Sequence record: OZ035767.1
Direction: 5' to 3' (one strand)
DNA from: Veterinaerplatzvirus T145P1
DNA: 44,816 bases
The translations under genes were made by a program, and so were the position numbers. The notes beneath the pieces were generated by a model. The model saw nothing but the letters and a program-made list of their open reading frames with translations, had not been told where the DNA came from and ran no database searches. Numbering within the stretch: position 1 is the first letter of the stretch; every line of letters begins with the position of its first letter. This document shows, one piece after another, positions 1-44,816 of the stretch.

Positions 1-29
1 ATAATCTGACCTCAACAAAGGAGGATTAA

Positions 30-536
30 ATGAGCAAAGCAGCATTAAAGATGGGTGAGGGAAATTTCAAGGCGCTCTACAACAAGAAGTATGGCGATAT
101 TGCTATGGTGGCAATTAACCGCAAGTACACGCCTGAGGAAGTTTTCGATTTCGCCGTTAGGTACTTCTCATGGGCTGAAAGTACGGCAATCAAGGCCGCT
201 GAGACAGCATCATTTCAGGGCATGGTCACTGAACACCTCATACATAAACCTCGAGTATTCACATTAACCGGGCTGGCGCTCTTCATGGGTGTTAATATCA
301 ATAGGTTCGCTCGCTGGCGTACTGAGGCTGGATACTCTGACGTGATGGAATTCATTGATAACGTAATCTACGAGCAGAAATACCAGCTTGGCGTCGCAGG
401 CATCATCAACTCCACCATCGTTGGTAAAGAGCTTGGCATTGATAAGCCGCAGGAGATTACCATTAGCAACAACTCCACAGCTAACGACGTTGACAGCATG
501 AAGGAAGCGCTGGAATCTGTTATTGGTAAACTATAA
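30..536 (+). CDS. putative terminase small subunit
   Basis: 168-aa ORF with RBS GGAGGA, immediately upstream of the terminase large subunit; assignment by position only. Confidence 0.5.
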   Translation: MSKAALKMGEGNFKALYNKKYGDIAMVAINRKYTPEEVFDFAVRYFSWAESTAIKAAETASFQGMVTEHLIHKPRVFTLTGLALFMGVNINRFARWRTEAGYSDVMEFIDNVIYEQKYQLGVAGIINSTIVGKELGIDKPQEITISNNSTANDVDSMKEALESVIGKL

Positions 537-553
537 CAATAAGAGGGTATAAC

Positions 554-2119
554 ATGTCTTTAGTATGGGAAGAAATGACCATTCAGGAAAAGATGGCGGT
601 TAAGGCGATATCAGAACACAGCTTCGAGGGGTTTCTTCGCTGCTGGTTTTCAATAACGCAAGGCGAGCGATATATCCCTAACTGGCATCACAAATATCTA
701 TGCCGAATTATCGACGAGATTATTGCAGGTGAGCGCAAGGACACTATAATTAACATAGCGCCTGGTAGCGGGAAGACAGAGATCGCATCAATCCACTTCC
801 CGGCCTACTCGATGGTTAAGCTGAAGAAGGTGAGGAACCTTAACATCTCATTTGCTGACTCCCTGGTTAAGCGCAACTCTAAGCGCGTACGTGACCTTAT
901 CAAGTCTCAAGAATTTCAATCACTATGGCCTTGCAAGTTTGGCACATGCAAAGACGATGAACTTCAGGTTCTTGATGAGAGTGGCAGGGTTAGATTTGAG
1001 TCAATATCAAAGGCGGCTGGGGGTCAGATTACTGGTGCTCGAGGTGGTTATATAACAGAAACATATAGCGGAGCCGTTCTATTGGATGATTTTGACAAAC
1101 CCGCAGATATGCTTTCTCCGGTTTATCGAGCTAACAACCACGTAATGCTTAAGAACACAATTCGATCACGTCGCGCTAGCTCTGTAAAGGGAAAGGCAAC
1201 ACCAATTATCTCTATACAGCAGCGCCTGCACGTCAATGACTCAACCTGGTTCATGATGGAAGGCGGTATGGGCATCGAATTCGATTTAATTAAGATACCA
1301 GCGCTAGTTACCGATGATTACATCGATTCACTTCCTGACTGGATTAAAGATCAGTTTGCTGAGGACGTACTAAGCAGTGAATATATTGAGCGAGATGGAG
1401 TAAAGTACTACAGCTACTTTCCTAAAAAGGAATCCGTAAACGACCTGGTGGCAATGTGGGATAGTGACCCGTACACTTTCCTTAGCCAATATCAACAATG
1501 CCCAGTGGCTCTTGGCGGTAACCTGATTAACGTGGATTGGTTCCAGCGTCTTAGTGATACATTCAGGCCTCCAGCTAAGTACGATTACAGATTCATCACA
1601 TGCGATACTGCGATGACTACAAAGAGTTATAGTGACTTCTCCGTGCTTCAGTTATGGGGCTATAAGGATGCTAAGATTTACCTGATAGACCAGCGCAGGG
1701 GAAAATGGGAAGCACCAGAGTTGGAGGCTGAACTGCTGGACTTCGAGAAGAAATCAAGGGCAACCAGTCAGTCAGATGGTATCCTCAGAAGGATTATTAT
1801 CGAGAAGAAAGCGTCTGGTATCGGCCTGATTCAATCAGCTGGCAGGGTTATGCGAACACCGATAGAGCCATACGTACCGGATAACGACAAGCTGACTCGC
1901 GTAATGAGCGCATTGCCACAGATTAAGGCTGGTAATGTCGTTCTTCCAGAGTCTGCGCCGTGGCTAAACGGATTGCTTACTGAGGTTGCTGCTTTTACGG
2001 CAGATGATAGCCACAAACACGACGACCAGATTGACTGTCTAACTATGGCAATCAACCTGGTACTTAACATTGCGGACGACCCCAAAGCGCGACTAATGCG
2101 CATAGCGGGAATTAAATAG
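554..2119 (+). CDS. terminase large subunit (ATPase + nuclease)
   Basis: 521 aa; N-terminal P-loop-like GSGKTE, C-terminal acidic nuclease-like residues; first large gene of a packaging-head-tail module. Confidence 0.8.
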   Translation: MSLVWEEMTIQEKMAVKAISEHSFEGFLRCWFSITQGERYIPNWHHKYLCRIIDEIIAGERKDTIINIAPGSGKTEIASIHFPAYSMVKLKKVRNLNISFADSLVKRNSKRVRDLIKSQEFQSLWPCKFGTCKDDELQVLDESGRVRFESISKAAGGQITGARGGYITETYSGAVLLDDFDKPADMLSPVYRANNHVMLKNTIRSRRASSVKGKATPIISIQQRLHVNDSTWFMMEGGMGIEFDLIKIPALVTDDYIDSLPDWIKDQFAEDVLSSEYIERDGVKYYSYFPKKESVNDLVAMWDSDPYTFLSQYQQCPVALGGNLINVDWFQRLSDTFRPPAKYDYRFITCDTAMTTKSYSDFSVLQLWGYKDAKIYLIDQRRGKWEAPELEAELLDFEKKSRATSQSDGILRRIIIEKKASGIGLIQSAGRVMRTPIEPYVPDNDKLTRVMSALPQIKAGNVVLPESAPWLNGLLTEVAAFTADDSHKHDDQIDCLTMAINLVLNIADDPKARLMRIAGIK

Positions 2120-2162
2120 CACGAATTGCTAAACGCTAGAGCCACGGATGGCGTATAGTTAC
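2117..2162 (+). promoter_or_regulatory. conserved palindrome-promoter element, copy 1
   Basis: ATAGCACGAATTGCTAAA - 22 nt - TATAGTTA; terL stop TAG lies inside the palindrome. Confidence 0.6.
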
Positions 2163-2190
2163 TTCACACCAACAAGAGGAGAAAAGGCAA

Positions 2191-2565
2191 ATGAAAAACA
2201 AATCAAAGGCTTTATATCTTGGAAACACTTATGACGAGTGTTGTGAATTCACGCCGGGAAGAGAGTACGATTGTTACGATCTTGGTGATGGATTTATTGG
2301 TCTTTGCGATGATAATGATACTGAACGTTGCATTAAAAACGGAACGTTCTACAAGTTTAAACTAATCAATGAGGAACATTTTGTAACTGAAACTGAGTGC
2401 GCATCCATGCAGCCTAGCGCCGATAAAAAACCCGAGTTTAGATATTACATCAATGGCGAAGTGGTTACTAAGGTAAAGTTCGACGATACGCTATTATGCG
2501 TCAAGGACTTTGAATCTAGTGGGGTTGATACATCATCAATCAAGTTCGAAGTAAAATTCGAGTAA
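2191..2565 (+). CDS. hypothetical Cys-rich protein (moron-like insertion between terminase and portal)
   Basis: 124 aa, many Cys/Asp; own upstream promoter-like element (2117-2162) and downstream terminator (2587-2610). Confidence 0.55.
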   Translation: MKNKSKALYLGNTYDECCEFTPGREYDCYDLGDGFIGLCDDNDTERCIKNGTFYKFKLINEEHFVTETECASMQPSADKKPEFRYYINGEVVTKVKFDDTLLCVKDFESSGVDTSSIKFEVKFE

Positions 2566-2586
2566 TCAAAAACCGTGTGATAAACT

Positions 2587-2610
2587 AGCCCCCACATGGG
2601 GCTTTTTTTA
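2587..2610 (+). terminator. rho-independent terminator
   Basis: AGCCCC-ACAT-GGGGCT hairpin then T7. Confidence 0.7.
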
Positions 2611-2623
2611 TTGGAGAAATGCA

Positions 2624-3874
2624 ATGGTAAAGACAGACAGCTACGCCAATATCTTTCTCGGCGGCAGTGATGGTAGTGAGATTTACGGGAGCTTACAGAA
2701 TCAGGAGCCTACAATCCTGGCTTCTCTTTATGCGAATAATGCGCTGGTACGTAGAATTATCGACACAATCCCTGAGACAGCATTAGCGGCAGGATTCCAC
2801 ATTGATGGTATTGATGATGAGCCAGCATTTTGGTCGCGATGGGATGACCTGGAAATGACGCAGAATATTAACGACGCCTGGGCGTGGGCGAGATTATTCG
2901 GTGGCGCCGCTATTGTGGCTATCGTTAAGGACAATAGGGCACTAACAAGTGCGGTCAGAGAAGGTGCTGAGCTTGAAACAGTTCGCGTTTACGACCGCAC
3001 GCAAGTAAAAGTACAAACTCGCGAGGAGAATCCCCGTAACGCACGTTTTGGTAAGCCACTAACCTATCGCATCACCACAAATGAGAGCGATATGTTCTAT
3101 GATGTGCACTACAGCCGAATTCACATCATTGACGGAGAGCGAATTCCTAACGTAATGCGTCGGCAAAATGATGGCTGGGGCCGTAGCGTTCTATCCAGTG
3201 ACATTCTTGACTCAATTAAGGATTACACCAACTGTGAACGACTTGCTACGCAGTTACTGAAGCGCAAGCAGCAGGCGGTGTGGAAGGCAAAAGGTCTGGC
3301 TGAGTTATGTGATGATAGCGAAGGATTTGGTGCAGCTCGATTGAGACTTGCACAGGTTGACAACAATAGCGGCGTAGGCCAGGCGATTGGTATCGATGCG
3401 GAATCTGAAGAATACAGCATTCTCAACTCCGATATTGGCGGGATCGATGCGTTCCTGGATAAGAAGTTCGATAGAATCGTTGCCCTGAGCGGTATCCATG
3501 AAATCATCCTGAAAAACAAGAACGTTGGTGGTGTGTCATCAAGCCAGAATACAGCCCTTGAGACATTCCATAAGCTAGTTGACCGCAAACGTAACTCTGA
3601 GTTGCTTCCTATTCTTGGGTTCTTAATCCCGTTCATCGTAAATGTAGAAGAGTGGTCAGTTGAGTTTTATCCTTTAGCTCAGGAATCAAGCAAGGATAAG
3701 GCTGAGATTCTGGAGAAGAACGTAAACAGCATTGCATCACTAATTGCATCTGGCGCTATGAATGCTAACGAGGCGCGTGATACACTACGAGCCATCGCAC
3801 CAGAGATTAAGATTGGTGATGGTGATATTGAAGCTCAACAACAAGAAAAATCAGAGGAGGTTGTGATTGCTTAA
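2624..3874 (+). CDS. putative portal protein
   Basis: 416 aa, positioned between terminase and head genes. Confidence 0.65.
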   Translation: MVKTDSYANIFLGGSDGSEIYGSLQNQEPTILASLYANNALVRRIIDTIPETALAAGFHIDGIDDEPAFWSRWDDLEMTQNINDAWAWARLFGGAAIVAIVKDNRALTSAVREGAELETVRVYDRTQVKVQTREENPRNARFGKPLTYRITTNESDMFYDVHYSRIHIIDGERIPNVMRRQNDGWGRSVLSSDILDSIKDYTNCERLATQLLKRKQQAVWKAKGLAELCDDSEGFGAARLRLAQVDNNSGVGQAIGIDAESEEYSILNSDIGGIDAFLDKKFDRIVALSGIHEIILKNKNVGGVSSSQNTALETFHKLVDRKRNSELLPILGFLIPFIVNVEEWSVEFYPLAQESSKDKAEILEKNVNSIASLIASGAMNANEARDTLRAIAPEIKIGDGDIEAQQQEKSEEVVIA

Positions 3875-3939
3875 ATTAATTGGTTACGGTGGGGGTTAAT
3901 GAATGATGAATTTGATGGCTTTTAGTGAGGAGAATTGGG

Positions 3940-5028
3940 ATGTCTAAAATCCGATATGACAACGCAAAGTTTAAGGCAACAATCGACGAGAATGGATTCT
4001 TAGTAGATACGCCAGTTGTCGCACGTCTCGGCGTGCAAGTCTACTACATGGAGGACGGCCGCACTGTTCGGGAGTTTCGCCCAGCCGAGGAGGTTTTCAA
4101 AGATGAATCTCTAGCGAGCTACCAGGGCAAGCCAATGACCATGGACCATGTTTTCGTTAACTCAGAGAATGCTAAAGAGGTGGTGGTAGGATCGGTTGCT
4201 GGAAAGGCGGAGCCATTAGGCAGCTCTGTAGTTGCTCCAATTGTTATTTACGATAGTGCCGCCATCAAGGAAGCCATGGCAGGTAATGCAAAGGAGTTAT
4301 CCGTTGGATACTCATCAGTTATTGATTACACCCCCGGCTGGGGCGACCCTGTTACTGGCGAGTACTTCCTCAAGTCTGAAAGTGAGCTATTCGACGTACC
4401 AGAAGGATGGCAGGAGTTCGACGCAATTCAGCGTGACATTAAAGTGAACCATCTGGCAATGGTGTATCGCGGTCGCGCAGGCATTGCCAAATTGAATATG
4501 GACGGTGAGCAGGAAAACCCGTATACTACTGACGTTGATATCAATAAAGAGGATAAACAGGAAATGACAGTTAAAATTAAACTCGACGGCGCGCAGGAAT
4601 TTGAGGTCGCCCCGGAAATCGCCTCTCACATCGAAGCACTGAACGCAAAGGCTGACACCGCAATCGCAGAGCGCGATTCTCTGAAAGCTAAAGTAGATGC
4701 AATGCCAGCTGAAATCGAAGCTGCCGTTGCTAAAGCGAAAGCTGATGCTGATGCCCTAGCCGCTCTGGTTGCTGTTGCTGCTGAGGCTGGTGTTAAGGCT
4801 GACGGTCTGGATGCTAAAGGCATTAAAGTTGCTTACGTTAAAGAAGTCTCCGGTCTTGATGTTAGTGAGAAGTCTGACGCATACATCGACGCGGCATTCG
4901 ACATTGCCAAAGAATCTGATAAAATGGCTGAAGTACGTAAAGCAACTACTGCTTCCGACAAATCTGACAGCGCCGATGAGCCTAAGAAATTAGACCCACG
5001 TGCTCGTTTAGCTAAAATTAAGAAATAA
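3940..5028 (+). CDS. head morphogenesis / scaffold-like protein (possible prohead protease-scaffold)
   Basis: Start moved to ATG 3940 with RBS GAGGAG; C-terminal Ala/Lys/Glu-rich predicted coiled coil; synteny with lambda C/Nu3. Confidence 0.5.
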   Translation: MSKIRYDNAKFKATIDENGFLVDTPVVARLGVQVYYMEDGRTVREFRPAEEVFKDESLASYQGKPMTMDHVFVNSENAKEVVVGSVAGKAEPLGSSVVAPIVIYDSAAIKEAMAGNAKELSVGYSSVIDYTPGWGDPVTGEYFLKSESELFDVPEGWQEFDAIQRDIKVNHLAMVYRGRAGIAKLNMDGEQENPYTTDVDINKEDKQEMTVKIKLDGAQEFEVAPEIASHIEALNAKADTAIAERDSLKAKVDAMPAEIEAAVAKAKADADALAALVAVAAEAGVKADGLDAKGIKVAYVKEVSGLDVSEKSDAYIDAAFDIAKESDKMAEVRKATTASDKSDSADEPKKLDPRARLAKIKK

Positions 5029-5040
5029 GGAGTTATAAAC

Positions 5041-5562
5041 ATGGCAATTCGTTCCGTAGCACTGGCTGGTATGGTTTCTGATACTTCTCTGTACAACATC
5101 GACGGCGCTTGCGTAGTTGGCGGCGCAGCAGCCATTCCGGTTGGCACTTTTGTTGGCGTTACATCAGCTCAGCCTGTAGATGGTCACAAAGTTGTTGGGC
5201 TTCCTGCTGTGACTGGCACACCAGTTAAACCTTACGGTGTTGTTGTTAAATCTCATTATGAGACTCCAGATGGCACCGCTCGCGTAAATGAAGCGGTTAA
5301 CGTGATGACACACGGTCGAATCTGGGTTCGTACAACTCTAGCGGCTGCGCCAGTTTTTGGTAGTAAGGTTTACGTAAACGCGAGTGGCGTTGTTGCTGCT
5401 AAGGCTGCTACCACTACCTGGGAAACTGGTTTTACATTTGCTGGTGGCTATGTGTCGGCTTACGCTGGCGGCGCTGACCCAATTAAGCAAGGTGAAAGCG
5501 TTGATGGTGCAATGGTTGAGGTTCAGTTGATTCAATCAGCAGACTCAACTGTCGCCGCTTAA
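5041..5562 (+). CDS. putative head accessory/decoration protein
   Basis: 173 aa Gly/Ala/Val-rich, strong RBS AAGGAG, directly upstream of major capsid gene; positional inference. Confidence 0.4.
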   Translation: MAIRSVALAGMVSDTSLYNIDGACVVGGAAAIPVGTFVGVTSAQPVDGHKVVGLPAVTGTPVKPYGVVVKSHYETPDGTARVNEAVNVMTHGRIWVRTTLAAAPVFGSKVYVNASGVVAAKAATTTWETGFTFAGGYVSAYAGGADPIKQGESVDGAMVEVQLIQSADSTVAA

Positions 5563-5577
5563 TAATTAAGATATATA

Positions 5578-5602
5578 AAGCCTCCTTCGGGAGGTTTTTT
5601 TA
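5578..5602 (+). terminator. rho-independent terminator
   Basis: AAGCCTCC-TTCG-GGAGG hairpin then T7. Confidence 0.75.
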
Positions 5603-5607
5603 TACCA

Positions 5608-5635
5608 TTGCGTGGGCTAAAAACTCGTGTATAAT
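5608..5635 (+). promoter_or_regulatory. sigma70-like promoter upstream of major capsid gene
   Basis: TTGCGT - 16 nt - TATAAT, immediately after a terminator. Confidence 0.55.
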
Positions 5636-5673
5636 GAACCCGTAGACACCTAACTGAAAAGGAACAATAAAGA

Positions 5674-6618
5674 ATGGCCATTAAATTTGATGCAGAACAA
5701 GCAAAAATCACCGCTCACCTCGAGCAAATGGGCGTAGAGAAAGCAGATGCCGCTGGTATCTGGACTGTTAAGCAACTGACCGCCAATCTGGCACGAGCTT
5801 ACGAAAAAGAATATGCAGACAACTCCGTTGTTAATATCTTCCCTGTGACCAATGAAATCCCTGGTCATGCGAAATATTTCGAATATCCAGAATTTGACGG
5901 CGTTGGCATTGCTCAGATTATCGCCGATTACTCTGACGACTTGCCGCTGGTTGATGCGTTTATGACCGAGAAACAGGGTAAAGTGTTCCGCTTTGGTAAC
6001 GCGTTCCTGATCTCCACTGACGAAATCAAAGCAGGTGCGGCAACTGGTCAGCCACTGTCGGCTCGCAAACAGGCTCTGGCATTCGAAGCGCATGATAACC
6101 TGCTGGATAAACTGGTATGGTCAGGCTCTACACCACACGGAATTCCTAGCGTGTTCAATCATCCGAACATCAACAACGTTGTTTCTGGTGGTGCGTGGAG
6201 CTCTGCAGCTGCCGCCATGACTGATATTACCGCACTTATTGATGCAATCGAGACTGCGACTAATGGCACTCACACCGCAACTGATATCTTGCTGCCTGCC
6301 TCCGCTCGCCGCCTGATGCAAGAACTGGTGCCGAATACATCTATCAGCTACGCCCAGCTGTTCGCTACCAATAACTCTGGTATCACTCTGCGTTATCTTC
6401 AGTTCCTGGATAACTACGACGGAGCAGGCGGTAAAGCAGCATTGGCGTTTGAAAAGAATCCTCTCAACCTTTCGATTGAGATCCCGGAAGCGACCAATGT
6501 ACTTCCAGGACAGCCTAAGGATTTGCACATCCGCTACCCTGTTACCTCCAAAGCAACAGGATTGATTTTATATCGCCCTCTGACGGTGGCCGTAATGAAA
6601 GGTATCACCTTCGCGTGA
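5674..6618 (+). CDS. major capsid protein
   Basis: 314 aa; preceded by sigma70-like promoter and followed by strong terminator; position after scaffold. Confidence 0.7.
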   Translation: MAIKFDAEQAKITAHLEQMGVEKADAAGIWTVKQLTANLARAYEKEYADNSVVNIFPVTNEIPGHAKYFEYPEFDGVGIAQIIADYSDDLPLVDAFMTEKQGKVFRFGNAFLISTDEIKAGAATGQPLSARKQALAFEAHDNLLDKLVWSGSTPHGIPSVFNHPNINNVVSGGAWSSAAAAMTDITALIDAIETATNGTHTATDILLPASARRLMQELVPNTSISYAQLFATNNSGITLRYLQFLDNYDGAGGKAALAFEKNPLNLSIEIPEATNVLPGQPKDLHIRYPVTSKATGLILYRPLTVAVMKGITFA

Positions 6619-6622
6619 TAAA

Positions 6623-6646
6623 TCGCCCTCTTCGGAGGGCTTTTTT
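6623..6646 (+). terminator. rho-independent terminator after major capsid gene
   Basis: GCCCTC-TTCG-GAGGGC hairpin then T6. Confidence 0.75.
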
Positions 6647-6709
6647 ACGTCTGTACCAAATGGATTTGTTGGGTTATAATCACTCAATCAGATAACAAAG
6701 GAGACAAAA

Positions 6710-6955
6710 ATGATTCGTTTAGAACACACTGGCGCTTGCCTTATCGTTTACAGGGGTGAGAAATATTTGCCTGGTGACACTTTCGAGGTTGATGCAATTT
6801 GCGACGGACTCAAGCGTTTAATCGCAGAGGGTAAACTCACCATTGAGGGTGACGCCAAAGCAACCAAACAAATCGCGCAAGAAGTTGTTAGCAAGAAAAA
6901 GCGCAGAGAACCGAAAACCATCTCCGAGGCTGAGACTGGTAACGAGTACAAATAA
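6710..6955 (+). CDS. hypothetical head-associated protein
   Basis: 81-aa ORF with RBS AAGGAG between two terminator-like hairpins. Confidence 0.45.
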   Translation: MIRLEHTGACLIVYRGEKYLPGDTFEVDAICDGLKRLIAEGKLTIEGDAKATKQIAQEVVSKKKRREPKTISEAETGNEYK

Positions 6956-6996
6956 TAAACAGGGCGCTTCGGCGTCCTTTATTGTATGGAGCTAAT

Positions 6997-7398
6997 ATGA
7001 ATGATGCAATTTTGGCGTTTATGCGCTCGCTTGTACCTGCTCTCAAAGCGGCGGATGACGAATCAATTAATGTATGGATTGATTTGGCACGTCTATACGT
7101 ATGCGAAAGCAAGTTTGGAGCAGACAAAGACAAGGCTGTCGGCCTTTATGCATTGCACCTGATGCTTGCTGATGGCGCGTTTAAAGGCGAGAACGAAGGT
7201 CTGGAAACATACAGTCGTAGAATGGCAAGTTACGCACTGAGCGGTGAATTCTCTATCACATATGATACCCAATCAGCAGCATCTGGTGATTTATCATCTT
7301 CTCAATTCGGTAGGATGTATAAGGCGCTTCTTCGCAAGAAAGGCGGTGGATTTGGATTAATTACTTCCGCTACTGGCGGTGGGTGCGGTTGCCGATGA
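6997..7398 (+). CDS. putative head-tail connector protein
   Basis: Start moved to ATG 6997 (track start is TTG); position between capsid and tail genes. Confidence 0.45.
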   Translation: MNDAILAFMRSLVPALKAADDESINVWIDLARLYVCESKFGADKDKAVGLYALHLMLADGAFKGENEGLETYSRRMASYALSGEFSITYDTQSAASGDLSSSQFGRMYKALLRKKGGGFGLITSATGGGCGCR

Positions 7399-7766
7399 AC
7401 TACAGCGAAATAGAATCAATCACTCGCGAAGGAATTAACTTCTTTAGTGATGCCAATGGCGTTTACGAGATGAGTACTGGCGCTGGATATGTTGAAATCG
7501 TTAACGGCGTTGAGGTTGAGTTTCCTTCGCAAACATTCCAGCTAAAGGGTTTGGTTCGAGAAATCAAGACTCGCGATATAGATGGTGAGTTTATCCATTT
7601 TGGCGATAAGCGCGGAATCTTCACAGCTCAGGTGGAAATTAAGCAGGGTTATCAGATTAAAGTTGATGGTGAGACTTTTGTTGTTGTTGATCCGCGACCA
7701 GTTAAACCAACTGGTACAGTGGTTGGTTACAGACCGATTCTTCGTAGGGTGGCTGCTTATGGCTAG
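7395..7766 (+). CDS. putative head-tail joining/closure protein
   Basis: Overlaps the stop of the upstream gene; synteny. Confidence 0.45.
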   Translation: MNYSEIESITREGINFFSDANGVYEMSTGAGYVEIVNGVEVEFPSQTFQLKGLVREIKTRDIDGEFIHFGDKRGIFTAQVEIKQGYQIKVDGETFVVVDPRPVKPTGTVVGYRPILRRVAAYG

Positions 7767-8196
7767 AAATATTGGAAGCGTCGCTACGTTTGAGAAATCT
7801 ATTACTGACTGGATTGACAGAGCAGATAAGGGATTTGAAATTGTGGTCGCTAATACGGTCACTAAAACAGCCAACGCAATTGTGGACCTTTCCCCTGTCG
7901 ACACTGGTAGATTCAAGGCTAACTGGCAAATTACCGCAAACTCACCAGCCCAGCAGTCTCTGAATGAGTACGATCAGACTGGCGGGCAGACAAAAACATA
8001 TCTCGCCAGACAAGCCAGAGCAGTAGCCAATTCAAAAGCCACTAGTGTTATTTATATTACTAACCGACTTGATTACGCAGCCGACCTTGAGTATGGAGCT
8101 TCAAATCAGGCTCCGTCTGGTGTTTTGGGCGTGGTGCAAGCGAGGCTTGGCAGGTATTTTCAAGAAGCAGTGGAGGAGGCTCGTCGTGCAATATGA
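7759..8196 (+). CDS. HK97 gp10-like tail component (neck)
   Basis: Start at ATG 7759; motif DTGRFKANW resembles the HK97 gp10-family signature. Confidence 0.55.
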   Translation: MARNIGSVATFEKSITDWIDRADKGFEIVVANTVTKTANAIVDLSPVDTGRFKANWQITANSPAQQSLNEYDQTGGQTKTYLARQARAVANSKATSVIYITNRLDYAADLEYGASNQAPSGVLGVVQARLGRYFQEAVEEARRAI

Positions 8197-8587
8197 ATTA
8201 TCATTAGCAGCAAGGAAATTCGTCAACGATTTGTTGGTAAATGAATTTCCGGTCAGATATCCAGTTGCGTGGGAGAATGCTGCATTCACCCCTCCTGCGG
8301 ATGGATCAATCTGGCTTAAGTACGACTACACGGAAGTTGATACTGTAACCTACGGATTAAGCAGGAAGTGCAAATACTACGTAGGCATGGTGCAGATTTC
8401 TGTTTTCTTCAGCCCTGGCACTGGAATTGATAGACCCAGACAAATCGCTAATCAATTGGCAGAATCTATCGTTGATGGTACAATGCTTGACAGCGGGACC
8501 ATTTATGAGTCTGGAGTTGTTAACCCGGTTATCAAATCCAAATCTGGGTGGTTTATCCCGGTTCGTTTTTATGTTCGTCTAGACTAA
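8186..8587 (+). CDS. putative tail completion protein
   Basis: GTG start 8186 after RBS GGAGGAGG; immediately precedes the major tail protein. Confidence 0.4.
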   Translation: MQYELSLAARKFVNDLLVNEFPVRYPVAWENAAFTPPADGSIWLKYDYTEVDTVTYGLSRKCKYYVGMVQISVFFSPGTGIDRPRQIANQLAESIVDGTMLDSGTIYESGVVNPVIKSKSGWFIPVRFYVRLD

Positions 8588-8602
8588 CAAAAGGAAAAAT
8601 AA

Positions 8603-9259
8603 ATGGCTCATCTCAGCAATGGCACGCAGGTCTTCGTAGAAGGCTCTCGCGGAGCTGCAATTGACGTAACTGCAATTTCTAACGCAGTTACCCCTGTTTT
8701 AACTGTATCTGACGCCTCTGGCTTGGTCGTTGGTGATTACTTGCTTTTCACCTCTTCTGCCTCAACTCTTCTGGCTGACAAGCAGGTTCGCGTAACTGCA
8801 ATCACTGATACGTCAGTAACCGTTGAAGGTATTGATACCTCCAGCACCACTAAGTTCCCTGCTGGTCTAACTGGTGAAGTTGTTAAAATTACTTCATGGT
8901 TCGAGGTTCCTTGTGTTCAGGACGTATCTACTGACGGCGGCGAACAGCAGTTCGTTAACTTCCAGTGCTTGTCAGATGACCGCGAACAGCAGATTCCGAC
9001 TTATAAATCTGCCGTAACAAACACCTTCACCTTTGCTCACGAGTACACTAACCCGGTTTATCCGGTTCTGCGTAACTACGACGAGTCTGGCCAGGTTGTT
9101 GCGATTCGTCTGTTCGTACCTCGCGCTCAGGAAATGCGTTTACAGTCCGGCACTATCGCTTTCAACGACACCCCTACCATTGGTGTTAACGAAATCGAAA
9201 CGGTATCCATCGCAGTATCCATTCGTGGGCGCCTATCCTCTGTGGCAGCAGAAGTTTAA
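8603..9259 (+). CDS. major tail protein
   Basis: 218 aa, followed by terminator, located upstream of G/GT chaperones and tape measure. Confidence 0.7.
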   Translation: MAHLSNGTQVFVEGSRGAAIDVTAISNAVTPVLTVSDASGLVVGDYLLFTSSASTLLADKQVRVTAITDTSVTVEGIDTSSTTKFPAGLTGEVVKITSWFEVPCVQDVSTDGGEQQFVNFQCLSDDREQQIPTYKSAVTNTFTFAHEYTNPVYPVLRNYDESGQVVAIRLFVPRAQEMRLQSGTIAFNDTPTIGVNEIETVSIAVSIRGRLSSVAAEV

Positions 9260-9265
9260 AGCACA

Positions 9266-9288
9266 AACCCTCTTCGGAGGGTTTTTTA
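9266..9288 (+). terminator. rho-independent terminator after major tail protein gene
   Basis: ACCCTC-TTCG-GAGGGT hairpin then T6. Confidence 0.75.
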
Positions 9289-9292
9289 TTGC

Positions 9293-9338
9293 ATAGCACT
9301 TTTTGCTAAAGCGGTTATTCAACTTTGCTGTATAGTTA
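9293..9338 (+). promoter_or_regulatory. conserved palindrome-promoter element, copy 2
   Basis: ATAGCACTTTTTGCTAAA - 22 nt - TATAGTTACC then CATCGAAACGAAA leader. Confidence 0.6.
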
Positions 9339-9369
9339 CCTCATCGAAACGAAATGAGAGATTAAAGAA

Positions 9370-9618
9370 ATGAATAACGTTAAAAACATCATCAAGCTCG
9401 CTGCGGTTCTGTTTGCTTTTTATGCGGTAGTTCAGATTGTAGACCCAACAGGTGAGGCTGATGCCAATAGCAAGGCAAACAAATATACTGTTGAATTTGC
9501 TAAGGCTGAGCGAGCATGTCAGGAGCTTGTAGGTGGCAAAGTTGACCAAATCATGAAATACGGCAAAGAGGTTTGTAAGGACTCGGCTGCTAAGATTGCA
9601 AAAGAAAACACTAAGTAA
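9370..9618 (+). CDS. small secreted/membrane protein (moron-like, own promoter)
   Basis: 82 aa with hydrophobic N-terminal signal-like segment; preceded by promoter-like element 9293-9338. Confidence 0.5.
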   Translation: MNNVKNIIKLAAVLFAFYAVVQIVDPTGEADANSKANKYTVEFAKAERACQELVGGKVDQIMKYGKEVCKDSAAKIAKENTK

Positions 9619-9656
9619 TAGAATACATACTCACAAACAATAAGAGGATTAACAAA

Positions 9657-9971
9657 ATGGCAAAGTTCAAACTTTCACTGGCAGCACTCCCAGACTTTAA
9701 GCTACCAGTAAAATTTAAGCTGGCTAACGACCAGGATGTAGAGGTTATCTTTACAGTCAAGCATAAGAAAACATCTGAGTTGCAGGAGCTGCTTAGCAAG
9801 GAAGACTTGAGCACAAAAGAGCTTATTATGGCAATTGCTTCTGATTGGGATCTGGAAGAAGAATACAACGAAGATAACGTTAATGAGTTCTCAGACCTTT
9901 TCCCGGCCTCAACTGTTGCACTGACAACTGCTTACATGCAAGCGCTTGCTGGTCAGCGAGTAAAAAACTAA
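9657..9971 (+). CDS. tail assembly chaperone (lambda G-like)
   Basis: 104 aa directly upstream of tape measure; ends in slippery heptamer A AAA AAC. Confidence 0.7.
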   Translation: MAKFKLSLAALPDFKLPVKFKLANDQDVEVIFTVKHKKTSELQELLSKEDLSTKELIMAIASDWDLEEEYNEDNVNEFSDLFPASTVALTTAYMQALAGQRVKN

Positions 9972-10291
9972 AACGAGCGGTGTATCTACAGTACCAGTCA
10001 GAGCCAACTGATGCCGAACTGGAAGCTATTGGGATGCGCCGCTCTGATTACGAAGATGAAGAGCCTGAGGTTTTACACTTCGACGACAACATGATGAAGG
10101 CGTGGGACATTTATTGTTCAATGGCTACGCAGTGGAGAGTAGGAGCCAATGGAGCTACAGGGTTAGATTACAACGTGCTAAATTTCCTCTTTAGAGTGTA
10201 TAATGTTTCTGAAGAAGAATTGGTACTCAGCGATTTACGCATCCTTGAAGCTAAGGCTCTTGAGATGATGGATAACCTGAGAAAAAAATAA
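9657..10291 (+). CDS. tail assembly chaperone frameshift fusion (lambda GT-like; -1 frameshift at 9962-9968)
   Basis: Downstream ORF (track 9980-10291) is in the -1 frame relative to G and has no convincing own start; slippery site A_AAA_AAC overlaps the G stop. Confidence 0.6.
9962..9968 (+). other. -1 programmed ribosomal frameshift slippery heptamer (A AAA AAC)
   Basis: X XXY YYZ heptamer at the last sense codons of the G-like chaperone; -1 frame continues open for 103 codons. Confidence 0.6.
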
Positions 10292-10312
10292 CCCGCTTCG
10301 GCGGGTTTTCTA
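10291..10312 (+). terminator. rho-independent terminator (partial, before tape measure)
   Basis: CCCGC-TTCG-GCGGG hairpin then TTTTC. Confidence 0.55.
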
Positions 10313-10326
10313 TTATGGAGGCTTAG

Positions 10327-13308
10327 ATGGCAACAAATGAATTAGCCGGAATCACACTAGCCGTAGATGTCTCGCAAGTAGACAGGGGAACGCAATCCCT
10401 GCAAAAGTTCAGACAGGCAAACCAGCAAGCCGCTTCCGGTATTAGTGAATTCGTCAACGCTGAGCAGGTTGCTAAAAACCAGGCGAGAGATACGGCTCGT
10501 GCACTTTCTGAGCAGCAAGCGTCACTAGCTAAATTGCAAACAGCTATCGACCCAACTGCTGCAAAGTTCCGCAAGCTGCAAGAGGCAGCGGTGGGTCTTG
10601 ATAAAGCATTCGCTGCTGGCGTAGTTCCTGACGAGGAATTTTTCCGCTTAGGTGAGGCGCTAGAAACTCAAAACGCAAAACTTGCTCGTTCACGTGCGGC
10701 GCTAACTGAAGAGGGTAGGGCGGCAGCGCAGGCTGCAAAGGATAAGGCAAAAGCAAAGGCTGAAGCGGATAGATTCATTGCATCACTTGAGCGTCAGGCT
10801 CAAGCGGCAACATTGACGCGTGAGGAGTACTTAAAGTTACAAGCGGCCCAGCTTGGCGTTAGTTCTCAGGCAGCACCCATCATTGACAGAATCGCCGACG
10901 CATCACAGAAGGCAAACACCCAGTTAATTGCTCAGAGTAAGGCTTTTCAGAAATCAGGATTAAGCGCCGGGCAATACAAGAATGCCATATCTCAACTACC
11001 AGCGCAGATTACTGATATTGGCACGTCGCTTGCTGGTGGCATTCCGATTTGGCTTATTGCAATTCAGCAAGGTGGGCAGATCAAGGATGCATTTGGCGGC
11101 ATTGGTAACACCTTTAGATTCGCACTTGCAGCCTTAAACCCATTCAATGTAGCTGTTGGTGTTTTGGGTGGGGTACTTGTAGCTCTTGGTGTTGGTGCGG
11201 CTCAGGCTGAAAGTGAATTCAGAGCATTAAACTCTGCCATTGCATTTTCCAACAACTCTACAATCGCATCAATCTCGCAGGTTAGAGAGTTGGTTAGCTC
11301 TGTTTCTGATGCAACAGGTGCCACCAGAGGGCTTGTGACTAGCATCGCAACAAGCCTTATTGAGCAAGGGAACCTTACGCTGACGCAGATTGACAAGATT
11401 ACTAAATCGACCGCAAGATGGGCGCAGTTGACAGGCAAGGATGCGAAGGAAATTACTGGTTACTATAACCAGATTGCGAGCGACCCAATACAGGGATTGG
11501 TTGATTTGGATAAGCGCTTTAACTTCCTCACTCAGGGGCAGTTGACGACAATCGAAAACCTGAGAAAGACAAAGGGAGAGGTCGAGGCCGTTACCGCCGC
11601 AATTGACATTTTCAGCAAGTCGCAGGAAGCAAACCTTAACGACATAGCAGCGCAGTTAACTCCACTTGAGTTAGCCTGGAATGACTTTAGAAAGTACATC
11701 TCTGACATTTGGGATGCAATTAGCCGCAGAACGGTTGGGGCGCTAAACCTGTTTGTTGACGTAATTGCCGGAACAATTGAGCAGATCAGGGTCTTCATTA
11801 ACCAGGGTGACGTACTGATTGGTGAATTCGTAATTAGCGCAACGCAAGCGCTGCAAAACATTCCTGGTCTTGATGGTGTTGGTGATGATGTCATAAAGAG
11901 CCAGCAGAAGATTATCGATGCAGCCAAGAAGCAAAACCTTGAGCTAGAAAAGTCTATCAAGGAGCGCGATGCCAGAATAAGAGAAGGAGAACTTGGTTAC
12001 GTTACTCGCAGAGAAAATCAGAATACCAATGAGCAGTCAGGCACGGATGAGGAGTTTGCAAAAAGGAAGAAGGCGCTTCAGGATGAACTTGATGCGATCA
12101 AGAAGAACAGGAAAGAAGAAAATGGCAGGGTTAAAGAGCAAAGAGACCTTACAATTGGTTACGAATCTGGCGTACTGGCACTTCAGGCTCAACTCAAGGT
12201 TCTTCAGGAAAATAGGGATATTGGCGCAGTAATAAGTAATGAGCGCAAGCAGTATCTTCAGGATGAAGCCAAATTCAGGATTCTTGAGCAGAGGCAGCTT
12301 GATGGTTCAATCACCAAAGAGCAGTCAAGACTTCTTCTTGAGAAGGATAAAGTCCTCGAATTGGCAAGGCAGAAGGCTGAACTTGGAGATCAGATTGTTT
12401 TGCAGGAGCGAGCCAATAAGTTAGCTGAAGATAACCGCAAGAAGATTCTTCAGATTAACAACGAAGCAAAAAACATTGATTTGGGGGCTGGTCTATCTTC
12501 TCGTGAACAACAGAGAGCCAAAGAGATTCAGGCTCTTCAGTCCAATCAGGTTAATGCTGGTGGCGCAATTGATGACGTGGATTTTCAGCAGCTTCTCGAG
12601 GCAAGACGTAACTTTTATGCTCAGGAAGATGCGCTACGTGAAAACTGGCTTGCTGGTGTGAACCAATCCTTTGCTAATTGGGCTGAGAGCGCGAAGGATG
12701 CATTCTCAATTGCTGGAAGTTTAACCACCACAGTATTTGAAGGCATTACTGACCAGATTACTGACCTTGTAACAACTGGTGAAACTAACTTCAGAGAGTT
12801 CACTGTTAACATCCTTAAACAGATTGCTAAGATTGCGGCTCAGCTTCTTATTGTTAAGGCTATCGAGTCTAGTTTAAGTAGCTTTGGTGGTACTGGTGGC
12901 GCGATTGGCTCTATCGCATCTGCGATTGGTGGTGGATTCGCTAACGGTGGTTATACTGGTAATGGAGGGAAATACCAACCAGCAGGAACCGTACACCGTG
13001 GTGAGTTTGTATTCACAAAAGAAGCAACTAGTCGAATCGGTGTTAAGAACCTTTACGCTCTAATGAAAGGTTACGCAAACGGTGGTGTCGTTGGTGGTCC
13101 CTCTGGCTATGCAAATGGTGGCTTGGTTTCTGGAGGCACAGATGTTAATGTTAGTGGAATTACGGTTAACGTTAATAGTGGAATTGGAAGTGACCCAGAG
13201 CAGGCCAAGGCGCTGCAAAATGGCGTTAAGGCAATTGTAGCTGAAGAGATTTCTCAGTCTTTCCAGCAGGGTGGCAGAGCTTATCAGTACCTGCGCGGAT
13301 TTAACTAA
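10327..13308 (+). CDS. tail tape measure protein
   Basis: 993 aa, long alpha-helical/coiled-coil regions, Gly-rich C-terminus, canonical position. Confidence 0.9.
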   Translation: MATNELAGITLAVDVSQVDRGTQSLQKFRQANQQAASGISEFVNAEQVAKNQARDTARALSEQQASLAKLQTAIDPTAAKFRKLQEAAVGLDKAFAAGVVPDEEFFRLGEALETQNAKLARSRAALTEEGRAAAQAAKDKAKAKAEADRFIASLERQAQAATLTREEYLKLQAAQLGVSSQAAPIIDRIADASQKANTQLIAQSKAFQKSGLSAGQYKNAISQLPAQITDIGTSLAGGIPIWLIAIQQGGQIKDAFGGIGNTFRFALAALNPFNVAVGVLGGVLVALGVGAAQAESEFRALNSAIAFSNNSTIASISQVRELVSSVSDATGATRGLVTSIATSLIEQGNLTLTQIDKITKSTARWAQLTGKDAKEITGYYNQIASDPIQGLVDLDKRFNFLTQGQLTTIENLRKTKGEVEAVTAAIDIFSKSQEANLNDIAAQLTPLELAWNDFRKYISDIWDAISRRTVGALNLFVDVIAGTIEQIRVFINQGDVLIGEFVISATQALQNIPGLDGVGDDVIKSQQKIIDAAKKQNLELEKSIKERDARIREGELGYVTRRENQNTNEQSGTDEEFAKRKKALQDELDAIKKNRKEENGRVKEQRDLTIGYESGVLALQAQLKVLQENRDIGAVISNERKQYLQDEAKFRILEQRQLDGSITKEQSRLLLEKDKVLELARQKAELGDQIVLQERANKLAEDNRKKILQINNEAKNIDLGAGLSSREQQRAKEIQALQSNQVNAGGAIDDVDFQQLLEARRNFYAQEDALRENWLAGVNQSFANWAESAKDAFSIAGSLTTTVFEGITDQITDLVTTGETNFREFTVNILKQIAKIAAQLLIVKAIESSLSSFGGTGGAIGSIASAIGGGFANGGYTGNGGKYQPAGTVHRGEFVFTKEATSRIGVKNLYALMKGYANGGVVGGPSGYANGGLVSGGTDVNVSGITVNVNSGIGSDPEQAKALQNGVKAIVAEEISQSFQQGGRAYQYLRGFN

Positions 13309-13338
13309 TTAACGGGGCTTCGGCCCCTAAGGATTTTT

Positions 13339-13689
13339 ATGGCAATAGATAATTTTACATGGTGTACACAAATCCAGAATGGTGGAGCTGCATTTTCCAA
13401 TACAAACAATGTTCGTATTGTTAGCTTTGGCAATGGTTTTGAGCAAAGAGGAACAGGGGGCTACCGCAGTAATAAGCGCAGCTACCAGATGACCTATACA
13501 AACAAGGACTGGCGTGAGGTTATGGATTTCTGCTTCAATCACATCATCACACCATTCTTCTGGAAAACACCGCAAGGTGATACTTCTATGTTTGTTATTC
13601 AGCAGGATAGCATTTCAGTTACACCAATTAGTAGCGAAGTTCAGACTGTAAACATGCAATTCGTAGAAGTTTTTAGCTCAATGCGTTAA
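13339..13689 (+). CDS. minor tail protein (lambda M-like)
   Basis: 116 aa immediately after tape measure. Confidence 0.65.
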   Translation: MAIDNFTWCTQIQNGGAAFSNTNNVRIVSFGNGFEQRGTGGYRSNKRSYQMTYTNKDWREVMDFCFNHIITPFFWKTPQGDTSMFVIQQDSISVTPISSEVQTVNMQFVEVFSSMR

Positions 13690-13692
13690 ACT

Positions 13693-13716
13693 AAGCCCCT
13701 ATATGGGGCTTTTTGT
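13693..13716 (+). terminator. terminator-like hairpin
   Basis: AGCCCC-TATA-TGGGGCT then T5. Confidence 0.55.
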
Positions 13717-13727
13717 TGGAGAAATAT

Positions 13728-14483
13728 ATGTTAAGTCCAAAGTTTGAAAATCAGTTGCAAAGCCTTTTCCCTGGTGAGATTGTGACACTAATCCAGGTTG
13801 ACGGCACGTCCTTCGGGGGGCTCGTTTATTCGTTCCACAATGAGAACATCTCATACACTCCAGAAGAAATCATGCTGGCTCAAATGAATGGCGAGCCACT
13901 ACCAGAGAAAACCATCACATTTCGTGGTGAAGAGTACGGGCCTAGACCATTTGGAATCTCTGGCATAAATATGACTTCTGACGGAAAGGCCAATAAGGTT
14001 ACATTAACGGTATCAAACGTTGACCAGCGTATTAGTGCGTTAATCCGAACATACAACGGACTTGTTAAAGCTAAGGTTACAATCTGGATTACTACGCGCG
14101 ATAACATCAATGAGGATGGAAGCATTGCTGACGGGGACTATCGCAGATTCGTTTACTTTATTGAGCGACCGAAGCAGGTTGACTACAAGACCGCATCGTT
14201 TGAGCTAAGCAGCCCGATGGATATGGATGGTATTTATATCCCCGCAAGACTTGTTCAGTCTGTTTGCTATTGGGCTTCTAGGGGTTGGTATCGCAGCGGT
14301 AATGGATGCGACTACGCTGGCAATCGTTATTTTGACAAAGACGACAACCCGGTCAGTGATCCGTCTCTAGATTTCTGCGCCGGAACAGTTAATAGCTGTA
14401 AGATTAGATTTGGAGAGAATAACCAGCTTTCATTTGGTGGATGCGCAGCAGCAAGCCTTCAAGCTAAAGCGAATCAGAGCTAA
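13728..14483 (+). CDS. minor tail protein (lambda L-like)
   Basis: Start moved to ATG 13728 after RBS; size and position match lambda L; Cys-rich C-terminus. Confidence 0.75.
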   Translation: MLSPKFENQLQSLFPGEIVTLIQVDGTSFGGLVYSFHNENISYTPEEIMLAQMNGEPLPEKTITFRGEEYGPRPFGISGINMTSDGKANKVTLTVSNVDQRISALIRTYNGLVKAKVTIWITTRDNINEDGSIADGDYRRFVYFIERPKQVDYKTASFELSSPMDMDGIYIPARLVQSVCYWASRGWYRSGNGCDYAGNRYFDKDDNPVSDPSLDFCAGTVNSCKIRFGENNQLSFGGCAAASLQAKANQS

Positions 14484-14492
14484 GGGGGAACA

Positions 14493-15251
14493 ATGTTAAC
14501 ACCAAAAGTTAAACTGGAAATCTTCCAGCACGCAAAGGAAGTTTACCCGCATGAGTGCTGTGGAGTTGTTACGCAGAAGGGCCGCGCTCAGAAGTATCAC
14601 AGAATCACCAATGTCAGCAAGGACCCGGAGAATGAGTTTATCCTTGATTCGAATGAGTATGCAGATGTTCTCTTTGAGTTGGCTCACAATGAATCTATTG
14701 TTTACGTAGTTCACTCTCATACGGGTGATGGCGCAACAACAAGGCCTAGCCCAGCGGATATTTGCAGCTGTAATGAATGCGAGGTTCCTTACGTTATTGT
14801 AAGCATCCCAGAGTTGGACATGAGAATCCTTGAGCCATCAACCATGCCTCTGATTGGTCGACCTTGGGGGCTTGGTAGCTTTGATTGCTGGGAGTTGGTA
14901 ATGGCGTTCCACAAGAAATACGGCGTCAAACTGAATGACTACCGAGTTAATTACCCGTGGTGGGAGAAGCGGTACAATGAAAATATCTATGACGACAACT
15001 GGATTAAGGAAGGATTTGAGTTGGTGAAAACTTCAGATATTACTGTTGGCTCAATGATTATGATGCAGGTCCAGAGTAAAGTAACAAACCACGCCGGAAT
15101 CTACATTGGCAACAACAGATTCATTCACCATCTTTATGGTAAAATGAGTTCCATTGATATCTATTCCGATTACTGGCGAGAGCGCACAGTGAGAATCGTT
15201 CGCCATAAGGATTTACCAGAGGATGTAATCTATGACCCAGAAACTGATTGA
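14493..15251 (+). CDS. tail assembly protein (lambda K-like, JAB/MPN + NlpC/P60)
   Basis: JAMM-like motif HSHTGDG...SPAD; position after L. Confidence 0.8.
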   Translation: MLTPKVKLEIFQHAKEVYPHECCGVVTQKGRAQKYHRITNVSKDPENEFILDSNEYADVLFELAHNESIVYVVHSHTGDGATTRPSPADICSCNECEVPYVIVSIPELDMRILEPSTMPLIGRPWGLGSFDCWELVMAFHKKYGVKLNDYRVNYPWWEKRYNENIYDDNWIKEGFELVKTSDITVGSMIMMQVQSKVTNHAGIYIGNNRFIHHLYGKMSSIDIYSDYWRERTVRIVRHKDLPEDVIYDPETD

Positions 15252-15804
15252 TATTAAGTTAGGTCTGTCTCTAGGCCGCAAGTTTGGAAAGATTCACCAG
15301 ATGGCAGTGAATAGCGTGCCGGAGGCAATGAGAGCACTTTGCTCACAGATTCCTGCATTCAAGGAGTTCATGAATAGCCACGTTGGTCAAAATACAAGGT
15401 ACGCCGTGTTCGTTGATGGTAAAAATGTGAACGAGCATCGAATTTCTGATTTTAGTGCCGTTCAGGAGATACGAATCTTGCCAATTCCGCAGGGTCGCAA
15501 GTCAGGCGGCTTGTTTCAGACAATTTTAGGTGCAGCCCTTATCGTTGTTGGTATCTACACTGGCCAGGCTTATCTTGTTGGTGCAGGTATCTCTCTTGCT
15601 GCTGGCGGTGTTGCTCAGTTGCTTTCACCTCAAGCTACTGGGTTGAAAGACCAAAGTAACCAGACAAGTAACAGGGCATCTTACGCATTCGGCTCGGCTG
15701 TAAACACGGTAGCCGCTGGCTACCCGGTTTGCCTACCGTATGGCTATCGAACGGTTGGAGGTTCGGTGTTTAGCGCCGGCTCGTATAGTGAAGACATTGC
15801 TTAA
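15232..15804 (+). CDS. tail assembly protein (lambda I-like)
   Basis: 190 aa with hydrophobic Gly/Ala-rich segment; overlaps K; precedes J. Confidence 0.7.
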   Translation: MTQKLIDIKLGLSLGRKFGKIHQMAVNSVPEAMRALCSQIPAFKEFMNSHVGQNTRYAVFVDGKNVNEHRISDFSAVQEIRILPIPQGRKSGGLFQTILGAALIVVGIYTGQAYLVGAGISLAAGGVAQLLSPQATGLKDQSNQTSNRASYAFGSAVNTVAAGYPVCLPYGYRTVGGSVFSAGSYSEDIA

Positions 15805-15810
15805 ATACCA

Positions 15811-15836
15811 TACCCGCCTAGTGCGGGTTTTTTATT
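15811..15836 (+). terminator. rho-independent terminator
   Basis: ACCCGC-CTAGT-GCGGGT then T6. Confidence 0.7.
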
Positions 15837-15884
15837 TAGTGTAGAATGGCACAAATGATCAAAACAAACATGAGGCTTTGTGAT

Positions 15885-18800
15885 ATGGCTGAAGATATTA
15901 AGATTTATGGTGCTAAGGGTGGTAGCCAGAAGCAGCACCAACCAGTGGAACAAGAAGACAACCTGATTTCATTAAACAAGGTCAAGGTATTACTTGCGGT
16001 TGCTGACGGCGAGGTTGACCCTAACTTCTCAATGAAAGATTTATACCTTGCTGACGTTCCGGTGCAAAACCAGGATGGTAGCTACAACTATGATGGTGTT
16101 CGCGCTGAGTTCCGTGCTGGCACGCAGTATCAGGACTATATCGCCGGGCTTGACGGTGCTAACTCAGAGATTCAGGCATCCAGAGAAATCAAGAACGATA
16201 CCCCGTACATCATTGCGGTTAACAATACTCAGCTTTCAGCAATTCGAGTTAAGCTATTTTGGCCTCGACTGGTTAAGCAAGAAAACAACGGAGACCTGAA
16301 CGGAACAACTTGCGAGTACGCAATTGACCTTTCTGTTAATGGTGGTGCTTACCAGGAATACACTCGCGGAGTTGCTAACGGCAAGACAACTACAGGTTAC
16401 GACCGAAGCATTCGCGTAAACCTTCCGGCAGAGTTTGATAGTGCGCTTGTTCGCATCCGTAAGATTACAGCTGACTCAACGAGCAGCACACTGGTTAACG
16501 GAATGCAGATTACAACCTATCAGGAAGTAATCGACGCCAAATTCCGCTACCCGCTTACGGCTCTGGTCTATGTTGAGTTTGGTTCTGACTTGTTCCCTAA
16601 CGGCATCCCGACAATCTCAATAAAGAAGCGTTGGAAGCTAATTCAGGTACCGACAAACTACGACCCGGAGACAAGGACTTACAGCGGGACATGGAATGGC
16701 TTATTCAAGATGGCATGGTCGAATAACCCGGCATGGGTTCTCTATGACCTGGTGACAAACCGACGCTATGGGCTTGACCAGCGAGAGTTGGGTGTAGAGA
16801 TTGATAAATGGGGCTTGTATGAAGCCGCGCAATTCTGTGACCAGATGGTTCCAGATGGTAAGGGTGGTTTAGAGCCGCGTTACCTTTGCGATATGGTTGT
16901 GCAAAACAAGGTTGAGGCCTACACGCTAATTCGTGATATCTGCTCAATCTTCCGTGGTCTGACTTTCTATGACGGCGAAAAGATTGGCATCGTGGTTGAT
17001 AAGCCTCGCAACCCATCTTACATATTCACCAACGATAACGTTGTAAATGGATTGTTCAGCCGAACCTTTGCCAGTGATAAAAGCCTTTACACCACCGCAA
17101 ACGTTCAGTTTGATGATGTAGAAAACAACTACCAGCAGGATGTTGAGCCGGTATTTGAACTGGAAGCTACTCGCCGATTCGGATTCAATCCTGTCGACCT
17201 CACGGCAATTGGATGCACGAGAAGAAGTGAAGCAAACAGACGCGGCAGATGGCTCCTAAAAACCAACCTGAGAAGCGAAACCATAAGCTTCACTACCGGG
17301 CTGGAAGGCATGATTCCGATGATTGGTGAGGTGATTGCGGTCAATGACGCGGCATGGTCAAGCAACTATCAGTTAAACCTTTCTGGTCGCATTGAATCAG
17401 TTCAGGGATTGCAAGTTTTCACCCCGTTTAAAGTTGACGCAGCGCCGGGTGACAGAATTCTTCTGAACAAGCCTGACGGAAGTCCAGAAGCAAGAACTAT
17501 TGCCAGCGTTTCGGAAGATGGTAGGACAATCAACCTTAACACTGCTTTTAGCTTTGTTGCTCAGCCAGACACGGTATTTGCAATCGACAAGGATAACCTT
17601 GCTCTTCAGCAGTACGTTGTGACCGGGATTCAAAAGGCAGATACTGACGGCTCGGATTCATTCCAGTATACGATTACCGCTGTAGAGTATGACCCGAACA
17701 AGTATGACGAGATTGACTACGGCGTTAACATCGTTGACCGCCCAACTTCAATTGTTGAGCCTGACAGATTGTCGCCACCAGAAAACCTGACCGTGTCAAG
17801 TTATAGTAAGGTTGTTCAGGGCTTGTCGGTTGAGACGATGGTTATCGGATGGGATAAAGCGCCATACGCCAAAACATACAATGTTCAGTGGAGGAAAGAA
17901 AATGGTAACTGGATTAACGTACCAAGAACAGCAAGTACAGAGGTTGATATCGAAGGTATTTACGCGGGAATCTATGATGTTAGGGTTCGCAGCGTATCAG
18001 ATACTGAAAACGTGTCTGCATGGTCTGACATTGTAACGGTATCGCTAACTGGCAAGATTGGTCGTCCATCGGCACCTACGGTTATAACGGCATCAACTGA
18101 TGAAGTATTTGGTATCCGTGTTAAGTGGGGTTTCCCTGATGGCTCTGGCGATACTGCTTATACTGAACTTCAGCAGGTTGCTGATAATGGTGATGGTACA
18201 TACAATCCTGATAACGCAAGTTTGCTTACGTTACTTCCGTACCCAGCCTATGAATACTGGCACACGCCAATTCAGCCAGGCAAGGTTATCTGGTATCGCG
18301 CAAGATTGATTGACAGAATCGGAAATACGTCTGATTGGTCTAATTTCGCAAGAGGCATGAGTACTGACGACGCCAACATTATCAATGATTACATCAAGGT
18401 TGATATTGAGGGTTCTGAAGGATTCAAATACCTCGAGCAGAATGCGATTCAAAAGAATCAGGACATTCAGAATCAGGCAGAGTCAATTCTTGAGAACGCA
18501 TTGGCTAATGATGGTGATGTTCGTCGCATGACCAAGGAGAACGGCAAACGTAAGGCTGAATATGTTCAGGCGGTGAATCTCATAGCCGATGAAACTCAGG
18601 CACGCGTAGAGGCTCTTACGCAGCTTAAAGCGCAGATTGATGATGAGGTTGTTGGTCAGATTGCAACAATTGAAACAGCGCTAGCCACAGAGACAGAGGC
18701 AAGAGCGACAGCCGACACGGCTTTGAGCGCAAGGGTTGGTAATAACGAGGCGGCTCTAAACCAGAAGCTGGATGCTTTCTCTAATGCCACGTCAACTGGT

Positions 18801-19271
18801 GTACAGTACGGAATTAGTCTTGGCCTGAAATACAATGGACAGACTTATTCATCAGGCATGAGTATGGAACTTGTTGGTACTGGTGGGAATGTTCGCAGTC
18901 AGTTCATCTTTGACGCAAACAGATTCGCAATCAGTAACGGCATTGGTTCTGGTTCCGGTCAGTGGCAGCTCCCCTTCGTTGTCGAGAACGGAAACGTAAT
19001 CATCCAAAGCGCAGTAATCGGCGACGGATCAATTACTAACGCGAAGATTGGTAATATAATTTCATCAAATGATTATGTGGCAGGCTCTCAGGGGTGGGCG
19101 ATACTGAAAAGTGGTGCGTCAGAGTTCAATAACACAACTGTAAGGGGCAATCTTTACGCTAACAATGGTAACTTTGCTTTTAACGGAACCAATAACACGG
19201 TTCAGATTAACAATAACGGAATCACTGTAAACTTACCGAACGGAGGAAGAGTGGTAGTTGGAGTGTGGTAA
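15885..19271 (+). CDS. central tail fibre / host specificity protein (lambda J-like)
   Basis: About 1130 aa; N-terminus aligns by eye with lambda J; start chosen at ATG 15885 (RBS GAGG), could be 15846. Confidence 0.85.
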   Translation: MAEDIKIYGAKGGSQKQHQPVEQEDNLISLNKVKVLLAVADGEVDPNFSMKDLYLADVPVQNQDGSYNYDGVRAEFRAGTQYQDYIAGLDGANSEIQASREIKNDTPYIIAVNNTQLSAIRVKLFWPRLVKQENNGDLNGTTCEYAIDLSVNGGAYQEYTRGVANGKTTTGYDRSIRVNLPAEFDSALVRIRKITADSTSSTLVNGMQITTYQEVIDAKFRYPLTALVYVEFGSDLFPNGIPTISIKKRWKLIQVPTNYDPETRTYSGTWNGLFKMAWSNNPAWVLYDLVTNRRYGLDQRELGVEIDKWGLYEAAQFCDQMVPDGKGGLEPRYLCDMVVQNKVEAYTLIRDICSIFRGLTFYDGEKIGIVVDKPRNPSYIFTNDNVVNGLFSRTFASDKSLYTTANVQFDDVENNYQQDVEPVFELEATRRFGFNPVDLTAIGCTRRSEANRRGRWLLKTNLRSETISFTTGLEGMIPMIGEVIAVNDAAWSSNYQLNLSGRIESVQGLQVFTPFKVDAAPGDRILLNKPDGSPEARTIASVSEDGRTINLNTAFSFVAQPDTVFAIDKDNLALQQYVVTGIQKADTDGSDSFQYTITAVEYDPNKYDEIDYGVNIVDRPTSIVEPDRLSPPENLTVSSYSKVVQGLSVETMVIGWDKAPYAKTYNVQWRKENGNWINVPRTASTEVDIEGIYAGIYDVRVRSVSDTENVSAWSDIVTVSLTGKIGRPSAPTVITASTDEVFGIRVKWGFPDGSGDTAYTELQQVADNGDGTYNPDNASLLTLLPYPAYEYWHTPIQPGKVIWYRARLIDRIGNTSDWSNFARGMSTDDANIINDYIKVDIEGSEGFKYLEQNAIQKNQDIQNQAESILENALANDGDVRRMTKENGKRKAEYVQAVNLIADETQARVEALTQLKAQIDDEVVGQIATIETALATETEARATADTALSARVGNNEAALNQKLDAFSNATSTGVQYGISLGLKYNGQTYSSGMSMELVGTGGNVRSQFIFDANRFAISNGIGSGSGQWQLPFVVENGNVIIQSAVIGDGSITNAKIGNIISSNDYVAGSQGWAILKSGASEFNNTTVRGNLYANNGNFAFNGTNNTVQINNNGITVNLPNGGRVVVGVW

Positions 19272-19276
19272 TAAAT

Positions 19277-19305
19277 AAAGCCCCTTAATTGGGGCTTTTC
19301 TTTTA
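19277..19305. terminator. bidirectional terminator between convergent J and minus-strand tail genes
   Basis: AAAGCCCC-TTAATT-GGGGCTTT flanked by A/T runs on both sides. Confidence 0.7.
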
Positions 19306-20274
19306 GTAGAAGTTTGGGATAAATGGAAGTGCCATTGATATGTTCGTGTCGAAAGGAAACTGAGCGCCTGTCTGAGTTGAGTAGTTACCTATTACAGATC
19401 CAGGAACAGCCCTAACGGAGCCTCCAGACATGCAAACACCCTTGTATCGTAAGTTGTTATACCCTCCGGTAACTCTAGTCGTAGCGCCGCACCTAAGCAG
19501 CGGGAAGAAACCACCATTTATTGACTGATATCCATTGCTTATTTGTATAAATCCACCAAGAACGAATGGGCGGCGAACACTTGAAAAAACAATCTGACCA
19601 GAACTATTTGACATTGTGAGTCCAGGCCCGGCCGGTGGTGGTTCATTCCTGAATATCACCAGCTGAACATGGGTACTTGCCGCAACATCATCTGTACCTC
19701 CGTAGGTTATATCCCTACACCATATTGTTGATCCATCTGATTCAAGTGATACGTTTGGATTATCCCACTTGCCGAATGGTATTCCGCTAACTGGTAGCGA
19801 TGCTGCACCGTTAACCTGTATGCCCCCAACCCAGGCCGCAGACATTAGCCGCGAGTTGCTTGATATAGCAAGGAAATCAGTTGAGTTCTCAACAAGTATT
19901 CCAGGACTTGATGAGGATGAAGCCGGTAGTATCTCAAAGCAATTACCAGCAAAGTCAATTATTCGACCATTAGCACCATTGAAGTTGCTGAGAGTTATCC
20001 TGCCAGTTCCGTCATTTACCTTTTGAAACCCGTTCATGTAATAAACTTCGGGTATAACATCGTAAGCGTCAACGTGGACTGCCTTCGTTGGTAGGCAGAA
20101 AGCCGTAGAGCCAGGAGACATTGTCAATCCAAAATCCCACGAGATTGCCGGGGTTGAAAGTCCATTGGTATTTATTGATCCAGTCACAGCAGGTGCCCTT
20201 AATCCTGCCGTGATTTCCATCGCTGGTCTTCCGTCATTGAGGTCAATCAATATACCCTGCGGCATTATTTCCAC
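19303..20274 (-). CDS. tail-associated protein, candidate receptor-binding protein
   Basis: 323 aa Gly/Ser/Asn-rich, convergent to J, co-transcribed with a small lipoprotein; function inferred from context. Confidence 0.45.
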
Positions 20275-20510
20275 TCCTTACTGCCGTGATCTGCAACAGA
20301 ACCGCCGTAACCGCCGCCAGATTTGCTTTCAATGCCAGCGTAGCGAATATCAACCTCACCAGCCGGAACAACTACACCGCCTTTCCACTTAGCTACGCAC
20401 ACGCCGTTTGCTTGTGTTGCACACCACCCATCAGGTCGAGGACCAGAAGAACAACCTACTGTCATGATTACTGCCGCCGAGATGATTGCTGATTTGATGA
20501 AGTTAGTCAT
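20265..20510 (-). CDS. small outer-membrane lipoprotein, Cor/Llp-like superinfection exclusion candidate
   Basis: Start moved to ATG 20510 (RBS AAGGAA); signal peptide with lipobox-like TVGC; about 81 aa. Confidence 0.5.
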
Positions 20511-20546
20511 TTTGTATTCCTTATTAAGTTGTTTCGTTTCGATGTA

Positions 20547-20594
20547 GTAATAATACAACCGTCAGTGCGGAATGTCTTTAGCTATTCGTGCTAT
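20547..20594 (-). promoter_or_regulatory. conserved palindrome-promoter element, copy 3 (minus strand)
   Basis: Reverse complement reads ATAGCACGAATAGCTAAA ... TATTATTAC ... CATCGAAACGAAAC upstream of the lipoprotein gene. Confidence 0.5.
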
Positions 20595-20692
20595 TGCATA
20601 CACGTAACCGATGTAACTAGATGTATACAATCTCATCCGCGGAAAATGATATACGCACTGTTACGCAAATTTACGCATTGGTTACATTAAAA

Positions 20693-20750
20693 TATCTATA
20701 TATATCAACCTTTTACTCTTATTATTATTATTATATATATTACTGTGTAT
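20693..20750. repeat. AT-rich repeat copy A with (TTA)n microsatellite
   Basis: ATCTATATATATCAACCTTTTACT-(TTA)n-TATATAT..ACTGTGTATA; near-identical to 39261-39326. Confidence 0.8.
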
Positions 20751-20852
20751 ATCATGTAACTACTTCTATAGAGTGTTCCGGTTATAATTTTAATATCATG
20801 TGGATTTATACAGTATTGCGCTGCAGCTATACCAATGCACCCTCAGCAATAA

Positions 20853-21251
20853 ATGATATACACGATATACACGATGGTTACATTGAGCTATAGCTGGGCC
20901 GAGATGCTAAAAAACGTAACTAGTGCCAATGCCTACACGGAATTACAAGGATTCACACGTAAACTTAAATCAACGATTGGCAAAACCAATTGGACTGGTT
21001 ACGGTGCCGAATATATAGTTAACTCATCGAAAGCAAACAACCAGAGAGATACAGAAATGACCTACTACATTATCAAAGAGAAAAACAACGCACTGTTCGG
21101 TGATTGCTACTTTGGCGGCCCTGCTGGATATACCACAGATAAGAAAGAGGCTGACAGATTCGAGACTAAAGAAGAAGCCCGAGATGTGCTGACTGGTTAC
21201 TTCACTGAAGAAGATTTGAAGTCTGTTAAAGTGGTTAAGGTTAAGGAATAA
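20853..21251 (+). CDS. hypothetical protein (start uncertain; may be 21057)
   Basis: ORF emerges from the AT-rich repeat region; best RBS (GAGAGA) precedes internal ATG at 21057. Confidence 0.35.
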   Translation: MIYTIYTMVTLSYSWAEMLKNVTSANAYTELQGFTRKLKSTIGKTNWTGYGAEYIVNSSKANNQRDTEMTYYIIKEKNNALFGDCYFGGPAGYTTDKKEADRFETKEEARDVLTGYFTEEDLKSVKVVKVKE

Positions 21252-21254
21252 AAT

Positions 21255-21452
21255 ATGAAGGCTTTTATAGACATAAATAAGTCACCATACAACGACGAGA
21301 AAGATCCCGAGGTAAGATTAAGGGTAAAATTTAGCACAGGAAGGGAGATAAATATAACAACTACCTGTTCTGATTTAGCGAAAGCACTTATGGGGTGTAG
21401 TGAAGTTCCTGTTACTGTTTCAACGAGAAATGTTGAGGTGAAAATAAAATGA
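21255..21452 (+). CDS. hypothetical protein
   Basis: 65 aa, RBS AAGGAA, ATGA-coupled to the downstream gene. Confidence 0.5.
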   Translation: MKAFIDINKSPYNDEKDPEVRLRVKFSTGREINITTTCSDLAKALMGCSEVPVTVSTRNVEVKIK

Positions 21453-22414
21453 CTTTCAGGGTTTACACACGAGAGGAGCTAAGCAACGAGGATTACCACT
21501 CAGAGCAAGATCACATCTCAGGTAGTTCACTTGTCGAGATTATCCAGGGCTCACCAGCTAAGTGGAAATTTAAACAGCGCAACAATGATAGCAAGGCTCT
21601 TAAGTTTGGAACGCTGAGTCACACGTACATCCTAGAAGGTGACATGTTTGACAAAGAATACCTTCGAGCTACAGACCTTGACGCGATTGAAGGCTTAATT
21701 ACAAGCCAGGCAGGATTAGCAGCAGCACTTAAAAAAGTCGGTGTGGCTGGAACATCAGGGAAGGGCTATAGCGAGCTTGTAGAGATGATGTATCGTTCTG
21801 GCGAGGACTGGCCCATTAAGTGGCTAATTGATCAGCTGGAAAGCGCTCAAGCGCTTGTGGAGGGTAAGGAGCTAGTTAGCGCAGCAGACTATGACAAAGT
21901 TGTGGCTATGCGTGAGGTTCTTTGCAATATTCCGGCATACAATGCAATCGTGAATAGTGAGACGGCGCAGAAAGAGTTATCAATCTTCGGTGAGATTCTC
22001 GGCGTCGGCGTTAAGATTCGAATTGACCATGTTGATGTTGTTGATGGCGTTGTTCGGATCACGGATTATAAAACGACAGCCGACGCAAGCCCTGAAGGAT
22101 TTGGTAAGTCTGCATTTAATCACGGATACCTTGCAAAAATGGCGCTTCAGCGCGATCTGTTTGTGAAAGCATTTAACGAGAAGCGCAAGGTTGTTGTAGG
22201 ATTGCTGGCGCAGGAGAAGGTGGAGCCATACCTACCAATGCTGTACACACTAACCGACGAACAGCTACGAATTGGTCGCCTTCAGTATCTTGAGGCACTT
22301 GCAACTTACAAGAAGTGCAAGGAGCTTGATATTTGGCCTGGATATTCTAACGGCATTACAGAGCAAGAGCTATTGGTTCCTGATTGGGCCATTAAACAAT
22401 ATAGAGAGATATAA
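21449..22414 (+). CDS. putative PD-(D/E)XK-family recombination exonuclease
   Basis: 321 aa with D...DYK motif (ITDYKTT); sits next to ERF and SSB genes. Confidence 0.5.
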   Translation: MTFRVYTREELSNEDYHSEQDHISGSSLVEIIQGSPAKWKFKQRNNDSKALKFGTLSHTYILEGDMFDKEYLRATDLDAIEGLITSQAGLAAALKKVGVAGTSGKGYSELVEMMYRSGEDWPIKWLIDQLESAQALVEGKELVSAADYDKVVAMREVLCNIPAYNAIVNSETAQKELSIFGEILGVGVKIRIDHVDVVDGVVRITDYKTTADASPEGFGKSAFNHGYLAKMALQRDLFVKAFNEKRKVVVGLLAQEKVEPYLPMLYTLTDEQLRIGRLQYLEALATYKKCKELDIWPGYSNGITEQELLVPDWAIKQYREI

Positions 22415-22415
22415 A

Positions 22416-22880
22416 ATGAACAAAGATTGCTGGCAGACTCCTTTAGACTTATTCAAACCGATAGATGATAAATACAAATTCAAGGTTGACGTGTGCGCAA
22501 GCCAAGAAAACGCGCTTTGTAAATATTACTGGACTGTAGATGATGACTGCTTGCAACAGGATTGGGGAGATGATGGTGGTTTCGTTTGGTGCAATCCACC
22601 ATATAGCAATCCATTACCATTTGTTGAAAAGTGCCAGCAATACGGCTATGCGGTCATGCTATTGAATCAGGATACGTCAACAAAATGGGCTAAGATAGTC
22701 TTTGAAAAAGCATCAAAGGTTATACTTTTATCAGACAGGGTTAGGTTTATAAATCCAGTAACAATGGAGGTTGGTAAGTCAAATCCTAAATGCCAGATGA
22801 TTGTAGTTTTCGACAGGCGTAGCAATTCTGGAGTTGATATACGTTGGTGTTCAATAAAAGAAATTCATAAGCAAATTTAA
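22416..22880 (+). CDS. dam: DNA N6-adenine methyltransferase (phage Dam-type)
   Basis: Start ATG 22416 with RBS; NPPY catalytic motif (WCNPPYSN); small phage Dam architecture. Confidence 0.8.
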   Translation: MNKDCWQTPLDLFKPIDDKYKFKVDVCASQENALCKYYWTVDDDCLQQDWGDDGGFVWCNPPYSNPLPFVEKCQQYGYAVMLLNQDTSTKWAKIVFEKASKVILLSDRVRFINPVTMEVGKSNPKCQMIVVFDRRSNSGVDIRWCSIKEIHKQI

Positions 22881-22925
22881 ATAGCATGAATTGCTAAAGA
22901 CAAAACTAAAGGGTGTGGGTATGAT
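22881..22925 (+). promoter_or_regulatory. conserved palindrome-promoter element, copy 4
   Basis: ATAGCATGAATTGCTAAA - about 23 nt - TATGATTA; starts right at the methyltransferase stop. Confidence 0.5.
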
Positions 22926-22954
22926 TACCCAATCAACAACGAACGAGGTTAAAG

Positions 22955-23605
22955 ATGAAAATTTCAGAATCATGCAAGTCAATTTTAAACGCTCTACACA
23001 CCGCCAAATCGCTATTTGCGAAGGCTGAAAAATCAAAACAGAACTCACACCTCAAGAACAGATACAGCACCCTTGATGATGTTCTTGCCGCTGTAGAACC
23101 AGGCCTTGAAGAATGTGGTCTTGTAATGTTTCAGAGCGTAATTGATAGCGAAGCTACTGGACTGCTGAAGGTTGAAACGAAGTTGTTCCATGCAGAGTCA
23201 GGCGAGTGGGTTAGCTTCTTAATGATTGTCCCTATCAGCAAGAATGATGCTCAAGGTTACGGATCTGCGCTTACATATGCTCGACGCTACGGAATTACAG
23301 CAGCTTTAGGTCTTAGTCAGGCAGATGACGATGGTAATCTCGCAGCTAAAGGCGTTAAAGACTTTAAACGTGAGCTTGAGAAGTGTAATAGTCTTGATGA
23401 GCTACGTAACGTATGGAAAGAGGCTAAGCAATCACTAGACGCTGCGGGATGGAAGGTTTTTGAACCTCACATTATCGAGCGCAAGGCAGAGATTGAAGCA
23501 AATGCAGCAACTGGCTTTAACCCTGCAACACCAAAGAAAGTTGCAGAAAAAAGTAGTACTGAAGAAAAGACTGAAGTAGAATCACAACAAATCGACACAT
23601 TCTAA
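22955..23605 (+). CDS. ERF-like single-strand annealing protein
   Basis: 216 aa with GSALTYARRYG-type signature; adjacent to SSB. Confidence 0.6.
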   Translation: MKISESCKSILNALHTAKSLFAKAEKSKQNSHLKNRYSTLDDVLAAVEPGLEECGLVMFQSVIDSEATGLLKVETKLFHAESGEWVSFLMIVPISKNDAQGYGSALTYARRYGITAALGLSQADDDGNLAAKGVKDFKRELEKCNSLDELRNVWKEAKQSLDAAGWKVFEPHIIERKAEIEANAATGFNPATPKKVAEKSSTEEKTEVESQQIDTF

Positions 23606-23646
23606 ATTTAACGGGGCTGCGGCCCCAACCAATAGAGAGATAAAAC

Positions 23647-24072
23647 ATGCACGTAATTACTGGTCAGATTCGACGCGCTCCATTCACTAAAGAAGGTCAT
23701 AATGCTAATGGTACCTGGAAAATGTTTGCGGTTGATTTGAGTGAGCGATACAAAGATAAAGATGGTCAGACTCAGTATAGTAACTATCGCGCAGTCTTCT
23801 TCGCGAAAGAGTCAATGTTAGATTGGTATAATGAAGCTTTTCAAGAGGGTAAAGTTGTTAGCGTTAGCGCAGAGACTCTTTCTGTTGATGTTAGAGATAA
23901 AGATGGCAAGACTTACGTTACTGTCAACATGAACAATCCTAGACTTGAGTTTAGTCAGCGCGGTGAAGGTGGCGTGCAGCAGCAACCTAGACAACAGCAA
24001 CAAGCACAACAGCAACAACAGAATCAACAGCCAAAACAGCAAAAGCAATTCGAAGATGATATTCCTTTCTAA
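23647..24072 (+). CDS. ssb: single-stranded DNA-binding protein
   Basis: OB-fold-like N-terminus, Gln/Pro-rich linker, acidic C-terminal tail ending DDIPF. Confidence 0.85.
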   Translation: MHVITGQIRRAPFTKEGHNANGTWKMFAVDLSERYKDKDGQTQYSNYRAVFFAKESMLDWYNEAFQEGKVVSVSAETLSVDVRDKDGKTYVTVNMNNPRLEFSQRGEGGVQQQPRQQQQAQQQQQNQQPKQQKQFEDDIPF

Positions 24073-24076
24073 AGAT

Positions 24077-24101
24077 AAGGCCCCTTTTGGGGCCTTTTTT
24101 A
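24077..24101. terminator. bidirectional terminator between ssb and convergent tail fibre gene
   Basis: AAGGCCCC-TTTT-GGGGCCTT hairpin with flanking T-run. Confidence 0.7.
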
Positions 24102-26435
24102 TTAACCTATTTTAGTGTAAGTCCATTGGTATGTTGCAGCTCCCTGGGCAGTTATCCCGACAGTTCTTCCACTTACATCCATTGAAGTGAAAGCGCCAGT
24201 TTTTGTAATTGTTATTGATGATGTGGAACCATCAAAAAGTACGTCAGCAATTACACTATAGTTAGGTCCAGCACCAGTAACCCAGGTCGAAACCTTGTAT
24301 AAACCAGCGTTGTTTGGCAACTCAAAAAGACCAGTTGAAACATTCGCCTGAACAGCCATCGCGCCCTTTCCGGTGTACACACCGTCAGTTTTAAGACCTA
24401 ATGATGAATATGTTTGCTTATAGCCACCAATGATGGCACCACCCATAGGTTCAGTAAACCAGTTCACATTACCCTGACTAACAACAGATATCGCTGGAGA
24501 CCCCCCTTTAGCTGACTGAAACCTACCGCTTAAAATGTCAATTCTAGATGCTGAGTCCTGGGCGTAGATAGTTACAGGATACCCACCAGAACCAGTGTAA
24601 ACCAAGCCGTTATCATTAATGTCATCTTCAGACGAGTCAATGATTACATGGGAAGTTCCAGACGCCTTGATGAACGAAACAACACCGCTAGAACCAGCAC
24701 CTGTTGTTCTAACTTCATTCTTCCATGATGTTAGGCCTGAAATTCTGCCATTTGAGTTATTAAACCTAATCAGGCAACAATCTTGCGATCCGTTGGTGTC
24801 AATAATGTTACCTTCAACGTCCATCCCTAGTATGTTTACGCTATGGCTGTTGATGAAGTTAATCCCAGCACCACCGTAAGAACCAGATGTTGATGATATA
24901 TTACTGGCATCCATTGCGCAGTTAATCATTGTAACGCTCATTACCGAACCAAATTCATAAGGTGAAATGCAATCTGATGCGTAACAAGTCTCAAGCAATA
25001 TTGTCGTTCCTGTCGCCTTTATGAATCCAGCCCTGCAATTCCTGGCCCAAACATTCTGTAGCTTAGTCTGGTATGTTCCAGTGGTGTCCGTGTAGCAACC
25101 CCATGCTCCATGGACTGTGCAATCTTTGATACATGAATTTTCTAGCCCTGTTGCAGAACCAACATTAGAAACGAAGTTAAATGCTATCTTTTGATCATTC
25201 CCTGATGCTGAGGTAGGTGTAGTGCCTGGGTTATAAAAAATGTAAAGTCCCTCAATAAACACTTGATACATTCTTATGTTTTGCGCATCACCCTGAACCA
25301 GGGCGAATAGGTTTATGTTCCCATCAACTGAGATAAATGTTTGCGCCCTGTTAATTTGGTTTGTTCCCTCGCCAATAATTCTTGTACTGTTGCCAATCCT
25401 CACCGTCCTGTTAATGAACATAAAACCTTTTGGTATGTATACAGTTTTACCGGTATCAACTGCCGCCTGAAGCGCAACTGCGTCAAGCGACTCGTTAAGG
25501 TTTGATGCAAATGGATAAACAAACCGTGCATCCTCAATTGACGAGAATTTAGATGATAGCGGAACTAAAGTACCATTGTTTGTGGCGCCGAAATCCATAA
25601 CGTTAACAAAATCACTAAGTTTTGATTCCACGCTTCTAACCACTGATGATACATTATTCAGCTTGAAGTTTATCATTGATGAGCCATTATCATTCTCAAG
25701 ATTTTTGAGGACCCTTCCGTTTGAAAGAAGCCTCCAGCCAGTCTCATCATCTATACCCCCCGTTCCTTCTGGGGTTGATCCTTGCGGTACAACCTTAGGG
25801 AATGCTCCAGACCACACATAAACAGAAGAGTTCTCAATGTCTATGATTTGCTGAGAATCACCCTGAAGAGTAACGCCACCTTGAAAGCTACCAACTAAAG
25901 CTCCTGAAACTGATGCTGCCGCACTCTGAGCAGTGCTTGCAGAGTTGCTTGCAGACAATGCGGAACTAGAAGCAGAATCCTTGTCACTCGCAACCTGGGC
26001 GGCATCATTTGAAACCTGCGCACCAATTGAAATTACTTCACCATACTGCGTGTTAACCTGCGAAACCTTTGTGCTAAAGTCATTTGCATCAAAGTTTTTG
26101 AAAGCATCAACAGCATCTGAAACCTCAGTTTCACGTGACTGATAGTAACGGAGAGTCTCCGCAACATCCTGAGCCAGCCCCTGAACGGTAATTCCATCAT
26201 GCGCAAGGATAGCGTAACCAGTTCCAGCAGGAACAGTTTCGGAGTTAGGGTTGTAAACATTAATCTGCGTATCGCTGATAATTTCTGAGATGGTGTAAAT
26301 CTGTACTGGTTCAGTTTTAAATACAATGGTTGCACCTACACGAATCAGTGTAAGAGGTGCTTTCCATGTTGTCCCGACGCCAGTCACCTCACCACTTGCT
26401 GCTAGAGAAGCTGTTCCTGAGTCATAAATTGCCAT
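24102..26435 (-). CDS. tail fibre / tailspike with beta-helix-like C-terminal domain
   Basis: Start moved to ATG 26435 (MAIYD...); N-terminal fibre-anchor-like region, Ser/Ala-rich repeats, C-terminal Gly/Asn/Thr/Cys-rich region typical of parallel beta-helix. Confidence 0.7.
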   Translation of the reverse strand: MAIYDSGTASLAASGEVTGVGTTWKAPLTLIRVGATIVFKTEPVQIYTISEIISDTQINVYNPNSETVPAGTGYAILAHDGITVQGLAQDVAETLRYYQSRETEVSDAVDAFKNFDANDFSTKVSQVNTQYGEVISIGAQVSNDAAQVASDKDSASSSALSASNSASTAQSAAASVSGALVGSFQGGVTLQGDSQQIIDIENSSVYVWSGAFPKVVPQGSTPEGTGGIDDETGWRLLSNGRVLKNLENDNGSSMINFKLNNVSSVVRSVESKLSDFVNVMDFGATNNGTLVPLSSKFSSIEDARFVYPFASNLNESLDAVALQAAVDTGKTVYIPKGFMFINRTVRIGNSTRIIGEGTNQINRAQTFISVDGNINLFALVQGDAQNIRMYQVFIEGLYIFYNPGTTPTSASGNDQKIAFNFVSNVGSATGLENSCIKDCTVHGAWGCYTDTTGTYQTKLQNVWARNCRAGFIKATGTTILLETCYASDCISPYEFGSVMSVTMINCAMDASNISSTSGSYGGAGINFINSHSVNILGMDVEGNIIDTNGSQDCCLIRFNNSNGRISGLTSWKNEVRTTGAGSSGVVSFIKASGTSHVIIDSSEDDINDNGLVYTGSGGYPVTIYAQDSASRIDILSGRFQSAKGGSPAISVVSQGNVNWFTEPMGGAIIGGYKQTYSSLGLKTDGVYTGKGAMAVQANVSTGLFELPNNAGLYKVSTWVTGAGPNYSVIADVLFDGSTSSITITKTGAFTSMDVSGRTVGITAQGAATYQWTYTKIG

Positions 26436-26458
26436 TGTGTAGAGTCTCCATTTGTAAA

Positions 26459-26476
26459 ATAGCACGAATTGCTAAA
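26459..26476. promoter_or_regulatory. orphan copy of the palindrome (no canonical downstream -10 box)
   Basis: ATAGCACGAATTGCTAAA, 24 nt upstream of the minus-strand tail fibre start codon. Confidence 0.4.
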
Positions 26477-26499
26477 GTGGATTGTAGCATCTTTGAGTC

Positions 26500-26524
26500 A
26501 TAAAAAAACCTCCCGAAGGAGGTT
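26500..26524 (-). terminator. rho-independent terminator of primase transcript (minus strand)
   Basis: AACCTCC-CGAA-GGAGGTT hairpin followed by T-run on the minus strand. Confidence 0.7.
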
Positions 26525-27449
26525 AGTCTAGTAATTCGCTCGCCTTGTATATTCGCTTTCTTATTCCTGATTTGAAGTGGTTATCATTATTTGGCATTAC
26601 AACATCAAGATTGCGATCGTCAGCAACGGCGAGTAAATCAAAATCGCTGCGAGTACAAGCGATGCGTAACTTGTAGTTTCTAAGCGCGTAAGCAACCATT
26701 TCCATGTTGTAACTGGAGTGGCAAACAAGCACACAGCGGTTCCCAGTAGCAATGTGAACGCGATAGCCATCAATGAAATTATCGACCAGATAAGCGTACT
26801 CATCATCCTTAAAGGAACCAATAACAGAAACAGACTGGCGAGAATAATCTTTTGCAGCATAACTAACATCTCCCTCCTCATTGATAAACATTACATTGCA
26901 CATCTCTTCTGATATGCCGTCACTATAAGCCATAAAGCACGGAACTGCGTGGATTAATTCACCTGATTTCGTCCTGCCAACATCAAAACCGAACTCGCTA
27001 TAGATACCCTCGTATGTACTGAGAGGAGTTGATTCTACTCTTTCCGTCCTTTCCATTATCTCTAAGCATCTTTCGTGATCAATCTGAGCGCCCATTTTGT
27101 ATGGTGATGTTCTTGAAGCTCTTTTGTTTGCTTTTGATATAACCTCTACTGGAGCGAGATTCAGCCAATCACCAAGCGTATCTATTGTTTCACTATAACT
27201 CATTCCAGAACACTTCATTACCCAACCAACACCAGAATCATTTCCACACTGGTTGCATATTGCTGCGCCATTTCCCTTTTCTTGACCTAACTCATCAGTG
27301 AAGCGAAACCTATCCTTGCCAAAGCAGTAAGGGCACGGACCATGTTTCTTGCTGAGATTCTCCTTTGTCCATCCAAGATGCGATGAGTAGAACTCACTCC
27401 ACATCCCTTTCATCTTGGCTATCACTTCGTTCTTATCATGGTGACTCAT
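26523..27449 (-). CDS. DNA primase (zinc-binding)
   Basis: Start ATG 27449 with RBS GGAGG; CPYC...CNQCG zinc-ribbon near the N-terminus. Confidence 0.6.
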   Translation of the reverse strand: MSHHDKNEVIAKMKGMWSEFYSSHLGWTKENLSKKHGPCPYCFGKDRFRFTDELGQEKGNGAAICNQCGNDSGVGWVMKCSGMSYSETIDTLGDWLNLAPVEVISKANKRASRTSPYKMGAQIDHERCLEIMERTERVESTPLSTYEGIYSEFGFDVGRTKSGELIHAVPCFMAYSDGISEEMCNVMFINEEGDVSYAAKDYSRQSVSVIGSFKDDEYAYLVDNFIDGYRVHIATGNRCVLVCHSSYNMEMVAYALRNYKLRIACTRSDFDLLAVADDRNLDVVMPNNDNHFKSGIRKRIYKASELLD

Positions 27450-27504
27450 AATTACCTCCATAAACAATAAAGGCACTATACATAATGCAAAGTGCCATTG
27501 TTTA

Positions 27505-27984
27505 TCAAATCGTGCTGTTTTGCTCTTTCTTCTTTTGGTTCTCTAATTTTATCTTGCGCCATGAACGACACTCTGGCTTAGTGGCTAATTCAGCCTCAGT
27601 GACGACTCGCAGCATATGGCGCTTTTTGCACCGAAGTGTCAGCGGTTTCCCGTTGCCGTCGAATTGCAGGTCTGGTCGGCAGAATGTAGCGCGAAAACCT
27701 TCTCCATTTCGCTTATAGTAGTTGTGAGAAAGTTGAGCCCCACGCGCAGAAATCATACCGCGCTTAAACCATTCTTCTACAGCCTGTGGTGTTACCTTTA
27801 ACTGCTTTGCGATATTCGCCTTTGTGCCGAAGAAATCAAGAACTATCTCTAGCCGCGCGCGTAGCCCGGCTCTTACTTCATCTTTTAAAACATAGTAGCC
27901 TGAAGGTCGTTTACGTTGCTTTTTGTCTTCGGTGCGGATGGTTCCGTTATTGCCGTTAATTGTTCGCTTGTCGACTGTATTCAT
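27505..27984 (-). CDS. HTH DNA-binding protein, putative transcriptional regulator
   Basis: 159 aa, basic; HTH-like segment TKANIAKQLKVTPQAVEEWF; divergent from helicase promoter element. Confidence 0.5.
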   Translation of the reverse strand: MNTVDKRTINGNNGTIRTEDKKQRKRPSGYYVLKDEVRAGLRARLEIVLDFFGTKANIAKQLKVTPQAVEEWFKRGMISARGAQLSHNYYKRNGEGFRATFCRPDLQFDGNGKPLTLRCKKRHMLRVVTEAELATKPECRSWRKIKLENQKKKEQNSTI

Positions 27985-27996
27985 TTCATTACCTCA

Positions 27997-28040
27997 ATAG
28001 CATTTTTTGTTAAAAGTCATCCTGATTTGATGGTATTATT
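27997..28040 (+). promoter_or_regulatory. conserved palindrome-promoter element (variant), helicase operon
   Basis: ATAGCATTTTTTGTTAAAA - about 21 nt - GATGGTATTATT; sits between divergent regulator and helicase genes. Confidence 0.5.
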
Positions 28041-28085
28041 GTACTCAATTAAACGCTACAAGACAATTTTTATAGGAATTTAGAT

Positions 28086-30080
28086 ATGTTGCCTATCGAG
28101 AAGCTGGTTGCAAATTTCGATAAAGAAAGAATCAAACAGATTCAGAAAGACTATCAGTTTGGAGAGATAACCCCTTACGAATTCCAGTGCGTGACATTTG
28201 ATGCAATCGGAAAGGCTATTGGCAAGTACGAGGCACCATTTATCGCAGACCTTTCAGTATCTGCGGGTAAGACAATCATTCTTGCCATGATTGGTAAGCG
28301 CATGGAGCAGCTTGGGCTTCCCTATATGGTTCTCTCTCGCCAGTCAGAGATTATCAGCCAGAACTCAGAAGAGCTTCGTAATTTCGGCATACGTAATAGC
28401 GTCTATTGCGCTGGCCTTAACGTCAAATCAGTTTACTACCCAACTATAGTGGCCAGCGAGGGTACGGCAGCCAACGGCTTGTTTAAGGGGCTTGGTGACT
28501 ATGTTCCGGCAGTTATCGCTATAGATGAGTGTCACATGGTCGATCACATGGATATCGTGGAGGCTGAAGAGAATGAAGAAACATTTGAGCAAATGAGCAC
28601 AAAGAAAGGCGATATGGTTTTTAAGGATGGCGTAAACACAGGATTGCTTGGTACTGGTCGTGCGCAGTACACGCTAATTATCACCGAGATGAAACGTCGT
28701 TGTCGTGAGAAGTACGGGCGTGAGCTTCGTATATTCGGTCTTACTGGCAGCCCGTATCGTAACAACGATCATATCGTCGTTAGCAACCCAAACATCCGTG
28801 GATTCTGGCGCAAAACAGTGATTCAGGTGCCAACAAATTATCTGGTTGATTTGGGCTTCGTTGTTCCTACTGTTTATGGTGAAGTTGGTGACCTGGGTTA
28901 TGACCTTAGTGAGTTTGCGCCAGACGGAAGCGATGGCGTTAAAGACTTCAGCAAGAAAGAAATGGATGCAATGGCTGCAAAGATTCACGACAACCAATCA
29001 ATGACCCAAAAGATAATGGGTTTTGTTGTGAAAATACTCGAGACTCGTAACGCTGCATTGGTAACATGCGCTGGCAAACTCCATTGTGATGAGGCTGCTG
29101 CGGCACTACCAGATGGATACCCTTACGCCATCATCACAGACTCTACGGGAGAGAGGAAGCGCAGGGAGATTCTGGCTGATTGCCAGACAGGTAAGTACAA
29201 AATAATATTCCAGATTGGTTGTCTTACTACGGGCGTAAACCAGCCGCTGTGGGATACTAGCGTCATACTACGCAAGATTGGCAGCCTAACGCTTATGATT
29301 CAGCTTCTTGGTAGGGGGATGCGCAAACTTAATAGATCTCATATTGATGCTGGTTTTCATAAAGAAGATCACCTTGTGCTGGATTTTGCTGGCGCACTTG
29401 ATGATATGGCTGAGCTTTACTTTGACCCAATTATTGAAGAGATTCAGGCTGAGAAGTTTAAATCCTCAAGAAAAGGTGGCGATGAGGTTCGTCAGTGTCC
29501 GCAATGTGGATATGAAAATTCCCCATTCGCTCGTCGCTGTAGCAATAAGATTGATGGCGTTAGATGCGATCACTTCTTTCAGTTCACAATTTGCGAAGAC
29601 ATTACCGACGCGCAAACTAAATCGGTAATTAAAAAGGGTTGTGGCGCTCGCAATGACATAGCAGCAAAGGTTTGCAGGGAATGCGGCGAGATGCTTAAAG
29701 ACCCAAATGCTAACCTGACTGGCAAAATGTATCGTCGTGGTGATTACCTTCGTGTTTATGATTTTCAAGTTGGGTTAAGTAAGAATCAGACAGGCATTGT
29801 AGTTAAGTACAATATAATGGCTCATAACGGAGAGAGATTTAACGCTTGGGAGTTCTTTAATCCAGAATCAGACCATCGAGTTTGCAGTGTGCTCTGGAAG
29901 AACTTTTGCTTAGCTCATATTGAGAATCGCACGGAAGCGGCACGAATTGGCAGGCTTAAAAATGCCAGAATGATTATGACTAACGTAGATAAGTTCCGTG
30001 CGCCAGTTCAGGTTACGCATCGCCGGAATGCAAAAGGAAAGGACGTGATAGCGTTTAAGAATTTTGGAGAATTATTATGA
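28086..30080 (+). CDS. SF2 DNA helicase with C-terminal zinc-ribbon
   Basis: Walker A-like SAGKT, DECH box, QLLGRGMR motif VI, CPQCG...CRECG zinc ribbons. Confidence 0.8.
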   Translation: MLPIEKLVANFDKERIKQIQKDYQFGEITPYEFQCVTFDAIGKAIGKYEAPFIADLSVSAGKTIILAMIGKRMEQLGLPYMVLSRQSEIISQNSEELRNFGIRNSVYCAGLNVKSVYYPTIVASEGTAANGLFKGLGDYVPAVIAIDECHMVDHMDIVEAEENEETFEQMSTKKGDMVFKDGVNTGLLGTGRAQYTLIITEMKRRCREKYGRELRIFGLTGSPYRNNDHIVVSNPNIRGFWRKTVIQVPTNYLVDLGFVVPTVYGEVGDLGYDLSEFAPDGSDGVKDFSKKEMDAMAAKIHDNQSMTQKIMGFVVKILETRNAALVTCAGKLHCDEAAAALPDGYPYAIITDSTGERKRREILADCQTGKYKIIFQIGCLTTGVNQPLWDTSVILRKIGSLTLMIQLLGRGMRKLNRSHIDAGFHKEDHLVLDFAGALDDMAELYFDPIIEEIQAEKFKSSRKGGDEVRQCPQCGYENSPFARRCSNKIDGVRCDHFFQFTICEDITDAQTKSVIKKGCGARNDIAAKVCRECGEMLKDPNANLTGKMYRRGDYLRVYDFQVGLSKNQTGIVVKYNIMAHNGERFNAWEFFNPESDHRVCSVLWKNFCLAHIENRTEAARIGRLKNARMIMTNVDKFRAPVQVTHRRNAKGKDVIAFKNFGELL

Positions 30081-30496
30081 AGATTACAGATAAAGAAGAT
30101 TACATTGAGTTTTACCCGGGTCCGGTTAAGTCATGCCCTAAAGAGGATGACGAACAAATCTTTTGCTCTGATTGGGTTAAGTATAACTACCCAGATATGG
30201 TATTTTTCCATTGCGTGAATGAGGGAAAGAAAACCATTGGTCAAGCAAGAAAAGACCAGGCTAAGGGGCTTCTAAAAGGCGTATCAGACTGTATGTTTCT
30301 TATTCCTGAATCACTTCGAGGTAAGTATCCTTTCGGAGCTATAGAGCTAAAGAGGGCTGGCAAAACTCAAGCAAGTCCAGTCAGCGAAGAACAGAAGGCA
30401 TTCCTGAAAAGTGTAATGGAATCAGGCGGTTTCTCGGCAGTCGCCTACGGACGTGAGGGTTTTCTTGCAGCATTCAAAGAAATGATTTCAAAATAG
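30077..30496 (+). CDS. VRR-NUC domain nuclease
   Basis: 139 aa with PD-(D/E)XK-like D...ELK core; ATGA-coupled to helicase. Confidence 0.6.
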   Translation: MKITDKEDYIEFYPGPVKSCPKEDDEQIFCSDWVKYNYPDMVFFHCVNEGKKTIGQARKDQAKGLLKGVSDCMFLIPESLRGKYPFGAIELKRAGKTQASPVSEEQKAFLKSVMESGGFSAVAYGREGFLAAFKEMISK

Positions 30497-30538
30497 CACG
30501 AATTGCTAAAGGCGATTTTAAAAGATGGGGTATAGTTA
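30493..30538 (+). promoter_or_regulatory. conserved palindrome-promoter element
   Basis: ATAGCACGAATTGCTAAA - 22 nt - TATAGTTACTCCATCGAAACGAAAC; VRR-NUC stop TAG inside palindrome. Confidence 0.6.
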
Positions 30539-30572
30539 CTCCATCGAAACGAAACACAAAGAGAGAAATAAA

Positions 30573-30773
30573 ATGGCTACTATCTACACTGGAAAATTCT
30601 ACGAATCACGCAAAACTGGTTACGAATATGAGTTGGTCATCACAGAAGATGGTTACATCCTCATTGATGTAATGGATGGAGATTACTCTTTCGAAGTTAG
30701 CCCTAGCTACAAAGATGATTTAGAAACTGTTAAAAACGAATTTGGCGAAAAATTTGATGAGGTATCAGAATGA
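30573..30773 (+). CDS. hypothetical protein
   Basis: Start ATG 30573 after promoter-like element and RBS. Confidence 0.5.
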   Translation: MATIYTGKFYESRKTGYEYELVITEDGYILIDVMDGDYSFEVSPSYKDDLETVKNEFGEKFDEVSE

Positions 30774-30928
30774 GAGAGGCAATTGTAAACTGGAAAACTG
30801 GGGAGGATTCAACGTTCTTCTTCAATACATTCTCACAATACATTGATAAGTTTGTTTTCGTAATTGATGGTGGGTGTGAGGTTGTTGTTCCAATTAAGCT
30901 GGTTGATGGATTGGAGGTATCGGAATAA
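30770..30928 (+). CDS. hypothetical small protein
   Basis: 52-aa ORF, ATGA overlap at both ends; not in the track because under 60 aa. Confidence 0.35.
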   Translation: MREAIVNWKTGEDSTFFFNTFSQYIDKFVFVIDGGCEVVVPIKLVDGLEVSE

Positions 30929-31149
30929 TGGCAATTTTTACATTTGAGAATCAATGGGAAGTATTTAAATTAATGGCAATGCAGGAGTTAAATAAAGCAG
31001 GATATCAACCAAACTCATACGATCTTGCTGAGTCATTGGACTATAGCTTTGAAGAAGATTACCTGAACACTGATATCGAAACATGGCGCGACCGTATGGT
31101 TGCTGATATCGAAGAAATGAAGAAAGATTGCCCGGAGGATTTCTTATGA
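30928..31149 (+). CDS. hypothetical protein
   Basis: 73 aa, acidic; translationally coupled. Confidence 0.5.
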   Translation: MAIFTFENQWEVFKLMAMQELNKAGYQPNSYDLAESLDYSFEEDYLNTDIETWRDRMVADIEEMKKDCPEDFL

Positions 31150-31346
31150 TTAATAATAGACCGTTCGTTGTTACGTTTAAGCCAAGAAACAACACCCCAC
31201 GGATGGATATTGATGAGTACCTTCTAAAGCGCGGGAATAGCTATTTTGTTCTTGAAATTTCCGCAGACTCAGATAGATACATCGTTAAAAACGATGCGGG
31301 TATTGTTGTTAGTGTTTCAAAATTAGATGTGGAGATTGTGAGATGA
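31146..31346 (+). CDS. hypothetical protein
   Basis: Start moved to ATG 31146 (RBS GGAGGA, ATGA overlap). Confidence 0.45.
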   Translation: MINNRPFVVTFKPRNNTPRMDIDEYLLKRGNSYFVLEISADSDRYIVKNDAGIVVSVSKLDVEIVR

Positions 31347-31537
31347 TTAATGCAACTTGTGTAAAAGCAAATGGTTTCTTTACTCTACTTGAAGATTACG
31401 AAATTATCTTTAATTCAGATGGCGCAATAACAGTATTGAGCGATAATGGATGCTATTGGTTCGTTAGTTATCAAGGTGACGGGTATTACGGGTGTAGAGA
31501 TTCGAATGGAAAAGAAGTTAGCTTCTTAGTTGAATAG
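31343..31537 (+). CDS. hypothetical protein
   Basis: 64 aa, ATGA overlap; stop embedded in promoter element. Confidence 0.5.
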   Translation: MINATCVKANGFFTLLEDYEIIFNSDGAITVLSDNGCYWFVSYQGDGYYGCRDSNGKEVSFLVE

Positions 31538-31578
31538 CACTTTTTGTTAAAACTCAAATCCACGTATGGATTATATTA
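31534..31578 (+). promoter_or_regulatory. conserved palindrome-promoter element (variant)
   Basis: ATAGCACTTTTTGTTAAA - about 21 nt - TATATTA. Confidence 0.5.
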
Positions 31579-31607
31579 AGCACATCAACAACACATAGGA
31601 TTAAGAG

Positions 31608-31733
31608 ATGAAAATTGTAGACAGAGAGATGTTTGAGATCGCACAGATATACGCAAATGATGCTGTAAAAACTGGCTCTGATTATTGCTGGATGTGCGCT
31701 AAAGAATACCTGAAAATGGCCTACGGCTTATGA
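31608..31733 (+). CDS. hypothetical small protein
   Basis: 41-aa ORF with RBS, ATGA-coupled to the next gene. Confidence 0.35.
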   Translation: MKIVDREMFEIAQIYANDAVKTGSDYCWMCAKEYLKMAYGL

Positions 31734-31978
31734 TAGTTGAAACTGGGCGAGCGGCAGTATGGGCGCATTGTGGAGAGGCTGGATTGCAAGATGACATTAA
31801 GCAGATATCCCGCTTCTTTGAAATAAAAGATATCAGTGTTGTCTTTAATGGTAAATTCTCATACATGGATGAGCGACCAAGAAAATACGTAAGAGTTAAG
31901 CCAGGTGTCAGGATTGATGTTAATGAATTCCTTAAATCTGAGGGATTCAAGTTTAAGATAACGAAGCCTAAGGATTAA
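31730..31978 (+). CDS. hypothetical protein
   Basis: 82 aa. Confidence 0.5.
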   Translation: MIVETGRAAVWAHCGEAGLQDDIKQISRFFEIKDISVVFNGKFSYMDERPRKYVRVKPGVRIDVNEFLKSEGFKFKITKPKD

Positions 31979-31980
31979 GT

Positions 31981-32232
31981 ATGTTGGGTTTAGATTTTCA
32001 GCCAGAGCATTACGATTTAGTATATGGACAAAGTGGATCTAAGTTTAGAACGATACCTATTGCTGACTGGTTCCCTCCTGACTATGTTGATGTGAATGCA
32101 AAAACTAAAGACGGCAAGTGGGTGCAGATTTACTACTCCCCAGCATGCGGAAACCTTTGCATGACTGACCTTGATCAGAAATTAGCAATTAGTGCGGAAG
32201 TGATAGACTACTGGTTGAAAGAAGTTGAATGA
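31981..32232 (+). CDS. hypothetical protein
   Basis: 83 aa. Confidence 0.5.
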   Translation: MLGLDFQPEHYDLVYGQSGSKFRTIPIADWFPPDYVDVNAKTKDGKWVQIYYSPACGNLCMTDLDQKLAISAEVIDYWLKEVE

Positions 32233-32315
32233 CGAGCCTAATACTAGTAGCATCGTTACCACTGTTTAGCTTTACCATCTTATACTTTATCGTAATGAAT
32301 TAAGGAACTTCTATA

Positions 32316-33446
32316 ATGGCAACCGCAAAAATCACCAACGAACAATTGCGCGAAGAGTTAGCAAATGGCATGACCAACAAGGCAATCGCAGAGAAGTACG
32401 GAATGAACATTCGCAACGTTGAATTGCGTCGCAGTAAATTAGCTAAACAAGGCGAAGGGCATGGTCGCGATGTAAGCAACTTAATCCCTCAGGGCTATGC
32501 AGTTAAAGGCGTCTCCAGCTTAATTGGTGCTGATGGCGAGATTAAGCAACAGTGGGTTAAATCAGATATCGACAAGGAGAAGCAAGAAGAGATGATGCTT
32601 CAGGCAATTCAGGCCCTAACTGATGAGTTGCCGCGTGAGAAAGCTAAAGCTTTAAGGGTTGGTTTATGGGAAGATACTTTAAGCCTTTACCCCGTGTTCG
32701 ACCTCCACATTGGAGCAATGGCTCATCATGCTGAGTGTGGTGAGAACTATAGTACTGAAATCGCTGAGAGAGTTCTTAATGATTACTTTGATTACGCGGT
32801 TGCAAAGGCCCCCAACTCCAAGAAAGCTGTATTGCTGATTGGGGGTGACTTCCTTCACTCTGACGGAATGGAAGCGGTAACACCAACCAGTCGTCATGTT
32901 CTTGATCAAGATAGCCGTTATCACAAACTTGTTTACGTAGCAGTGCGATCGACACGTCGAGCAATTAGCCGCATGCTTGATAAGCACGCCGAGGTTGAGG
33001 TTCAGATTATTCCAGGTAACCACGATCTCTCAGGTATGATTTGGCTTCGTGCTGCAATGGCAGCTTTCTATATGGATGAGCCTCGAGTTAATGTTGATGC
33101 GTCCCCCGCTGCGCTTCACGTAACGCAATTTGGGAAGACGCTGCTTGGTTACTGCCATGGGCACGAACTCAAAAAGCCTGATACCCGACTATCAGCACTG
33201 GCTCGTGACCATCGCAAAGCATTTGGTGAATCAGAGTATGTTTACACCCATTCAGGCCACTATCACCATCAAACTATTACGGAAGGAAATCTGGGTATTG
33301 ATGAATCACACGGCCAGCTTGGAGCGAAAGATGCGTACAGTGCTAACGGAGGTTATCGCTCTTACCGACAGGCTTCGGTGATAATTTATAGTCCTGAGTT
33401 TGGTGAGATTGGACGATTTACTTGCCGCCCGGAAATGTTTAGTTAA
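32316..33446 (+). CDS. calcineurin-like metallophosphoesterase with N-terminal HTH-like domain
   Basis: GDFLHSD, GNHD, GH motifs characteristic of metallophosphatases; N-terminal segment resembles sigma-70 region-4-type HTH. Confidence 0.6.
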   Translation: MATAKITNEQLREELANGMTNKAIAEKYGMNIRNVELRRSKLAKQGEGHGRDVSNLIPQGYAVKGVSSLIGADGEIKQQWVKSDIDKEKQEEMMLQAIQALTDELPREKAKALRVGLWEDTLSLYPVFDLHIGAMAHHAECGENYSTEIAERVLNDYFDYAVAKAPNSKKAVLLIGGDFLHSDGMEAVTPTSRHVLDQDSRYHKLVYVAVRSTRRAISRMLDKHAEVEVQIIPGNHDLSGMIWLRAAMAAFYMDEPRVNVDASPAALHVTQFGKTLLGYCHGHELKKPDTRLSALARDHRKAFGESEYVYTHSGHYHHQTITEGNLGIDESHGQLGAKDAYSANGGYRSYRQASVIIYSPEFGEIGRFTCRPEMFS

Positions 33447-33491
33447 TAGCACTTTTTGCCTAACGCATGCCGTAGAAATGCGGCATAATTA
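33446..33491 (+). promoter_or_regulatory. conserved palindrome-promoter element (variant)
   Basis: ATAGCACTTTTTGCCTAA - 22 nt - CATAATTACCACATCGAAACGAGA. Confidence 0.55.
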
Positions 33492-33530
33492 CCACATCGA
33501 AACGAGATGAACTAAACGAGGAAACACAAA

Positions 33531-33707
33531 ATGACTAAAATGATTTATTGCACCAAAAACAACTCCAAAACGCTGCCATTTACAGTTAACCAGCCGTACA
33601 ATGCAGAGTACCAGGGTGATGGATATTACAAGATTTACGGTGACGATATGACGTGGATTTTAGCGCCGATTGAAGGTTCACTGGTTGAATTTATTATCGC
33701 TGACTAG
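33531..33707 (+). CDS. hypothetical small protein
   Basis: 58-aa ORF after promoter-like element and RBS GAGGAA; followed by terminator. Confidence 0.4.
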   Translation: MTKMIYCTKNNSKTLPFTVNQPYNAEYQGDGYYKIYGDDMTWILAPIEGSLVEFIIAD

Positions 33708-33732
33708 CACAGAAAAAACATAGCGTTACGCA

Positions 33733-33761
33733 CGGGGGGCCTTTTGGCTCCCCTTTTTTAT
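33733..33761 (+). terminator. rho-independent terminator before lysis cassette
   Basis: GGGGGGCC-TTTT-GGCTCCCC then T6. Confidence 0.7.
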
Positions 33762-33838
33762 GCTTCTTTTCCGAGCATGGCTCCTGTATCATGTTTACAC
33801 TAACTTAAACATTGACAAATAAATAAATGGAGGATCAC

Positions 33839-34054
33839 ATGAGGGAAGTAATCAACGCCGCTACGGCGTCAACTGGAGGGGCAGCGGTAACTGGAGCGGC
33901 AACTGGTCAGATGACTATAGCAATAATCAGCCTTATCGCTTTAATCATTTTTGGTGCGTGGGGTGCTTACTGGAAGTTTAAGGATAGCCAGGCGATTCGG
34001 CGCGCTCTTGAATCAGGAGACTTAAAAACAGCAATCAAGATAAGGAGTAAGTAA
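33839..34054 (+). CDS. putative holin
   Basis: 71 aa with one strongly hydrophobic transmembrane segment and charged C-terminus; immediately upstream of the endolysin. Confidence 0.55.
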   Translation: MREVINAATASTGGAAVTGAATGQMTIAIISLIALIIFGAWGAYWKFKDSQAIRRALESGDLKTAIKIRSK

Positions 34055-34540
34055 ATGAAGCAGAAGCTGCTAATTAGCGCGGCTACGGCTGCGGCAATAT
34101 ACATCGCAGCACCGCTTATTGAGCTCGTAGAGGGTGTGGAGAACAAGCCTTACATGGACATTGCCGGGGTGAAAACCGTATGCGCAGGTATTACTGGCTC
34201 TGACGTTGTTTGGGGTAAGACTTACAGTAATAGGGAGTGCCGGAACCTGCTGGAGAAGCACATCCAGATTCATGGTAAGTATGTTCAGGATGCGGTTACC
34301 TACCCAATTGCACCACAGACAAGAGCTGCATTAATCAGCTTTAGCTATAACGTTGGCGGCAATGCAATGAGGAAGTCTACCGCTGTAAGGCTAATCAACC
34401 AGGGTAAAGTTGAGAAGGGTTGCAACGCTCTCGGGATGTGGAACAAAGCAAGAGTTAACGGAAAGCTGAAGGTAGTTAAAGGCTTGGTGAATCGCAGGAA
34501 TGAGGAGATTAAGTTATGTTTAAGTGGATTGCAGCGTTAG
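34055..34540 (+). CDS. SAR endolysin (phage lysozyme, P21 R21-like)
   Basis: N-terminal weakly hydrophobic signal-anchor-release segment; E-x8-D-x5-T lysozyme catalytic pattern; similarity by recall to R21. Confidence 0.85.
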   Translation: MKQKLLISAATAAAIYIAAPLIELVEGVENKPYMDIAGVKTVCAGITGSDVVWGKTYSNRECRNLLEKHIQIHGKYVQDAVTYPIAPQTRAALISFSYNVGGNAMRKSTAVRLINQGKVEKGCNALGMWNKARVNGKLKVVKGLVNRRNEEIKLCLSGLQR

Positions 34541-34905
34541 TAGTGTGCGTAGCTTTATCTGGATGTTCGGCAACTGATGCACTGACTGGATTGATTGGAA
34601 GCAAGCCGGAAGTTACAGCTCAGGTCGGGGCTGAGAACAACAAGGTTGGCGTTGGGTTAACGAATAAGGTCGATTCCAGCAGCTCCAGTGAAGCCACGGT
34701 TAAAGATTCTAAAGTTGGGTCACTTGATAGCTCAAGCGGGAAAAAGACTGCTGACAACTCGATTAAGGCATCTACAATCACTGCCGAAAAGATTGAGATT
34801 ACCAACAACGACTCATCCGCGCCTCCATGGATTGTAATGGGAGCTATGGGGTTGCTGTTTTTTGTTCCACTTACCGCAATCTTAAGACGCAAAAAAGCCT
34901 CCTAA
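34516..34905 (+). CDS. unimolecular spanin (u-spanin, T1 gp11-like)
   Basis: N-terminal lipoprotein signal with lipobox LSGC plus C-terminal transmembrane segment and basic tail in a single polypeptide. Confidence 0.75.
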   Translation: MFKWIAALVVCVALSGCSATDALTGLIGSKPEVTAQVGAENNKVGVGLTNKVDSSSSSEATVKDSKVGSLDSSSGKKTADNSIKASTITAEKIEITNNDSSAPPWIVMGAMGLLFFVPLTAILRRKKAS

Positions 34906-34920
34906 TGGAGGCTATATTTT
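34890..34920. terminator. bidirectional terminator between spanin and convergent minus-strand operon
   Basis: AGCCTCC-TAAT-GGAGGCT hairpin with A-run and T-run flanks. Confidence 0.7.
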
Positions 34921-35255
34921 TAGCTAAATAACTCGTCGTCAGTCATTGTTCCTATATTCATCATCTCTTTTATGTACTTGCTTTGATACCCGTTAAGCGC
35001 CTCGAAGTTAAACTCAAATGGCCTCTTCAAGCTACCATTGCTAGCAAACTCACCGCACTTACCATCAATGTATCCCATGCTAAGCATCTTCGCGCAGAAC
35101 TCCTTTGAAGCCGCGCTGCAAAACTCCCTATGCGATAATCCTGCCGCCTTACTGAATCTCTGAGAGTCCTTATGCTGGTAGATGAATCGCGCCAAATGCT
35201 GTCGCGTGAAAAAGCTGTAAGATTCGCAGAACCGGTACAAGTCAAGGATGAACAT
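34920..35255 (-). CDS. hypothetical protein
   Basis: 111 aa; last gene of the minus-strand operon, ends at a bidirectional terminator. Confidence 0.5.
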   Translation of the reverse strand: MFILDLYRFCESYSFFTRQHLARFIYQHKDSQRFSKAAGLSHREFCSAASKEFCAKMLSMGYIDGKCGEFASNGSLKRPFEFNFEALNGYQSKYIKEMMNIGTMTDDELFS

Positions 35256-35347
35256 AATTAACTCCTGAGCACTGCCAAAACAAATAGAAGCATCGAAATT
35301 GTTACAACAAAACCAAGTATTATCAGTAGTATCGATTCAATCATAAA

Positions 35348-36931
35348 TCACCCCAGCAATCTCGGATTAATGTAAACTTTATCACCAATCAGGCACGTAT
35401 AGTTTTTCTCATCAAGCATTGGCAGTAAGTGATCTTTAATCTTCGTCATCACTCCAGCCTGAGCCTCGAACGGCTTAACCTTTCGCGCCGCTTCATACAA
35501 TGAGCGAATGCCAACAACACCCTTACCGTTTTTACCCTGCTTGATCAGGATATCAATCAGCTTATTCATCTCGGCATTGTCGCCAGCGTGACCAGCCGCG
35601 TTGGCAGATGACAAATAAGTCTTGCTAAGCTCCTGGAACATGATTACAGCTTCTTGCATGGTATCAAGCTCAATCTCTCTGGATTTCTGTGGACTCCCAC
35701 CGCTAGGGTTGAACCAGTTGCGCACTGTGTGAAGAACAGCAGCAATCCTGATAGCCTGCTTATCGAATTTACCCAGCGCGCCGCGCAACATTGTGTGGGA
35801 ATACTTACCGCCGTCCGCAAGGTGCGGCTCCATTTCCTGACGTGCCCGGTTTAGATATTTCATCGCTGAGTTGCTAACCGTCAACTTTACTTCTTGCTCA
35901 TTCATGATTTCGTGAACCAGGCGGAAGTAGTTAGCCTTAAGCTCACCATCAATTGGCTCGTAAGTTGAGTTGCCATTCTCATCGACGAATACACGCTCGC
36001 CAAGGAATGATTTTTCACGCACAAGTAGAAAACGTTCCGACACACCAATACCACGAGCACCAGCATTCATGATTGCGTTTATTGTCTCATCTTGCGCAAT
36101 TACAGAGATGCATCCCATAGCGACGAAGCTCATGTTGTTTTCTGCGTTCGCACGCGCAATGGACACGTTACCAGCATCCCACGCCTTGAGTACGAGCTCG
36201 CTGTTCGTTTTCTTTGAGCCATCACCATAGGTCATACCTAGCAGAGAGTTCACGCTCGTTGCTTCATCAGAGATAACCGCGAAGTTGCCCTGGCGGTTGT
36301 TTATTCGCGCAAGACCTTCAGGCGTCGTATCTGATACTGGAAATACGATATCGCACATCTTTTCCAGCTTCTCCTCTAAATCCTCTTTCTCCTCAAAGAG
36401 AGACGCCATCTCTGATGGTGACTTTTCCTGCTTCATCTCTTTGGATAATGCAGACAGCTTTGCCATAATCTTTTTACGCTCACGCTTTCGCACTTCATTA
36501 AGCCGCTCAGTCTCAGCAATCATTGGCGCAATAGAAAGCGAGTTAATTGCTGATTTACCTGTGGATGGTGGCTGACTGGTTACTACGTATAGAGAGGTCG
36601 GTTGCTGGGTTCCGTGATACTCTACTGTAAAACGTCCCAGCATGGCGGCAGAAATACACCCCAGAAAGTGCATATAAGCTGAAGACTCTGGAAATTGAAC
36701 AGAACGGGCAATATTGGCTGACAGCTTACCAACAACATCAATGTCATTACCGAGTGAGATTACTGGATACTTGTCATTAGCCGCATCAATCTCAACTGGC
36801 GCTTTCCAGAATGATTGAGACTGACGATATCCATTGGCATTAATAGCGACGCGCAGGGGTGGGAGGTTGTCTGCGGCAGCAATTGCCATAACCTGTTCAA
36901 CAGATAGCTTATCTTCGTTGAAATCAAACAT
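35348..36931 (-). CDS. P-loop NTPase of unknown function (possible replication/primase-associated ATPase)
   Basis: 527 aa; Walker A PPSTGKS and Walker B-like VISDEA. Confidence 0.55.
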   Translation of the reverse strand: MFDFNEDKLSVEQVMAIAAADNLPPLRVAINANGYRQSQSFWKAPVEIDAANDKYPVISLGNDIDVVGKLSANIARSVQFPESSAYMHFLGCISAAMLGRFTVEYHGTQQPTSLYVVTSQPPSTGKSAINSLSIAPMIAETERLNEVRKRERKKIMAKLSALSKEMKQEKSPSEMASLFEEKEDLEEKLEKMCDIVFPVSDTTPEGLARINNRQGNFAVISDEATSVNSLLGMTYGDGSKKTNSELVLKAWDAGNVSIARANAENNMSFVAMGCISVIAQDETINAIMNAGARGIGVSERFLLVREKSFLGERVFVDENGNSTYEPIDGELKANYFRLVHEIMNEQEVKLTVSNSAMKYLNRARQEMEPHLADGGKYSHTMLRGALGKFDKQAIRIAAVLHTVRNWFNPSGGSPQKSREIELDTMQEAVIMFQELSKTYLSSANAAGHAGDNAEMNKLIDILIKQGKNGKGVVGIRSLYEAARKVKPFEAQAGVMTKIKDHLLPMLDEKNYTCLIGDKVYINPRLLG

Positions 36932-37117
36932 TACTTCTCTCCGTGTTGTTTCTGAGCGGCCATTATAACAACGACCGCTTATAAAGCATTATCAATTTGT
37001 GCTATTAATTGTTCTTAATCCACTTTAGACACATCCACAATCCAGCCCCATAGAATGCAATCTTGAGAACTTCAGCTAAGACAAGGATAATAAAGTATCC
37101 ACCACCAAGTAAATCAA

Positions 37118-37357
37118 TCATTTTTTAATCTCCATTTCCACAATTTCATAACTTATGTAATTATTTATCATTCCAATAAGTGATTTTGGGTATGTCTTCA
37201 TATGATTCTTGGCGGAATCTTCATCAAGATGTGCTGATATGTTGTGAAAATTGTATTCATAATCCATGCCAATTAGTATGTATATCTTATCGTGAGCATT
37301 AATGAAGTTATTTGATTTTATTTCCCCAAGCGACCAGCCCTTTCCTTTTCTAATCAT
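37118..37357 (-). CDS. hypothetical protein
   Basis: 79 aa, overlapping stop/start with neighbours. Confidence 0.45.
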   Translation of the reverse strand: MIRKGKGWSLGEIKSNNFINAHDKIYILIGMDYEYNFHNISAHLDEDSAKNHMKTYPKSLIGMINNYISYEIVEMEIKK

Positions 37358-37707
37358 TTGTATTGAGCCTCAAATCTGTAGTCGCCGCAGATTGTAATAA
37401 ATCCAACCTCATCATCCCTTAAAAGCTGCCAAGCATTACCCTCTTTATCGTAAATGCATCCAGCGCGCTGCCCAAGTCCAGCATGGAGATCTACTTGATA
37501 TCGCTTACCTTCAGTAAAGTATTTTCGAATAGATGAGCGATGATTGACCTTTGTGCAATAAATTGTCTTTGTCTTAATATACTTTCCGCGCTCTTCCAGG
37601 TTAATCCATTTGCCATCTTTCTTGATTTGCTCTACACCATCTTTAACGCGAGATTTGTAGAGTACGTTTTCGTTGCTGATCCAGTTTTTGGTAATCGTAG
37701 TAGTCAT
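37354..37707 (-). CDS. hypothetical protein
   Basis: 117 aa; first gene after minus-strand promoter element 37747-37790. Confidence 0.5.
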   Translation of the reverse strand: MTTTITKNWISNENVLYKSRVKDGVEQIKKDGKWINLEERGKYIKTKTIYCTKVNHRSSIRKYFTEGKRYQVDLHAGLGQRAGCIYDKEGNAWQLLRDDEVGFITICGDYRFEAQYK

Positions 37708-37746
37708 TTCTTTTACCCTTCGTTGTTTCGTTTCGTTTCGATTGGA

Positions 37747-37790
37747 TAACTATACATTGAAAGCCCCGAAGGGCTTTAGCAATTAGTGCT
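37747..37790 (-). promoter_or_regulatory. conserved palindrome-promoter element (minus strand)
   Basis: Reverse complement: AGCACTAATTGCTAAA - 22 nt containing a GC hairpin - TATAGTTA, then CGAAACGAAACGAAAC leader. Confidence 0.6.
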
Positions 37791-37937
37791 GTTTCGTGCT
37801 TTCTCTATCGCCTTGAGCATAATCTCGTGACTTTCCAGTAAGTCCTCTCGGAACCAATCTCCACAAGGCCAGCCTTTTCCGCTATAGGCACTTATGACCT
37901 CGAGATCGAAATAATTTATCTCAGATGGTAATAGCAT
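37776..37937 (-). CDS. hypothetical small protein
   Basis: 53-aa ORF, ATGA-coupled; stop codon lies inside the palindromic element. Confidence 0.35.
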   Translation of the reverse strand: MLLPSEINYFDLEVISAYSGKGWPCGDWFREDLLESHEIMLKAIEKARNSTNC

Positions 37938-38179
37938 CACTTCACCTCATCAAAAGTTGCAATCCCAGGAATAAACATCCCAACCTTCCAGCCTGCAATG
38001 GCAATCCATCCAGAATCGTGCTTGTGCGGTCGCTCAGCGCCATTAATCACCCATTCGTTCGGGATTGTCTTGCCGTTAATGATTAGAGGCTCAGCGTCGT
38101 ATACAGAGCCTTTAACGAATGGTGTTAAGGCTTTCTTGTCAGTGCTATTGATAACGTTAGTGCAGATTATTTTAGTCAT
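37937..38179 (-). CDS. hypothetical protein
   Basis: 80 aa. Confidence 0.5.
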   Translation of the reverse strand: MTKIICTNVINSTDKKALTPFVKGSVYDAEPLIINGKTIPNEWVINGAERPHKHDSGWIAIAGWKVGMFIPGIATFDEVK

Positions 38180-38363
38180 TTACAACCTCGTACTCACCTT
38201 TATAAACAGCGACCTCTTCATTCACATTGTTGACAATCACTGCTAAACAAAGAGCACCCAAATATTTTACCACTTCGTACTCGCAGCCAAGCGTCAGACC
38301 ATAGTCCTCACATGAACGTCCACTGCAATCTAAATCTTCGAATTTAACTAACTTAATTTTCAT
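38172..38363 (-). CDS. hypothetical Cys-containing protein
   Basis: 63 aa. Confidence 0.45.
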   Translation of the reverse strand: MKIKLVKFEDLDCSGRSCEDYGLTLGCEYEVVKYLGALCLAVIVNNVNEEVAVYKGEYEVVND

Positions 38364-38373
38364 ATCTCAATCC

Positions 38374-38553
38374 TCAAATAAATGGCAAGCATTCGACGCA
38401 GCCAAGCCCATCACAGCACATGAATTCATCTTCTGACTGGAATTGCTTTGCTAAATCAATGTCTAGCCTTCCGCGCACCACAAGGTCGGTGTAATCTTCA
38501 TTAAGCCCAATCAGTGCGCACTCGTTACGTAACTCATCTTTATTCTTTTTCAT
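38374..38553 (-). CDS. hypothetical small Cys-rich protein
   Basis: 59-aa ORF with C-terminal CCDGLGCVEC cluster. Confidence 0.35.
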   Translation of the reverse strand: MKKNKDELRNECALIGLNEDYTDLVVRGRLDIDLAKQFQSEDEFMCCDGLGCVECLPFI

Positions 38554-38716
38554 TTATCCTGGCCTTTTAAATTATAACGCTCTCTCAGAACTTCAACCCA
38601 TTCTTGCGCGTCATTCTCTCTCATGAAGAAACTTAAATTTGGGTACTTGTGAAACCCTTTAAGTTCAACTATCCAATGACCACCTTCGTAACTATAACTA
38701 ACTTTCTTCTCTGTCA
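38554..38716 (-). CDS. hypothetical small protein
   Basis: 53-aa ORF, first gene of the minus-strand operon, stop/start coupled. Confidence 0.35.
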
Positions 38717-38926
38717 TTTTGTTACCTTTTGAGTTTTTTTATTATCGACATCTCTTCAACGTACTCGCTACAACTCGGGATTTTACTCCCGGCCCGGCAT
38801 CCTAACAAAAGGACCCGATCGGCGCTTTGGTGGGTGAGGTAACGCTTCCTCACATTGCGCGGTAGTATTTACTCCTTTTGGTCTCTTTCGAGAGTGACTC
38901 AGAGTCTGCTACCGTGTCGATGAGAT

Positions 38927-38973
38927 TAAGTATACGCATAGTTAGCCACACTGTCTTTAGCAAAAAGTGCTAT
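38927..38973 (-). promoter_or_regulatory. conserved palindrome-promoter element (minus strand)
   Basis: Reverse complement: ATAGCACTTTTTGCTAAA - about 23 nt - TATACTTA. Confidence 0.5.
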
Positions 38974-38987
38974 TCGTTAGATTTATG

Positions 38988-39075
38988 TATTGTTGCAGAT
39001 ATTGCAATGATTCACTTGATTATTGCACATACAGCAATATTGCTTCCGATGCAATGATGTTTTTGATTGTTGCGA
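38988..39075. repeat. cluster of ATTGCA/TGCAAT half-sites and short palindromes
   Basis: ATTGCAAT (39001-39008), AGCAATATTGCT (39033-39044), plus repeated TTGCA/GCAAT units in the divergent control region. Confidence 0.6.
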
Positions 39076-39260
39076 AAAGTGAAATTAAGTGGTGAGTGAG
39101 TGAATGAAAGATGGATGGACTACCATACAAGTTGATTTTTACCAATCTATGGGAGCCTCACGGATATACGCGTATCCTCCGTATACTCAGTGTCGTCACA
39201 AAAGTTAGTGACCACTAACCTACGTTTTTACGCGATATATACACACGATATACAATATAA

Positions 39261-39326
39261 TATCTATATATATCAACCTTTTACTTTATTATTATTATTA
39301 TTATTATATATATGTATACTGTGTAT
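39261..39326. repeat. AT-rich repeat copy B with longer (TTA)n microsatellite
   Basis: Same unit as 20693-20750 with about two extra TTA triplets. Confidence 0.8.
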
Positions 39327-39533
39327 ACCGGTAATTGGTGAGATTATTGATATGTTCCGCGCAGATATTCTGACACCTGTCAGAAATGGATGGCATTGTA
39401 GGAATAAAAGGCACATATATAGGGAATGGCTTCAAAAATCTGTACACATCGGATACGGCACATTTACAACCAGCAATGGAGGGGCCTCTGGAGGCAAGAA
39501 GCGTATCCATGATAAAATAGACGAAAATATACA

Positions 39534-39566
39534 TTGACCGACACGTAAATAGATGGCAATATAGCA
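39534..39566 (+). promoter_or_regulatory. candidate early promoter with canonical -35
   Basis: TTGACC followed by GATGGCAATATAG -10 region and CACTGAAACGAAG leader; lacks the palindrome. Confidence 0.45.
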
Positions 39567-39602
39567 GTCACTGAAACGAAGTAAAACAAACGAGGTATCA
39601 AC

Positions 39603-40151
39603 ATGCAGAAAGTAACACTAGGTGAAGTTATCCGTGAGATGGTGCGCAACGCGATGGTGTCCGAGAGTGGTGAGTTTAAAGTTCCGGTTAGCCAGATATT
39701 CAAACTGGTTCGAGGCAAGGAATACCCTGAAATGGTGTATGACGAAGATACTAGTGAGATCCTCAACCTGGCAGATAGGGCGATGCCGGAACTAAAGAAC
39801 TCATACATCTATAACACAGTGTCGAGAATGACAGAGCTTCGCGATGCTAATAAGCGAGCGAGATATAAGTTCATCTGGATTGATGATGACGGAGAGCAAA
39901 CAAGGCCCGGTAGCTTCGACGGTGATGGCGCTGATAAATACCTGGTCATATACATTGAGAACGGCGCGCACTGGACTGGGAGTCGCGAAAAGAAAAAGCA
40001 GGAAGCGGAGAAAGAGGCGGCTATCATTGAAAAGTTCAAGTCTAGACTGCTCAAGCTGTCACCAAGTGTTGCTGGCTTGGAAGGTGAAGAACTTAAGGGC
40101 GCTGTTACAATGATTAATGCTTATCAGGAAATGATTAAGGAGACTAAGTAG
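39603..40151 (+). CDS. hypothetical early protein
   Basis: 182 aa, RBS GAGGT; first gene downstream of early promoter region. Confidence 0.55.
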   Translation: MQKVTLGEVIREMVRNAMVSESGEFKVPVSQIFKLVRGKEYPEMVYDEDTSEILNLADRAMPELKNSYIYNTVSRMTELRDANKRARYKFIWIDDDGEQTRPGSFDGDGADKYLVIYIENGAHWTGSREKKKQEAEKEAAIIEKFKSRLLKLSPSVAGLEGEELKGAVTMINAYQEMIKETK

Positions 40152-40241
40152 TAGACTACCATACCACTTGCGGTACAGCGAGGAAGAGGTTGAGGTGGCC
40201 ATTGAGTTCTATCGGAAAGCTAAATCACTACTGAATGGTAA

Positions 40242-40287
40242 ATAGCACTTTTTGCCTAACGCGGTAATGCCATGGATGGCATAATAG
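40242..40287 (+). promoter_or_regulatory. conserved palindrome-promoter element (variant)
   Basis: ATAGCACTTTTTGCCTAA - 22 nt - CATAATAGCCTCATCGAAACGAGA. Confidence 0.55.
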
Positions 40288-40323
40288 CCTCATCGAAACG
40301 AGATACGTAAATGAGGATTTAAA

Positions 40324-40542
40324 ATGAGCAAGACAATCACGCTGCAATGCCTTAAGACAAATAACCCAGAGTTCTTAAAAGGTCACAAATATGTGGCAAC
40401 CCTGGTGGATGGGAAAACATGGGCGGTTAAGGGTGGATTCCAGGATTACAAATTCCCACTTGAGCACATACCTGGCGGAAACCTTGGTTTTGTTAGTGAC
40501 TGCCGCTCAGTTAAGTTTGTTTTTGAGGTTGTAATGAAATAG
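40324..40542 (+). CDS. hypothetical protein
   Basis: 72 aa, own promoter-like element. Confidence 0.5.
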   Translation: MSKTITLQCLKTNNPEFLKGHKYVATLVDGKTWAVKGGFQDYKFPLEHIPGGNLGFVSDCRSVKFVFEVVMK

Positions 40543-40582
40543 CAATAATTGCTAAATCTTCCGCAAGGCCATTTGATATAGT
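40539..40582 (+). promoter_or_regulatory. conserved palindrome-promoter element (perfect palindrome AGCAAT-A-ATTGCT)
   Basis: ATAGCAATAATTGCTAAA - 22 nt - TATAGT. Confidence 0.55.
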
Positions 40583-40623
40583 GGCCTTGTTGAAGCAAAA
40601 CAACCAATCACGAGGTATAAATT

Positions 40624-40851
40624 ATGGCTATCAATAGTGTTCGAATCTCTGACGACTACAACGAGCAGGCTGAGGTTCTTGTTTACAAAGTCTTCAATAT
40701 CGATCGGGATACAATGAAGGTTAAGCTCGACCTCAATCCTGATAACGAATCATATCCGTCAACATACATGCTGTACACGCCAGACCAGGCTCGCCAGTTA
40801 GCAGCGTATCTGATGGAAGCGGCCCACCGAGCTGATAAGGGGGTTTTATGA
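40624..40851 (+). CDS. hypothetical protein (paralogue of 41102-41305)
   Basis: 75 aa; shares I-x-D...QAEV...NPD...Y-PD-AR-LAA-L pattern with 41102-41305. Confidence 0.5.
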   Translation: MAINSVRISDDYNEQAEVLVYKVFNIDRDTMKVKLDLNPDNESYPSTYMLYTPDQARQLAAYLMEAAHRADKGVL

Positions 40852-41063
40852 TTACCGATCGCAAGCTCTTTAAAGACATGGAAGGCGATGACTGCTGGAT
40901 TGACACGATGACAAATTTCGGAGATGTCACTGTCGAGATTGTAATTGACGATGAATCTGGAACCTTTCCCGTGCAAGATGCGGATACCGTACGCGCAATG
41001 GGTGAGCACTTAATCAAGATGGCTGACTACATGGAGAGCCAGGGGAAATTAGCTGTAAATTAA
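40848..41063 (+). CDS. hypothetical protein
   Basis: 71 aa, acidic, ATGA overlap. Confidence 0.5.
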   Translation: MITDRKLFKDMEGDDCWIDTMTNFGDVTVEIVIDDESGTFPVQDADTVRAMGEHLIKMADYMESQGKLAVN

Positions 41064-41101
41064 TCAAGATTCGCATTATCAATAACAACGAGGAAATGAA
41101 G

Positions 41102-41305
41102 ATGGAAAATATTCGTATTGAAGATGTTCACTTTGACCAAGCTGAGGTCGGAATCACAAAAAGCGCTCGCGGAGACGTTGTATATCTGGACTTTAATCCG
41201 GATGACTACGGGGACGGCCAGATGCTGATGCACTACAGTCCTGATAAGGCGCGCAAATTGGCGGCAGCATTAATCCTGGCGGCGGAGGAGGTGGAGAAGC
41301 AATGA
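41102..41305 (+). CDS. hypothetical protein (paralogue of 40624-40851)
   Basis: Start moved to second ATG (41102) for RBS spacing. Confidence 0.5.
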   Translation: MENIRIEDVHFDQAEVGITKSARGDVVYLDFNPDDYGDGQMLMHYSPDKARKLAAALILAAEEVEKQ

Positions 41306-41562
41306 AACGTTTAATGAAATGCATGACTATTATTGCGGCAATGATTGCTCTTACTGGTTGCGAGAAGGCACCTGAGGTTCAGATTCAGTCAGGTGAATTC
41401 AATGTGGAGCGCCTATTCACAGTGGATGGATGTACCGCCTACCGATTCCGAGATAGCGATAGAGCCATCTACTACACAAATTGCAATGGCAGTACGCAGA
41501 GTGAGTACAGGCACGGCAGGGCCATGAGACAAGAAACAGTTCAGACAGATCGCACTAATTGA
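41302..41562 (+). CDS. putative lipoprotein
   Basis: Signal peptide with lipobox LTGC; ATGA overlap. Confidence 0.5.
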   Translation: MKRLMKCMTIIAAMIALTGCEKAPEVQIQSGEFNVERLFTVDGCTAYRFRDSDRAIYYTNCNGSTQSEYRHGRAMRQETVQTDRTN

Positions 41563-41745
41563 TAAAAGGGGATCCATCCTGACTGGTATAATCCCCAGCA
41601 TCAACCACATGAATGGAAGTTAAGTGACGATATACGAACATAAATTCAGTAGCAGGGGTATTGATATGCTCCTGCGCTATGTAGACGAAAAATACGCAAA
41701 TCTCATGCTTAAGACGCATGGCGGCACAATAACGAGGATTGAGAT

Positions 41746-42075
41746 ATGAGTAAATACGATCGCAAGATTATTGGCATTGATGGCACAGTAACAACAGTAG
41801 ATGTTTATCGTGTTCTTGATGCGTTTGGCGTATCTGACCCAGCCACTCAGCATGCGGTAAAGAAGATGCTTTGCACTGGCCTGCGTGGACACAAGGATTA
41901 CTTAACTGACCTTAATGACTCCATTGAGTCACTACAGAAGGCTAAAGAGATTTACTGGCAGAAGATGATTCATGAATCCGATAAAATCACTGATTCAATT
42001 TTAAATCCACCAAAAGAAGCGAGATTTAGTACTGCTAATGGTTCAGAATTCACTTTCGGAAAGGTTAGAGTCTAA
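41746..42075 (+). CDS. hypothetical protein
   Basis: 109 aa. Confidence 0.5.
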   Translation: MSKYDRKIIGIDGTVTTVDVYRVLDAFGVSDPATQHAVKKMLCTGLRGHKDYLTDLNDSIESLQKAKEIYWQKMIHESDKITDSILNPPKEARFSTANGSEFTFGKVRV

Positions 42076-42122
42076 ATAGCACGAATTGCTAAACCCGCTC
42101 CTGCGGGTTTTGTTATAGTTAG
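42076..42122 (+). promoter_or_regulatory. conserved palindrome-promoter element
   Basis: ATAGCACGAATTGCTAAA - 22 nt containing hairpin CCCGC..GCGGG - TATAGTTA. Confidence 0.6.
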
Positions 42123-42147
42123 TTCACACCAATCGAGAGGTAAGAAA

Positions 42148-42240
42148 ATGAAGCAATACACATCAAGCAATCACCATAACGGTCACATCATGCAGTTCTA
42201 TCGCCACAATCTGAAGACTAAGGGAGTGTTTGGAAAATGA
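42148..42240 (+). CDS. hypothetical micro-protein (His-rich)
   Basis: 30-aa ORF after promoter element and RBS; ATGA-coupled downstream. Confidence 0.3.
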
Positions 42241-42455
42241 TTACAATTAACCTGTCAGAAAAGCAAGCAGCAGAACTCAAGTGCATGCTGTCAATCTTTG
42301 AGAAGACAAATGACCGAGCAATTGCAAAAGAGGTCACGACTCAAATCAACAACCAGCAGTTCGACGTCAGTGACTTCGAGTCGTCACGGCAGTACGAAGC
42401 ATTAAGCGTCAACGCTGCATACCTGGCTAACTGGGATAAGGCAACGAAGAAATGA
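42237..42455 (+). CDS. hypothetical protein
   Basis: 72 aa. Confidence 0.5.
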
Positions 42456-42589
42456 TTTACATCCACACGTACTACACTGGTAAGTTTAATAGCGTCAAAC
42501 ATGTCCGTGTTCACGATAACTACGAGAGCGCAAAAGCTCAATGGTTGGTTCTTGGTGGTGACATTAATTCATACAGAGTTGCTGAGTAG
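42452..42589 (+). CDS. hypothetical small protein
   Basis: 45-aa ORF, ATGA overlap; stop TAG embedded in palindromic element. Confidence 0.35.
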   Translation: MIYIHTYYTGKFNSVKHVRVHDNYESAKAQWLVLGGDINSYRVAE

Positions 42590-42632
42590 CACTAATTGCT
42601 AAAACAGTATTGGGGTAATTTGTTATAGTTAC
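42586..42632 (+). promoter_or_regulatory. conserved palindrome-promoter element
   Basis: GTAGCACTAATTGCTAAA - 22 nt - TATAGTTACCCCATCGAAACGAGAGAGG. Confidence 0.6.
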
Positions 42633-42659
42633 CCCATCGAAACGAGAGAGGAATAAGAA

Positions 42660-42839
42660 ATGACATTTCAACAAAGTGAGCCAAAGCTCCAGGCTAATCA
42701 CTTCGATGGTTATTCGACCTTTACCATTGCCCAGGCCTGCGGGATGCGTGACGAACCACAGGTTCACACAATTCACTTAACCGAAGAGCAGGCTCGAGAG
42801 ATTGCTTACGAAATTCTTGAGCAATTGAACCGAATTTAA
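42660..42839 (+). CDS. hypothetical small protein
   Basis: 59-aa ORF after promoter element and RBS. Confidence 0.4.
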   Translation: MTFQQSEPKLQANHFDGYSTFTIAQACGMRDEPQVHTIHLTEEQAREIAYEILEQLNRI

Positions 42840-42888
42840 CGCGACTAAAGCGCATTCTAACGAACGATAATTTAAGTAAGGTGATTCT

Positions 42889-43050
42889 ATGATTAAGATT
42901 GTTTATGTTGGCGAGAGTGATTATGTGGCGCTCATTCAGCGTGGTGATGTGTTCTTCGCTGAGCTAAGTGAGGATGGAAAATATTACATTGTAAAGAATA
43001 AGAATGGCGAGGATATTTACCTATCAAAAGATGAGGTCATAGTTCACTGA
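42889..43050 (+). CDS. hypothetical small protein
   Basis: 53-aa ORF with RBS. Confidence 0.35.
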   Translation: MIKIVYVGESDYVALIQRGDVFFAELSEDGKYYIVKNKNGEDIYLSKDEVIVH

Positions 43051-43181
43051 TGGATAACTACGAATCACCAAGCCAGTGGGCCAAACGAATGCAGGACGAA
43101 GCCAAGACTGGTGAAGAGGCGATGGCTTACTACGAGCTAGCGCAAATTTGGATGAAGCGGGAGGGCAAGAGCAATGATTAA
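43050..43181 (+). CDS. hypothetical small protein
   Basis: 43-aa ORF, overlapping start/stop. Confidence 0.3.
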   Translation: MDNYESPSQWAKRMQDEAKTGEEAMAYYELAQIWMKREGKSND

Positions 43182-43326
43182 CACTTGCATTTATTTTTAT
43201 GGCCATGAATTTATTGATGACTTAATGTACTTTCACGAAAAGTATGGCGACACATTCGAATGCGATGGTGACAATCTTGAGGTTCTAGCGACATTCAATA
43301 GGGGTGGCAAAAATGAGTTTCACTGA
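43174..43326 (+). CDS. hypothetical small protein
   Basis: 50-aa ORF, overlapping. Confidence 0.3.
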   Translation: MINTCIYFYGHEFIDDLMYFHEKYGDTFECDGDNLEVLATFNRGGKNEFH

Positions 43327-43456
43327 ATATGTTATCGCATGTGAACGACTGGTCTTTGATATGAAGACTTTTCACTGGTTCATAATTAAGGATTTAGTTA
43401 AGCCTTATAAGAAAGGTGTTATGCCAGAGCAGTTTGTTAAGTCGTTCTACAAATAG
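43313..43456 (+). CDS. hypothetical small protein
   Basis: 47-aa ORF; stop TAG embedded in palindromic element. Confidence 0.3.
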   Translation: MSFTEYVIACERLVFDMKTFHWFIIKDLVKPYKKGVMPEQFVKSFYK

Positions 43457-43498
43457 CACGAATTGATAAACCAGATCGCCACGGATGGCATATAATCA
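43453..43498 (+). promoter_or_regulatory. conserved palindrome-promoter element (variant)
   Basis: ATAGCACGAATTGATAAA - 22 nt - TATAATCACC. Confidence 0.55.
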
Positions 43499-43529
43499 CC
43501 ATATCAATACAACGAGAGAGATAAAGCAA

Positions 43530-43727
43530 ATGAACAACAAATCAAATGAAGTGACAAAGGTTAAATCACATATCGCAGAAAATAATTATGATGAGTCTTT
43601 GGATTTAGGTTTCAATTCAAGAAAAGTAGTTGTTAACGGAATCATGGGTTTTCATTCTCGCTGCGTTATGGCTAAACCAGTTATTGGCTTTGAGTCTCGA
43701 TGCGTCTTTGTTGGTGGAGTCTTATAA
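43530..43727 (+). CDS. hypothetical protein
   Basis: Start moved to ATG 43530 after RBS. Confidence 0.45.
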   Translation: MNNKSNEVTKVKSHIAENNYDESLDLGFNSRKVVVNGIMGFHSRCVMAKPVIGFESRCVFVGGVL

Positions 43728-43966
43728 TGTTCGGATTATCAGAAGCACACTTCAACGCAGTTAAACGTCAGGCCGCAAAGTTGAACGAAGAGTACAGCAA
43801 GCTATCGCCAAAGCAGCGTAAGGACGATAGGCATGTTGCGACGTTGATTTCTAAGATGTGGGAGCCAGTTTTTACAATCATTAGTCGAGATCGCTTTGTT
43901 TGGACCAGTGGTTATCTTAAGGGTCGCGTCGGTCATGATGAGAATGGGAACAGCCTTTATGAGTGA
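43727..43966 (+). CDS. hypothetical protein
   Basis: Start moved to ATG 43727 (overlaps upstream stop). Confidence 0.45.
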   Translation: MFGLSEAHFNAVKRQAAKLNEEYSKLSPKQRKDDRHVATLISKMWEPVFTIISRDRFVWTSGYLKGRVGHDENGNSLYE

Positions 43967-44023
43967 GTTAACAATCTGGTTTATCGCGGGACTGATTACT
44001 TGGGCTTACTTTATGGTGGCAGC

Positions 44024-44248
44024 ATGAGAACATTGAGGCAGATTTTATTCGGTTGCAAGAAGCATCACTACGTTTACTATCGTGATATTAAATGGTTCGA
44101 GGAGGCTCATTGCAAGGGTGGTTACAAGACGAAGTTGATATGTAAGAAATGCAGGCACGTGACCAACAGCAAGGTTGATATGATGATTTGCCGTAGCACT
44201 CTTGATTATATGCGTTACGAGCTCATAAAACCGCCAGTTAAGCCTTAA
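44024..44248 (+). CDS. hypothetical Cys/His-rich protein (possible zinc-binding)
   Basis: Track start 44000 is TTG; first ATG at 44024; C-x2-H...C-x2-C pattern. Confidence 0.4.
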   Translation: MRTLRQILFGCKKHHYVYYRDIKWFEEAHCKGGYKTKLICKKCRHVTNSKVDMMICRSTLDYMRYELIKPPVKP

Positions 44249-44457
44249 TTGTTAAAAATAGCTTGCATCACTGACCGGAATTATCTAATATTAACCACGT
44301 AGACAAACGAGCCATCCAAGATGGAACGGCGCACGGAGCGCAACTACTAAGTCCGTTGCTCATTAAGTAGCGTATGCGGCATTAAGACCTAGCGCAAATA
44401 GGCAGATTAATCAGCTGTATCAGGCAGCCCCGGAGCCGTAACCGGGACTCATTCAAG

Positions 44458-44534
44458 GCTCGAGTGGCGAAAGTGGATATCGCAAGAGACTTCTAATCTC
44501 TAGATTGCTGGTTCGAATCCAGCCTCGAGCGCCA
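44458..44534 (+). tRNA. tRNA-Arg (anticodon UCU), CCA encoded
   Basis: Hand-folded cloverleaf with all four stems fully Watson-Crick paired (7/4/5/5 bp); U8, A14, G18G19, U33; anticodon loop CUUCUAA; T-loop TTCGAAT; discriminator G then CCA. Confidence 0.9.
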
Positions 44535-44549
44535 ATCAAGGAGTTCATT

Positions 44550-44732
44550 ATGTGGGATGTGAAGTTGTCCATTCGCTTAATGGGCCGCTCGTGCAATAGC
44601 TGCACCCAAGATTATGTCGCGTCAGTTGCCGCAATCAGCGCTGAGGATGCGGTAGCGAAAGTAAAGGAGATGTCAGGCGCTGACCCTGACACTCACAAAT
44701 TCCTGGTAGCTTACGTTCGTGAGCGAAAGTAA
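44550..44732 (+). CDS. hypothetical protein
   Basis: Track ORF starts inside the tRNA; trimmed to ATG 44550 preceded by RBS AAGGAG. Confidence 0.4.
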   Translation: MWDVKLSIRLMGRSCNSCTQDYVASVAAISAEDAVAKVKEMSGADPDTHKFLVAYVRERK

Positions 44733-44775
44733 AAAAGTGTTATACCCTCGTTAAGTTTCGTTTCTCTCGTTGTTT

Positions 44776-44801
44776 TTAGCCCTCGCTTGAGGGCTTTTTT
44801 T
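44776..44801 (+). terminator. rho-independent terminator
   Basis: AGCCCTC-GCTT-GAGGGCT then T7. Confidence 0.75.
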
Positions 44802-44816
44802 CGTCTGCAATATGGT

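Follow-up and report, generated by a model that had tools for sequence, protein, structure and literature searches.

Arrays of short repeats beside the cut are an already known kind of element at packaging-start (pac) sites, as at pacL and pacR of SPP1, the pac of P1 and cosB of lambda. The locus described here, in a T1-like phage, resembles SPP1 pacL/pacC/pacR, the hexamer repeats of P1 pac, P22 pac and lambda cosB in having clustered short repeats within ~150 bp of the cut as placed below, and it resembles the headful pac phages in its apparent packaging in one direction and its small terminase (TerS) of the P22 gp3 family. Unlike the known pac regions, its repeats are dyad-symmetric 17-mers set in two 47-bp units, and its TerS does not co-vary with the motif. 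Whereas P22 carries pac inside the terS gene, the region here occupies an intergenic gap between divergent genes, with terS ~5.9 kb downstream.

Among relatives, the pac of TLS was restriction-mapped to the homologous intergenic gap and assigned only through a 6-base resemblance to P22 (PMC11447400). The authors of SU57 described pac as not identified, but placed it in the untranslated region homologous to the gap. Recent papers on close relatives likewise call pac unidentified, and the array reported below is not described in the literature that we searched. As a conserved array 30–55 bp from mapped genome ends, it offers a concrete target for packaging and transduction experiments, for consistent genome start coordinates and for engineering or synthetic rebooting, in a group of phages that are common laboratory contaminants as well as therapy candidates.

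The window (the whole stretch of DNA analysed, 44,816 nucleotides; sequence record OZ035767.1) is 100% identical to Veterinaerplatzvirus T145P1 (Drexlerviridae, Braunvirinae), a virulent T1-like siphovirus that infects E. coli. The array lies within a gap of ~880 bp without a credible gene, bounded by small leftward genes that end at 38717 and by the first rightward gene, which encodes a DUF7174 protein and starts at 39603. A divergent gap of ~700 bp with small flanking genes was also found in T1, TLS, Rtp, Jk06, Sd1 and others, and it is invariably the DUF7174 gene that comes first after the pac region (T1, TLS, Rtp and others). Its product is 42% to 95% identical among phages, several of which carry the array; the predicted model has a pLDDT of 83 and gives weak fold matches only. 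Domain and family profile searches with the small flanking ORFs gave no match to a DNA-binding domain, and when the entire window was scanned against Rfam a tRNA gene was the sole match, with none in the gap. The features discussed below are collected in Table 1.

Table 1. Positions of the array, its sites and the related features in the window.
Feature	Position	Strand	Evidence or remark
Small terminase TerS, P22 gp3 family; candidate reader of the pac region	30..536	+	PF16677 E 9e-13; phrog_606
Cro-like HTH "transcriptional regulator", T1 ST23 homologue; candidate reader	27505..27984	-	phrog_2856 E 2e-82
-10-like hexamer TATACT, 31 nt from the palindrome centre (centre at ~ -42)	38929..38934	-	
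Copy of the 21-nt promoter element, AATAGCACTTTTTGCTAAAGA, palindrome TAGCA-N5-TGCTA, leftward operon	38956..38973	-	one of 18 copies
GATTTAT box between promoter element and S1	38980..38986	+	14-phage alignment
Whole array, two tandem 47-bp units (S1+linker+S2, S3+linker+S4)	38992..39085		direct-repeat families D1, D2
Site S1, GTTGC-AGATATT-GCAAT, 17-bp dyad	38992..39008		half-sites 0.97, spacer 0.91 identical, 14 phages
Site S2, ATTGC-ACATACA-GCAAT, perfect dyad	39022..39038		
Site S3, ATTGC-TTCCGAT-GCAAT, perfect dyad, directly abuts S2	39039..39055		
Site S4, GTTGC-GAAAAGT-GAAAT	39069..39085		right half degenerate in T145P1
Purine-rich tract TGGTGAGTGAGTGAATGAAAGATGGATGGA	39090..39119	+	GAATGA invariant
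Inferred zone of the first packaging cut (pac end), packaging rightward	39116..39141	+	ends of MSK, UDF157lw and SU57
AT-rich repeat region, up to 88% A+T	39227..39330	+	sole sigma-70-like rightward promoter matches
DUF7174 gene (phrog_4841), first rightward gene	39603..40151	+	profile matches
tRNA gene, close to the right end of the window; on the circular map it precedes terS	44458-44531		RF00005, 66 bits

A preliminary description of this DNA had reported a cluster of TTGCA/GCAAT repeats at 38988-39075, including two perfect palindromes, and had proposed that it was a multi-site operator for a dimeric protein. The repeats and both palindromes, ATTGCAAT (39001-39008) and AGCAATATTGCT (39033-39044), are present and the cluster is real, with the array extending ~10 bp past its right edge. 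The TTGCA/TGCAA units resolve into four 17-bp dyad-symmetric sites, S1 to S4, of the form ATTGC-N7-GCAAT. The two palindromes are by-products of this layout and not its units, ATTGCAAT being the right half of S1 with its flank and AGCAATATTGCT the junction of S2 and S3. Centre spacings of 30, 17 and 30 bp reflect a 47-bp unit (site, 13-bp linker, site) present twice, and the linkers (39009-39021 and 39056-39068) carry TGAT...TGATT. In most relatives (Sd1, TR2, IME542, Msk, Rtp and others) the right half of S4 is a full GCAAT.

Only four perfect TTGC-N7-GCAA sites occur in the 44.8 kb, and three of them fall inside the array. In a shuffle test, three perfect sites within 100 bp arose in 0/1000 shuffles and two in 1/1000, so a chance origin of the array is ruled out. 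When 14 phages of three subfamilies or genera (Braunvirinae, Rogunavirinae and Nouzillyvirus) were aligned, the half-sites were 0.97 identical, against 0.80 for the spacers, 0.86 for the linkers and 0.75 for the next 64 bp; S3 alone has 12 different spacer variants among relatives, with its half-sites intact. The stretch is non-coding: variable columns were spread 19/19/18 across the three codon phases, two phages lack the only ATG over the array and three carry stops in frame. Two small ORFs at 38878-39057 and 38967-39095 were rejected as genes on these grounds. Because the array is non-random and non-coding and its half-sites are conserved over its spacers, we regard it as a conserved protein-binding array, as for a dimeric protein. 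This part of the earlier proposal agrees with the dyad symmetry and the footprint-like conservation.

The sole perfect ATTGC-N7-GCAAT dyad outside the array is at positions 99-115 of the window, inside terS, where it encodes D-I-A-M-V-A-I-N. It is kept in relatives whose TerS is 92-99% identical and lost in Sd1 and more distant phages. A second TTGC-N7-GCAA pair, 31 bp apart, was seen in one metagenomic lineage at the 3' end of a head-morphogenesis gene (L030 14094-14139; also L031 and L057-L061), where it encodes ..ERLQHLQWEGKRIALNAIHD.. and may be a coding coincidence of I-A-x-x-A-I and L-Q-x-L-Q codons. Scans of genome and viral collections for the two-site pattern were swamped by coding I-A-x-x-A-I repeats (tail-fibre genes, for example) and revealed no host regulon. 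Since such coding sequence abundantly generates the pattern in databases, both the terS dyad, most likely a by-product of I-A-x-x-A-I-type codons, and the head-gene pair were discounted as true sites.

On either side of the array there are further conserved elements. In the GATTTAT box six bases are invariant and the seventh is present in at least 90% of the 14 phages. The box and the P22 pac sequence cited by the TLS authors have AGATTTAT in common, a weak match of 8 contiguous bases; this 8-mer occurs 4 times in the window. Similarity to P22 pac was rejected, as only AGATTTAT is common and the 22-mer scores poorly at the array. To the right, a G-rich tract occupies the position equivalent to the purine-rich tract in all lineages. 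The AT-rich region beyond it carries (TAT)n and (TA)n runs as well as inverted repeats that interlock, and a scan for IHF sites gave one consensus match, at 39271. T1, TLS and the L030 lineage have a similar tract after their pac region. Such a tract could contain early promoters or serve as an unwinding element, and might do both.

Several database records end inside or beside the array or its homologous region, and we therefore checked the genome termini of relatives. The T1 record annotates a terminal redundancy of 1..2800; its first 17 bases, GTTGCATGGTGTGCAAC, are an array-type site, and a second site follows 30 bp past the first. For phage MSK, PhageTerm placed the terminus at 36862 on the forward strand (p 1.6e-9; PMC8421802). 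The sequence at this terminus, which falls between GATGGATGGACTA and CCATACAAG, is identical to that of the window at the 39122/39123 junction, 37 bp right of S4. PhageTerm was also used to re-order the UDF157lw record (PMC10838988), the first base of which aligns to 39116 (junction 39115/39116), and the record of SU57, which shares its genus with T145P1, starts at ~39141. The record starts of T1 and Rtp may be conventions and not base-exact ends. By homology to these termini the array lies next to the unique end made by the first packaging cut; since the MSK, UDF157lw and SU57 ends map to 39116-39141, it would stand 30-55 bp upstream of that cut, with packaging running rightward.

On this evidence the array is more likely to belong to a packaging-start region than to be the early/late gene switch that had been suggested for it, as no site overlaps a core promoter and no regulator gene is adjacent. 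We tentatively take it to be a recognition or architectural part of pac, a plausible reading that still falls somewhat short of an even chance. Its position at the mapped ends of relatives (T1, MSK, UDF157lw, SU57 and TLS) favours this, as do sites that behave like protein-binding sites, a layout that is universal among the lineages examined and the analogy with SPP1, P1 and lambda cosB. Weighing against it are dyads that are not matched by covariation in TerS and a motif that is patchy; nor does nearness to an end by itself prove a role in packaging.

We infer that binding at the array serves packaging, in the following way. A dimeric protein would occupy the four dyad sites in the two 47-bp units, and the resulting complex would mark the place on the concatemer for the first terminase cut, 30-55 bp to the right (~39116-39141), from which headful packaging would then start rightward. 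The small terminase, of P22 gp3 type, might be the binder and use the GATTGTTG flank that is shared; alternatively, an accessory factor from phage or host might play the part that IHF has at lambda cosB. An additional effect on transcription would be possible, because the array lies just upstream of a leftward promoter. T1 can also start packaging in the lambda P-Q region ("esp-lambda"); this region contains no TTGC-N7-GCAA pair, a result that is either uninformative or counts against a role of the array in packaging.

In all lineages recovered the order of elements was the same: a leftward 21-nt element, 100-130 bp of short repeats, the G-rich tract and the end. The repeats themselves differ, and the TTGC-N7-GCAA motif is patchy across the Drexlerviridae lineages recovered. 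Braunvirinae and Rogunavirinae have four copies; T1 and a metagenomic lineage with a TerS only 46-48% identical have two, spaced by 30-31 bp. Other lineages have TATTCC/GGAATA repeats, which are present too in the left part of the T1 region; further ones have TGATT-rich runs, and still others TAATCA repeats at the array position. The TGATT-rich run of TLS is preceded by two TAGACCGATTGGTCTA palindromes, 16 bp each and abutting, at the array position (49779-49814 of the TLS record; L015 1380-1415). Presumably these resemble the E. coli RutR box, TTGACCAnnTGGTCAA. The only sub-motif common to nearly all lineages, left half-sites included, is GATTGTTG, as might be expected if a conserved terminase read it. 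Use of the 21-nt element as a route to more pac regions returned mostly other promoter copies or unrelated contigs and was abandoned.

TerS is homologous to the nonamer ring of P22 gp3 (PDB 3P9A, E 3e-16), and from a ring one would expect recognition of direct repeats instead of dyads. Compared with TerS of other lineages, that of TTGC-type lineages has no residues specific to it, and the N-terminal half of TerS in the L030 group is almost identical to that of phages without sites. Among 16 partial or whole relatives, covering mostly ~10 kb on each side of terS, no ORF co-occurred with the motif. Because the sites are dyad-symmetric and TerS shows no covariation, their direct reader is perhaps an accessory dimer rather than the terminase ring.

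The minus-strand promoter that had been placed beside the cluster corresponds to a real promoter-like unit, with the array just upstream of its element and hexamer (Table 1). Its element belongs to a 21-nt intergenic repeat, aaATAGCACnnnTTGnTAAAA, of which the TLS paper reports 18 copies with the function left open (PMC11447400). The T145P1 window likewise has 18 copies, all oriented with transcription (on the plus strand, for example, 2116-2133, 9293-9310, 30493-30510, 40242-40259, 40539-40556 and 42076-42093; on the minus strand 38956-38973, 37775-37792, 36988-37005 and 27501-27518). The palindrome centre is 29-32 nt (mode 30) upstream of a TATAGT-like hexamer in the 18 elements, which puts it at ~ -42, and the TTGCTA part, 22 nt from the -10, is too far away for a normal -35. 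TAGCA-N5-TGCTA at ~ -42 is class II activator-site geometry, and it suggests that the elements mark activator-dependent middle or late promoters. The question raised by the TLS repeat thereby becomes a testable model, with the palindrome at a fixed distance of ~ -42 from its -10 hexamer.

The preliminary description had also seen in AGCAATATTGCT the core of a palindrome at 40541. That palindrome is one of the 18 promoter elements (40539-40556, ATAGCAATAATTGCTAAA), whereas AGCAATATTGCT is the junction of two sites and has another spacing, so that the two are not equivalent; the resemblance holds instead for the true sites. Read as TTGCA-N5-TGCAA, they share with TAGCA/TGCTA the 5-N5-5 geometry and four of five bases per half-site. 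They differ in the second base of each half-site and in having no -10 partner: ATAGCAC-N3-TTGnTAAA with a -10-like hexamer 30 nt off was found at 38956-38973 and 40539-40556, and at none of S1 to S4. The array sites are also missing from many lineages that retain the 21-nt repeat.

This kinship, together with 17-bp dyads that have free spacers and stand in pairs 30 bp apart, as in classic operators of HTH dimers, bears on a second explanation: the paired sites would be bound cooperatively by an HTH dimer of the phage, perhaps the Cro-like protein, which would thereby modulate the leftward promoter, the rightward early promoters or both. We consider this possible, though rather unlikely. As at lambdoid OR/OL, bound by Cro and CI, several adjacent pseudo-symmetric 17-bp sites (four here, within the 14-18 bp of such dyads) lie in a divergent control region; here they have the leftward promoter unit (38929-38973) on one side and, on the other, the AT-rich region with the sole rightward sigma-70-like matches. 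Unlike OR/OL, the T145P1 sites lie off the promoter hexamers, no repressor gene is adjacent and the phage is virulent. One 21-nt copy is only 19 bp left of S1, but the -10 is at 38929-38934, the palindrome ends at 38973 and the rightward matches begin at 39227. The centres of S1 to S4 are ~78 to 155 bp upstream of where leftward transcription would start, and the predicted rightward matches (39227-39307) are at least 140 bp away from them; simple promoter occlusion is therefore unlikely. Our literature search found no transcriptome of a T1-like phage.

The Cro-like HTH gene (its PF14549 match being below cutoff) belongs to the core genes of the family, and the recognition helix of its product varies by lineage, which speaks for an operator; the helix does not track the motif, however, reading TPQAVEEW in the window and SNQTVQGW in T1, both of which have TTGC sites. 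The gene is moreover 11 kb off, so that no adjacent, co-varying HTH regulator accompanies the sites, and the search of ~10 kb around terS gave no other candidate. What might pass for a second operator pair, in the L030 group, lies in coding sequence of the kind that yields such sites unaided.

A more speculative idea, which we think improbable, joins the packaging and transcription sides: a single family of phage-encoded dimeric regulators would read both the array and the 18 promoter palindromes, and the four near-cognate sites at the end would be their sink or sensor, through which activation of the -42 promoters would depend on the state of pac (free, or occupied and cut by terminase). If true, a virulent phage without its own polymerase or sigma factor would have a timing switch tied to packaging.

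That the sites are iterons of a replication origin is comparably improbable. An initiator would bind the four repeats, melt the AT-rich region to the right and load the DUF3987 helicase and the primase; it could be the C-terminal part of the helicase, or the Cro-like protein, whose gene neighbours that of the primase. The locus does resemble lambda ori in its four repeats, each with a dyad of its own, and in the very AT-rich tract further on. Also in favour are the IHF consensus of that tract and the phage genes for a primase, a DUF3987 helicase and, within the primase operon, an HTH protein. Unlike the lambda iterons, the T145P1 sites are irregularly spaced (30/17/30), and the AT-rich tract starts ~145 bp from S4 instead of adjoining it. 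Sequences of 9 nt that differ from a DnaA box by one mismatch are in mild excess (5 in 0.9 kb, the genome-wide density being 1.4 per kb), but the scan found no perfect DnaA box, and the GC-skew profile of the window follows gene orientation only. No initiator was identified, and beyond form nothing speaks positively for an origin. The authors of the TLS paper found no iteron-type origin either (PMC11447400).

It is very unlikely that the sites serve a regulator of the host, for instance E. coli CytR, which has the half-site (G)TTGCA(TT)/TGCAA. Consensus forms of CytR are TGCAA-N2-3-TTGCA and octamer repeats with 10-13 bp spacers (PMC3454398); all eight half-sites of the array read (A/G)TTGCx, and the right half of S1 and left half of S2, like those of S3 and S4, are separated by 13 bp. 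A patchy phage distribution with no co-varying phage protein would also fit a host factor. CytR acts with flanking CRP sites, however, and none was found within 38850-39250 at up to 2 mismatches, so that the half-sites are not flanked by two CRP sites as in a CytR-CRP operator. The shared core is only 5 bases, and the CytR motif is known to be weak (PMC3454398), whereas the array sites are sharply conserved.

A leftover tandem duplication without present function is hardly credible: the array is formally a 47-bp duplication, but its half-sites stay fixed while spacers drift across three subfamilies and T1 shares the site pair with the distant metagenomic lineage.

Two further observations concern the surroundings of these features. 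The Cro-like gene lies immediately upstream of a primase gene (26523-27476, minus strand) and is divergent from a large helicase-like gene (28086-30080, plus strand); promoter palindromes flank it at 27501-27518 (minus) and 27997-28014 (plus). The block looks like a replication or regulation module and would be a possible source of a DNA binder. In T145P1, ~230 bp (38718-38950) separate the leftward promoter from the first gene, a stretch that is missing from most of the relatives compared, in which the first leftward gene starts ~50 bp from the promoter element. This extra stretch has no Rfam match, is relatively G+C-rich (40-57% A+T) and would give a leader of ~205 nt.

Follow-up and report, generated by a model that had tools for sequence, protein, structure and literature searches.

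The AT-rich repeat unit at 39230-39330 in the 44,816-nt sequence of Veterinaerplatzvirus T145P1 (OZ035767.1, the whole of which is called the window here) could be the melting core of a replication origin module that is present twice per genome, at locus A (copy A, approximately 20.7 kb) and at locus B (copy B, approximately 39.2 kb); on the sequence features set out below, we regard this reading as evenly balanced between right and wrong. Directly established for the module are its anatomy, its conservation, its non-coding status, its extreme duplex instability and the presence of replication genes in the phage. The window is the genome of a T1-like siphovirus of the Drexlerviridae, subfamily Braunvirinae, and has the same gene order as phage Rtp. 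T1 is one of the seven classical T phages, and no mapped T1 replication origin was found in the literature. A conserved two-locus candidate opens the origin of a classical T phage, so far unmapped, to direct experiment.

An oriC-like origin was sought in phage SU57 and none was found (PMC7718038), and the description of phage TLS reports no lambda-type iterons in its genome and lists open questions on the family (PMC11447400). No earlier description of the module was found in the literature on T1-like iterons, AT-rich origins and transcription start sites, although a mention in the T1 or Rtp genome papers is possible.

Anatomy and duplex stability of the two copies

Copy B lies in an 885-bp spacer that divides a leftward operon of small genes, with its first ATG at 38717 on the minus strand, from a rightward operon opened by a DUF7174 gene (39603-40151, plus strand). 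A tRNA-Arg(TCT) gene at 44458-44534 closes the rightward early operon. Locus B is this divergent early spacer, and locus A, approximately 18.5 kb away, has a cor-like lipoprotein gene on one side and the recE module on the other. When the spacer (38975-39602) is searched against its own genome, copy A is the sole significant match, with 66 of 77 identities between 39251-39327 of copy B and 20683-20751 of copy A (E 1e-19). The initial annotation had described the unit as a second AT-rich copy with more TTA triplets, preceded by iteron-like repeats, and all of its elements are present where it placed them: the TTA run is (TTA)7.3 at 39286-39307, compared with (TTA)5.3 at 20719-20734 in copy A, and the repeat that it quoted, CGCGATATATACACACGATATACAAT, is at 39231-39256.

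In copy B, four direct TAC-core boxes on the plus strand (39221-39256) have their cores at 39221, 39229, 39240 and 39251, with spacings of 8, 11 and 11 bp, and the iteron-like repeats are therefore boxes 2-4 of this series. Outlying boxes at 39163-39186 consist of a palindrome, ATACGCGTAT, followed by GTATAC, and WTACRC matches both strands there, at 39166 and 39170. The four boxes are followed on the right by a TATA-rich tract (39257-39285, plus strand) containing an IHF-consensus match, TATCAACCTTTTA, at 39271-39283, then the (TTA)7 microsatellite and ATATATGTATAC at 39286-39320, which is the least stable duplex in the window and the proposed DNA unwinding element, and finally an inverted box, GGTATACAC, on the minus strand at 39313-39329, complementary to 39240-39254 (15 nt, 80% complementary). 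Copy A repeats this layout at 20646-20758 on the plus strand, with TAC cores at 20652, 20662, 20672 and 20683, then an IHF-like site, (TTA)5 and an inverted box, GATATACAC, at 20745-20753 on the minus strand. The AT core is bracketed by inverted repeats in both copies, 39240-39254 with 39313-39327 in B and 20646-20657 with 20744-20755 in A. To the right of copy A, at 20855-20899 on the plus strand, two tandem copies of GATATACAC are followed by TTACATTGAGCTATAGCTGGGC.

The individual boxes are short (6-7 nt), and it is their arrangement that sets the two loci apart. WTACRC occurs 87 times in the genome against 76 expected, which is no enrichment, and only its clustering is enriched: the window has six phased pairs of TAC-core boxes, and the two spacers hold all of them. 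GATATAC occurs 12 times in the window (4.0 expected), half of them inside the two spacers, and the repeated box is better given as xTAC(G/A)C at a spacing of 8-11 bp than as GATATAC. Matches to the IHF consensus are likewise not enriched (four in the window, 3.1 expected), and two of the four are in the two units. A motif search found no DnaA boxes in locus A or B.

Duplex stability was calculated from nearest-neighbour energies over 40, 60 and 100 bp. At all three lengths the minimum of the window is in copy B (z 5.1-5.7), whose AT tract has a dG of -33.8 kcal/mol per 40 bp (z 5.1). Copy A ranks second at 40 and 60 bp (z 4.4 and 5.2), and the second-ranked 100-bp stretch, 20697-20796 (z 4.8), starts within it; outside loci A and B, the next least stable stretch of the window reaches z 3.2-3.5. 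The same ranking in seven whole genomes representing three lineages (the window, Rtp, EC3a, T1, 12397V, Msk and TH27) puts loci A and B in the first two places for low 60-bp stability in every one (z 4.5-5.7), with the third no higher than 3.8. Phased direct repeats beside an AT-rich segment and a local stability minimum are two of the marks of an iteron origin, and both are present here.

Two further palindromes lie close to the copies. The first, TTCTGACA cc TGTCAGAA, is a perfect 8+8 palindrome at 39368-39385 that is kept in phages JeanPiccard, Sd1 and 12397V and has no counterpart at copy A; it looks like an operator and is a candidate site for a dimeric DNA-binding protein. The second, AGCTATAGCT (20886-20895), is contained in TTACATTGAGCTATAGCTGGGC (20876-20899 in the window), approximately 130-170 bp to the right of the AT core. 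Elsewhere, TTACATTGAGCTATAGCTGGGC is found at 403-426 of L003 and at 281-304 and 26673-26696 of L004. Rtp and EC3a have it at both loci and DTL at locus B, whereas the window has it at locus A only, and the homology between A and B is therefore longer in some phages than in the window.

Conservation of the module and the open reading frame across it

We compared the window with the whole genomes of Rtp, EC3a, T1, 12397V, Msk and TH27 and with the spacers alone of JeanPiccard, Sd1, AHS24, RobRod40, e4/1c and DTL; remote loci were fetched through homologues of the DUF3987 protein. Exactly two copies of the module, at orthologous positions, are found in every genome examined, spanning Braunvirinae, Rogunavirinae, Tunavirinae and Nouzillyvirus, and its conservation is the same at locus A as at locus B. 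Runs of at least four TTA triplets occur at exactly two places in each whole genome except T1, which has no such run and whose two AT-richest 50-mers fall at the same two loci. The (TTA)n tract has between 4 and 7 repeats, depending on the locus. Six of the whole genomes, the window included, have runs of three phased boxes nowhere but in the two spacers, at most approximately 270 bp from the AT core; T1 is again the exception, with three-box runs at locus A only and a phased pair at locus B.

Alignment of 20 units from 11 phages reveals four invariant TAC cores, 8-11 bp apart (approximately 10.5 bp, in helical phase), immediately to the left of the AT core in 20 of 20 units, with the box consensus aTACGC, tTACGC, tTACGC and GTTACA. 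The boxes are followed by an invariant TATATA, a core that is either TATCAACCTTTTA or TAACAACCATTTA, at least (ATT)4, and an inverted box that is either CATGTAAC or GGTATACAC. The IHF consensus is exact in 12 of the 20 units and is present in both window copies. Compared with JeanPiccard, Sd1 and 12397V, which are 86-88% identical to the window over 39100-39610, the interval 39190-39330 is almost invariant and more conserved than the rest of the spacer.

A 115-aa open reading frame with a GTG start (39190-39537, plus strand) runs through the module, and the initial annotation had judged it probably not coding, with its poly-leucine stretch simply the TTA repeat in translation. Both judgements hold: the LLLLLL of the ORF is the TTA tract translated, and the frame is broken in close relatives. 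It stays open over 115 codons in the window, and small hydrophobic ORFs are annotated within the spacer of some relatives, which is what a real small protein with a leucine-rich membrane segment would have in its favor. However, in JeanPiccard, Sd1 and 12397V, despite their DNA identity, the frame is interrupted by 1-nt indels at 39229, 39236, 39405 and 39495 and by in-frame stops, and the longest stop-free runs shift to other frames. Substitutions across the ORF fall on codon positions 1:2:3 in the ratios 7:15:14, 12:16:15 and 8:19:19, and so there is no third-position excess. No Shine-Dalgarno sequence precedes the GTG, the ORF has no Pfam or PHROG match, and no homologous CDS is annotated in curated relatives. 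A real protein here is hardly credible, and ORFs called across the spacer, in this genome 39190-39537, should be removed from the annotation. Since the DNA of 39190-39330 is near-invariant even though the reading frame is broken, selection acts on the DNA itself.

In more distant phages the layout is recognizable with other boxes. A Klebsiella Webervirus retains in this spacer an AT-rich core that includes (ATT)4, beside a TTGCA-type cluster, with different flanks. The Logan contig ERR5982104_284 (L040, 4772-5769), from a metagenomic relative whose helicase is 53% identical to that of the window, contains a spacer of approximately 1 kb upstream of the DUF3987 operon, in which at least eight GGGCGAA boxes in both orientations surround an 80-nt AT core. 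The box types among relatives comprise TTACGC, GTGTAACAG and GGGCGAA. Co-evolution of an origin with its initiator would be expected to keep the layout in this way while the box sequence changes in distant relatives. In IMG/VR viral contigs, a scan with GAGCTATAGCTGGGC returned 24 loci, mostly chance matches in unrelated phages, the relevant ones being only Rtp, EC3a, DTL and one contig of an uncultivated virus. A distant BLAST search found no match to the module in plasmids. Concerted evolution of copies A and B is unsupported, Sd1 pairing a window-type B with a different A core; this combination suggests modular exchange between phages.

Flanking promoters, the packaging region and alternative functions

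What kind of promoters flank the module, and could the module itself be one? At the head of the leftward early operon is ATAGCACTTTTTGCTAAA (38956-38973, minus strand), a promoter element of the 21-nt direct-repeat type. The 21-nt repeat, ATAGCWNNNNTTGNYWAA, has 13 copies in the window against 0.03 expected, at 2116, 9293, 22881, 26459, 27997, 30493, 31534, 33446, 38956 (minus strand), 40242, 40539, 42076 and 43453. In the aligned copies, TATAGT and a conserved CATCGAAACGA leader follow approximately 22 nt downstream, which suggests that the 21-nt repeats replace the -35 element, as in an activator-dependent promoter. Such 21-nt direct repeats have already been described for TLS and T1, and like the AT-rich module they are intergenic elements of Drexlerviridae (PMC11447400). 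Unlike the 21-nt repeat (aaATAGCACnnnTTGnTAAAA), which has its 13 copies one upstream of each operon, the AT-rich TAC-box module has only two copies and is absent from that description (PMC11447400). The rightward operon has a sigma70-type promoter at 39534-39562 on the plus strand, assigned by eye from the sequence and not listed by the promoter scan, with TTGACC (39534-39539), a 17-nt spacer and a TG-extended CAATAT in a conserved block. The unit had been placed between an ATTGCA palindrome cluster and a canonical -35 element, and this position is borne out by the TTGCA/TGCAA cluster at 38988-39075 and the TTGACC. Each promoter stands apart from the module at a distance of 200-300 bp, one to its left and one to its right, and the module therefore lies between divergent promoters, a location that fits a transcriptional control region and an origin equally well.

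A promoter inside the unit was rejected as its main function: sigma70 matches there reach only 9 of 12 positions, and their -10 hexamers are the TTA repeat itself. A sigma70 promoter with UP element was likewise rejected, the would-be spacer crossing the tract of 4 to 7 repeats. No conserved -35/-10 hexamer pair is present in the alignment of 20 units. The variable (TTA)n length favors a melting element, because a melting element tolerates length change and a promoter spacer does not. A structured non-coding RNA can also be set aside, with no notable Rfam match and a fold no better than shuffles: Rfam searches at gathering and permissive thresholds returned only a tRNA and two sub-threshold chance matches, and when each strand of the two units was folded singly, using DNA parameters only, the z scores against shuffles were -0.8 to +0.55.

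The main rival to the origin reading is a transcriptional control or architectural region that serves the divergent early promoters and has no role in replication. In it, a phage regulator, for instance the Cro/CI-like HTH protein encoded at 27505-27984 or small early proteins, would use the phased boxes as operators or enhancers, and the AT tract with its IHF-like site would give curvature or looping. Loci A and B are each flanked by divergent transcription units, HTH regulators are among the phage's gene products, conserved palindromes are nearby (39368-39385 and, at 20886-20895, AGCTATAGCT), and the unit contains the weak sigma70-like matches already mentioned. Against this, the boxes do not overlap either promoter and stand 200-300 bp from each, direct repeats approximately one helical turn apart beside the least stable DNA are unlike the usual layout of palindromic operators, the variable (TTA)n length sits poorly with fixed promoter geometry, and a third divergent junction, at 27984-28086, has no such module. 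We judge a purely regulatory role to be unlikely, though deserving of more weight than any of the other rivals. Among these, a region without sequence-specific function, either a slippage-prone microsatellite in an AT-rich spacer or what is left of a small mobile element after a single duplication, is very improbable. Microsatellite length does change easily, as the 1-nt indel in the copy A tract among near-identical isolates illustrates, and inverted repeats do bracket the unit, but the copies stand at orthologous positions in all the genomes examined, from Braunvirinae to Nouzillyvirus, the box cores are invariant while their flanks diverge, 39190-39330 exceeds the surrounding spacer in conservation, and neither further copies nor a plasmid match was found. 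A miniature mobile element is rejected on the same exact count of two copies at orthologous sites in every genome.

A connection with DNA packaging has also to be considered. IHF sites are known at lambda cos and P1 pac, and an IHF-bent arm beside the TTGCA/TGCAA cluster at 38988-39075, which is outside the AT-rich unit and a candidate pac or terminase-binding region, could aid terminase assembly and make the AT unit an accessory of pac. Locus B is approximately 200 bp from the cluster, within whose homologues the T1 record (positions 1-56) and the Rtp record (1-45) start, and the genome end and pac of SU57 have been placed in the same untranslated region (PMC7718038). The cluster is a better pac candidate than the AT unit, and the AT unit as the pac site itself was rejected, since the records start in the cluster instead and copy A has none. 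An accessory role is improbable too: copy A, 18.5 kb away, has the module without a TTGCA cluster (a single ATTGCA, at 20593), and the module is equally conserved at both loci.

Replication genes and comparison with known origins

The origin reading calls for an initiator, and a candidate gene, in the leftward operon running from locus B, is that for a 527-aa DUF3987 protein (35348-36931, minus strand). Neither sequence nor profile searches against the PDB gave a match to this protein, and an NCBIfam search added nothing; only the fold search is informative. Its AlphaFold model has a pLDDT of 89, and the best PDB matches in Foldseek are all MCM subunits (E down to 4e-6, probability 1.00, TM approximately 0.35), so that an MCM-like AAA+ fold is confidently predicted. 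DUF3987 proteins have been described as MCM-related SF6 helicases with a C-terminal winged helix and proposed to be phage replicative helicases (Kazlauskas et al. 2016, PMC4889955), and helicase activity has since been shown for one of them (PMC11724360). The N- and C-terminal segments of the DUF3987 helicase are more divergent than its core, which is the sole hint of a link between the protein and the boxes. The protein is a candidate for the replicative helicase or for one that binds the origin. Besides it, the phage has genes for a zinc-ribbon primase, a second helicase, an SSB and a RecE/Erf recombination pair, and none for a polymerase.

From the anatomy of the module and this gene content we infer protein binding, unwinding and initiation at the module, along the following lines. 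A phage initiator would bind the four direct TAC-core boxes, which lie on approximately one helix face, and the inverted box beyond the AT core, and the IHF-like site would be the place of a DNA bend. Negative supercoiling from the two flanking divergent promoters would help to open the (TTA)n/TATA tract, the least stable DNA of the genome, and the MCM-like DUF3987 helicase and the phage primase would be loaded at the opened tract, where a host polymerase would take over. A more specific proposal is that T1-like phages have two paralogous origins approximately 18 kb apart, each with phased boxes and an inverted box bracketing (TTA)n between divergent promoters, that these are recognized by the DUF3987 winged helix, and that box specificity switches between genera; we put this forward tentatively, with doubt outweighing belief. 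Eukaryotic and archaeal MCM, and the viral E1 and T-antigen helicases, load head-to-head, and by analogy it is a speculation that the DUF3987 helicase might do likewise at these origins. If the origin reading is true, these phages offer a bacterial-virus model for origin recognition by an MCM-like helicase.

Two origins in one virulent siphovirus would have a precedent in Bacillus phage SPP1, which reportedly has oriL and oriR (in work attributed to Pedre et al., 1994, and Missich et al., 1997). Like loci A and B, these are two separate loci with short initiator boxes and an adjacent AT-rich region. There is, however, no sequence similarity to the SPP1 origins, of which oriL is part of gene 38, the initiator gene, and no protein identified in the window is related to the initiator G38P; moreover, the origin activity of SPP1 is proven, whereas the window loci are candidates from sequence. 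The module is also reminiscent of lambda ori, pSC101 and R6K gamma, which likewise have direct repeats on approximately one helix face beside an AT-rich unwinding element, and an IHF-type bend site such as the module may have; at lambda ori and in iteron plasmids, nearby transcription probably aids opening. Their boxes are 17-22 nt long, compared with 6-7 nt in the module, and the module is intergenic, not inside an initiator gene, and present twice. No lambda O- or Rep-like initiator is encoded by the phage. Satellite phage P4 (ori and crr) and the SaPIs have short octamer-type iterons, to which a helicase-type initiator binds through its C-terminal domain, and P4 resembles the window in having two cis sites kilobases apart; SaPI origins resemble the module in that iterons flank an AT-rich core. 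The P4 and SaPI initiators are SF3 helicases, unlike the window's candidate, the MCM-like DUF3987 protein.

The two loci also leave a trace in deposited sequences. Between the window and the deposited T145P1 assemblies OZ035765, OZ035786 and OZ035793 there is a difference of a 1-nt deletion in the locus A TTA tract at window position 20731, so that (TTA)5 of the window is (TTA)4 there, and a coordinate offset of approximately 246 bp that arises within the interval of 21-38.7 kb between loci A and B. The phiJLA23 (KC333879, 92-290) and Jk06 (NC_007291, 45908-46072) records have an end at locus A, and those of Rtp, SU57 and OzMSK start or end at locus B. Record ends at the two loci may reflect assembly breaks at the repeat together with a convention of starting the record near pac, and the repeat may account for such breaks in some of these phages.

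Follow-up and report, generated by a model that had tools for sequence, protein, structure and literature searches.

Genomic Context and Layout of the Locus

The window, i.e., the whole stretch of 44,816 nucleotides that was analysed, derives from T145P1 (Veterinaerplatzvirus), with which it showed 99.8% identity in the comparison, a T1-like coliphage of the Drexlerviridae/Braunvirinae, a group to which the relatives used for comparison likewise belong. Upstream of the tRNA-Arg and the terminase genes it carries an accessory array of small genes on the plus strand. The initial annotation had listed seven consecutive short open reading frames (ORFs) in this array, and all of them exist at exactly the coordinates given: 42148–42240 (30 aa), 42452–42589 (45 aa), 42660–42839 (59 aa), 42889–43050 (53 aa), 43050–43181 (43 aa), 43174–43326 (50 aa), and 43313–43456 (47 aa). 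Three ORFs named as similar, 30770–30928, 31608–31733, and 33531–33707, are present as well. A gene of 72 aa (42237–42455), absent from that list, links the first two ORFs. Three copies of a promoter-like cassette, at 42079 (P1), 42589 (P2), and 43456 (P3), bracket the micro-genes. The region is best explained as three short operons within the accessory small-gene array.

The Genes of the Array

The first cistron after P1 is a stp-like micro-gene (42148–42240, plus strand, 30 aa), whose stop codon overlaps the start codon of the next gene (ATGA). This next gene (42237–42455, plus strand), a homologue of rtp7 of phage Rtp, has ATGA overlaps with both of its neighbours; it matches the Pfam family PF23805 (DUF7180) with 75.9 bits at a cutoff of 27, as well as phrog_16063, and is present in eight of eight relatives compared (pN/pS 0.25). 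The 45-aa gene (42452–42589, plus strand; phrog_3955, 1.5e-25; pN/pS 0.23) is a homologue of the N-terminal part of rtp9 and T1 gp04, in line with a record note on its similarity to T1; its TAG stop abuts P2, and in MM01 the equivalent forms the N-terminus of a 141-aa protein.

Behind P2 follows the 59-aa homologue of rtp11 (42660–42839, plus strand; phrog_7411, 2.7e-33; pN/pS 0.15). Its homologues make up 83 protein clusters with no identity below 76%, located on long contigs of 40–48 kb, the named matches being T1-like phages; in 12210I and BEK1-1 the gene is fused to an N-terminal extension. The AF2 model has a beta-beta-beta-alpha topology (pLDDT 78.7), and a Foldseek search of this model against the PDB returned nothing with E < 0.01, the best hits being COMM-domain chains with a TM of about 0.5. 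The 53-aa accessory gene (42889–43050, plus strand; phrog_38524, 5.9e-18; pN/pS 0.28) occurs in some relatives only; its paralogue is the 66-aa gene at 31146–31346 (43% identity over 37 aa, E = 6e-7). A scan of IMG/VR with the protein yielded only two distant loci, and the comparisons draw on GenBank phage records instead. It is coupled by TGATG to the 43-aa homologue of rtp12 (43050–43181, plus strand; phrog_1312, 1.2e-14; pN/pS 0.29), which was found in all relatives compared. The sporadic 50-aa accessory gene (43174–43326, plus strand) overlaps its predecessor by 8 nt and has a weak PHROG match (0.0035); tblastn located it in 18 Drexlerviridae records with 54–100% amino acid identity, annotated as hypothetical, and its pN/pS amounts to 0.22 (75 synonymous and 79 non-synonymous differences). 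The operon is concluded by the 47-aa homologue of rtp13 (43313–43456, plus strand; phrog_22596, 1.1e-35; pN/pS 0.16), which shares 14 nt with the gene before it and whose TAG stop abuts P3; the longest ORF here begins with GTG at 43304, and the relatives begin at ATG.

The first cistron after P3, outside the original list, is a 65-aa accessory gene in a variable slot (43530–43727, plus strand), 89–95% conserved in five relatives (pN/pS 0.31), for which PHROG and Pfam gave no match. TAATG couples it to a 79-aa gene (43727–43966, plus strand; phrog_303, 4.3e-27; pN/pS 0.08), a homologue of rtp15 and T1 gp59, a likeness backed by a record note. As for the three ORFs elsewhere in the genome, the 52-aa accessory gene (30770–30928, plus strand; phrog_22569, 1.8e-33) is absent from three close relatives, the 41-aa gene (31608–31733, plus strand; phrog_2180, 2.4e-21; pN/pS 0.11) is annotated in relatives as a 126-nt CDS, and the 58-aa DUF7244 gene (33531–33707, plus strand; PF23896, 101.5 bits at a cutoff of 27; phrog_4788; pN/pS 0.06) is likewise annotated in relatives.

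The gene order is that of phage Rtp (NC_007603; Wietzorrek et al. 2006), with homologues of rtp5, rtp6, rtp7, rtp9, rtp11, rtp12, rtp13, and rtp15 and the same promoter cassettes between the gene blocks; in Rtp, rtp10 has a cassette on both sides. T145P1 differs in that rtp4, rtp8, rtp10, and rtp14 are missing, and the genes at 42889, 43174, and 43530 are found instead. By comparison of the genomes, the genes at 42237, 42452, 42660, 43050, 43313, and 43727 constitute a conserved backbone, those at 42148, 42889, 43174, and 43530 a sporadic accessory set. Most of the variable genes, among them stp, are found in promoter-proximal slots, and in the small sample of nine genomes the position directly 3' of each of the three cassettes is the most variable one.

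Translation Signals and Coding Status

The ATGA overlaps put forward in the initial annotation are found at 42237–42240 and 42452–42455, and the TAATG (43725–43729) joins two small genes just outside the list; the remaining junctions consist of TGATG at 43048–43052 and of overlaps of 8 nt (43174–43181) and 14 nt (43313–43326). The ribosome binding sites are good, as had been stated: anti-Shine-Dalgarno pairing of the seven starts ranges from −4.4 to −10.8 kcal/mol, above the background of the 1571 ATGs in the window (median −2.2, 10th percentile −5.7 kcal/mol), with the strongest pairing of the seven, −10.8 kcal/mol, at 43174–43326. ATG-initiated ORFs with a length of 30 aa or more account for 92% of the plus strand of 42148–43456 and for 37% of the minus strand; in 5000 shuffles the coverage averaged 23% and reached 78.5% at most, so that none attained the observed value.

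That the micro-genes are real and translationally coupled was borne out by frame-specific purifying selection, the test proposed beforehand. Pooled in-frame pN/pS values of nine ORFs lie between 0.06 and 0.32, versus about 0.7–9 when the same alignments are read in the two alternative frames. For 30770–30928 the loci compared hold no homologue from which pN/pS could be derived, and support comes from phrog_22569 and from 16 phage records with 82–100% amino acid identity. By codon log-likelihood, every gene except the 30-aa stp-like one ranks above the 95th percentile of decoy ORFs, and nine of the ten ORFs have a strong PHROG family match, the weak one being that of 43174–43326. The GTG-initiated ORF at 41624–41749, annotated in SU57, was rejected as a micro-gene (pN/pS 0.65, weak Shine-Dalgarno pairing, low codon score).

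The notion that these frames are open merely by chance, the region being a non-coding, regulatory one with an array of promoters, leaders, or small RNAs, for which one might cite the very short ORFs, the wealth of repeated promoter cassettes, and the unremarkable codon usage of the 30-aa ORF, is effectively refuted already by the comparative data, namely the frame-specific substitutions in every ORF so compared, protein homologues down to 54–60% identity, and PHROG and Pfam family matches, and also by an ORF coverage far above that of the shuffles and an Rfam scan without a match except the tRNA. The substitution patterns and homologues show that all ORFs encode real, selected proteins. As SU57, Rtp, and other relatives already annotate equivalents as hypothetical proteins, this finding is correct and largely ordinary; the micro-genes had been missed under the initial annotation's own cutoff of 60 aa, whereas in the public records the relatives annotate all but stp.

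Putative Promoter–Stem-Loop Cassettes

Cassette P1 (42079–42119, plus strand) consists of the motif GCACGAATTGCTAAA at 42079–42093 and a −10-like TATAGT at 42114–42119, with a terminator-like GC-rich hairpin and T-run at 42091–42110; the upstream gene ends with its stop codon immediately ahead of the motif. In P2 (42589–42636, plus strand; motif at 42589–42603), the −10-like TATAGT at 42624–42629 is enclosed by a stem GGGGTAATTT/(A)GTTACCCC at 42611–42636, which is followed by the leader CATCGAAACGAGAGAGG; over 67 nt this cassette shares 84% identity with an intergenic "putative middle promoter" of the T4-like Klebsiella phage KP15. P3 (43456–43496, plus strand) has its motif at 43456–43470, a small hairpin GCCAcggaTGGC, and a −10-like TATAAT at 43491–43496.

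A search with the cassette motif gave 19 matches versus 1.8 expected. In about 13 of the 19, GCAC comes right after a TA, which at 42589 and 43456 forms the TAG stop of the upstream gene. The cassettes are kept at the same place in eight relatives, and aligning all copies revealed a fixed gap of 22 nt. In about 15 copies a −10-like TATAGT or TATAAT is found with a −35-like TTGCTA 22–23 nt upstream of it, compared with 16–18 nt in sigma-70 promoters; TTGCTA was dismissed as a true −35, since in no copy does a −10-like hexamer lie 16–18 nt downstream. Because of the 22-nt spacing the cassettes escaped a generic sigma-70 and terminator scan, which found no promoter excess (11 versus 13.4 expected). 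The stem is placed between the boxes in the copies at 42079, 37789, 2119, 43456, and 31537, and over the −10 box in those at 42589, 40542, 37002, 30496, 27515, 22884, and 41552, with a dG down to −21.9 kcal/mol. A leader of the CATCGAAACGA type also precedes stp in Kagunavirus. Since the same cassette is located upstream of structural and replication genes, too, the early timing of the region is no more than a presumption.

In this context one should recall the PeSLs (promoter-early stem-loops), which in T4-like phages are found on either side of ORFans within hyperplastic regions (Arbiol et al. 2010, PMC2839356; Comeau et al. 2014, PMC4122927). They have been described in T4-like myoviruses only, and promoter and terminator activity as well as recombination mini-circles were experimentally shown only for RB49 and phi1. 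The T145P1 cassettes resemble them as repeated composites of putative promoter and stem-loop, with the stem between the boxes or over the −10, as elements present in many copies per genome that occupy the space between the stop of one gene and the start of the next, and as neighbours of small variable genes. They differ in the upstream box, which is the partly palindromic GCACNAATTGCTAAA, 22 nt from the −10, and not a canonical −35 at 17 nt.

The Stp-Like Peptide

Judged by its sequence, the product of 42148–42240 is a homologue of T4 Stp. The ORF comprises 30 codons, with an ATG start and GAGAGG 9 nt upstream (Shine-Dalgarno pairing −7.1 kcal/mol), and its codon usage is not distinctive, in that it is the only micro-gene not above the 95th percentile of the decoys. 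It matches PF08133 (E = 3.3e-14, 52.6 bits at a cutoff of 25, profile positions 2–25 of 26) and phrog_6763 (1.8e-14), is 97% identical to rtp6 of Rtp, annotated as Stp-like, and shares 19 of 24 residues with T4 Stp in the aligned core. Like T4 Stp, it is a stand-alone peptide (26–30 aa) encoded in a cluster of tiny genes, scores above the gathering threshold of PF08133, and would be expected by analogy to act in the same way, i.e., by binding a type IC enzyme. In contrast to T4 Stp, it is encoded by a 45-kb T1-like siphophage and not by a T4-like myophage, is extended by five residues at the N-terminus, lacks the final residue, and carries the substitutions F4H, E7G, and V9I.

Intact stp ORFs of 25–30 aa with the same ATGA junction were found in nine siphophages from three lineages, and all Drexlerviridae genomes examined, as well as two of the three Kagunavirus genomes, have stp as the first gene 3' of a strong predicted promoter. 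According to the RefSeq note and to Kaufmann (2008), who cites the Rtp genome paper, the Stp homologue of phage Rtp had already been noted in 2006. The RefSeq entry of Rtp is, among the nine stp-carrying siphophage records, the only one that names stp; the other eight that were inspected leave it without annotation, as do most T4-like records listed.

T4 Stp inhibits type IC, not type IA, restriction (PMC3014915). Shortly after the DNA has entered, the T145P1 peptide would by homology be expected to bind a host type IC enzyme (EcoprrI or EcoR124I type), and this binding would block DNA cleavage. Type IC sites occur in the genome near the expected frequency (EcoprrI 6, EcoR124I 9, EcoDXXI 12), the site sequences being those of REBASE. 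Stp also triggers the anticodon nuclease PrrC; in hosts with linked PrrC, the same binding should release PrrC, with cleavage of tRNA-Lys as the consequence. In T4, Stp is accompanied by the tRNA repair enzymes Pnk and Rnl1, whereas no Pnk or Rnl1 genes were found in the T145P1 window. A homologue of Rtp rtp4, annotated as a polynucleotide kinase and HAD-phosphatase-like, is missing from the window, and Pfam scans of ten of the larger ORFs (182–787 aa) revealed no kinase or RNA ligase domain. As far as these scans reach, T145P1 appears to lack the repair partners of the T4-type Stp–Pnk–Rnl1 system and hence probably could not repair cleaved tRNA-Lys.

Might the peptide, then, have functionally diverged, so that it addresses another type I family or another host complex, or acts mainly as a trigger or decoy instead of a type IC inhibitor? 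Residues 4–14 of T4 Stp harbour a cluster of loss-of-function suppressor mutations (PMC3014915); eight of these 11 residues are identical in T145P1, and the three substitutions in this mutation-sensitive segment, together with the N-terminal extension common to all Drexlerviridae versions, imply that the target range could differ. Furthermore, without tRNA repair genes the activation of PrrC would be costly for T145P1, and the mode of action of T4 Stp itself is still not known (PMC12707154). On the other side, the T145P1 peptide retains the conserved core H-[VI]-M-Q-[FL]-Y-R-x-N-L-K-[TA]-K-G-V-[FL]-G, which (as HxMQFYRxNLKxKGVxG) hardly varies among Straboviridae, Drexlerviridae, and Kagunavirus; purifying selection on the gene is strong as well (pN/pS 0.11), and both observations argue for a conserved target. 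In addition, T4 Stp inhibits EcoR124I, an enzyme without a PrrC partner, so that a Stp peptide would be useful without repair genes. Functional divergence is considered rather improbable.

Small products of the first promoter-proximal cistron that neutralise type I restriction before the incoming DNA can be cut offer an analogy: T7 gp0.3 Ocr, T3 SAM hydrolase, and lambda Ral. None of them is related to Stp in sequence or structure; Ocr is a DNA mimic, and Stp is a peptide of 26–30 aa specific for type IC. In the BASEL paper gp0.3 is treated as an early anti-type-I-restriction product (PMC8594841).

Function of the Remaining Micro-Proteins

Inside each operon, most neighbouring micro-genes are linked through an overlap of stop and start codons, which would allow ribosomes to pass from one gene to the next. 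Host takeover, which the initial annotation had suggested for the micro-proteins in general, receives support by homology for the Stp-like peptide only. For the other proteins, searches by sequence, in the PDB, in NCBIfam, and by fold gave no functional lead: PDB sequence searches with the proteins encoded at 42237, 42660, 42889, and 43313 returned nothing below E = 0.03, with calmodulin and nucleolin matches at chance level, and a search with ten micro-proteins against NCBIfam yielded no match. They are small proteins found mainly in T1-like phages. A literature search found no expression or protein data for T145P1 or any close relative.

The micro-genes could be real and, stp aside, serve the phage's own programme as regulators of transcription or replication or as helpers of assembly and packaging, rather than host takeover or counter-defence. 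A backbone of six genes present in nearly all relatives at low pN/pS fits core functions better than fast-evolving counter-defence genes, the array adjoins the terminase genes, and no anti-defence family was matched. The same array, however, also holds sporadic, swappable promoter-proximal genes, one of them a proven type of anti-restriction factor, and the families are apparently confined to T1-like phages and devoid of recognisable DNA-binding or enzymatic domains. Such a role in the phage's own programme is deemed unlikely. Our best guess is that the non-Stp micro-proteins, too, would modulate host or defence functions, and we consider it probable that the picture as a whole holds, i.e., three operons of real, selected micro-genes with a Stp-type first cistron and others that, at best guess, modulate host or defence.

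Implications

The BASEL study, which covered type IA and IB systems only, found no genomic feature that explained the differences in restriction sensitivity among Drexlerviridae (PMC8594841). The presence or absence of stp may offer a concrete predictor where type IC hosts or exclusion by PrrC are concerned, and the stp status would be relevant to the choice of T1-like phages in therapy or biocontrol. In practical terms the value is modest: ORF cutoffs of 50–60 aa and many deposited annotations lose a functionally characterised class of anti-restriction peptides. The promoter-proximal variable slots are places in which to seek further counter-defence genes in the Drexlerviridae.

A joint reading is tentative and, on balance, doubtful: the cassettes could be the siphophage counterpart of the PeSLs, maybe partly interchangeable with them, and unannotated Stp-type peptides could be common in E. 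coli siphophages without tRNA repair. If true, the cassettes could represent portable landing pads by which stp and other micro-genes pass from one phage family to another, unrelated one and find immediate expression there, and such siphophages, rather than T4, would be the natural victims of PrrC.

Reading frames of the micro-gene block

The initial annotation had described a run of translationally coupled micro-genes (30-59 aa), and the seven ORFs concerned (42148-42240, 42452-42589, 42660-42839, 42889-43050, 43050-43181, 43174-43326 and 43313-43456), together with three similar ones (30770-30928, 31608-31733 and 33531-33707), were all found where it had placed them. The stop/start overlaps could likewise be read from the sequence, with ATGA junctions at 42237-42240 and 42452-42455, a TGATG junction at 43048-43052, and overlaps of 8 nt at 43174 and 14 nt at 43313; a TAATG junction at 43725-43729 joins two additional small genes. 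ORFs 42148-42240 and 42452-42589 are connected by a further one of 72 aa (42237-42455), which had been left out because it is longer than 60 aa. Anti-Shine-Dalgarno pairing energies range from -4.4 to -10.8 kcal/mol for the seven ORFs, the median over all 1571 ATGs of the window being -2.2 kcal/mol. Within 42148-43456, 92% of the + strand is covered by ORFs with an ATG start and a length of 30 aa or more, as compared to a mean of 23% and a maximum of 78.5% in 5000 shuffles. In view of the ORFs, their junctions, the Shine-Dalgarno pairing and a coverage above that of the shuffles, the pattern is real rather than a product of chance.

The block is made up of small genes on the + strand and lies upstream of tRNA-Arg(tct) (44458-44534); the terminase genes follow this tRNA in relatives and are located at the start of the window here. 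The final 3.1 kb of the window are 99.8% identical to T145P1 (Veterinaerplatzvirus; record without annotation) and 88-90% identical to annotated T1-like coliphages (Drexlerviridae/Braunvirinae), namely SU57, FP, BEK1-1 and the 12210I group. Two further small ORFs, 44024-44248 and 44550-44732, lie on either side of the tRNA gene, one encoding a Cys/His-rich, zinc-ribbon-like protein of 74 aa (CKKHH…CKGG…CKKCRH) that BEK1-1 also has, the other a protein of 60 aa kept in all relatives. Just upstream of the array, an 86-aa ORF (41302-41562) with a lipoprotein signal and lipobox (…IALTGC) shows 86% identity to rtp3 of the T1-like phage Rtp.

Evidence for coding

For each ORF, the homologous regions of as many as nine relatives were aligned by codon, and synonymous and non-synonymous differences were counted (Nei-Gojobori), with the identical nucleotide alignments recounted in the other two frames as a control. 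Pooled in-frame pN/pS amounted to 0.11 for 42148, 0.23 for 42452, 0.15 for 42660, 0.28 for 42889, 0.29 for 43050, 0.22 for 43174 and 0.16 for 43313, to 0.25 for 42237-42455, and to 0.11 and 0.06 for the ORFs at 31608 and 33531, respectively. These in-frame values stand against about 0.7-9 off frame, and start codons and stop positions are kept among relatives. By a codon-usage log-likelihood trained on the long genes of the phage, every ORF but the 30-aa one exceeded the 95th percentile of 71 decoy ORFs. PHROG families were matched by nine of the ten ORFs (E 1e-14 to 1e-36); for the remaining one, 43174-43326, homologous proteins with identity down to 54% occur in 18 Drexlerviridae records. 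For 30770-30928, support comes from its match to phrog_22569 and from homologues, 82-100% identical, in 16 phage records. The main interpretation of the initial annotation, that the micro-genes are real, is supported by the test of frame conservation proposed with it. The protein of 30770-30928 is 100% identical to that of phage 2725-N35 and 82-96% identical to those of three T145P1 records; being closer to the former than to records that match the window at 99.8%, it points to local mosaicism.

The neighbouring ORF 41624-41749 (41 codons, GTG start; SU57_0007 in SU57) was not counted as a gene, since the coding signature is absent: pN/pS is 0.65, Shine-Dalgarno pairing is weak (-3.3 kcal/mol) and the codon score is low. 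Its amino-acid sequence is ~90% conserved in relatives, and the stretch may rather represent a conserved leader that separates the promoter-stem-loop cassette at 41552 from the gene at 41746. The counterpart of this stretch in Rtp is immediately preceded by rtp4.

The Stp-like peptide and its companions

Judged by its similarity to known families, 42148-42240 encodes a homologue of T4 Stp, with 52.6 bits to Pfam PF08133 (cutoff 25), a match to phrog_6763, and 19 of 24 residues identical to the T4 peptide. T4 Stp, a peptide of 26 residues, relieves type IC (EcoprrI, EcoR124I) and not type IA restriction, and in prr+ hosts it unmasks the tRNA-Lys anticodon nuclease PrrC; loss-of-function mutations are concentrated in residues 4-14, and the last 8 residues are largely dispensable (PMC3014915). 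Eight of these 11 positions are retained (the changes being F4H, E7G and V9I), and the HxMQFYRxNLKxKGVxG core is complete. Of 50,697 phage records searched by tblastn, 568 contain the peptide; most of these are T4-like, the best 23 being small phages of 42-56 kb that include Rtp, ZL19, 2725-N35, BEK2/3/6, FP, P817, Sf12, ZCEC5, Ro145c2YLVW, hz69, RP180 and Bas95; K1ind2 is likewise among the matches. An intact stp ORF of 25-30 codons with an ATGA overlap to the next gene is present in nine fetched loci, and ORF extraction gave no stp ORF with a start codon in that of Bas95.

A homologue of rtp4, annotated in Rtp as a polynucleotide kinase (HAD phosphatase-like), was not found in the window, nor did Pfam scans of ten larger window ORFs yield a kinase or RNA ligase domain. 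Type IC sites are about as frequent in the genome as expected, with 6 for EcoprrI, 9 for EcoR124I and 12 for EcoDXXI by the REBASE recognition sequences. The peptide therefore most likely serves to protect incoming DNA against type IC enzymes, at the predicted cost of vulnerability to PrrC where this nuclease is present.

The other micro-proteins comprise a DUF7180 protein (42237), a homologue of the rtp9/T1 gp04 N-terminus (42452), homologues of rtp11 (42660), rtp12 (43050) and rtp13 (43313), and the products of two sporadic genes (42889, 43174); Pfam, NCBIfam and PDB sequence searches gave no functional lead for them. The family of the 59-aa protein (42660) is narrow: it comprises 83 clusters with at least 76% identity throughout, its long contigs measure 40-48 kb, and its named hits are only T1-like phages or E. 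coli. The model of the protein (pLDDT 78.7) shows a three-stranded sheet and a helix, and no significant PDB neighbour of it was found. This protein forms the C-terminus of longer proteins in 12210I (147 aa; locus L002, 2317-2760) and BEK1-1 (133 aa; L005, 2548-2949), and a 141-aa protein of MM01 (L007, 1865-2290) has the 45-aa protein (42452) as its N-terminus. ORFs 42889-43050 and 31146-31346 (66 aa), located in separate regions of the genome, encode paralogous proteins that share 43% identity over 37 aa and the motif YIVKN-G...SK-V.

Putative promoter-stem-loop cassettes and variable slots

The micro-genes are bracketed by three copies (42079, 42589, 43456) of a genome-wide repeat with the layout (TA)GCACNAATTGCTAAA, N20, TATAGT. 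The motif GCACNAATTGCTAAA gave 19 hits with at most 2 mismatches (1.8 expected); in about 13 of them TA stands immediately 5', being part of the TAG stop of the upstream gene at 42589 and 43456. Copies are listed at 2119, 9296, 22884, 30496, 31537, 40542, 41552, 42079, 42589 and 43456 on the + strand, and at 20577, 27501, 36988, 37775 and 38956 on the - strand. The -10-like TATAGT/TATAAT follows TTGCTA at a fixed 22-23 nt, a partly palindromic box (TAGCA-N5-TGCTA) has its centre near -42, and a stem-loop lies either within the gap between TTGCTA and the -10 (T-run at 42091-42110) or around the -10; a conserved CA-rich leader, often CATCGAAACGA, reaches the Shine-Dalgarno sequence. This anatomy resembles that described for the promoter-early stem-loop cassettes (PeSLs) of T4-like phages (PMC2839356). 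Unlike in PeSLs, the upstream box is too distant from the -10, because of the long gap of 22-23 nt, for TTGCTA to be a canonical sigma-70 -35. The cassettes would presumably serve as promoter, terminator and recombination site. Over 67 nt, the copy at 42589 (window 42587-42664) shares 84% identity with an intergenic sequence labelled 'putative middle promoter' in the T4-like Klebsiella phage KP15 (601-667 of the fetched locus), including the GGGGTA/TACCCC stem and the CATCGAAAC leader; such elements in RB16 and relatives are likewise about 84% identical, and hundreds of Klebsiella siphophage records match as well. This suggests a regulatory cassette common to different phage families.

A synteny map of nine genomes revealed a conserved backbone in which the first gene after each cassette is the most variable position: stp, an unrelated 61-aa gene or nothing after 42079; rtp10, other genes or nothing after 42589; and the 65-aa accessory gene 43530, rtp14, a 43174-like gene or nothing after 43456. 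Two of three Kagunavirus genomes examined likewise carry stp as the first gene behind a canonical promoter.

Annotation status

In public records the micro-genes have in general not been overlooked: SU57 annotates each of them with a ribosome-binding site, and the equivalents are hypothetical proteins in Rtp (2006), FP, BEK1-1, JeanPiccard and others. The 30-aa gene is the exception: most of the listed T4-like records leave the stp ORF without annotation, as do FP, 2725-N35, ZCEC5, Bas95, K1ind2, P817, Sf12 and RP180. The Stp assignment itself is not new, having been in the literature for T1-like phages since 2006, and RefSeq labels rtp6 of Rtp 'similar to phage T4 Stp'. The micro-genes belong to a known and annotated class, that of small accessory genes in T1-like phages, and are ordinary within it; of some interest are the frequent lack of stp annotation in siphophages and the similarity of PeSL-like cassettes across phage families.

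Follow-up and report, generated by a model that had tools for sequence, protein, structure and literature searches.

A predicted structured leader RNA and an exchangeable tRNA slot ahead of the packaging genes of Veterinaerplatzvirus T145P1 and related Drexlerviridae

Described phage RNAs and the T145P1 transcription unit

The C4 RNA of phages P1 and P7 and the CI RNA of P4 are small phage RNAs that RNase P excises from the leader of an operon, which they then regulate; they are themselves tRNA-like RNase P substrates and base-pair with downstream sites. GOLLD and ROOL, which are represented by Rfam families, are structured noncoding RNAs of phages and prophages that are about 600–800 nt long, have no known function, and are often located beside tRNA genes. 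T4 species 1 and 2 (rnaC and rnaD) are structured noncoding RNAs of 119–139 nt, also of unknown function, that are produced from a tRNA precursor transcript and lie 1 nt from the T4 tRNA-Arg gene. The putL and putR elements of HK022, a phage that depends on the host RNA polymerase, are located close to a promoter, consist of two stem-loops, and require no dedicated phage protein (PMC9378689). Phage-encoded tRNA-Arg genes are found in T4 and, with the gene class, the UCU anticodon, and the slot upstream of terS that we describe here, in SU57, the BASEL Piccard phages, and MM01; a role of the SU57 tRNA-Arg as a decoder of AGA codons, which are rare in E. coli, has already been proposed (PMC7718038).

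The window analyzed here is a stretch of 44,816 nt (OZ035767.1) that constitutes the complete genome of Veterinaerplatzvirus T145P1, a member of the Braunvirinae within the Drexlerviridae. The first gene of this genome is terS, and the tRNA locus with its leader is therefore the last small transcription unit ahead of terS. We propose that this unit is a single one of about 520 nt on the + strand, in which a promoter (44263–44291) would be followed by a leader (44298–44457), a tRNA-Arg(UCU) gene (44458–44534), an ORF of 60 aa, and an intrinsic terminator (44778–44802). A first-pass annotation of the locus recognized the tRNA gene and about 200 nt of noncoding DNA upstream of it but missed a conserved promoter of about 50 nt, the stronger conservation of the RNA relative to the tRNA, and the presence of the RNA in relatives that lack a tRNA.

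The predicted promoter is of the sigma-70 type, with the hexamers TTGCAT (−35) and TAATAT (−10) separated by a 17-nt spacer; the hexamers and a spacer motif, CTGAyyGG, are conserved. A simple consensus scan overlooks it because TTGCAT fits at just three of six positions. Across the family, the promoter takes the form TTGAC(G/A)-N9-CTGAyTGG-TAnnAT, and the conserved 5′ end of the RNA begins 6 nt past the −10 hexamer, a distance that is fixed in all lineages compared; we infer that transcription starts at approximately position 44298. An A/T-rich and possibly UP-like element located 5′ of the −35 hexamer (TTGTTAAAAATAGC, 44249–44262) is kept as TTGTTAAAAAGAGC in 14 of 16 Braunvirinae and Rogunavirinae relatives. 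The same element partially matches a repeat, ATAGCAC..TTGnTAAAA, that occurs genome-wide.

Downstream of the tRNA gene, a Shine-Dalgarno sequence (AAGGAG) precedes the 60-aa ORF (44550–44732; together 44538–44732, + strand), which contains a CxxC motif, belongs to phrog_2919 of the function-unknown class, and has homologs in 789 phage records by tblastn. The predicted terminator that ends the unit (44778–44802, + strand) consists of AGCCCTCGCTTGAGGGCT and a run of seven T residues, and a terminator is annotated at the equivalent position in T1, MM01, and Sin4. The initial 4 nt of an extended −10 promoter for terS, TGGTATAAT, occupy positions 44813–44816 (+ strand), and the remainder lies at window positions 1–5 across the genome wrap; its T1 counterpart is TGGTAAAAT.

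The leader resembles the described RNAs in part only. The T4 RNAs are located downstream of their tRNA gene, whereas the T145P1 leader is upstream; the two share just three 7–8-mers, in a different order, and a covariance model built from the leader (model R1) scored at best 2–3 bits against rnaC, rnaD, and the T4 tRNA cluster with filters off, indicating no homology. By visual inspection, rnaC ends in a T-arm-like hairpin, GGTTCGAATCC, which the leader does not have. In contrast to the C4 and CI RNAs, RNase P would act in T145P1 by way of a true tRNA. A scan of the phage genome for complementary targets yielded none: the duplex energies of the leader, calculated with a crude method, are no better than those of shuffled leaders. 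GOLLD and ROOL are several times larger than the leader, and searches of Rfam 15 with E values up to 10, in which we used the window region, the leader of IME347, and the 293-nt leader of AugustePiccard, returned only chance-level matches besides the tRNA. The conserved leader RNA appears to be undescribed so far.

The tRNA gene and its slot

The cloverleaf that the first-pass annotation had recognized at 44458–44534 is a real, ordinary phage gene. ARAGORN identifies exactly one tRNA in the window, a tRNA-Arg with the anticodon tct at these positions on the + strand, and the Rfam tRNA model (RF00005) matches it with 66.1 bits (gathering score of 29, E 5e-14). Its sequence, GCTCGAG-TG-GCGA-AAGTGGATA-TCGC-A-AGAGA-CTTCTAA-TCTCT-AGATT-GCTGG-TTCGAAT-CCAGC-CTCGAGC-G-CCA, can be read as four fully paired stems (GCTCGAG/CTCGAGC, GCGA/TCGC, AGAGA/TCTCT, and GCTGG/CCAGC) and includes U8, G18G19, A20, which we take to be an ArgRS identity element, U33, the T-loop TTCGAAT, the discriminator G73, and an encoded CCA. 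E. coli seldom uses AGA and AGG (roughly 2 and 1 per 1000 codons, respectively). Their frequencies in the T145P1 genome are 10.3 and 6.8 per 1000 codons, and together they account for 36.6% of its Arg codons; the tRNA decodes codons that are heavily used by T145P1.

The T145P1 allele of this tRNA is found in T145P1, BEK2, and BEK3 only. Numerous paired substitutions in its acceptor, D, and anticodon stems distinguish it from the allele of most relatives, and it is 68.8% identical to the SU57 tRNA, which is located at the same site between the same flanks. In the same comparison with SU57, identity is 98.8% for the leader, 93% for the 60-aa ORF, and 89% for terS. Identity in the upstream stretch ranges from 92.5% (the leader of PsgS01F) to 98.8% in aligned relatives and is 93–96% in many others by blastn.

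Searches for relatives by single proteins recovered close ones only, and the matches from a 14-mer scan were mostly due to chance, with one true homolog (L018) among 98 loci. Model R1 reaches further, matching T1 (27.9 bits, E 8e-8; leader at 7623–7743), Phc (35 bits), IME347, LF82-10, YSP2, KMM3, and NBD2. Depending on the phage, the leader is followed by a tRNA-Arg (UCU or CCU), by a tRNA-Ser(GCU), or directly by a small ORF, as in T1 and most genera. In T1, IME347, Phc, YSP2, and Sin4, which have the leader and no tRNA, the element is the 5′ UTR of the small ORF without an obvious means of making a 3′ end, the leader tail in tRNA-less phages continuing straight into the Shine-Dalgarno sequence; in Sin4, it is reduced to two hairpins of about 60 nt. 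These sequence comparisons indicate that the promoter and the predicted leader are conserved throughout the Drexlerviridae with or without a tRNA, and that the leader is the constant element of the locus and the tRNA a swappable cargo between the tail of the leader and the first ORF with its Shine-Dalgarno sequence. The leader occurs in relatives without a tRNA and therefore is not present for the sake of the tRNA. The tRNA slot would accordingly be a cargo site on an older RNA element, which is relevant to the acquisition and exchange of tRNAs by phages.

A blastn search of 5,426 E. coli genomes with the leader produced no match, and the pattern of promoter and 5′ module is absent among 185,579 species-representative genomes, so the leader is not host-derived.

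Predicted fold of the leader and its covariation

The leader (44298–44457, + strand, 160 nt) is predicted to be a structured noncoding RNA on the basis of conservation, covariation, and covariance-model matches. Its 5′ end is a conserved single-stranded segment (CGUAGACAAACGAG, 44298–44311, + strand) that has the family-wide form CGU(A/G/U)NACANAAGAG. Hairpin A (CCATC-CAA-GATGG, 44312–44324, + strand), which is flanked by GAG and AAC(G), is supported by covariation: its stem appears as CCAUC/GAUGG, GCCAC/GUGGC, CUAGC/GCUAG, ACCAC/GUGGU, GCGC/GCGC, GCUC/GAGC, CGGC/GCCG, and GCGG/CCGC, with canonical pairs in 77 of 77 cells and three to four pair types per position. Hairpin B (GCGC-ACGGA-GCGC, 44329–44341, + strand) is unchanged within the Braunvirinae and covaries family-wide only, where its stems include GUGAG/CUCAC, GCAUC/GAUGC, GCAGC/GCUGC, GUGAC/GUCAC, GUGGC/GCCAC, and GCCCC/GGGGC (83 of 83 cells canonical). 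Helix C (G[U]CCGU with AUGCGGC, 44351–44380, + strand) changes from CCG/CGG to CCA/UGG in TR2 and ES and surrounds a small hairpin D (GCU..AGC) for which we find no covariation in the alignments. An insertion site follows position 44381, 3′ of helix C, where Rtp, the Piccard phages, OzMSK, FP, MM01, and ZL19 have 4–130 additional nt.

Among 14 relatives with hairpin E (CCTA-GCGCAAA-TAGG, 44388–44402, + strand), 12 share an identical stem, and FP has a variant loop; the hairpin does not covary, and its pairing is therefore predicted only. Hairpin F (GCTG-TATCAGG-CAGC, 44414–44428, + strand) has GUCG/CGAC in place of GCUG/CAGC in 7 of 16 sequences, two pairs being altered on both sides. Hairpin G, which the first-pass annotation had noticed at about 44428–44447, spans 44429–44446 exactly (+ strand) with the sequence CCCGG-AGCCGTAA-CCGGG, and covariation is observed among its stems (CCCGG/CCGGG, GCUGG/CCAGC, GCCGC/GCGGC, GGGGG/CCCCC, and GCGGG/CCCGC; canonical in 73 of 73 cells). 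The 3′ end of its loop is CGUAA, and this part of the loop is kept across genera as (C/U/G)(C/U)GUAA. The leader ends in a conserved single-stranded tail (ACUCAUUCAAG, 44447–44457, + strand; CAUUCA or AAUUCA conserved), the final base of which is tRNA position −1 and marks the predicted RNase P cleavage site. Hairpins A, F, and G, as well as helix C, are thus backed by compensatory base changes in the aligned sequences. An additional helix in the single-sequence fold, GCGGCAUUAA with UUAAUCAGCUGU, was rejected because it is unsupported in TR2 and ES, in which hairpin F and helix C hold.

In the Braunvirinae alignment, 97.8% of cells are paired, compared with 20–43% when the partners are slid, both-sided changes occur at nine pairs, and the covariation score of 0.256 (0.107 in shuffles) is matched by none of 500 shuffles. 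Across the family, every cell of hairpins A, B, and G is canonical (100%), and three to four pair types occur per position in 18 sequences from about nine genera or subfamilies; these counts were obtained in a manual register, which favors pairing and was used because MAFFT misaligned the 5′ module across subfamilies. The folding energy of the single sequence is not exceptional (z = −1.0), and the evidence for structure is therefore comparative and not thermodynamic.

This unremarkable folding energy and the position directly 5′ of the tRNA would suit a passive tRNA leader or spacer that is conserved through recent common ancestry only. We consider this highly improbable given that the leader is so much better conserved than the tRNA beside it, that it occurs without a tRNA in T1 and most genera, and that its helices are kept by compensatory changes among genera whose terS proteins are less than 50% identical. 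The first-pass annotation had offered a tRNA leader, a small RNA, or a degenerate second tRNA as explanations for the upstream 200 nt, and the structured leader favored here is compatible with the first two. A derivation of the region, or of its 3′ half, from a tRNA gene that has decayed or been exapted would be supported by a D-arm-like hairpin, GGGGC-AUAGUGGUAA-GCCC, in T1, IME347, and NBD2, by the loop of the next 5-bp stem, which ends in CCGUAA and resembles an anticodon loop with U36-A37-A38, and by the insertion of tRNAs immediately beside the leader. However, ARAGORN identifies one or no tRNA per locus in the window and about 30 loci, the leader matches no tRNA-like Rfam model and has neither a T-arm nor an acceptor stem, and the D-loop-like sequence is missing in the Braunvirinae, in which the loop is UAUCAGG; strong purifying selection with compensatory changes is also unlike a pseudogene, and we regard a degenerate second tRNA as very unlikely.

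It is equally doubtful that the locus functions as DNA, whether as the operator of a regulator, a transcript-primed replication origin, or a packaging signal. In favor of such a role are the spacer motif CTGAyTGG and the first transcribed bases, both conserved as DNA, the neighborhood of terS, which invites a role in packaging, and the lack of a known replication origin for T1-like phages (PMC7718038). However, compensatory changes in at least four hairpins, with loops that vary freely in length, describe a single-stranded fold, the element has a strict orientation and is always downstream of the promoter, and the annotated terminal repeat of T1 (1–2800) is about 5 kb away from the leader.

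Possible functions of the leader

We are confident that the leader represents a functional structured RNA family that is independent of the tRNA. With much more reserve, which extends to the explanation as a whole, we tentatively propose that it acts as a released, protein-binding small RNA. An RNase P cut at 44457/44458 would mature the tRNA and simultaneously free the leader as a separate RNA, about 160 nt long, in which the GC-rich hairpin G is close to the 3′ end. In Warwickvirus and Hanrivervirus, hairpin G would itself form a terminator and provide the equivalent 3′ end. The freed molecule would work as RNA, most likely via the binding of a host or phage protein, for which the invariant single-stranded 5′ end, the GAG/AAC internal loop beneath hairpin A, and the CGUAA-type loops are candidate surfaces. 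The longer Braunvirinae leaders have two to three loops of this type, and it is precisely in the phages with a tRNA that the leader reaches its greatest size and conservation. In tiwna, pSf-1, K50, and L199, a run of 4–7 U residues comes after the equivalent of hairpin G, an arrangement typical of a small RNA gene with its own promoter and terminator. The leader is unlikely to control translation simply in cis because insertion of a tRNA and the processing that it implies would sever it from the ORF.

Alternatively, the nascent leader, with or without a factor, could control elongation or termination of its own unit as an attenuator, a riboswitch, or a put-like antiterminator, allowing transcription through the terminator at 44778 and possibly also through terminators of the late region. 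The element always starts at +1 of the conserved promoter, and the part common to all its versions consists of two hairpins (A and B) that come right after the inferred start in every lineage, as putL likewise has two stem-loops shortly past PL (PMC9378689). The likeness to put, for which a triplex and bulges have been described (PMC9378689), would be one of general arrangement, and the 5′ module of the leader is shorter (about 45–50 nt compared with about 70). A co-transcriptional action would outlast tRNA insertion and RNase P cleavage, and put needs no tether to the transcript (PMC9378689). In addition, the late region, with terminators for example at 2587 and 6625, contains at least eight strong + strand intergenic ones, the hairpin and U-run between leader and ORF in tiwna, pSf-1, L199, and K50 could also be read as a classic attenuator, and the hairpin B loop of tiwna (GCGAUA) is complementary to the terminator strand UAUCGC. 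On the other hand, terS has its own conserved extended −10 promoter directly past the terminator and promoter-like repeats or elements precede some other modules downstream, so read-through from the leader unit is not clearly required. Hairpin G lacks a U-run in most lineages, no Rfam riboswitch or leader family matches, and a strong and apparently constitutive promoter provides no timing control of late genes. On sequence inspection, none of the alternative pairings considered (loop B with UCCGU or with AUCG, and AACGG with CCGU) covaries, and a pseudoknot of loop B with UCCGU or AAUCGG was rejected since DTL, TR2, ES, NBD2, and YSP2 show no compensatory change. Weighing these observations, we consider regulation in cis possible but rather unlikely.

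More speculative still, and in our opinion improbable, is that the leader is the first of a new class of promoter-proximal phage RNAs that act on host machinery. The emerging leader might reprogram the E. coli RNA polymerase in a put-like manner while being unrelated to put in sequence, which would explain late transcription past many terminators in phages without their own polymerase. It might instead be a decoy: the CGUAA and UGUAA loops resemble the anticodon loops of ANN-reading tRNAs (U36-A37-A38) and could sequester either a host enzyme that binds tRNAs or a defense nuclease that cleaves them, in which case the neighboring, fast-swapping tRNA cargo would be part of one counter-defense module. 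A more specific mimicry of the tRNA-Thr anticodon (CGU/UGU) was rejected, given that the middle base of the loop is A or U in tiwna and L199 and only the U-A-A part is therefore constant.

Several other likenesses were considered and set aside. The AAGUCCG...CGGC segment recalls helix P4 of RNase P, but it encloses just a 14-nt hairpin and no RNase P model matches. A boxA-like sequence, UGCUCAUUAA, is not conserved in T1, and the GGA loops that might serve a CsrA sponge are unconserved beyond the Braunvirinae.

The T1-like phages, which infect E. coli or Klebsiella, are classic and ubiquitous, and many of them are studied for therapy; they are transcribed by the host RNA polymerase only, and the control of this transcription is poorly understood. 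In a re-annotation of TLS, promoters could not be defined for most modules (PMC11447400). A family-conserved structured RNA at a fixed promoter just ahead of the packaging genes offers a specific candidate regulator that can be tested, and it is present in easily engineered model phages, for example T1 and BASEL Bas01–04.

The first-pass annotation found no convincing ORF in the upstream region, and indeed the + strand contains no ORF of at least 20 aa between 44249 and 44505. ORFs of 31, 20, and 24 aa are present on the − strand, and the homologous region is annotated with CDSs in some database records. That a short peptide is encoded on either strand is nevertheless scarcely credible: the − strand ORFs are unconserved in T1 and other genera and have no Shine-Dalgarno sequence, and the region has indels of 4–130 nt that are not multiples of three as well as paired substitutions. 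The CDSs over the leader RNA in several of these records are doubtful, and their annotation may need correction.

A conserved promoter and structured leader RNA

The sequence upstream of the tRNA-Arg(UCU) gene is made up of a conserved promoter and an apparently undescribed, family-wide structured leader RNA of 160 nt (44298–44457, plus strand), composed in 5'–3' order of hairpins A and B, helix C enclosing the predicted hairpin D, the predicted hairpin E, and hairpins F and G. We found no description of it in open-access texts on SU57, TLS, KanT1, or Drexlerviridae generally, and it may have been described elsewhere. The first-pass annotation had treated this region as about 200 nt of unexplained non-coding sequence; it does lack a plus-strand ORF of at least 20 aa, but its conserved promoter and structured RNA distinguish it from an unexplained spacer. 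The upstream stretch alone has blastn matches in 88 phage records, mostly at 90–96% identity, where it is unannotated. In an alignment of 16 relatives, the promoter (TTGCAT, 17 nt, TAATAT; 44263–44291, plus strand) is conserved, and 6 nt past its -10 hexamer begins a conserved block in which the positions that vary do so in pairs. From these relatives, RNAalifold predicts 33 pairs, and both sides have changed in 10 of them. For the structure that we defined, 97.8% of cells hold canonical pairs, compared with 20–43% after a shift of the 3' partners by 1–3 columns, and the covariation score of 0.256 (shuffled, 0.107 ± 0.012) was reached by 0/500 shuffles. Pairs changed on both sides occur in helices 1 (hairpin A), 3 (helix C), 6 (hairpin F), and 7 (hairpin G). 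Given that the folding energy of the single leader sequence is not exceptional (z = -1.0), the case for structure rests on comparison.

The leaders of Rtp and Piccard phages contain insertions of up to ~130 nt at two fixed sites, and these insertions are themselves hairpins, as expected if the RNA is modular. Extra modules, for example GAGG-AUAAGGCGUAAA-CCUC and CCCUUAUGGG, lie at the sites corresponding to 44381 and 44407 in Rtp, Piccard phages, OzMSK, and FP (related-phage loci L003, 834–941; L004, 834–991; L005; L013; L014) and lengthen the leader to a maximum of 293 nt. These longer leaders carry two or three hairpins with alike G(C/G)CG(U/C)AA loops, and the GCGUAA-type motif of hairpin G recurs in some of the added loops.

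A covariance model (R1) built from 16 leaders matches phage T1 at 7623–7743, between genes 58 and 57 (27.9 bits, E 8e-8). T1 has no tRNA, and its element leads directly into a small ORF, first the Shine–Dalgarno sequence and then the start codon. The leader likewise occurs without a tRNA in IME347 (Tunavirinae), Phc (Eclunavirus), YSP2 and KMM3 (Tlsvirus), tiwna (Warwickvirus), pSf-1 (Hanrivervirus), ESP2949-1 (Kyungwonvirus), Sin4 and K50-type phages (Webervirus-like), and several uncultivated contigs; it is followed by tRNA-Ser(GCU) in NBD2, HazelMika, and LF82-10 (Vilniusvirus) and by tRNA-Arg(CCU) in TR2 and ES. All lineages share the promoter form TTGAC(G/A)-N9-CTGAyTGG-TAnnAT, the sequence CGU(A/G/U)NACANAAGAG 6 nt past it, and hairpin A, AAC(G), and hairpin B in that order, and nearly all have the 3' hairpin G with a loop ending in (C/U)GUAA, followed by the tail CAUUCA. 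The stems are entirely different in sequence between genera, yet always complementary: in a register of 18 sequences, which was made by hand and is thus biased towards pairing, canonical cells number 77/77 in hairpin A, 83/83 in B, and 73/73 in G, with three to four pair types at most positions. Based on these comparisons, we are highly confident in predicting that the leader is a functional structured RNA family independent of the tRNA.

Comparison with SU57 shows that the leader (98.8% identity) is more conserved than the tRNA (68.8%); the corresponding values are 93.4% for the 60-aa ORF, 89.1% for terS, and 35% for the ORF upstream of the promoter. Genome searches show a restriction of the leader RNA to these virulent phages: none of 5,426 E. 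coli genomes gave a match, and the pattern of promoter plus 5' module is absent from 185,579 species-representative genomes. No Rfam family matched the leader. A tRNA leader, a degenerate second tRNA, and a small RNA had all been offered as explanations of this region; a structured leader or small RNA is favored, and a tRNA relic was rejected because no detector reports one. The T4 stable RNAs rnaC and rnaD are like the leader in adjoining a tRNA-Arg gene, from which they are separated by 1 nt (T4 locus L213, 1909–2172), but are without covariance-model similarity to 44298–44457; the three 7–8-mers that they share with it (GCCGUAA, AGUAGCGU, and CAACUACU) occur in a different order and are probably due to chance. 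We group the leader with the structured non-coding or leader RNAs that phages carry in association with tRNA genes.

Genome setting and the tRNA cassette

The window covers nearly the whole genome of a T1-like phage of the Braunvirinae (Drexlerviridae), with 99.4% identity to Veterinaerplatzvirus T145P1 over the query region, and begins with the small terminase gene terS (30–536) and the large terminase gene (554–2119). Since the two ends of the window connect precisely as they do in the relative SU57, 44250–44534 lies just upstream of terS. It belongs to the last in a series of small plus-strand transcription units, a unit ordered as promoter, leader, optional tRNA, one to three small ORFs, and intrinsic terminator (44778–44802), followed by terS. 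Directly behind this terminator is a conserved extended -10 promoter of terS (TGGTATAAT; 44813–44816 and 1–5, across the wrap), with a T1 counterpart (TGGTAAAAT; T1 locus L136, 8353–8361). The 60-aa protein encoded downstream of the tRNA is phrog_2919, with homologues in 789 phage records. Several records labeled 'Campylobacter phage' (A110b, A127; tblastn hits H162, H184) contain this Drexlerviridae module with 93% identity at the protein level, and their host labels look doubtful, as does that of PsgS01F, which is recorded as a Pseudomonas phage.

The first-pass reading of the tRNA was confirmed: ARAGORN gives tRNA-Arg(tct) at 44458–44534 (plus strand) as the sole tRNA in the window, the Rfam tRNA model scores it at 66.1 bits, and 4/4 stems are perfectly paired with the canonical positions and encoded CCA all present. 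AGA and AGG, to which that annotation had drawn attention, are the rarest arginine codons in E. coli, and in a simple ORF set (63 ORFs, 12,780 codons) they occur here at 10.3 and 6.8 per 1000 codons, together 36.6% of arginine codons, so the usual codon-supply explanation fits; their share is alike in structural and other genes. For the homologous tRNA gene of SU57, such a role was proposed earlier (PMC7718038), and the tRNA-Arg is an ordinary phage tRNA, known in kind.

The tRNA allele (44458–44534) is 68.8% identical to those at the same site in related phages (L002, 1710–1787; PsgS01F locus L001, 1732–1809), with flanks at 93–99%, and shows numerous compensatory differences from the common Braunvirinae allele in its acceptor, D, and anticodon stems. 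It was found only in T145P1, BEK2, and BEK3, the next best matches being Vibrio phage tRNAs (~80%). From these alignments, the tRNA was evidently exchanged as a cassette, with conserved sequence on either side; the exchange might reflect escape from a host defence that targets tRNAs. Short direct repeats (TCAAG...ATCAAG) surround the tRNA-Arg at 44453–44457 and 44535–44540, and others (AAUUC/AAUC, AUUCA/AUCA) surround the tRNA-Ser of NBD2 and LF82-10 (L137, ~937–944 and ~1033–1040; L139, ~943–950 and ~1039–1046). Phages without a tRNA have one copy of the repeat only (CAUUCAAAGGAG); this arrangement therefore suggests that tRNAs were inserted at one preferred site. In PsgS01F, an annotated 99-nt 'tRNA-Ile' after the tRNA-Arg (L001, 1816–1914) was not confirmed by ARAGORN.

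Possible modes of action of the leader

We infer that transcription starts at ~44298; RNase P, in maturing the tRNA, would then cut between 44457 and 44458 and free the leader. Plain cis control of ORF translation is unlikely to be its main job, because different tRNAs sit precisely between the leader tail and the Shine–Dalgarno sequence and it is just the tRNA-carrying phages that have the largest and most conserved leaders. In tiwna (L183, 381–442), pSf-1 (L187, 400–441), K50evo22 (L181, ~590–630), and locus L199, the 3' hairpin is followed, just before the first ORF, by a run of four to seven U residues and has the appearance of an intrinsic terminator or attenuator; the tiwna hairpin B loop, GCGAUA, is the complement of UAUCGC in the 3' strand of the terminator. 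Public records place CDSs across the promoter or leader in TR2 ('transcriptional repressor'; L007, 499–735), pSf-1 (gp57; L187, 386–688), tiwna (gp15; L183, 455–688), and K50evo22 (gp84; L181, 496–645). Given that the conservation is of the RNA type, these CDSs were probably called wrongly, either at their starts or altogether.

An attenuator or a polymerase modifier resembling HK022 put, an antiterminator RNA acting on RNA polymerase, is a possible but somewhat less favored reading: a co-transcriptional element would accord with the constant placement at +1, the promoter-proximal pair of hairpins, the fact that cleavage downstream would be tolerated, and a genome rich in terminators, but terS has a separate promoter, promoter-like repeats precede a few other modules, and no conserved alternative pairing was found. 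We lean slightly, and tentatively, towards a small RNA that is released and binds protein. Promoter, RNA, and terminator (hairpin G plus U-run) would form a standard sRNA layout in tiwna, pSf-1, L199, and K50-type phages; in Braunvirinae, the 3' end would be made by RNase P instead, and the repeated loops of longer leaders could serve as several sites for one ligand.

Promoter-like repeats and late terminators

Genome-wide there are ~18 further copies of ATAGCAC-N3-TTG(C/A/T)TAAA, compared with 2 expected by chance, oriented with transcription and placed before gene modules; 19-nt matches start at 2116, 9293, 22881, 26459, 27997, 30493, 31534, 40539, 41549, 42076, 42586, and 43453 on the plus strand and at 20594, 27518, 37005, 37792, and 38973 on the minus strand. 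The same element is the 21-nt direct repeat of phage TLS (PMC11447400). Most copies are followed ~19 nt on by a TATAGT-like hexamer and then by a CATCGAAACGAAA-type 5' UTR. Because the TTGCTA-to-TATAGT spacing of ~22 nt exceeds what a plain sigma-70 -35/-10 pair allows, the repeats may be a factor-dependent promoter class. At least eight strong intergenic terminators (GC-rich hairpin plus T-run; 2587, 6625, 6961, 9265, 10290, 13693, 15812, and 19277, plus strand) lie co-directionally among the late structural genes, and only two promoter-like repeats (2116, 9293) are in intergenic positions of this 20-kb late region.
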